DNA of 11,494 bases from Promethearchaeia archaeon. GTDB lineage: Archaea > Asgardarchaeota > Lokiarchaeia > Sigyniarchaeales > SOKP01. The stretch covers positions 1-11,494 of the forward strand of contig JAHQWJ010000006.1 in assembly GCA_029856125.1 (NCBI GenBank), given 5' to 3'. The position numbers and the translations under genes are program-made. This document shows positions 1 to 11,494 of this stretch, one piece after another. Positions within the stretch are counted from its first letter, which is position 1. Every line of letters begins with the position of its first letter. The notes under the pieces were generated by a model. The model searched no databases, was not told the DNA's origin, and saw nothing but the letters and a program-made list of their open reading frames with translations.

Positions 1-149
1 AAAGTTTGATTTTTATAAATTATTAAATCTAAGCGTATTTTTGGTTAATATCTATGTAATTTTAAGTTAAAAACATTTGATATAAAACTAATCACGTCTT
101 AAATATAATCTAGATAAAAACTAATTTCGTTTAATATTACATTATTACT

Positions 150-1193
150 ATGCCAAAAGAGGTCATCCTCTGCCTAAGTTATTTTGATTCAATATTGGGT
201 CCTAACCTACTTCATTGTAGTTCCCCATTAAATCCTCAAGAACATCCAGATTTAAGTAGAATTCTGGAATTCACTGAGGAAGAAGGAAATTTTATATTTA
301 CTTTTAGAAAATACCAAACCGTTAACCACATTTTCTATATTGACTCCGAATTTGCGCGAGGAGGAAAAGAGCTCCTAATGATAACTTATATGATTAGAGC
401 CGCTTACTTTAAGGACGAAATTACTGATGTATACAATTACTTATTATCTAAAGAGGCTGATCTAGAATCTTATGCTTCTGAACTTAAAAAACTTCAAGCA
501 CTCACAGAATTACTACATGGCCATAAAGATCTTACAAATAAAAAGAAAATTCTTAATCTCGCCTCGAAAGGGTTTAAAACAATTTTTATGAATCTTTTTA
601 ATAAATATTTAGAAAAGATGAGTCCAAAGATAGATTTAACTACTCATTCATTAAACAGAGGAAACTTAAAGAAGATTTATGTTTTTGGACCACGAAACGC
701 AGGAAAAACTACGTTCGTAAAAAACTTAGAGGTTATACAATTTCTCCAATATAAGAACAATGAAATGAAACGAGATCTGGCAAGTAAGATATATGATTTT
801 ATAATTGATAACATCGAAGTTTTGACTTACGAATGTATTGATGAAGATACGGATGATGAAACAACTACATTGTACGAAGATTGTATAGATAATGCTCAAG
901 GTTTTATCTTAATCTATGATGCCTCTAATAAGGACTCTATGAAAGAAACCATTGAAATGTTCCAGTTAGTTTTAAATAGATGTCAAGTTAAGGGGGATTC
1001 TATGCCAATAATGATAATTGGCAATAAATATCACGACAAAGAAGAATTACCCCCTGATTTGATACTTGAGAATTTCGATCTGAATGAATTAGCTGAGTGT
1101 GGGTTATTGGTCCAATCTTATTCCATTAATGTTCTCAGCGAGGATGAAAAAATTATTGAAGCAATTCGCTGGCTTTTAATGCGTATTATATAA
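150..1193 (+). CDS. Ras-superfamily small GTPase-like protein (atypical G motifs) with N-terminal longin/uDENN-like domain
   Basis: 347 aa ORF. P-loop GPRNAGKT at aa 180-187 (nt 687-710), Ras-like strand AQGFILIYDAS, G4-like IIGNKYH (nt 1023-1034). N-terminus ILCLSYFDSILGPNLLHC resembles the 'hydrophobic-F-x4-GP' first hairpin of uDENN/longin domains (NPRL2, folliculin, SMCR8). Confidence 0.75.
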   Translation: MPKEVILCLSYFDSILGPNLLHCSSPLNPQEHPDLSRILEFTEEEGNFIFTFRKYQTVNHIFYIDSEFARGGKELLMITYMIRAAYFKDEITDVYNYLLSKEADLESYASELKKLQALTELLHGHKDLTNKKKILNLASKGFKTIFMNLFNKYLEKMSPKIDLTTHSLNRGNLKKIYVFGPRNAGKTTFVKNLEVIQFLQYKNNEMKRDLASKIYDFIIDNIEVLTYECIDEDTDDETTTLYEDCIDNAQGFILIYDASNKDSMKETIEMFQLVLNRCQVKGDSMPIMIIGNKYHDKEELPPDLILENFDLNELAECGLLVQSYSINVLSEDEKIIEAIRWLLMRII

Positions 1194-1239
1194 ATTTATT
1201 TCCCTGAAGCTAAATGCTATAGAAGATATAATTACATTT

Positions 1240-1686
1240 CTAATCGTAAGGAGATTTCCACTTTCTGAAATAAAGATCGTATTTCTTTAACAAATCCCTG
1301 GGATCCAACTTCCGTTCTTCTTGGATTGCTTTTAGTGCTTCAAGTACAATTTCAGTTTGTAAAAGTTGAAATTCTTGGCTCTTTAAATCACTGGTAGTAA
1401 GATACCTATGCCCAATTTCATTTGCTTTTAGTGTATCCATAGTGTTTATATTATAAATATCCATGAAATAACCAATTACAAATGCTCCAAGCAATAATAC
1501 CGGAAATATAAGTATTAACATCCAAAAACTTATCTGAAAAGCTAAAGATATTAATGATATAGCACTAACGGTGGATACCGCAATTCCATAATAGGATTGG
1601 CCCAACTTAAGCCGAGACAACTGTCTTCCAATAAAATGCGCACTCTTCACTCTTTTTACAATATTTGATTTTTTCAGTCTTAACAT
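1240..1686 (-). CDS. Hypothetical membrane protein (about 2 TM helices)
   Basis: 148 aa ORF filling the gap between neighbours. Hydrophobic segments YYGIAVSTVSAISLISLAF and FWMLILIFPVLLLGAFVIGYFM, basic N-terminus, SD-like GATGTGAT just upstream on the minus strand. Confidence 0.7.
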   Translation of the reverse strand: MLRLKKSNIVKRVKSAHFIGRQLSRLKLGQSYYGIAVSTVSAISLISLAFQISFWMLILIFPVLLLGAFVIGYFMDIYNINTMDTLKANEIGHRYLTTSDLKSQEFQLLQTEIVLEALKAIQEERKLDPRDLLKKYDLYFRKWKSPYD

Positions 1687-1823
1687 TTTATCACATCGAA
1701 TATATTAAATTGGTTTTTTTTAACCAACTTAAATTTGAAAAATACTGTATTATTTATAAAAAAACTTCAGAAAATTACGATTTATTATTATATATTGACT
1801 TCCTCGTTTTATGAATTAGAAGC

Positions 1824-1839
1824 TAAACCTTTTTTATAA
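1824..1839 (+). promoter_or_regulatory. Archaeal BRE/TATA promoter of the glutaredoxin-like gene (probably leaderless)
   Basis: TAAACC-TTTTTTATAA. TTTATA at 1833-1838 lies about 25 nt upstream of ATG 1863, with no SD before the start. Confidence 0.55.
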
Positions 1840-1862
1840 GGGGTAGATATGTTATAAATATT

Positions 1863-2159
1863 ATGAGCAAAATGCAAGTTCCTATTATTATTACAAAAAC
1901 TGATTGTCACCGTTGTCATGAACTTATGGAGTGGCTTGATGAGCGAAAAGTTAATTATATTGAGAAAGACATTGAAGATGAAGATATGGTTCATAAGCTA
2001 TTGCACGACAAAAACTTTCTAAAAAATTTCTGTGACGCAGACGGATGTGTTGTAAATACACCAGTTGTAATAATGGACGGAAAATATTGGTTTAAAGAGC
2101 TTTGGGGTATCTCAGGACTCAGAGAAAAAGCAGCTAAGAAACTTTTTAACGTTAAGTAA
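1863..2159 (+). CDS. Glutaredoxin/NrdH-like thioredoxin-fold protein
   Basis: 98 aa. N-terminal TKTDCHRC (CxxC), YIEKDI strand and cis-Pro loop NTPVVIMDG typical of glutaredoxins. Extra CDADGC pair. Confidence 0.8.
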   Translation: MSKMQVPIIITKTDCHRCHELMEWLDERKVNYIEKDIEDEDMVHKLLHDKNFLKNFCDADGCVVNTPVVIMDGKYWFKELWGISGLREKAAKKLFNVK

Positions 2160-2167
2160 ATTAATAG

Positions 2168-2193
2168 TTTTTTTTTTTGCTAATTTTTTTATT
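2168..2193 (+). terminator. Oligo-T terminator after the glutaredoxin-like gene
   Basis: Run of 11 T followed by a second T-tract, starting 8 nt after the stop codon, in a convergent gene gap. Confidence 0.5.
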
Positions 2194-2247
2194 CTAGGAA
2201 ATAGTTTTCCAACTTTTAGCATGTATAGATTGTAAAATTCTATTCGT

Positions 2248-2850
2248 TTAAAGATCTTTTAGTTCTGCTAGTCTTTTTATAACTTTTCTAATCGATCTTA
2301 ACCCTTCTTCATCGTTTTGAACACCTTCCTTTCCTTTATCCCTACTCCATAAGGAAGCACCTAAATTAGCTCCAAAAGCTCCACCTGAGACGGAAATGAC
2401 ATGGTTTTGTTGGTAGAAATCTAAAATACTTCTAATTGCAATTTCTTGCCCACCATTTCTATCTCCTCCTACCGCAAGAGCTATTCCATATTTATCTTTA
2501 AATACATTAGGCTTTTTTGCCACTAATCCACGACAGCGATCAAGTAAAGTTTTAAGCTGCCCTGACATAGTCCCTTGAAAAACCGGCGTTCCTAAAAGTA
2601 AAAATTTCGATTCTTCTAATTTAGTGTAAAGTTCTGAAATATCATCCTCGTTAATGCATCCTTTTTTCTCTCTGATACAAAAGTCACAGTGAGTACAAAA
2701 CTTTATTTCTTTGCCTCTTACCGTCCAGTATTCAATTTCAAAACTAAATTTTTCGGCTGCGTAATTTAATGCGTATTGCACGGCAAAATCAGTTCCTTGT
2801 TTTCTGGGGCTTCCACAAATGCCTAACAGTAAATTCTTGTTTTCCACCAT
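2248..2850 (-). CDS. isf: Iron-sulfur flavoprotein (Isf; flavodoxin-like fold, FMN + 4Fe-4S)
   Basis: GICGSPRKQGT FMN-phosphate loop, compact CTHCDFCIREKKGC (CX2CX2CX6C) cluster motif, LGTPVFQG and GGDRNGGQE motifs. Confidence 0.88.
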   Translation of the reverse strand: MVENKNLLLGICGSPRKQGTDFAVQYALNYAAEKFSFEIEYWTVRGKEIKFCTHCDFCIREKKGCINEDDISELYTKLEESKFLLLGTPVFQGTMSGQLKTLLDRCRGLVAKKPNVFKDKYGIALAVGGDRNGGQEIAIRSILDFYQQNHVISVSGGAFGANLGASLWSRDKGKEGVQNDEEGLRSIRKVIKRLAELKDL

Positions 2851-2902
2851 AATAATAATATTACATAATTCTATCTTTAATTATTACTATTCATTTTTAA
2901 TC

Positions 2903-2919
2903 TAAAAAATGTTTTAAAT
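2903..2919 (+). promoter_or_regulatory. Archaeal BRE/TATA promoter of the HTH_10 regulator
   Basis: TAAAAAATG-TTTTAAAT. The TATA-like element at 2912-2919 ends about 22 nt before ATG 2941. Confidence 0.45.
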
Positions 2920-2940
2920 TCTTCATGACTACAAATAACG

Positions 2941-3594
2941 ATGGAATCGACCAAATCGAGCTTAGCAAGAATTAAAATTAAATTCCCAGATCAGATTTGG
3001 ATCGCACACATTTTCAAAAACTTTCGAGATATCCGAATGGAAATTGAACATTTTCTTCCCTACGATTTTGAAAACTCAATAGGTAATTCTATAATTGAAA
3101 TTTTTCACTACAGTATCGATTTAATAATAGATGAAGTTAAAAATCACAAATCTGTTATCGATTTCAGTATTCTGGAAATGGATAAAAAACGGGTTAAATT
3201 CAATGTCAAAACTAAGGATCCCTTTCTTTTGTACGCTGTAATTAGATGTGGCGTTTTAGTGAATTTCCCAATTAGAGTTAGAGAAGGATATGCATTTTGG
3301 CGGTTAGTTTCAAAGAGAGAGAATATAGACAAACTCTTATCATTATTTGATCAGAAAGGCATTGAATATACACTTCTCAGAATTGGAAATTCTCCTTATA
3401 GTATTGACGACGATAAGAATAAGCTAACATTAGATGAATCTACAATTTTGAATAAAGCTATCTCTTCAGGTTTTTTTGAAATTCCAAGAAAGATTTCTTT
3501 AGAGGAATTAGCAAACGAGTTAGGAAAGTCAAAATCTGCTTTATCTGTTACTCTTAGAAAAATAATAAAAAAAAAAGTAATGTTCGAGATGTAG
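2941..3594 (+). CDS. HTH_10 (bacterio-opsin activator-like C-terminal HTH) archaeal transcriptional regulator
   Basis: C-terminal LTLDESTILNKAISSGFFEIPRKISLEELANELGKSKSALSVTLRK matches the HTH_10 consensus (LT..Q...L..A...GYF..PR...L.ELA.ELG.S.S....LR). The 217 aa size is typical. Divergent from isf. Confidence 0.88.
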   Translation: MESTKSSLARIKIKFPDQIWIAHIFKNFRDIRMEIEHFLPYDFENSIGNSIIEIFHYSIDLIIDEVKNHKSVIDFSILEMDKKRVKFNVKTKDPFLLYAVIRCGVLVNFPIRVREGYAFWRLVSKRENIDKLLSLFDQKGIEYTLLRIGNSPYSIDDDKNKLTLDESTILNKAISSGFFEIPRKISLEELANELGKSKSALSVTLRKIIKKKVMFEM

Positions 3595-3648
3595 CTATTT
3601 GTAAATTAAGTATATTCTACTGATTTACAATTCGTCTAATTTTAAATT

Positions 3649-4158
3649 TTAATAATAATCTTGAATTTGTTTTGCTAAAAAAGTCGCTACTTTGGAAATA
3701 TTAAAAGGCCATACATAGGAGAACTGAATGTCAGGGAATTTCTTTCTCGCTCTTTCAATAGCTTCAGGTATATCTTTTTCTGAGTGTTCGCCACCACGAG
3801 TCATCATGGGAGTAATTACGATAATTTTTTCAGAACCGTCCTTGCTGGCTACATCGAAAGCATCTTCTAAAGAAGGAGAACAAAATTCGTTAAAACCAAC
3901 TATTACCTTATAACCCGTCTGGCTTGATATTTCTTCAGCTAATTCTTTTGATGCGTAAAAATATGAGTCATTTTCTTGAGTTCGGCGCCAATTCCGCATT
4001 TTATTGTCCAATTCTTCGTATTGTTGCTGCATAACTGAAGGTGGTGGTCCTGGCATATTTTCCATACGTGAGTGGAGCATAAAATAATCGAGAGTTTCTT
4101 TTTGAGGAAAATCATTAGGTGGCATTCCATGCATAGCAAGAATTATAACTATTTTCAT
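3649..4158 (-). CDS. cbiX: CbiX/SirB family (class II, single-domain) sirohydrochlorin chelatase-like protein
   Basis: IILAMHG (first metal His), VGFNEFCSPSLEDAF, VITPMMTRGGEHSEKDIP (second His) are CbiX(S) motifs. About 45 aa insertion after the HG motif. Confidence 0.8.
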   Translation of the reverse strand: MKIVIILAMHGMPPNDFPQKETLDYFMLHSRMENMPGPPPSVMQQQYEELDNKMRNWRRTQENDSYFYASKELAEEISSQTGYKVIVGFNEFCSPSLEDAFDVASKDGSEKIIVITPMMTRGGEHSEKDIPEAIERARKKFPDIQFSYVWPFNISKVATFLAKQIQDYY

Positions 4159-4183
4159 GATATTATTATAAATTTTAAATTAA

Positions 4184-4197
4184 AATTAAAACTTTTC
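4184..4197 (-). promoter_or_regulatory. Archaeal BRE/TATA promoter of the cbiX-like gene
   Basis: Minus strand reads GAAAAG-TTTTAATT, centred about 30 nt upstream of the ATG at 4158. Confidence 0.45.
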
Positions 4198-4286
4198 AAT
4201 TAGACGATAACAAGTGTGAAAAACTTCGAAAAAAATAATATTATATCTCAAAATGGGTTAGAATACGCTCATAAAATAAAAATAGG

Positions 4287-4298
4287 TAAAAAAAAAAA
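4287..4298 (-). terminator. Oligo-T terminator after the 4Fe-4S protein gene
   Basis: A-run on the + strand (T-run on the coding strand) directly after the stop codon at 4299. Confidence 0.45.
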
Positions 4299-5168
4299 TT
4301 AAAGCCATTCTTCCTTTAAAATATCTCCTTTTACACCAATAACAACGTACTTTATCGGAACTTTTCTACTTGACCTTTTAGCGCCTTCTTGTGCTAAACC
4401 TATTAATCCAGAACAACATGGCACATCCATTACCGCAACAGTAAGCGTATTAATCATAGCTACTTCTATCAATGTTTTGATTTTTTCAATGTAAATTTCT
4501 TTACCTTGGTCAAGTTTTGGACACGCTATAGCAATAGACTTGGATTTTAAGAAATCTCTATGAAAATCTCCGTAAGAATAAGCAACACAGTCAGCAGAAA
4601 GTAAGACATCAGCACCCTGAAAATACGGGGCGTTTGGGTTGATTAGATGCATTTGAACTGGCCATTGTCTTAGTGTTGAAGAAATTTTTCCAGCCGTCTC
4701 AGTTTTAACCTCAGACTCATCAAAAACCATCGTTTGAGAGGATGGGCAACCACATTGGGTTGAAAGATCAACATCGATCTGCTCTACTTGTTTTAATTCA
4801 TTTTGAACTGTAGGCTCATCTAAGACCATCGTTTGGCAACCACATTGGTGAGAATGTTCAGCAACAATTTGCTTAACCTGTTCTAATTCTACTTCTTCTT
4901 CACTTTTTAAAGATTCTAATCGTTTTTCAACAGCTTCCTCGTTAAATTCTGCAGCTTCTCTTTCAATTATTTCAAGGGCACCTGTAGGACATCCTTGGAT
5001 ACAAGCACCTAAGCCATCACAGAAAAGATCATTGACAACTTTAGCCTTTCCATCGATAATTTCAAGGGCGGCTTCAGCACAATCTACGATACAATTGCCG
5101 CATCCATTACATAAATCCCTGTCTATCTCGATAATCTTTCGAATTTTTTTTTGTTCTATTTCAGTCAT
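4299..5168 (-). CDS. 4Fe-4S ferredoxin-domain iron-sulfur protein (FrdX-like family often linked to hybrid cluster protein genes)
   Basis: CNGCGNCIVDCAE and CDGLGACIQGCP cluster motifs. C-terminal domain LRQWPVQMHL...ADCVAY...IACPKLD...MDVPCC is characteristic of this family. Confidence 0.85.
   Translation of the reverse strand: MTEIEQKKIRKIIEIDRDLCNGCGNCIVDCAEAALEIIDGKAKVVNDLFCDGLGACIQGCPTGALEIIEREAAEFNEEAVEKRLESLKSEEEVELEQVKQIVAEHSHQCGCQTMVLDEPTVQNELKQVEQIDVDLSTQCGCPSSQTMVFDESEVKTETAGKISSTLRQWPVQMHLINPNAPYFQGADVLLSADCVAYSYGDFHRDFLKSKSIAIACPKLDQGKEIYIEKIKTLIEVAMINTLTVAVMDVPCCSGLIGLAQEGAKRSSRKVPIKYVVIGVKGDILKEEWL
4713..4889. repeat. Intragenic tandem duplication (about 90 nt / 30 aa period, 2 copies)
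   Basis: 4812-4889 vs 4713-4799 align at 62/78 nt by hand count plus one 9-nt indel. Peptides ELEQVKQIVAEHSHQCGC---QTMVLDEP and ELKQVEQIDVDLSTQCGCPSSQTMVFDES. Confidence 0.9.
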
Positions 5169-5189
5169 ATTTAGATCAAATAGAGATGA

Positions 5190-5269
5190 TTATATATTTT
5201 TAATTTCGAACATGTTCTTTTTAGCTTTAATTGTTCTATTTTTCAATGTATAATAAAAACCTTAAAATA
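5190..5269. promoter_or_regulatory. Divergent promoter region: TATA boxes for the 4Fe-4S gene (-) and the oxidoreductase (+), with a central palindrome
   Basis: Minus strand AAAAA-TATATAA (5196-5190) about 22-28 nt before ATG 5168. Plus strand AAAAACC-TTAAAATA (5262-5269) about 23 nt before ATG 5292. Perfect palindrome GAACATGTTC at 5208-5217. Confidence 0.45.
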
Positions 5270-5291
5270 AAATAATAAAGGTATAAAAAAT

Positions 5292-6632
5292 ATGGAAAAA
5301 ATAATAATCGTTGGTAATAATGTAGCCGGAACCTTTACCGCTCAGAATATTCGATTTCTCAACGAAGACGTTGATATTGAAATTTTTACTCAAGAACGGT
5401 ATCCCTATTATACCAGAATTAAATTGCCTGAAGTTATCTCCAACAAAGTTCAAGCTAACGATTTAATCGTTTTTAAAGATGATTGGTATAAGGATAAAAA
5501 AATTAAGTTAAACCTAAATAAAAGAGTAATAAAAATCGAGCCACATCAGAAAAAATTATTTATTGAGGGTGAAAACAAACCTGCTACTTATGATAAATTA
5601 ATATTAGCTTTGGGTAGTGTTCCCAATATACCTCCCATTAAAAACGCAAGGGAAATAGTTGGAAAAGGAGTATTTACTTTAAGAACAATAGAAGATACTA
5701 TAAACATTAAAAATTATATTGAAAAGACCAAAGCTAAAAAAGCTATTATTATTGGAGGGGGGTTACTTGGGTTAGAATTAGCTAGCCAAATAAAAGACAG
5801 CAATTTAGACACCACTGTAGTCGAATTTTTTCCAAAATTACTTCCCAGACAGCTGGATGACGAATGTAGCGCCATGCTCAAAAAGGAGATTGAAACTAGA
5901 GGTATAAAAGTAGTTTTAAACGCCGCAACTGAAGAAATCCTTGGTAATGGACATGTTACTGGAATTAAATTAAAAGATGGACAAATTTTTGAAGCAGATA
6001 TTATTTTAATCCAAGCAGGTATTAGAGCCACAATAGATCTTGCTCAAAATTCCGGAATAGAAACAAATCGAGGTATCATTGTTGATGAATTTTTAGAAAC
6101 TAGTGAAAAAGATATCTTCGCCGTAGGTGATTGCATTGAATACAAGAATCAAACCTGGGGAATAATTCCTGCTTGTATGGAACAGTCCAAAATAGTTGCT
6201 GCATCTGCCTTGGGTTTAAGAAAGATTGAGTACAAAGGAACGACACCTAAAAATACCTTAAAAATCGTTGGTTTAGAATTAACTTCAATCGGAGTTTTTG
6301 ATCCTTCGCAAGAAGTAGGAGGTAGTTGGGAGATTCTTAAAAAAGCAGACAAGGAAGATTGTTGTTACCAAAAGCTAGTTTTAAAAGATAACAAATTGAA
6401 AGGAGCCATTCTTTTTGGAGACTCTAACGCAATGTCGTTTGTGTACACGAAAATGGAACAAGAGGTCACCAAGAAAGAACTTATGGAAATCCTTGAGCTG
6501 TATCTCTACAAATGTTCCAACTGTGGTGCGGAATACGACGAAACAAAAATGGAAATTCTCTTCGAAAATTTGCCTGAAGATTGGAAATGTCCAAATTGTA
6601 AACACTTGAAAGAAGGTTTCGAAAAAATATAA
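5292..6632 (+). CDS. FAD-dependent NAD(P)H:rubredoxin oxidoreductase-like protein (NirB N-terminal/NROR family) with fused C-terminal rubredoxin domain
   Basis: IIIVGNNVAG (FAD), YDKLILALGS, IIGGGLLGLE plus VVE (NADH-type), TSEKDIFAVGD. C-terminus YKCSNCGAEYD...FENLPEDWKCPNC is a rubredoxin domain (about nt 6507-6629). Confidence 0.88.
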   Translation: MEKIIIVGNNVAGTFTAQNIRFLNEDVDIEIFTQERYPYYTRIKLPEVISNKVQANDLIVFKDDWYKDKKIKLNLNKRVIKIEPHQKKLFIEGENKPATYDKLILALGSVPNIPPIKNAREIVGKGVFTLRTIEDTINIKNYIEKTKAKKAIIIGGGLLGLELASQIKDSNLDTTVVEFFPKLLPRQLDDECSAMLKKEIETRGIKVVLNAATEEILGNGHVTGIKLKDGQIFEADIILIQAGIRATIDLAQNSGIETNRGIIVDEFLETSEKDIFAVGDCIEYKNQTWGIIPACMEQSKIVAASALGLRKIEYKGTTPKNTLKIVGLELTSIGVFDPSQEVGGSWEILKKADKEDCCYQKLVLKDNKLKGAILFGDSNAMSFVYTKMEQEVTKKELMEILELYLYKCSNCGAEYDETKMEILFENLPEDWKCPNCKHLKEGFEKI

Positions 6633-6637
6633 ATTCT

Positions 6638-6644
6638 AGGTGAT
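6638..6644 (+). promoter_or_regulatory. Shine-Dalgarno site of rubredoxin 1
   Basis: AGGTGAT ending 4 nt upstream of ATG 6649, in the 16-nt gap after the oxidoreductase stop. Confidence 0.7.
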
Positions 6645-6648
6645 TTTT

Positions 6649-6789
6649 ATGGCAATATATCGATGTAAAAGATGTAATTATCTCTATATTGACGAAGAAC
6701 AAAAAGTTCCTTTTGAGGCAGTTGACGAAGACTATAAATGCCCGAGGTGCCGAGCTTCTAAGAGATTTTTTGTAAAGAAAAATGCTTAA
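6649..6789 (+). CDS. Rubredoxin-like protein 1 (46 aa, atypical, basic); not in ORF track
   Basis: Manual translation MAIYRCKRCNYLYIDEEQKVPFEAVDEDYKCPRCRASKRFFVKKNA*. Two CxxC, YxY, F..V..DYKCPxC and K..F rubredoxin pattern, with a strong SD. Confidence 0.85.
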   Translation: MAIYRCKRCNYLYIDEEQKVPFEAVDEDYKCPRCRASKRFFVKKNA

Positions 6790-6860
6790 TAAAATAATAA
6801 ACTGAAATAATGATCAGATTTATGATAATTGACTAGAAATAAATTTAAGATTGATGAGTA

Positions 6861-8483
6861 ATGGCTTACGATATAATTATTAAAAACGGTAAAATTATTG
6901 ATGGAGCGGGAAACCCTTGGTATTGGGGTGAAATAGGTATTGAGAATGGGAAAATAACAAAGATAGCTCCAAAAATAAAAGATGACGCTAAAAAGGTGAT
7001 CGATGCAAATCGAATGATTGTTTGTCCGGGTTTTATTGACATCCATTCTCACTCTGATTACTTCTTACCAGTTGGTAGGGGTCAAGAGTCTACATTATAC
7101 CAAGGAGTAACTACTGCTGTCGTAGGCATGTGCGGAGATGGAATGGCGCCTATCCCGAAGGGAAAAGAAGAAGAATTTAAAAAAAGAGTAGGAACATTAG
7201 ACCCTGCTCTTGCTCAGCTAGAATATCCCTATCATACTTTTAAGGAATACTTGGAATTCAACGAAAAAAAGAGAAATTCAGCAAATTTAGCTTTTTTCAT
7301 AGGTTATGGAAATGTGCGAATAATTGGGGGCCAAGGGGGCGAAGATCGACCTGCTACATCTGAAGAACTTGATACAATGAAAGGATACATAAGAGAGGCG
7401 ATGGAAGCTGGGGCGTTTGGAATGAGTACAGGATTAATATATGCACCTCAACTGTTTGCTTCTACAAGTGAAATCATTGAGTTGGCTAAAATAGTTGCTG
7501 AATACAACGGGTTATATTTTTCGCATATTCGTGGTGAAGGTGAATCTGTTACAAAAGCTGTAGGAGAAGTAATAGAAATTGTTGAAAAATCAGGTTGTGC
7601 CGGAGGGCAAATTGCACATCATAAAATCTCGGGTGAAAAGTATTGGGGAAAGAGTAAGGATACAATTCATCTTATCGCTGAAGCTAACAATAGAGGTATT
7701 AGCATAACTTGCGATCAATATCCCTATAATCGCGGAATGTCTGATTTGATGTCAGCGTTACCCCCTTGGGCACGAAAAGGTAATAATGACGACATTTTAG
7801 AACGGATAAAAAATCCTGATGTACAAAAGCGAATCAAAGACGATGTTGAAAAAGGGATCGAAGGTTGGGAAAACTGGATTCGTGATATAGGTATGAAAAA
7901 TTTATTTATCTCCACTGTTAATCATGATAATTGGAAAGATGTAATAACAAAAAATATCACAGAAATCACTAAGATTAAAGGATTATCAGACGATTTCGAT
8001 ACCTTTTTTAATCTATTAATTGACAACGAGCTAAGTGTCCAGATTACCATAAAAAGTATGGGAGAAGAAGATATCCATAGAATCATGACTAGTCGATATC
8101 AAATGGTTGGAACGGATGGTTCTGGAATCCTTGCTACCATCAGTTCAGGAGCATTTCATCCTCGTTTTTTTGGAACATATCCTCGAATTCTAGGTAAATA
8201 TGTCAGAGAAGAAAAAATCTTAACTTTAGAGCAAGCCATTCGCAAAATGTCATCGTTTCCAGCCCAACGGCTTGGACTCCAAGACAGAGGACTTGTTAGA
8301 GAAGGAAATTGGGCTGATTTAGTTATCTTTGATCCCGATAAGGTTATTGATAAAGCAACCTTTGAACAACCTTACCAGCTTCCTGAAGGTATCCCATATG
8401 TTATCGTTAATGGCGTTATCGTCATTGAAAGAGGAAAAAAGAATAGAAAAGCTCCGGGAAAAGTAATACGTCGCCGTGCCTAA
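6861..8483 (+). CDS. N-acyl-D-amino-acid deacylase (D-aminoacylase), amidohydrolase superfamily
   Basis: PGFIDIHSHSD, GVTTAVVGMCG (Cys ligand), GAFGMSTGLIYAP, SHIRGEG, IAHHK, DQYPY, GTDG, HPRFFGTYPRILG, ADLVIFDP. 540 aa. Confidence 0.9.
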   Translation: MAYDIIIKNGKIIDGAGNPWYWGEIGIENGKITKIAPKIKDDAKKVIDANRMIVCPGFIDIHSHSDYFLPVGRGQESTLYQGVTTAVVGMCGDGMAPIPKGKEEEFKKRVGTLDPALAQLEYPYHTFKEYLEFNEKKRNSANLAFFIGYGNVRIIGGQGGEDRPATSEELDTMKGYIREAMEAGAFGMSTGLIYAPQLFASTSEIIELAKIVAEYNGLYFSHIRGEGESVTKAVGEVIEIVEKSGCAGGQIAHHKISGEKYWGKSKDTIHLIAEANNRGISITCDQYPYNRGMSDLMSALPPWARKGNNDDILERIKNPDVQKRIKDDVEKGIEGWENWIRDIGMKNLFISTVNHDNWKDVITKNITEITKIKGLSDDFDTFFNLLIDNELSVQITIKSMGEEDIHRIMTSRYQMVGTDGSGILATISSGAFHPRFFGTYPRILGKYVREEKILTLEQAIRKMSSFPAQRLGLQDRGLVREGNWADLVIFDPDKVIDKATFEQPYQLPEGIPYVIVNGVIVIERGKKNRKAPGKVIRRRA

Positions 8484-8687
8484 AATCAATATATATTAAT
8501 TCAAGAATCATTAACTTTTTTCTCAAATGTTAAGATGATTTATCTTTTCTCATCTTCAAATTTCAAGTTTAAAGGCTATAGCTTAATCAGATTAATTTAT
8601 AAAATATTAAATTAATATTTTTAATGTACATTCAATTAACAAATCCATAAATACAAATTAATTAAATTAAAAGAAAGGTAGTTTATA

Positions 8688-8822
8688 GTGGCTAAATGGG
8701 AATGTGGCGCTTGCGGATATGTTTACGACGAAGAAAAAGAAGGAACTAAGTTCGAAGATCTTCCTGATGATTGGGTATGTCCAGTTTGCGGCGTAGACAA
8801 GAGTTTCTTTACACAAATTTAA
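8688..8822 (+). CDS. Rubredoxin 2 (44 aa, GTG start); not in ORF track
   Basis: Manual translation [44 protein letters not shown]. Textbook CxxCGYxYD...[14 protein letters not shown]..K..F. SD-like AAAGGT about 8 nt upstream. Confidence 0.95.
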
Positions 8823-8838
8823 GTATAACCTTAATTAC

Positions 8839-8876
8839 TTATTTTTATTTATATTCTTATTTTTTTCTTTTATATT
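8839..8876 (+). terminator. T-rich terminator region after rubredoxin 2
   Basis: Multiple T-tracts (TTTTTATTT, TTTTTTTCTTTT) shortly after the stop codon. Confidence 0.4.
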
Positions 8877-9016
8877 GGGCGTAAATCATTTGTTAGCTTA
8901 AATTTGTCTTAAAACTTTTCTAAAATTTATAAGATAAATAAATTAAATTTATTAAAAACAAACAAAAAAATAACTTAAATAACAACAATTAATCCAAAAA
9001 TTGGAATTAAAAAAAT

Positions 9017-10225
9017 ATGACTCATTTAGAATTATTGAAAGACGTATGGTACGTTGGTTATGTAGATTTTGAAGTAAGAAATTTTCACGGATACTCCACT
9101 CATAGAGGGACCTCCTATAACGCCTATATAGTTAAATCAGGAGATAAAACAGTATTAATAGACACAGTTAAGCGTCCGTATTTCGAATATTTTTTGGATA
9201 AAATAAAACAGGTATGTGATCCAGCAGAAATTGATTATTTAATCATGGATCACATTGAGATGGACCATTCCGGGTCTTTTCCGCTAATTTTAAAACACAT
9301 ACCTAACGCAGAAATAATTGCTTCTGCTAGAGGTGTTGATGTTCTAAAGAGCCATTTCCATCAAGAAATTGACGCTGAGGTGTTCGATAGAATTCGAGCC
9401 GTTAAGAATGGAGACACTTTGGATATTGGAAATGGTAAAAAATTCACATTCGTACCGATACCCATGATACATTGGCCAGATAGCATGGTAGCATTTATGA
9501 GTGACGATAATGGGAAAAATGTCCTGTTTTCTAGCGATGCTTTCGGGCAACATATTGCAACAACTATGCGTTGGGACGATGAAAATGACATGTGTGAGAT
9601 TATGGAAGAAGCGGAAAAATACTACGCTAATATTTTACTTCATTTATCGGGACTTATTGCAAAAACGCTTCCCGTAGTTGGAGCATTACCTATTGATGTT
9701 GTATGTACTGCTCATGGTGTTTGTTGGAGAAAAAACATTCCAGAGATATTAGAGAAGTATAGGAAGTGGTCAACCGGAGAAATAAAAGGAAAAAGCGTTT
9801 TAATCGTTTACGATAGTATGTGGGAGAGTACAGCTAAAATTGCTAAAGCTTTAATGAAAGAAATTCGTCATAGAGGTATTCCAGTTAAAAGATTCAGATT
9901 GACTCAAGCAGATTATTCTGATGTTATTACTGAGGCAATGAAGGCAAAAGCAATATTGGTTGGAAGTCCAACCCTAAACAATGGGCTTTACCCGTCTGTT
10001 GCGGAATACTTATGTTATCAAAGAGGCTTGAAACCTATGAATAAAGTTGGATTAGCTTTTGGTTCTTATGGATGGTCAGGTCAAGCTGTCCAAGAAATAG
10101 CTGAACAAATGAAAGCTGCTGGAATAGATGTTATGGACGAGGTGATTAAGATTAAATTCGTTCCGAAAGCAGAGGATTTAGATTTTAAAGATATTGTAGA
10201 TAAATTAATAGAAAAAATGAAATAA
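9017..10225 (+). CDS. fprA: Class A flavodiiron protein (FprA / rubredoxin:oxygen or NO oxidoreductase)
   Basis: GTSYNAY, di-iron ligands HIEMDH, HWPDSM, SSDAFG, TAHG. Flavodoxin domain YDSMWEST, GSPTLNN, AFGSYGWSG. 402 aa, no extra C-terminal domain. Confidence 0.95.
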   Translation: MTHLELLKDVWYVGYVDFEVRNFHGYSTHRGTSYNAYIVKSGDKTVLIDTVKRPYFEYFLDKIKQVCDPAEIDYLIMDHIEMDHSGSFPLILKHIPNAEIIASARGVDVLKSHFHQEIDAEVFDRIRAVKNGDTLDIGNGKKFTFVPIPMIHWPDSMVAFMSDDNGKNVLFSSDAFGQHIATTMRWDDENDMCEIMEEAEKYYANILLHLSGLIAKTLPVVGALPIDVVCTAHGVCWRKNIPEILEKYRKWSTGEIKGKSVLIVYDSMWESTAKIAKALMKEIRHRGIPVKRFRLTQADYSDVITEAMKAKAILVGSPTLNNGLYPSVAEYLCYQRGLKPMNKVGLAFGSYGWSGQAVQEIAEQMKAAGIDVMDEVIKIKFVPKAEDLDFKDIVDKLIEKMK

Positions 10226-10229
10226 AATA

Positions 10230-10234
10230 GAGGT
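10230..10234 (+). promoter_or_regulatory. Shine-Dalgarno site of the acyl-CoA dehydrogenase
   Basis: GAGGT 8 nt upstream of ATG 10243, within the 17-nt gap after fprA. Confidence 0.65.
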
Positions 10235-10242
10235 TAAAAAAA

Positions 10243-11494
10243 ATGGATTTTAATTTAACAGAAGCACAACTAGCTTTACAAAAGAAAGCTAGGGAGTTTG
10301 CTGTAAAGGAAGTTCTACCTACCTCCTTCAGTTATGATGAACATGAAGTTATGCCTATAAAAGTCATTGAAAAAGCATGGAAGGCAGGATTGACAAATTT
10401 AGGCGTTCCCAAAGAGTATGGCGGGCAAGGGTATGGTTTAATGGAATCAGTAATAGTTGTAGAAGAAATTGCAGCTGCATGTCCGGGGACCGCAACTTCA
10501 ATATTTGATAACGATCTAGGCTCAGGACCTATAGTAATTGGGGGGAACGAAGAGCAAAAGAATAGAGTATTAAAGGATATAACAGAAAATTTCAAATTAA
10601 TCGCGTTTGCCACTTCAGAGCCAGGAATGGGTAGCGATGTAGCTGGAATGCAATGCCGCGCTGAAAAAGATGGAAAAGATTTTGTGTTAAACGGAACTAA
10701 ATATTGGATAACTAACGCAGGATATTCTGATTATATCACCGTTTTTGCAACGACTGATCCAGAGAAAAAACATCGAGGTATAGCGGGATTCATTGTACCA
10801 ACTGATTATGAAGGAGTTAAAACTGGACCACATATACCGAAATTAGGCCAACGAGCATCTAATACTTGTTCTGTTGTATTGAAAGATGTGAGAATACCTG
10901 AAGAAAATGTTTTGGCAAAACCGGGTAGAGGATTTCTGTTAGCTATGCAAACTTTTCAAAAAACTAGACCTGCTGTTGCAGCGTTTGCTGTAGGTTGCGC
11001 AAGGTCAGCGATGGAATATGCTATTGACTATGCTCAGAAAAGAGAGACATTTGGAAGGCCTATAGGAACTTATCAAGGGATTCAATTCAAATTAGCAGAG
11101 ATGTATAAGGATATTGAAGCTGCGAGATTATTGACATACAAAGCGGCTTGGGAAGGAGATCAAGGATTAGATAGTAATCTTACATCTTCTATGGCAAAAG
11201 CATTTGCTTCAGATGTTGGAATGAATGTTACCACTGAAGCTATCCAAGTTTTTGGAGGATATGGGTATCTTAGGACATTTCCTGTCGAAAAATTGTTTAG
11301 AGACGCAAAATTGTATCAAATCTACGAAGGTACGTCAGAAATACAGAGGATAGTAATTGCACGGTTTATCATGAAAAAATATCAGCACGCAATGCCTAAT
11401 CTATTTGAAATTCCACGAGTAGAAATCGAAGTGGAAGAAAAAACTAAAAAAGTTGTCTCAAAAATAGATAAAACTAGTGATGAATTGGGCGGAA
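10243..11494 (+). CDS. Acyl-CoA dehydrogenase (short/medium-chain type), 3'-truncated by the window, with C-terminal extension; not in ORF track
   Basis: Manual translation MDFNLTEAQLALQKKAREFA...VPKEYGGQG...AFATSEPGMGSDV...LNGTKYWITNA...KLGQRAS...QKRETFGRPI...FGGYGY...RDAKLYQIYEGTSEIQRIVIAR. Catalytic Glu in YEGT (aa 362). Open for 417 codons to the window end. Confidence 0.95.
   Translation, partial: MDFNLTEAQLALQKKAREFAVKEVLPTSFSYDEHEVMPIKVIEKAWKAGLTNLGVPKEYGGQGYGLMESVIVVEEIAAACPGTATSIFDNDLGSGPIVIGGNEEQKNRVLKDITENFKLIAFATSEPGMGSDVAGMQCRAEKDGKDFVLNGTKYWITNAGYSDYITVFATTDPEKKHRGIAGFIVPTDYEGVKTGPHIPKLGQRASNTCSVVLKDVRIPEENVLAKPGRGFLLAMQTFQKTRPAVAAFAVGCARSAMEYAIDYAQKRETFGRPIGTYQGIQFKLAEMYKDIEAARLLTYKAAWEGDQGLDSNLTSSMAKAFASDVGMNVTTEAIQVFGGYGYLRTFPVEKLFRDAKLYQIYEGTSEIQRIVIARFIMKKYQHAMPNLFEIPRVEIEVEEKTKKVVSKIDKTSDELGG

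Follow-up and report, generated by a model that had tools for sequence, protein, structure and literature searches.

A conserved gene island in a Loki-type archaeon that should link NADH, and probably acyl-CoA, through rubredoxins to a flavodiiron protein

Introduction

How might an archaeon of a presumably strictly anaerobic Lokiarchaeial lineage remove oxygen, and which reductants could it spend on this task? This question is raised by one whole contig of a Promethearchaeia genome (assembly GCA_029856125.1, contig JAHQWJ010000006.1; here C6), whose full length of 11,494 nucleotides is referred to as the window and whose end falls inside its last gene. Defence systems in which an NADH:rubredoxin oxidoreductase (NROR) and rubredoxin (Rd) serve a flavodiiron protein (FDP), a superoxide reductase (SOR) and rubrerythrin are known from Clostridium acetobutylicum, Pyrococcus furiosus and Desulfovibrio. 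An initial annotation of the window had proposed such an NADH-driven chain, with acyl-CoA as a second possible electron donor. Here, we followed up this proposal in the window, the genome and related loci, and every part of it that can be tested in silico was borne out. The parts of the system are mostly classical for anaerobes, while the acyl-CoA branch is a candidate for the simpler archaeal equivalent of an enzyme that was described in a bacterium in 2024.

Results

Six co-oriented genes on the plus strand, encoding NROR-Rd, Rd1, an amidohydrolase, Rd2, the FDP FprA and an acyl-CoA dehydrogenase (ACAD), occupy positions 5292–11494, each as initially annotated (Table 1). The annotation had also remarked that three of them are absent from the list of open reading frames. 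This is plausible since Rd1 and Rd2 are shorter than 50 aa and ACAD runs off the contig; a default list, with its minimum of 60 aa and its closed ends, drops exactly these three. The suspected Lokiarchaeon proved to be a Loki-type Asgard archaeon, the 53 close loci all belonging to Promethearchaeota/Promethearchaeia MAGs, Loki_b31 and Loki_b32 among them. The GTDB order of the host also contains Ca. Harpocratesius repetitus.

Table 1. Positions of genes and upstream elements in the window
Feature	Position	Strand	Basis
Glutaredoxin-like protein, 98 aa, conserved left flank	1863..2159	+	Pfam Glutaredoxin, 26 bits
FMN_red flavoprotein, 200 aa, conserved flank	2248..2850	-	Pfam FMN_red, 92 bits
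HTH_10 DNA-binding protein, 217 aa	2941..3594	+	Pfam HTH_10, 49 bits
2x[4Fe-4S] ferredoxin-domain protein, 289 aa	4299..5168	-	Pfam Fer4 families
Conserved palindrome TTCGAACATGTTC, core GAACATGTTC	5205..5217	.	~75 nt upstream of NROR-Rd start
Conserved A/T block ATAATAAAAACCTTAAAATAAAATAA	5250..5275	+	Most conserved stretch in alignment of 46 upstream sequences
NROR-Rd, NADH:rubredoxin oxidoreductase with C-terminal rubredoxin domain, 446 aa	5292..6632	+	Pfam
Rd1, divergent basic rubredoxin-like protein, 46 aa, CKRC...CPRC	6649..6789	+	Pfam Rubredoxin, 27.6 bits
D-aminoacylase-type amidohydrolase, 540 aa	6861..8483	+	PDB 3GIP, 251 bits; 1M7J, 234 bits
Rd2, canonical rubredoxin, 44 aa, CGACG...CPVCG	8688..8822	+	Pfam Rubredoxin, 56.2 bits
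FprA, class A flavodiiron protein, 402 aa	9017..10225	+	Pfam ODP and Flavodoxin_1
ACAD, first 417 codons, 3'-open at window end	10243..11494	+	Three ACAD Pfam domains

The first enzyme, NROR-Rd, matched the Pfam families Pyr_redox_2 (191 bits), Rubredoxin_C (53.8 bits) and Rubredoxin (27.1 bits), the latter domain carrying the Cys pairs C408xxC411 and C433xxC436. Its closest solved structures are 1XHC and 3KLJ. The first 100 residues contain no Cys, and the redox-active Cys that Nox/CoADR enzymes have is thus missing. Full-length orthologues were present in 20 genomes of the same genus, with 62–92% identity. Rd1 starts 16 nt past NROR-Rd, with AGGTGA 7 nt ahead of its ATG, and the two genes are probably co-transcribed. 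It clears the Pfam Rubredoxin cut-off of 23 bits and recurs in 47 loci; these sequences are all distinct, and the four Cys of CxxC...CxxC are complete in 45 of them. Rd2, with orthologues in 44 loci (64–100% identical; motif intact in 43), has its own AT-rich upstream region, and runs of T5 and T7 follow its stop codon at 8842 and 8860.

FprA contains ODP and Flavodoxin_1 and no other Pfam domains, which is the class A layout. The diiron ligand motifs are H79xExDH84, H152, D174 and H233, and the closest solved relative is Moorella FprA (1YCF, 350 bits), whereas the F420H2 oxidase 6FRM reached 237 bits. FprA is therefore the predicted terminal enzyme, reducing O2 and/or NO. Together these genes provide the full set of domains and motifs for the annotated chain from NADH via NROR and Rd to a class A FDP.

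The D-aminoacylase, which had been listed within the run, is present but does not belong to the system. Its best solved relatives are the N-acyl-D-glutamate deacylase 3GIP and the D-aminoacylase 1M7J, and it occurs in only ~15 of ~50 related loci, confined to one subclade. Where it is missing, Rd1 and Rd2 lie a median of 156 nt apart. The amidohydrolase is thus an insertion of this subclade between Rd1 and Rd2, and no core component.

The interrupted ACAD gene resumes on bases 1–279 of contig C25, where a linker leads into a C-terminal rubredoxin domain that scores 79.5 bits. C6 shares an overlap of 127 nt with C25, identical at 125 positions, and the closest relative (G003) carries an unbroken ACAD-Rd of 467 aa. 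The initial count of three rubredoxin centres was consequently one too low: the 99%-complete genome encodes five Rd domains, of which four reside in the island. In ACAD, the catalytic Glu is residue 362, within YEGT, and among solved structures medium-chain ACADs match best (1UKW, 398 bits). An AlphaFold model was of moderate quality (mean pLDDT 78.7) and carries no docking information. ACAD begins 17 nt past FprA, with GAGGT ahead of its ATG. In some genera, ACAD-Rd is solitary and away from any FDP. Its own Rd, the tight pairing with FprA and the precedent of a bacterial enzyme (PMC12288474; see Discussion) lend better support to acyl-CoA as the second donor that the annotation had envisaged.

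Synteny across Asgard genomes, proposed as a check, was retained throughout the genus and beyond. The order NROR-Rd, Rd1, Rd2, FprA, ACAD recurs in ~50 species-level genomes, and the island is therefore no chance arrangement. The gap between FprA and ACAD measures 10–29 nt in 33 loci, and motifs resembling Shine-Dalgarno sequences precede the internal genes. The FprA-ACAD pair, or a close linkage that includes NROR, was also found in other genera and families, where FprA is 29–32% and ACAD 51–58% identical and the ACAD tail is a short Rd of the rubrerythrin type. Four relatives (92–100% complete) have lost the island FprA and kept NROR, the Rds and ACAD, retaining only an FprA paralogue of 41–43% identity elsewhere. 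This shows that the ACAD/Rd/NROR set has no strict need for this FDP.

On the left side, the glutaredoxin-like gene holds the same position in ~35 related loci, the FMN_red gene is syntenic in 36 and the HTH_10 gene in ~40, while the ferredoxin-domain gene, divergent from NROR-Rd, lies upstream of NROR in 41. The translated FMN_red flavoprotein contains a compact CX2CX2CX6C motif; we take it, as a lead only, to be possibly an iron-sulfur flavoprotein, and a comparison with solved structures of that class gave no match at 1e-5. The HTH_10 protein is a candidate regulator of the island. A paralogue with 32% identity across the full length adjoins the second FprA of the genome, on contig C30. The palindrome ahead of NROR-Rd is a candidate operator: 24 of the 46 upstream regions contain its core, which forms a conservation block in their alignment. 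Genome-wide, the core was not enriched, either as exact copies (4 versus 3.8 expected) or with up to 3 mismatches (28 versus 19–24 expected). The A/T block downstream of it is, judged by the archaeal consensus, the putative BRE/TATA promoter of NROR-Rd. On the right side, ~5 kb further on, C25 encodes a desulfoferrodoxin-type SOR, the only one in the genome, and a rubrerythrin; downstream it also encodes a CoADR-rhodanese protein, all of which are likewise conserved in related loci. A search of the genome for cytochrome bd or haem-copper oxidases detected no terminal oxidase.

Discussion

The genes present, their domains and ligand motifs, the ACAD-Rd fusion and the conserved order are observations, from which we infer the electron transfers, their direction, the substrates and the transcription units. 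The window would represent the left two thirds of a ~20 kb conserved island for defence against oxygen and reactive oxygen, centred on a pool of rubredoxin-type FeCys4 centres. The island should pass electrons from NADH through rubredoxins to an O2-reducing FprA. In this classical branch, the FAD of NROR-Rd would accept electrons from NADH, and single electrons would leave via its fused Rd, Rd1 and Rd2 for the FMN and diiron site of FprA, which would turn O2 into water and perhaps also NO into N2O. Very probably, the SOR and rubrerythrin also draw their electrons from this rubredoxin pool. Electrons from acyl-CoA probably reach FprA through rubredoxins as well: ACAD, presumably co-transcribed with FprA, would convert acyl-CoA to enoyl-CoA and hand its electrons to its own tethered Rd and on to FprA, with no involvement of ETF. 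In relatives whose ACAD has lost this domain, free Rd2 would carry the electrons instead. As a whole, we regard such a two-branch defence as moderately probable.

The acyl-CoA branch has its closest known counterpart, and a biochemical precedent, in the butyryl-CoA:oxygen oxidoreductase (BOOR) of Fusobacterium nucleatum (Bystrom & Wolthers 2024, reviewed in PMC12288474). BOOR comprises BCR, a Bcd-EtfA(C-terminal)-Rd protein, and the adjacent, bicistronic class A FDP FN1423; it transfers electrons of butyryl-CoA to O2 and has no NO reductase activity. The island likewise places an ACAD with C-terminal Rd directly beside a class A FDP, with a proposed path from acyl-CoA via FAD, Rd and FMN/diiron to O2 in which a weak reductant replaces NADH. 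However, BOOR has an ETF-alpha FAD domain between dehydrogenase and Rd, where the archaeal protein has just a ~35-residue linker. The latter is thus BOOR-like in its likely function but no BOOR member, and a direct transfer from the FAD of ACAD to Rd is accordingly hypothetical. Our search also recovered a protein of BOOR architecture adjoining an FDP (locus L112), compared with which the island order, FDP then ACAD, is reversed. ACAD is 42% identical to a BCR-type protein and 43–51% to ordinary ACADs; being no closer to the former, it was probably recruited independently. In further contrast to BOOR, the archaeal dehydrogenase is of the medium-chain type, many orthologues have lost Rd and would depend on free Rd2, and the island also encodes an NADH branch.

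Conceivably, electrons could instead flow in reverse. NROR-Rd, Rd1/Rd2 and ACAD(-Rd) would then act together as an enoyl-CoA reductase that is soluble, non-bifurcating and NADH-dependent, a fermentative sink running from NADH via FAD and Rd to the FAD of ACAD and to enoyl-CoA, with FprA as a safety valve on the shared Rd pool. Such a flow, which we consider rather unlikely, would suit the fact that NROR and ACAD each bear their own Rd, as if partners, and the four genomes in which these genes stay linked without the island FprA; it is this loss that leaves a role from NADH to enoyl-CoA conceivable. Typical rubredoxin potentials are near that of the enoyl-CoA/acyl-CoA couple, so the Rd/ACAD step should be reversible, and the best NCBIfam match of ACAD is the acryloyl-CoA reductase AcrC, albeit with 368 bits far under the cut-off of 640. 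Nevertheless, ACAD is nearest to catabolic medium-chain ACADs, the tight operon-like pair that is kept across families joins ACAD to FprA and not to NROR, the remaining island consists of oxidative-stress genes (SOR, rubrerythrin, glutaredoxin, CoADR), and the sole characterised enzyme of the ACAD-Rd type works towards O2.

That ACAD is a mere neighbour, serving ordinary acyl-CoA catabolism via ETF so that its adjacency to FprA is functionally meaningless, appears very improbable. The genome does have ETF pairs, about two thirds of the ACAD orthologues lack the fused Rd and some fused forms have no FDP nearby. However, the ETF genes are located outside the island, one set adjoining an ACAD paralogue on contig C16; the C-terminal Rd is ancestral in the ACAD clade, the unfused forms making up one nested clade; and the adjacency, with its short gap in 33 loci, outlasts the divergence of both proteins across genera and families. 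It is also unlikely that FprA is chiefly an NO reductase, or is fed by F420H2 as in methanogens, which would make the island a nitrosative-stress or F420-linked system in place of an Rd-fed O2 reductase. Moorella FprA was deposited as 'nitric oxide reductase', and the methanogen enzymes, which are F420H2 oxidases, match at 232–237 bits, but Rd-dependent bacterial FDPs match clearly better, at 350 and 267–295 bits. Moreover, FprA is encoded amid two rubredoxin genes, two Rd-fused flavoenzymes, SOR and rubrerythrin, and BOOR is described as devoid of NO reductase activity.

If acyl-CoA indeed donates electrons to FprA, O2 removal would be paid for by a weak reductant (~-10 mV for the enoyl-CoA/acyl-CoA couple; PMC12288474), and NADH would be spared. 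With the defence systems of other anaerobes, the island shares its cluster of NROR, small rubredoxins, class A FDP, desulfoferrodoxin and rubrerythrin; it differs in the Rd fused to NROR, the two extra Rd genes, one of them divergent and basic, the ACAD that appears to be wired in, and the Asgard host. Moorella thermoacetica FprA, whose structure is the closest solved FDP, pairs with the high-molecular-weight rubredoxin Hrb (cited in PMC12288474), again an Rd-fused flavoprotein donor encoded near the FDP. Hrb, however, is in that account an FMN-containing NAD(P)H-dependent dehydrogenase with Rd, not an NROR with two dinucleotide-binding domains, and the Moorella system has no acyl-CoA branch. 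In multidomain FDPs with fused Rd/NROR modules and in the flavorubredoxin system NorV/NorW of E. coli, an FDP core, Rd and an NROR-type reductase similarly deliver NADH electrons, whereas in the island it is the reductase and ACAD that carry the fused Rd, and the FDP stays a plain class A protein.

Gene content of the rubredoxin island and its continuation across a contig break

Translation and Pfam searches located all six co-oriented genes that the initial annotation had proposed. These encode an NADH:rubredoxin oxidoreductase with a C-terminal rubredoxin (NROR-Rd), two stand-alone rubredoxins (Rd1 and Rd2), an amidohydrolase, the class A flavodiiron protein (FDP) FprA and an acyl-CoA dehydrogenase (ACAD). 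Three of them had been described as missing from the ORF track; two indeed encode fewer than 50 residues and one is open at the window end, so that an ordinary ORF list would skip them. The annotation had also counted three rubredoxin centres, a number that we correct to four because the ACAD reading frame reaches a further rubredoxin domain on a second contig, C25. The window is the full length of contig C6 in a 3.69-Mb, 99%-complete assembly, and its last 127 bases (11368-11494) overlap the first 127 of C25 (L100:1-127) with 125 identities and 2 differences, which probably represent strain variation. The break in the assembly lies inside the ACAD linker. On C25, ~35 linker residues lead the frame to a canonical rubredoxin domain (Pfam Rubredoxin, 79.5 bits), and the ACAD-Rd gene of the closest relative, G003 (97% identical), is unbroken, encoding 467 aa with a Rubredoxin match of 77 bits. 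Contig breaks of this kind conceal fusion proteins from annotation.

Upstream of NROR-Rd, the window encodes a glutaredoxin, an FMN_red protein, an HTH_10 regulator, CbiX and a ferredoxin-domain protein (Pfam). Downstream of ACAD-Rd, C25 carries genes for an Rce1-like (CPBP-type) protease, an MFS transporter, a HAD hydrolase and a second FMN_red protein and, further along, for desulfoferrodoxin (superoxide reductase, SOR), rubrerythrin, a 796-aa CoADR/NADH-oxidase-rhodanese protein and NifU/IscS. The protease gene separates ACAD-Rd from the MFS transporter gene; five relatives lack it at this spot, where the gap measures only 122-158 nt.

Positions and content of the features of the island and of related loci
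Feature	Position	Strand	Content
Small GTPase gene	window 150-1193		Arf/Ras-family domain (residues 175-344) after unassigned N-terminal ~170 residues
FMN_red flavoprotein	window 2248-2850	-	compact CX2CX2CX6C motif
HTH_10 protein at island FprA locus	window 2941-3594
[4Fe-4S] protein	window 4299-5168	-	289 aa; two [4Fe-4S] motifs, two QCGC repeats, Cys-rich C-terminal part
Palindrome TTCGAACATGTTC	window 5205-5217		~75 nt upstream of NROR-Rd
A/T block	window 5250-5275		resembles a BRE/TATA promoter
NROR-Rd	window 5292-6632	+	446 aa; Pyr_redox_2, Rubredoxin_C, Rubredoxin (Pfam)
Rd1	window 6649-6789	+	46 aa; Pfam Rubredoxin, weak yet over threshold
Amidohydrolase	window 6861-8483	+	Pfam; best solved relatives N-acyl-D-glutamate deacylase 3GIP and D-aminoacylase 1M7J
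Rd2	window 8688-8822	+	44 aa; strong Pfam Rubredoxin match
FprA	window 9017-10225	+	402 aa; ODP and Flavodoxin_1 only (Pfam)
ACAD	window 10243 to window end	+	three ACAD domains (Pfam)
Rce1-like protease gene	L100:355-1218 (C25)	-	CPBP-type
Second FMN_red protein	C25 3619-4467		282 aa
HTH_10 protein at second FprA locus	L002:2793-3458 (C30)
Rubredoxin-TPP enzyme	L108:1-1635 (C150)	-	frame ~602 aa (545 in L108); TPP_enzyme_N/M/C

The predicted NADH branch and its flavodiiron protein

NROR-Rd combines a two-dinucleotide-binding FAD/NAD fold (Pyr_redox_2, 191 bits; Pyr_redox, 72 bits) with a Rubredoxin_C domain (53.8 bits; cut-off 25.9), and the solved structures nearest to this part are 1XHC and 3KLJ, which we take to be NRORs. 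The first 100 residues of the translated protein are free of Cys, so that the N-terminal redox cysteine typical of Nox, Npx and CoADR enzymes is lacking, and the CxxC pairs of the protein are confined to its rubredoxin domain. Since this cysteine is missing, Rubredoxin_C is present and a rubredoxin is fused, we discarded an NADH oxidase or CoA-disulfide reductase as its identity; the CoADR-rhodanese protein on C25 is a separate one. The fused rubredoxin and the neighbouring Rd1 speak circumstantially for NADH-dependent rubredoxin reduction by NROR-Rd. Bacteria also have NROR-Rd fusions.

Rubredoxin domains were recognized by two CxxC pairs ~20-30 residues apart within ~45-54 residues. This arrangement was present in Rd2 (56.2 bits; canonical CGACG...CPVCG), in the tails of NROR (27.1 bits) and ACAD (79.5 bits), and in Rd1 (27.6 bits). 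The family membership of Rd1 (CKRC...CPRC) is the weaker assignment: the protein is very basic, is devoid of the conserved glycines and matches the NCBIfam 'RCKP-type' model far under its cut-off. Its 47 orthologous sequences are all distinct, and the full set of four cysteines is kept in 45 of them; judged by this conservation, Rd1 is a real though divergent gene.

FprA displays the class A layout, with ODP at residues 34-234, Flavodoxin_1 at 263-388 and no other domain. Each of its diiron ligands, H79-I-E-M-D-H84, H152 (HWPDS), D174 (DAFGQH) and H233 (AHG), aligned to the same residue of Moorella FprA (1YCF). A second FprA in the genome, on contig C30, is 43% identical and has no rubredoxin or NROR gene as a neighbour.

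The acyl-CoA dehydrogenase and the history of its rubredoxin

The N-terminal, middle and C-terminal ACAD domains scored 94, 92 and 172 bits, respectively, and the catalytic Glu motif YEGT is kept at residues 361-364. Medium-chain ACADs are the nearest solved class, with 1UKW as the nearest relative (398 bits) and mammalian medium-chain enzymes at 364-373 bits. In a collection of 5.8 billion proteins, ACAD-Rd fusions formed ~49 clusters at 90% identity; these are 71-96% identical, and all named members are Asgard. Unfused orthologues, at 75-77% identity, rank below the fusions in the same listing. Within the genus, 32 of the 42 genomes searched contained a match, with one orthologue each (~11 fused, ~20 unfused). 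Across a 121-genome sample of the class, fusions to a canonical rubredoxin occurred in seven genera, and fusions to a short tail in families f2 and f4 and genera g17 and g19.

Rooted on non-Asgard ACADs, FastTree phylogenies of the ACAD core resolved a short-tail clade (support 0.997) as the sister group of all others (0.91). The canonical fused forms made up a paraphyletic grade, within which all 70 unfused sequences formed one nested clade (0.967-0.999); this topology indicates that the rubredoxin of ACAD was lost once. Both tail types have the linker motif MPxLxE(L/I)PR in common, which, as judged from a quick tree, hints at one ancestral extension for the two. AlphaFold modelled ACAD-Rd with moderate confidence (mean pLDDT 78.7), reaching ~80-90 in the rubredoxin domain and ~50-60 in the linker, with low values at residues 339-381. 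The model shows a rubredoxin predicted to be folded and tethered, and is silent on docking.

Conservation of the island among Loki-type archaea

With each prokaryotic species represented by a single genome, a taxonomic scan yielded 53 close loci. Their MAGs are without exception labelled Promethearchaeota (the Asgard phylum) or Promethearchaeia (its Loki class), Loki_b31 and Loki_b32 among them. This upheld the earlier view of the host as a likely Lokiarchaeon. The low G+C content (30-37%), the Arf/Ras-like GTPase and the HTH_10 regulator fit such a host, and Ca. Harpocratesius repetitus, for which a complete genome exists, belongs to the same GTDB order. In ~15 loci, the GTPase gene, typical Asgard content, is retained at the island's left edge.

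Synteny across Asgard genomes had been named as a check by the initial annotation, and the gene order indeed recurred in 20 same-genus loci and the 53 loci of the species scan. Specifically, it reads Grx> FMN_red< HTH_10> Fer4< NROR-Rd> Rd1> (amidohydrolase>) Rd2> FprA> ACAD(-Rd)> and, after an interval, HAD< Dfx< Rbr< CoADR-Rhd< NifU< IscS< (Dfx, desulfoferrodoxin). The exception was the putative D-aminoacylase, which had been included as a part of the system: the amidohydrolase gene is present in only ~15 of ~50 loci, always inserted between Rd1 and Rd2, which lie a median of 156 nt apart in the loci without it. By this distribution it is a subclade insertion, and we excluded it as a functional member on grounds of synteny; the family assignment itself holds (3GIP, 1M7J).

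FprA and ACAD are separated by 17 nt in the window and by 10-29 nt in 33 related loci. The order FprA then ACAD reappears outside the genus, namely in g12, g14, g17 and family f4. Members of family f2, to which Harpocratesius belongs, have an unfused NROR gene divergent to the FDP gene, and ACAD lies 0.8-4 kb downstream. The searchable literature on Lokiarchaeota or Asgard with flavodiiron, rubredoxin, rubrerythrin or ACAD yielded no account of the cluster in these archaea, and public annotations of the island proteins go no further than 'FAD-dependent oxidoreductase', 'nitrite reductase large subunit', 'flavorubredoxin' or 'acyl-CoA dehydrogenase family protein'.

Alleles within the genus are differently combined. 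In L032 (G020) and L033 (G016), NROR-Rd shares only 71% identity with that of the window, and ACAD-Rd 89-92% with the query, the G003 allele; in L027-L029, NROR is 81-82% identical, and the ACAD is unfused and 73% identical. The island is a mosaic, which suggests allele exchange within the genus.

Predicted electron flow and alternative readings

We consider it very probable that the island provides a rubredoxin-based oxygen defence. Its wiring as a hub with two inputs is a reading to which we lean: electrons from NADH would enter the rubredoxins at NROR-Rd and those from acyl-CoA at ACAD-Rd, and would leave through FprA to O2. In addition, SOR and rubrerythrin probably draw on the same rubredoxins to reduce superoxide and peroxide. 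All electron flow in this proposal is what we infer; that ACAD acts as an electron donor appears reasonably probable. The genome's sole desulfoferrodoxin gene lies in the island. Neither cytochrome bd nor a haem-copper oxidase was found in the genome, in searches that both matched control genomes. ETF genes are located on contigs C126, C16 and C52, and one set adjoins an ACAD paralogue. The island contains no ETF gene, and ETF was rejected as the local partner of ACAD.

The main rival is a flow in the opposite direction, with NADH reducing enoyl-CoA through the rubredoxins. We regard it as unlikely overall, and it stays alive because four relatives (L034 of G004, L036 of G011, L032 of G020 and L121 of G076; 92-100% complete) have dropped the island FprA and kept NROR, the rubredoxins and ACAD. 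In these four, Rd2 lies directly 5' of ACAD, and only an FprA paralogue of 41-43% identity is left elsewhere in the genome. NAD+ is energetically infeasible as an acceptor for acyl-CoA oxidation, and the ACAD of the FprA-loss genomes must therefore either receive electrons or use other acceptors.

Two further readings are less likely than reverse flow. That FprA serves as an NO reductase or is linked to F420 seems improbable; among its solved relatives, Moorella thermoacetica FprA (1YCF) scored 350 bits versus 232-237 bits for the methanogen F420H2 oxidases, and we rejected the latter as its first-choice identity. That ACAD is a mere neighbour would be more surprising still. In the lineages beyond the genus, FprA is 29-32% identical to the window protein (75-76% in genus g17) and ACAD 51-58%, the latter with a short rubrerythrin-type rubredoxin tail, and linkage enduring such divergence is the strongest in-silico sign of function.

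Comparison with butyryl-CoA:oxygen oxidoreductase

The hub reading resembles the butyryl-CoA:oxygen oxidoreductase (BOOR) of Fusobacterium nucleatum in proposed function. BOOR was described in bacteria in 2024. As a review of oxygen adaptation in this species outlines (PMC12288474), its BCR subunit joins a butyryl-CoA dehydrogenase domain to the C-terminal part of EtfA and to a rubredoxin, and the BCR gene forms a bicistron with that of a class A FDP. The alpha4beta4 complex couples butyryl-CoA oxidation (-10 mV) to O2 reduction and, in the account of that review, is without NO reductase activity (PMC12288474). An exhaustive representative search recovered a locus of this type (L112), with a 638-aa ACAD + ETF_alpha (92.5 bits) + Rubredoxin protein and an FDP directly after it. 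Like BOOR, the archaeal ACAD has a C-terminal rubredoxin in one polypeptide (intact in G003, split between C6 and C25 in the present genome) and is encoded beside a class A FDP. Unlike BOOR, it has no ETF-alpha FAD-binding domain (no PF00766 match), with ~35 residues leading from the ACAD core to the rubredoxin, and the FDP gene precedes the ACAD gene whereas this order is reversed in L112. Since ETF_alpha, one defining feature, is missing, the archaeal protein stands outside BOOR proper. It is 42% identical to the BCR-type protein, against 43-51% to ordinary ACADs, and was probably assembled independently.

Models of eukaryogenesis turn on how the archaeal relatives of eukaryotes dealt with oxygen, and the cultured Loki-type Asgard archaea are, to our knowledge, strict anaerobes without terminal oxidases. 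The island represents a dedicated rubredoxin network, kept by a whole order of Loki-type archaea, with a specific proposed wiring: a predicted O2 reductase would be fed by NADH and, through an ETF-free dehydrogenase with its own rubredoxin, by acyl-CoA. What this window contributes is the full NADH branch with its NROR-Rd fusion, the ACAD rubredoxin hidden by the contig break and four relatives that have lost FprA. If the acyl-CoA branch works, it would be a second, independently built case of the BOOR principle, and these archaea would gain from O2, with NADH spared and acyl-CoA oxidation pulled, beyond only suffering from it. The parts of the island are all small soluble proteins. As a tentative idea, these anaerobes might go beyond O2 detoxification and exploit trace O2 as a soluble, membrane-free electron sink for the thermodynamically hardest step of acyl-CoA catabolism. 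ETF-free ACAD-Rd would then deliver electrons directly to a flavodiiron oxidase, with the rubredoxin pool common to NADH, SOR and rubrerythrin, in a cytoplasmic proto-respiratory chain for acyl-CoA oxidation that arose independently of bacterial BOOR.

Putative regulation and flanking genes

The palindrome TTCGAACATGTTC is kept in most relatives, including distant ones, and the A/T block is the second conserved block upstream of NROR-Rd among 46 aligned sequences. Genome-wide, copies of TTCGAACATGTTC were at chance expectation, and no GC-containing k-mer common to the upstream regions of NROR, Rd2 and FprA was found. The palindrome is thus unsupported as the mark of a genome-wide regulon, and no regulon could be defined. 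SD-like motifs precede the starts of ACAD (GAGGT) and Rd1 (AGGTGA), and T-runs lie 3' of the amidohydrolase gene and 3' of Rd2. These motifs, the T-runs and the FprA-ACAD gap lead us to predict that the genes are transcribed as three units: NROR-Rd-Rd1(-amidohydrolase), Rd2 and FprA-ACAD. An HTH_10 protein of ~220 aa adjoins each of the two FprA loci of the genome. The two are paralogues with 32% full-length identity, and are candidates for regulators devoted to flavodiiron genes that respond to redox state or O2.

The genome encodes five rubredoxin domains in all, four in the island and the fifth, on C150, at the N-terminus of a TPP enzyme. This 2-oxoacid-type enzyme could constitute a third input to the rubredoxin pool. 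Solved-structure searches with the flanking FMN_red and Fer4 proteins returned nothing specific. The cysteine motif of the FMN_red flavoprotein presumably resembles that of the iron-sulfur flavoproteins of methanogens, and 36 loci show its gene in synteny with the island. The gene for the 289-aa [4Fe-4S] protein is divergent from NROR-Rd in all 41 loci that have it.

Follow-up and report, generated by a model that had tools for sequence, protein, structure and literature searches.

The window analysed here, 11,494 nt in length, is an entire contig (C6 of genome G000) of a Lokiarchaeia archaeon, and it ends inside the second of two closely spaced genes, fprA, encoding a flavodiiron protein (FDP), and a gene for an acyl-CoA dehydrogenase (ACAD) (Table 1). 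Ordinary ACADs end a few residues past a motif of the EIQRIVIAR type and pass their electrons to ETF. As the preliminary description of this DNA had noted, the frame here instead stays open after that motif (R374), for 43 further residues to the contig end, 417 codons in all. A second contig, C25, shares the last 127 nt of C6 (125/127 identical), and no other contig in the genome matches the C6 end; it extends the frame by 50 codons to a stop, adding ...GGIWKCVVCAYIYDP...DDWFCPVCGSDKTKFAKI, a match to Pfam Rubredoxin (PF00301, E 1.9e-22). The fused domain predicted to lie past position 11494 is indeed there, and rather than meeting an early stop with no extra domain the frame runs on through a rubredoxin (Rd). 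The join between the contigs is supported because the nearest ACAD-Rd homologues (92-96% identical) are 467 aa long, alike in tail and architecture, and because the gene order beyond ACAD-Rd on C25 is collinear with that of three congeners. An assembly artefact, with the window's ACAD in truth Rd-less or a broken gene, could draw on the overlap, where 2 of the 127 nt differ, and on the 6% contamination of the MAG, but it is extremely improbable given that 41 linker residues, which Rd-less forms do not have, already lie in the window, that the frame continues exactly from C6 into C25, and that the length of the closest relatives, the downstream collinearity and the uniqueness of the C25 match all point the other way.

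Table 1. Features of the fprA/ACAD-Rd locus; positions are those of the window unless C25 is named.
Feature	Position	Strand	Remarks
NADH:rubredoxin oxidoreductase (NROR)-type flavoprotein, 446 aa	5292..6632	+	Pyr_redox_2 3e-56, Rubredoxin_C 1.9e-14, Rubredoxin 4.2e-06
Rubredoxin-like CxxC...CPxC protein, 49 aa	6640..6789	+	weak PF00301 match; 7 nt past the reductase gene
Free rubredoxin, 44 aa	8688..8822	+	PF00301 E 1.2e-12; NCBIfam RubredRD 5.7e-16, under cut-off
T-tracts (T5, T7) 3' of free rubredoxin gene	8842..8871	+	read directly; archaeal terminator-like, setting the rubredoxin gene apart from fprA
fprA, class-A flavodiiron protein, 402 aa	9017..10225	+	Pfam ODP 1.9e-20, Flavodoxin_1 8.2e-16; stop TAA 10223-10225
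fprA-ACAD spacer, 17 nt	10226..10242	+	GAGGT at 10230-10234; T-tract absent
ACAD domain, residues 1-376, MCAD-like	10243..11370	+	Pfam Acyl-CoA_dh_N/M/1; start ATG at 10243
Charged linker, first part, residues 377-417	11371..11494	+	remainder of gene on C25
Rest of ACAD-Rd gene	G000:C25:1-279 (locus L002)		Rd domain C25:130-267; stop 277-279
T-tracts 3' of ACAD-Rd stop	C25 ~294-325		beyond the stop at 277-279

FprA combines a metallo-beta-lactamase-like ODP domain, with HxExDH...H...D...H ligands, and a flavodoxin domain, and has no extra domains, the composition of a class-A FDP; its set of diiron ligands is complete (H79, E81, D83, H84, H152, D174 and H233), and these residues are invariant in an alignment of homologues. 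Among solved structures it lies closest to Moorella FprA (1ycf, 1.9e-103), E. coli NorV and D. gigas ROO (1e5d, 2.7e-78), and because these outscore F420H2 oxidase we assign FprA by sequence to the rubredoxin-dependent type. Its partner carries the three ACAD domains (Pfam N/M/C) and a catalytic Glu362 in YEGT, invariant among aligned homologues, as in the MCAD/SCAD group; the closest structures are 1ukw (1.1e-119), pig MCAD (3.9e-110), SCAD (2.4e-91) and Bcd (7.7e-82), a placement nearer MCAD than butyryl-CoA dehydrogenase. No NCBIfam model exceeded its cut-off for FprA or ACAD-Rd, the best for the latter being acryloyl-CoA reductase AcrC at 372.7 bits, far under a cut-off of 640. Beyond the ACAD domains, a motif in the linker (Y-x-H-A-M-P-N-L-F-E-h-P) is nearly invariant in the alignment, and the rubredoxin is canonical, with a CxxC-x29-CPxC pattern, invariant ligands (C421, C424, C454 and C457) and a nearly invariant aromatic core. 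The AF2 model of ACAD-Rd renders the linker as coil and the Rd as folded; prediction of a complex of the FprA dimer, the Rd tail (408-467) and FMN returned no answer (score 0.01), which speaks neither for nor against such a complex. Neither the window protein nor its C25 continuation matched ETF_alpha, nor did the homologues of 467 aa, and about 40 linker residues lie between ACAD and Rd.

The tight spacing of fprA and ACAD reads as previously described, with a GAGGT SD and no T-tract in the 17 nt between them. Furthermore, 11 related loci have fprA-ACAD spacers of 11-17 nt, each with an SD-like motif that is mostly GAGG (the exceptions being GAGTG in L051 and AAGGT in L048), and T-tracts are confined to two places, one upstream of the promoter region of fprA and the other past the stop of ACAD-Rd. 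Our best reading of this arrangement is a bicistronic operon of fprA and ACAD-Rd within a putative rubredoxin-centred oxygen-defence island. A sigma-70 promoter scan gave 11 sites against 12.3 expected, using a bacterial model on AT-rich archaeal DNA.

The neighbouring genes fit such an island. Its domains mark the NROR-type flavoprotein as the classical entry point through which NAD(P)H electrons would reach the rubredoxin pool. The 49-aa rubredoxin-like protein has orthologues at three related loci (L043, L051 and L058), and relatives, too, carry a gene for free rubredoxin shortly upstream of fprA. Since the window encodes both NROR and a free rubredoxin, acyl-CoA would be a second input to the pool and not the sole one. 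It is also worth noting that the NROR itself has a C-terminal rubredoxin-like domain, and that its gene lies in the same island of relatives; this NROR-Rd fusion is a second input module on the same plan, a dehydrogenase with a tethered Rd. On C25, 4-5 kb downstream, are genes for desulfoferrodoxin (superoxide reductase) and rubrerythrin. The stated lack of etf genes in the window was borne out, Pfam finding no ETF family in the eight long ORFs that precede fprA. In the genome, ETF_alpha matches occur only on C52 and C126, and a separate, ordinary ACAD-ETF set (crt-bcd-etfB / etfA) is divided between C16 (ECH-ACAD-EtfB) and C52 (EtfA).

Across Asgard relatives the ACAD clade bears two rubredoxin types, long and short, as well as an Rd-less form. 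An orthologous FprA lies directly upstream of the ACAD at 12 of 26 long-Rd, 40 of 45 Rd-less and 1 of 3 short-Rd loci; the order FDP then ACAD, on one strand with a gap of ~7-26 nt, thus recurs at 53 of the 74 loci sampled. Three further loci have a non-orthologous FDP; in genus g11 such an FDP (31% identical) occupies the usual place of fprA. Candidatus Lokiarchaeum ossiferum has the short-rubredoxin form, its FDP standing two genes upstream. Of the 40 Rd-less loci checked for this, at least 22 carry a gene for free rubredoxin shortly before fprA. Co-transcription, originally proposed from this one locus, is set within a strongly conserved adjacency, kept across the family with T-tracts that only flank the operon. 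All five of the long-Rd genomes with no adjacent fprA that were checked (G242, G149, G166, G273 and G276; 92-100% complete) have no FprA orthologue at all, only paralogues of 30-42% identity. In G242, ACAD-Rd still stands beside an MFS_2-type transporter, a HAD hydrolase and genes of 128 and 194 aa, the latter two corresponding to the superoxide reductase and rubrerythrin on C25. Pfam found almost nothing among the upstream neighbours of ACAD-Rd in fprA-less loci, apart from one weak zinc-ribbon match (a 423-aa protein in L045).

As to whether the rubredoxin was gained or lost, a quick LG tree nests the Rd-less clade in a long-Rd grade, and under a C20 mixture model the AU test did not reject long-Rd monophyly (p 0.55). 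A word-based search with the tail recovered EtfA-less ACAD-Rd fusions in Asgard-labelled proteins only; outside Asgard it returned Rd-FDP fusions of 461-482 aa. The ESM Atlas lists 443- and 448-aa ACAD clusters in Thermodesulfobacteriota as candidates, and the fusion may therefore extend beyond Asgard archaea.

Our best reading, which we hold at slightly better than even, is an ETF-independent electron flow from acyl-CoA through Rd and FprA to O2. Specifically, the ACAD would oxidise an acyl-CoA to the enoyl-CoA, and its reduced FAD would pass two single electrons to the iron centre of a rubredoxin that, tethered by a flexible linker of ~40 residues, takes the usual place of ETF; the rubredoxin would then reduce the FMN of the co-translated FDP, whose diiron site would reduce O2 to water. 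A Lokiarchaeia-type anaerobe would then, probably, use acyl-CoA electrons on O2 with no ETF involved. Gene structure, domains, intact catalytic and metal-binding residues and conserved pairing are the observations at hand; from them we infer the direction of the electrons, the partner, the substrate, and O2 (not NO) as acceptor. We found no precedent in the literature for direct transfer from an ACAD FAD to Rd, the BOOR system discussed below interposing an EtfA FAD domain.

The closest known counterpart is butyryl-CoA:oxygen oxidoreductase (BOOR), comprising the FDP FN1423 and an adjacent BCR, in Fusobacterium nucleatum and butyrogenic Firmicutes (Bystrom and Wolthers, 2024, as reported in PMC12288474; also bioRxiv 10.64898/2026.07.15.738679). 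BCR is described there as a Bcd-EtfA-rubredoxin fusion, and BOOR as a stable alpha4beta4 complex with measured butyryl-CoA-dependent O2 reduction (PMC12288474). Both systems are bicistronic, pairing a class-A FDP gene with a co-oriented ACAD whose C-terminus is a rubredoxin bearing four Cys ligands (here, and in relatives, at a short spacing), and the flow proposed for the Asgard pair matches that of BOOR, from acyl-CoA via FAD, Rd, FMN and Fe-Fe to O2. However, a Bacillota BCR (P0147, 638 aa) has ETF_alpha at 437-517 (1.6e-26) ahead of its Rd at 586-631, whereas the 467-aa Asgard protein has only a coil linker of ~40 residues in place of the EtfA FAD domain; its MCAD-like ACAD part shares 40% identity with P0147, its host is an archaeon, and its activity is predicted from sequence, while BOOR activity has been measured. 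Lacking the EtfA FAD domain, the Asgard pair is therefore a BOOR variant and not a member. The account of a Fusobacterium system in the preliminary description was correct as to ACAD-rubredoxin and FDP (PMC12288474) but missed the EtfA FAD domain of that enzyme, which is absent here.

Other rubredoxin chains share parts of the scheme. The classical NROR-rubredoxin-FDP chains (Moorella thermoacetica FprA, Desulfovibrio gigas ROO) have the same FDP type and rubredoxin as immediate donor, but their electrons come from NAD(P)H, whereas the Asgard island is predicted to have a second, acyl-CoA input with its own Rd, co-transcribed with the FDP. Similarly, ACAD-ETF pairs (MCAD:ETF; Bcd-EtfAB) have the same fold and the same catalytic Glu, and their reduced FAD likewise gives up electrons singly, but to ETF and not to a covalently tethered Fe(Cys)4 rubredoxin. 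In E. coli, flavorubredoxin NorV/NorW also shortens its path by tethering Rd in an FDP chain; there, however, Rd is fused to the acceptor FDP, and in the Asgard protein to the donor dehydrogenase.

Downstream of ACAD-Rd the genome encodes superoxide reductase and rubrerythrin, both Rd-dependent, and so the FDP may not be a privileged acceptor. It is possible, if unlikely, that the same acyl-CoA:rubredoxin oxidoreductase chemistry has Rd feeding the whole defence network (superoxide reductase, rubrerythrin and other FDP paralogues), with FprA one acceptor among several and the fprA adjacency reflecting co-regulation. This agrees with the five genomes that keep ACAD-Rd and no FprA orthologue, with the retention in G242 of the downstream genes seen on C25, and with the position of desulfoferrodoxin and rubrerythrin on C25 itself. 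Yet the tight FDP-to-ACAD pairing at most sampled loci, restored even with the non-orthologous FDP of g11, is more than loose co-regulation predicts.

It is less probable again that co-regulation is all the two genes share. The ACAD is not indispensable to the FDP, because a complete route from NADH via NROR to Rd lies 2-4 kb upstream; it could be fed by NROR and free rubredoxin, the Rd on the ACAD being a redox sensor or structural metal site, and the ACAD standing in the operon for another reason, such as a metabolic shift or a guard against its own oxidase side reaction. Indeed, the island holds the full NROR, Rd and FDP set, and Rd-less ACADs keep the fprA pairing, so that the association does not depend on a tethered Rd. 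Against this stand the canonical Rd with its conserved Cys and aromatic core, the two different Rd types on the ACAD clade, and BOOR, which shows that such a combination transfers electrons.

A reversed flow, from NADH through NROR and Rd to the ACAD FAD and on to enoyl-CoA, would make the protein an Rd-dependent enoyl-CoA reductase serving as electron sink, and we regard it as the most doubtful of these three readings. AcrC as the best NCBIfam model would agree with it, albeit far below cut-off, and many anaerobe ACADs do run reductively. Rubredoxin potentials, however, are about 0 mV. With enoyl-CoA at -10 mV (PMC12288474), Rd would give little drive to its reduction, and a reductase would leave the pairing with an O2/NO reductase unexplained.

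If acyl-CoA electrons do run to O2 as preferred here, this would be the shortest BOOR-type wiring yet, the ACAD flavin handing electrons straight to rubredoxin. The operon suggests that Lokiarchaeia may reduce O2 with low-energy acyl-CoA electrons and not NAD(P)H. The literature searched returned no papers linking Asgard archaea, flavodiiron proteins and rubredoxin. More tentatively, and with less confidence than in the path itself, we suggest that Lokiarchaeia may have an ETF-free acyl-CoA:rubredoxin:oxygen oxidoreductase, built from ACAD, a tethered or neighbouring Rd and an FDP, and ancient within their order. These 'strict anaerobes' would then use O2 traces as a sink for fatty-acyl- or amino-acid-derived electrons, regenerating enoyl-CoA, and acyl-CoA oxidation would be tied directly to O2 in prokaryotes closely related to eukaryotes. 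The short-Rd form in Candidatus Lokiarchaeum ossiferum makes the idea testable in culture and with recombinant proteins. All three ACAD forms, including the one in this cultured organism, share one linker motif.

The acyl-CoA dehydrogenase (ACAD) gene that runs off the end of the window continues on a second contig of the same genome, C25, where it ends in a rubredoxin (Rd) domain. The window is the whole of contig C6. Over a 127-nt overlap its end matches the start of C25 at 125 positions, no other contig of the genome matches the window's end, and the frame extends by 50 codons (GG-IWKCVVCAYIYDP...PDDWFCPVCGSDKTKFAKI-stop) that encode a canonical rubredoxin (Pfam PF00301, E 1.9e-22). The closest database proteins (71-96% identical, 464-472 aa; those named come from MAGs labelled Promethearchaeota, Lokiarchaeota or Thorarchaeota) combine ACAD and Rubredoxin, and the genes following ACAD-Rd on C25 (MFS_2 transporter, HAD hydrolase, desulfoferrodoxin, rubrerythrin, a 796-aa Pyr_redox_2-rhodanese-TusA protein, NifU and IscS) are collinear with those in three congeners. 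Overlap, unbroken frame, like-built homologues and collinear genes together argue that the join is real, leaving an assembly artefact with a negligible chance. The two mismatches (VVSK in the window, VGLK on C25) probably reflect differences between strains, at which the assembly broke off within the gene, since relatives carry the C25 version (KVGLK). The fused rubredoxin predicted in the preliminary description was thus found by reading past 11494; the features it listed within the window also hold, namely EIQRIVIAR ending at R374 with 43 residues beyond it, and a 17-nt gap between fprA and ACAD, following TAA, with a GAGGT Shine-Dalgarno motif and no T-tract. As T-tracts flank the two genes, after the free rubredoxin gene and after the ACAD-Rd stop, with none between, fprA and ACAD-Rd are predicted to form a bicistronic unit.

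Features of the window and of contig C25 (SOR, superoxide reductase; NROR, NADH:rubredoxin oxidoreductase)
Feature	Contig	Position	Strand	Remarks
GTPase-domain protein	window	150-1193		347 aa; C-terminal Arf/Ras-like small GTPase domain
FMN_red, HTH_10 regulator, CbiX, Fer4 protein	window	2248-5168	-, +, -, -	upstream of NROR
NROR-type reductase	window	5292-6632	+	C-terminal short Rd-like domain
Rd-like gene	window	ends 6789	+	49 aa; 7 nt after NROR
Amidohydro_3 amidohydrolase	window	6861-8483		540 aa; between NROR and free rubredoxin
Free rubredoxin	window	8688-8822	+	44 aa
T-tracts	window	8842-8871		after free rubredoxin gene
fprA	window	9017-10225	+	class-A flavodiiron protein, 402 aa; Pfam ODP, Flavodoxin_1
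GAGGT	window	10230-10234		in fprA-ACAD gap
ACAD frame	window	from 10243	+	417 codons, contig end reached without stop; three ACAD Pfam domains, last ending at about residue 376
Overlap	window / C25	11368-11494 / 1-127
Rce1-like CAAX-protease-family gene	C25	355-1218
Extra FMN_red	C25	3619-4467
SOR, rubrerythrin, Fe-S assembly genes	C25			downstream of ACAD-Rd

By gene content, the window and C25 constitute one rubredoxin-centred oxygen-defence island, with two putative input modules, for NAD(P)H and for acyl-CoA respectively, in each of which a dehydrogenase carries a tethered rubredoxin. The FMN_red-HTH_10-Fer4-NROR order recurs at two other loci (L044 and L047), which makes the HTH_10 protein a candidate regulator of the island. 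The amidohydrolase is kept in two congeners (L039, L058); in other genera (L043, L044, L052) its place is taken by proteins of 463-468 aa that are unrelated and do not match it. On C25, the Rce1-like gene and the extra FMN_red have no match in the ORFs of the three closest relatives, where only ~120 nt lie between ACAD-Rd and the transporter gene.

Neither the catalytic Glu362 (YEGT) nor any of the rubredoxin cysteines C421, C424, C454 and C457 varies among 47 aligned homologues, and the FprA diiron ligands (H79, E81, D83, H84, H152, D174 and H233) are likewise invariant across 14 FprA sequences. FprA is nearest in sequence to rubredoxin-dependent flavodiiron proteins, or FDPs (Moorella FprA, 1.9e-103; NorV; D. 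gigas ROO), with the methanogen F420H2 oxidase more distant (3e-69). The ACAD is nearest medium-chain enzymes (1ukw, 1.1e-119; pig MCAD, 3.9e-110), further from SCAD (2.4e-91) and Bcd (7.7e-82), and scored above the cut-off of no NCBIfam model. In an AF2 model of ACAD-Rd (mean pLDDT 78.5), the ACAD core and the rubredoxin are both folded and are joined by a coil (residues 380-410, confidence lowest at 399-405). ACAD flavins hand single electrons to ETF, so direct transfer to rubredoxin is plausible but unproven. ETF chemistry exists elsewhere in the genome, judging by an ordinary ECH-ACAD-EtfB cluster (contig C16), EtfA (C52) and a FAD-oxidase-EtfB-Fer4-EtfA cluster (C126); the genome has no close Rd-less ACAD paralogue.

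Our best reading, which we rate slightly above even, is that electrons would pass from acyl-CoA to the ACAD FAD, the tethered rubredoxin, the FprA FMN and the diiron site, and so to O2. Acyl-CoA to O2 is strongly downhill (-10 mV and +820 mV, respectively; PMC12288474). The Fusobacterium system mentioned in the preliminary description proved to be butyryl-CoA:oxygen oxidoreductase (BOOR): as outlined in PMC12288474 (citing Bystrom & Wolthers 2024), in F. nucleatum the gene for the FDP FN1423 shares a two-gene operon with that for BCR, in which Bcd, the C-terminal part of EtfA and rubredoxin are fused, and the two proteins form an alpha4beta4 complex; the FDP-BCR pair is described as widespread in butyrogenic Firmicutes. 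A Bacillota BCR (P0147, 638 aa) has ETF_alpha at 437-517 and rubredoxin at 586-631, whereas Pfam finds no ETF_alpha in the archaeal protein. One defining feature of BCR is therefore absent, making the archaeal protein a variant, predicted to work like BOOR, rather than a member. In the literature searched, no paper connected flavodiiron proteins and rubredoxin with Asgard archaea, and none described an archaeal ACAD-Rd fusion.

The same fprA-ACAD pair, which the preliminary description proposed to look for, is common in relatives. A search of 400 genomes from the phylum placed every full-length long-Rd fusion in the family to which the window belongs, where such fusions are scattered patchily over seven genera; 74 sampled loci of the ACAD clade show three tail types. 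Of 26 loci with the canonical (long) Rd form (466-472 aa), 12 have an orthologous FprA immediately upstream; a short rubrerythrin-type Rd form (PF21349, 451-462 aa) has FprA upstream in one of three and an FDP two genes off in another, the latter a 455-aa ACAD in a genome taken as Ca. Lokiarchaeum ossiferum (L055; G138:C1, 355000-374999), with the FDP upstream. The Rd-less form (392-395 aa), which keeps a Y-x-H-A-M-P stub, has an orthologous FprA (72-81% identity) upstream in 40 of 45 loci, at gaps of ~7-26 nt, and at least 22 of these 40 have a free rubredoxin upstream of fprA. In 11 related loci, 11-17 nt separate fprA from ACAD, and every spacer contains an SD-like motif, in most cases GAGG.

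Pairing is not universal. Of the long-Rd genomes without an adjacent fprA, five were checked (92-100% complete), and none of the five has an FprA orthologue anywhere, which counts against an obligate pair. Within one genus, G147 (L048) carries NROR-FprA-ACAD-Rd and G149 (L047) NROR-ACAD-Rd; G149 has only a 42% paralogue elsewhere, as if the FDP partner had been cleanly lost. Such loci would suit a tethered rubredoxin that supplies the whole Rd-dependent network (SOR, rubrerythrin, other FDPs), which we consider unlikely but the most serious competitor; the only other FDP of the window's genome is 41% identical to FprA. That adjacency reflects co-regulation only appears less probable still. In three Rd-less loci of genus g11 (L074, L100, L101) a non-orthologous FDP (31% identical to FprA) lies ~120-190 nt upstream of the ACAD; that a different FDP has taken over FprA's place there strongly supports a functional link between FDP and ACAD. 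In two other Rd-less loci the gene immediately upstream of the ACAD encodes a free rubredoxin. Reverse flow, with the protein acting as an enoyl-CoA reductase, is quite improbable.

The Rd-less and short-Rd clades are each monophyletic (SH-aLRT 97 and 99). A quick LG tree nests the Rd-less form within long-Rd forms, as if by loss; with a C20 tree and AU test, long-Rd monophyly is not rejected (p 0.55). The linker of both long and short forms carries the motif (A/I)-M-P-x-h-x-(D/E)-h-P (h, hydrophobic), whose start the Rd-less form retains; this favours, without proving, one ancestral extension.

A set of 461-482-aa proteins (P0273-P0290), apparently from outside the phylum, joins Rd to an FDP (ODP) core, the Rd being 59-79% (mostly 70-79%) identical to that of the ACAD. 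Phylum genomes match only the FDP core of one of them, P0278 (from about residue 40-78 on, 55-59% identity), so its Rd seems to be N-terminal. Near the start of the window, the GTPase-domain protein is of the typical Asgard 'eukaryotic signature' type.
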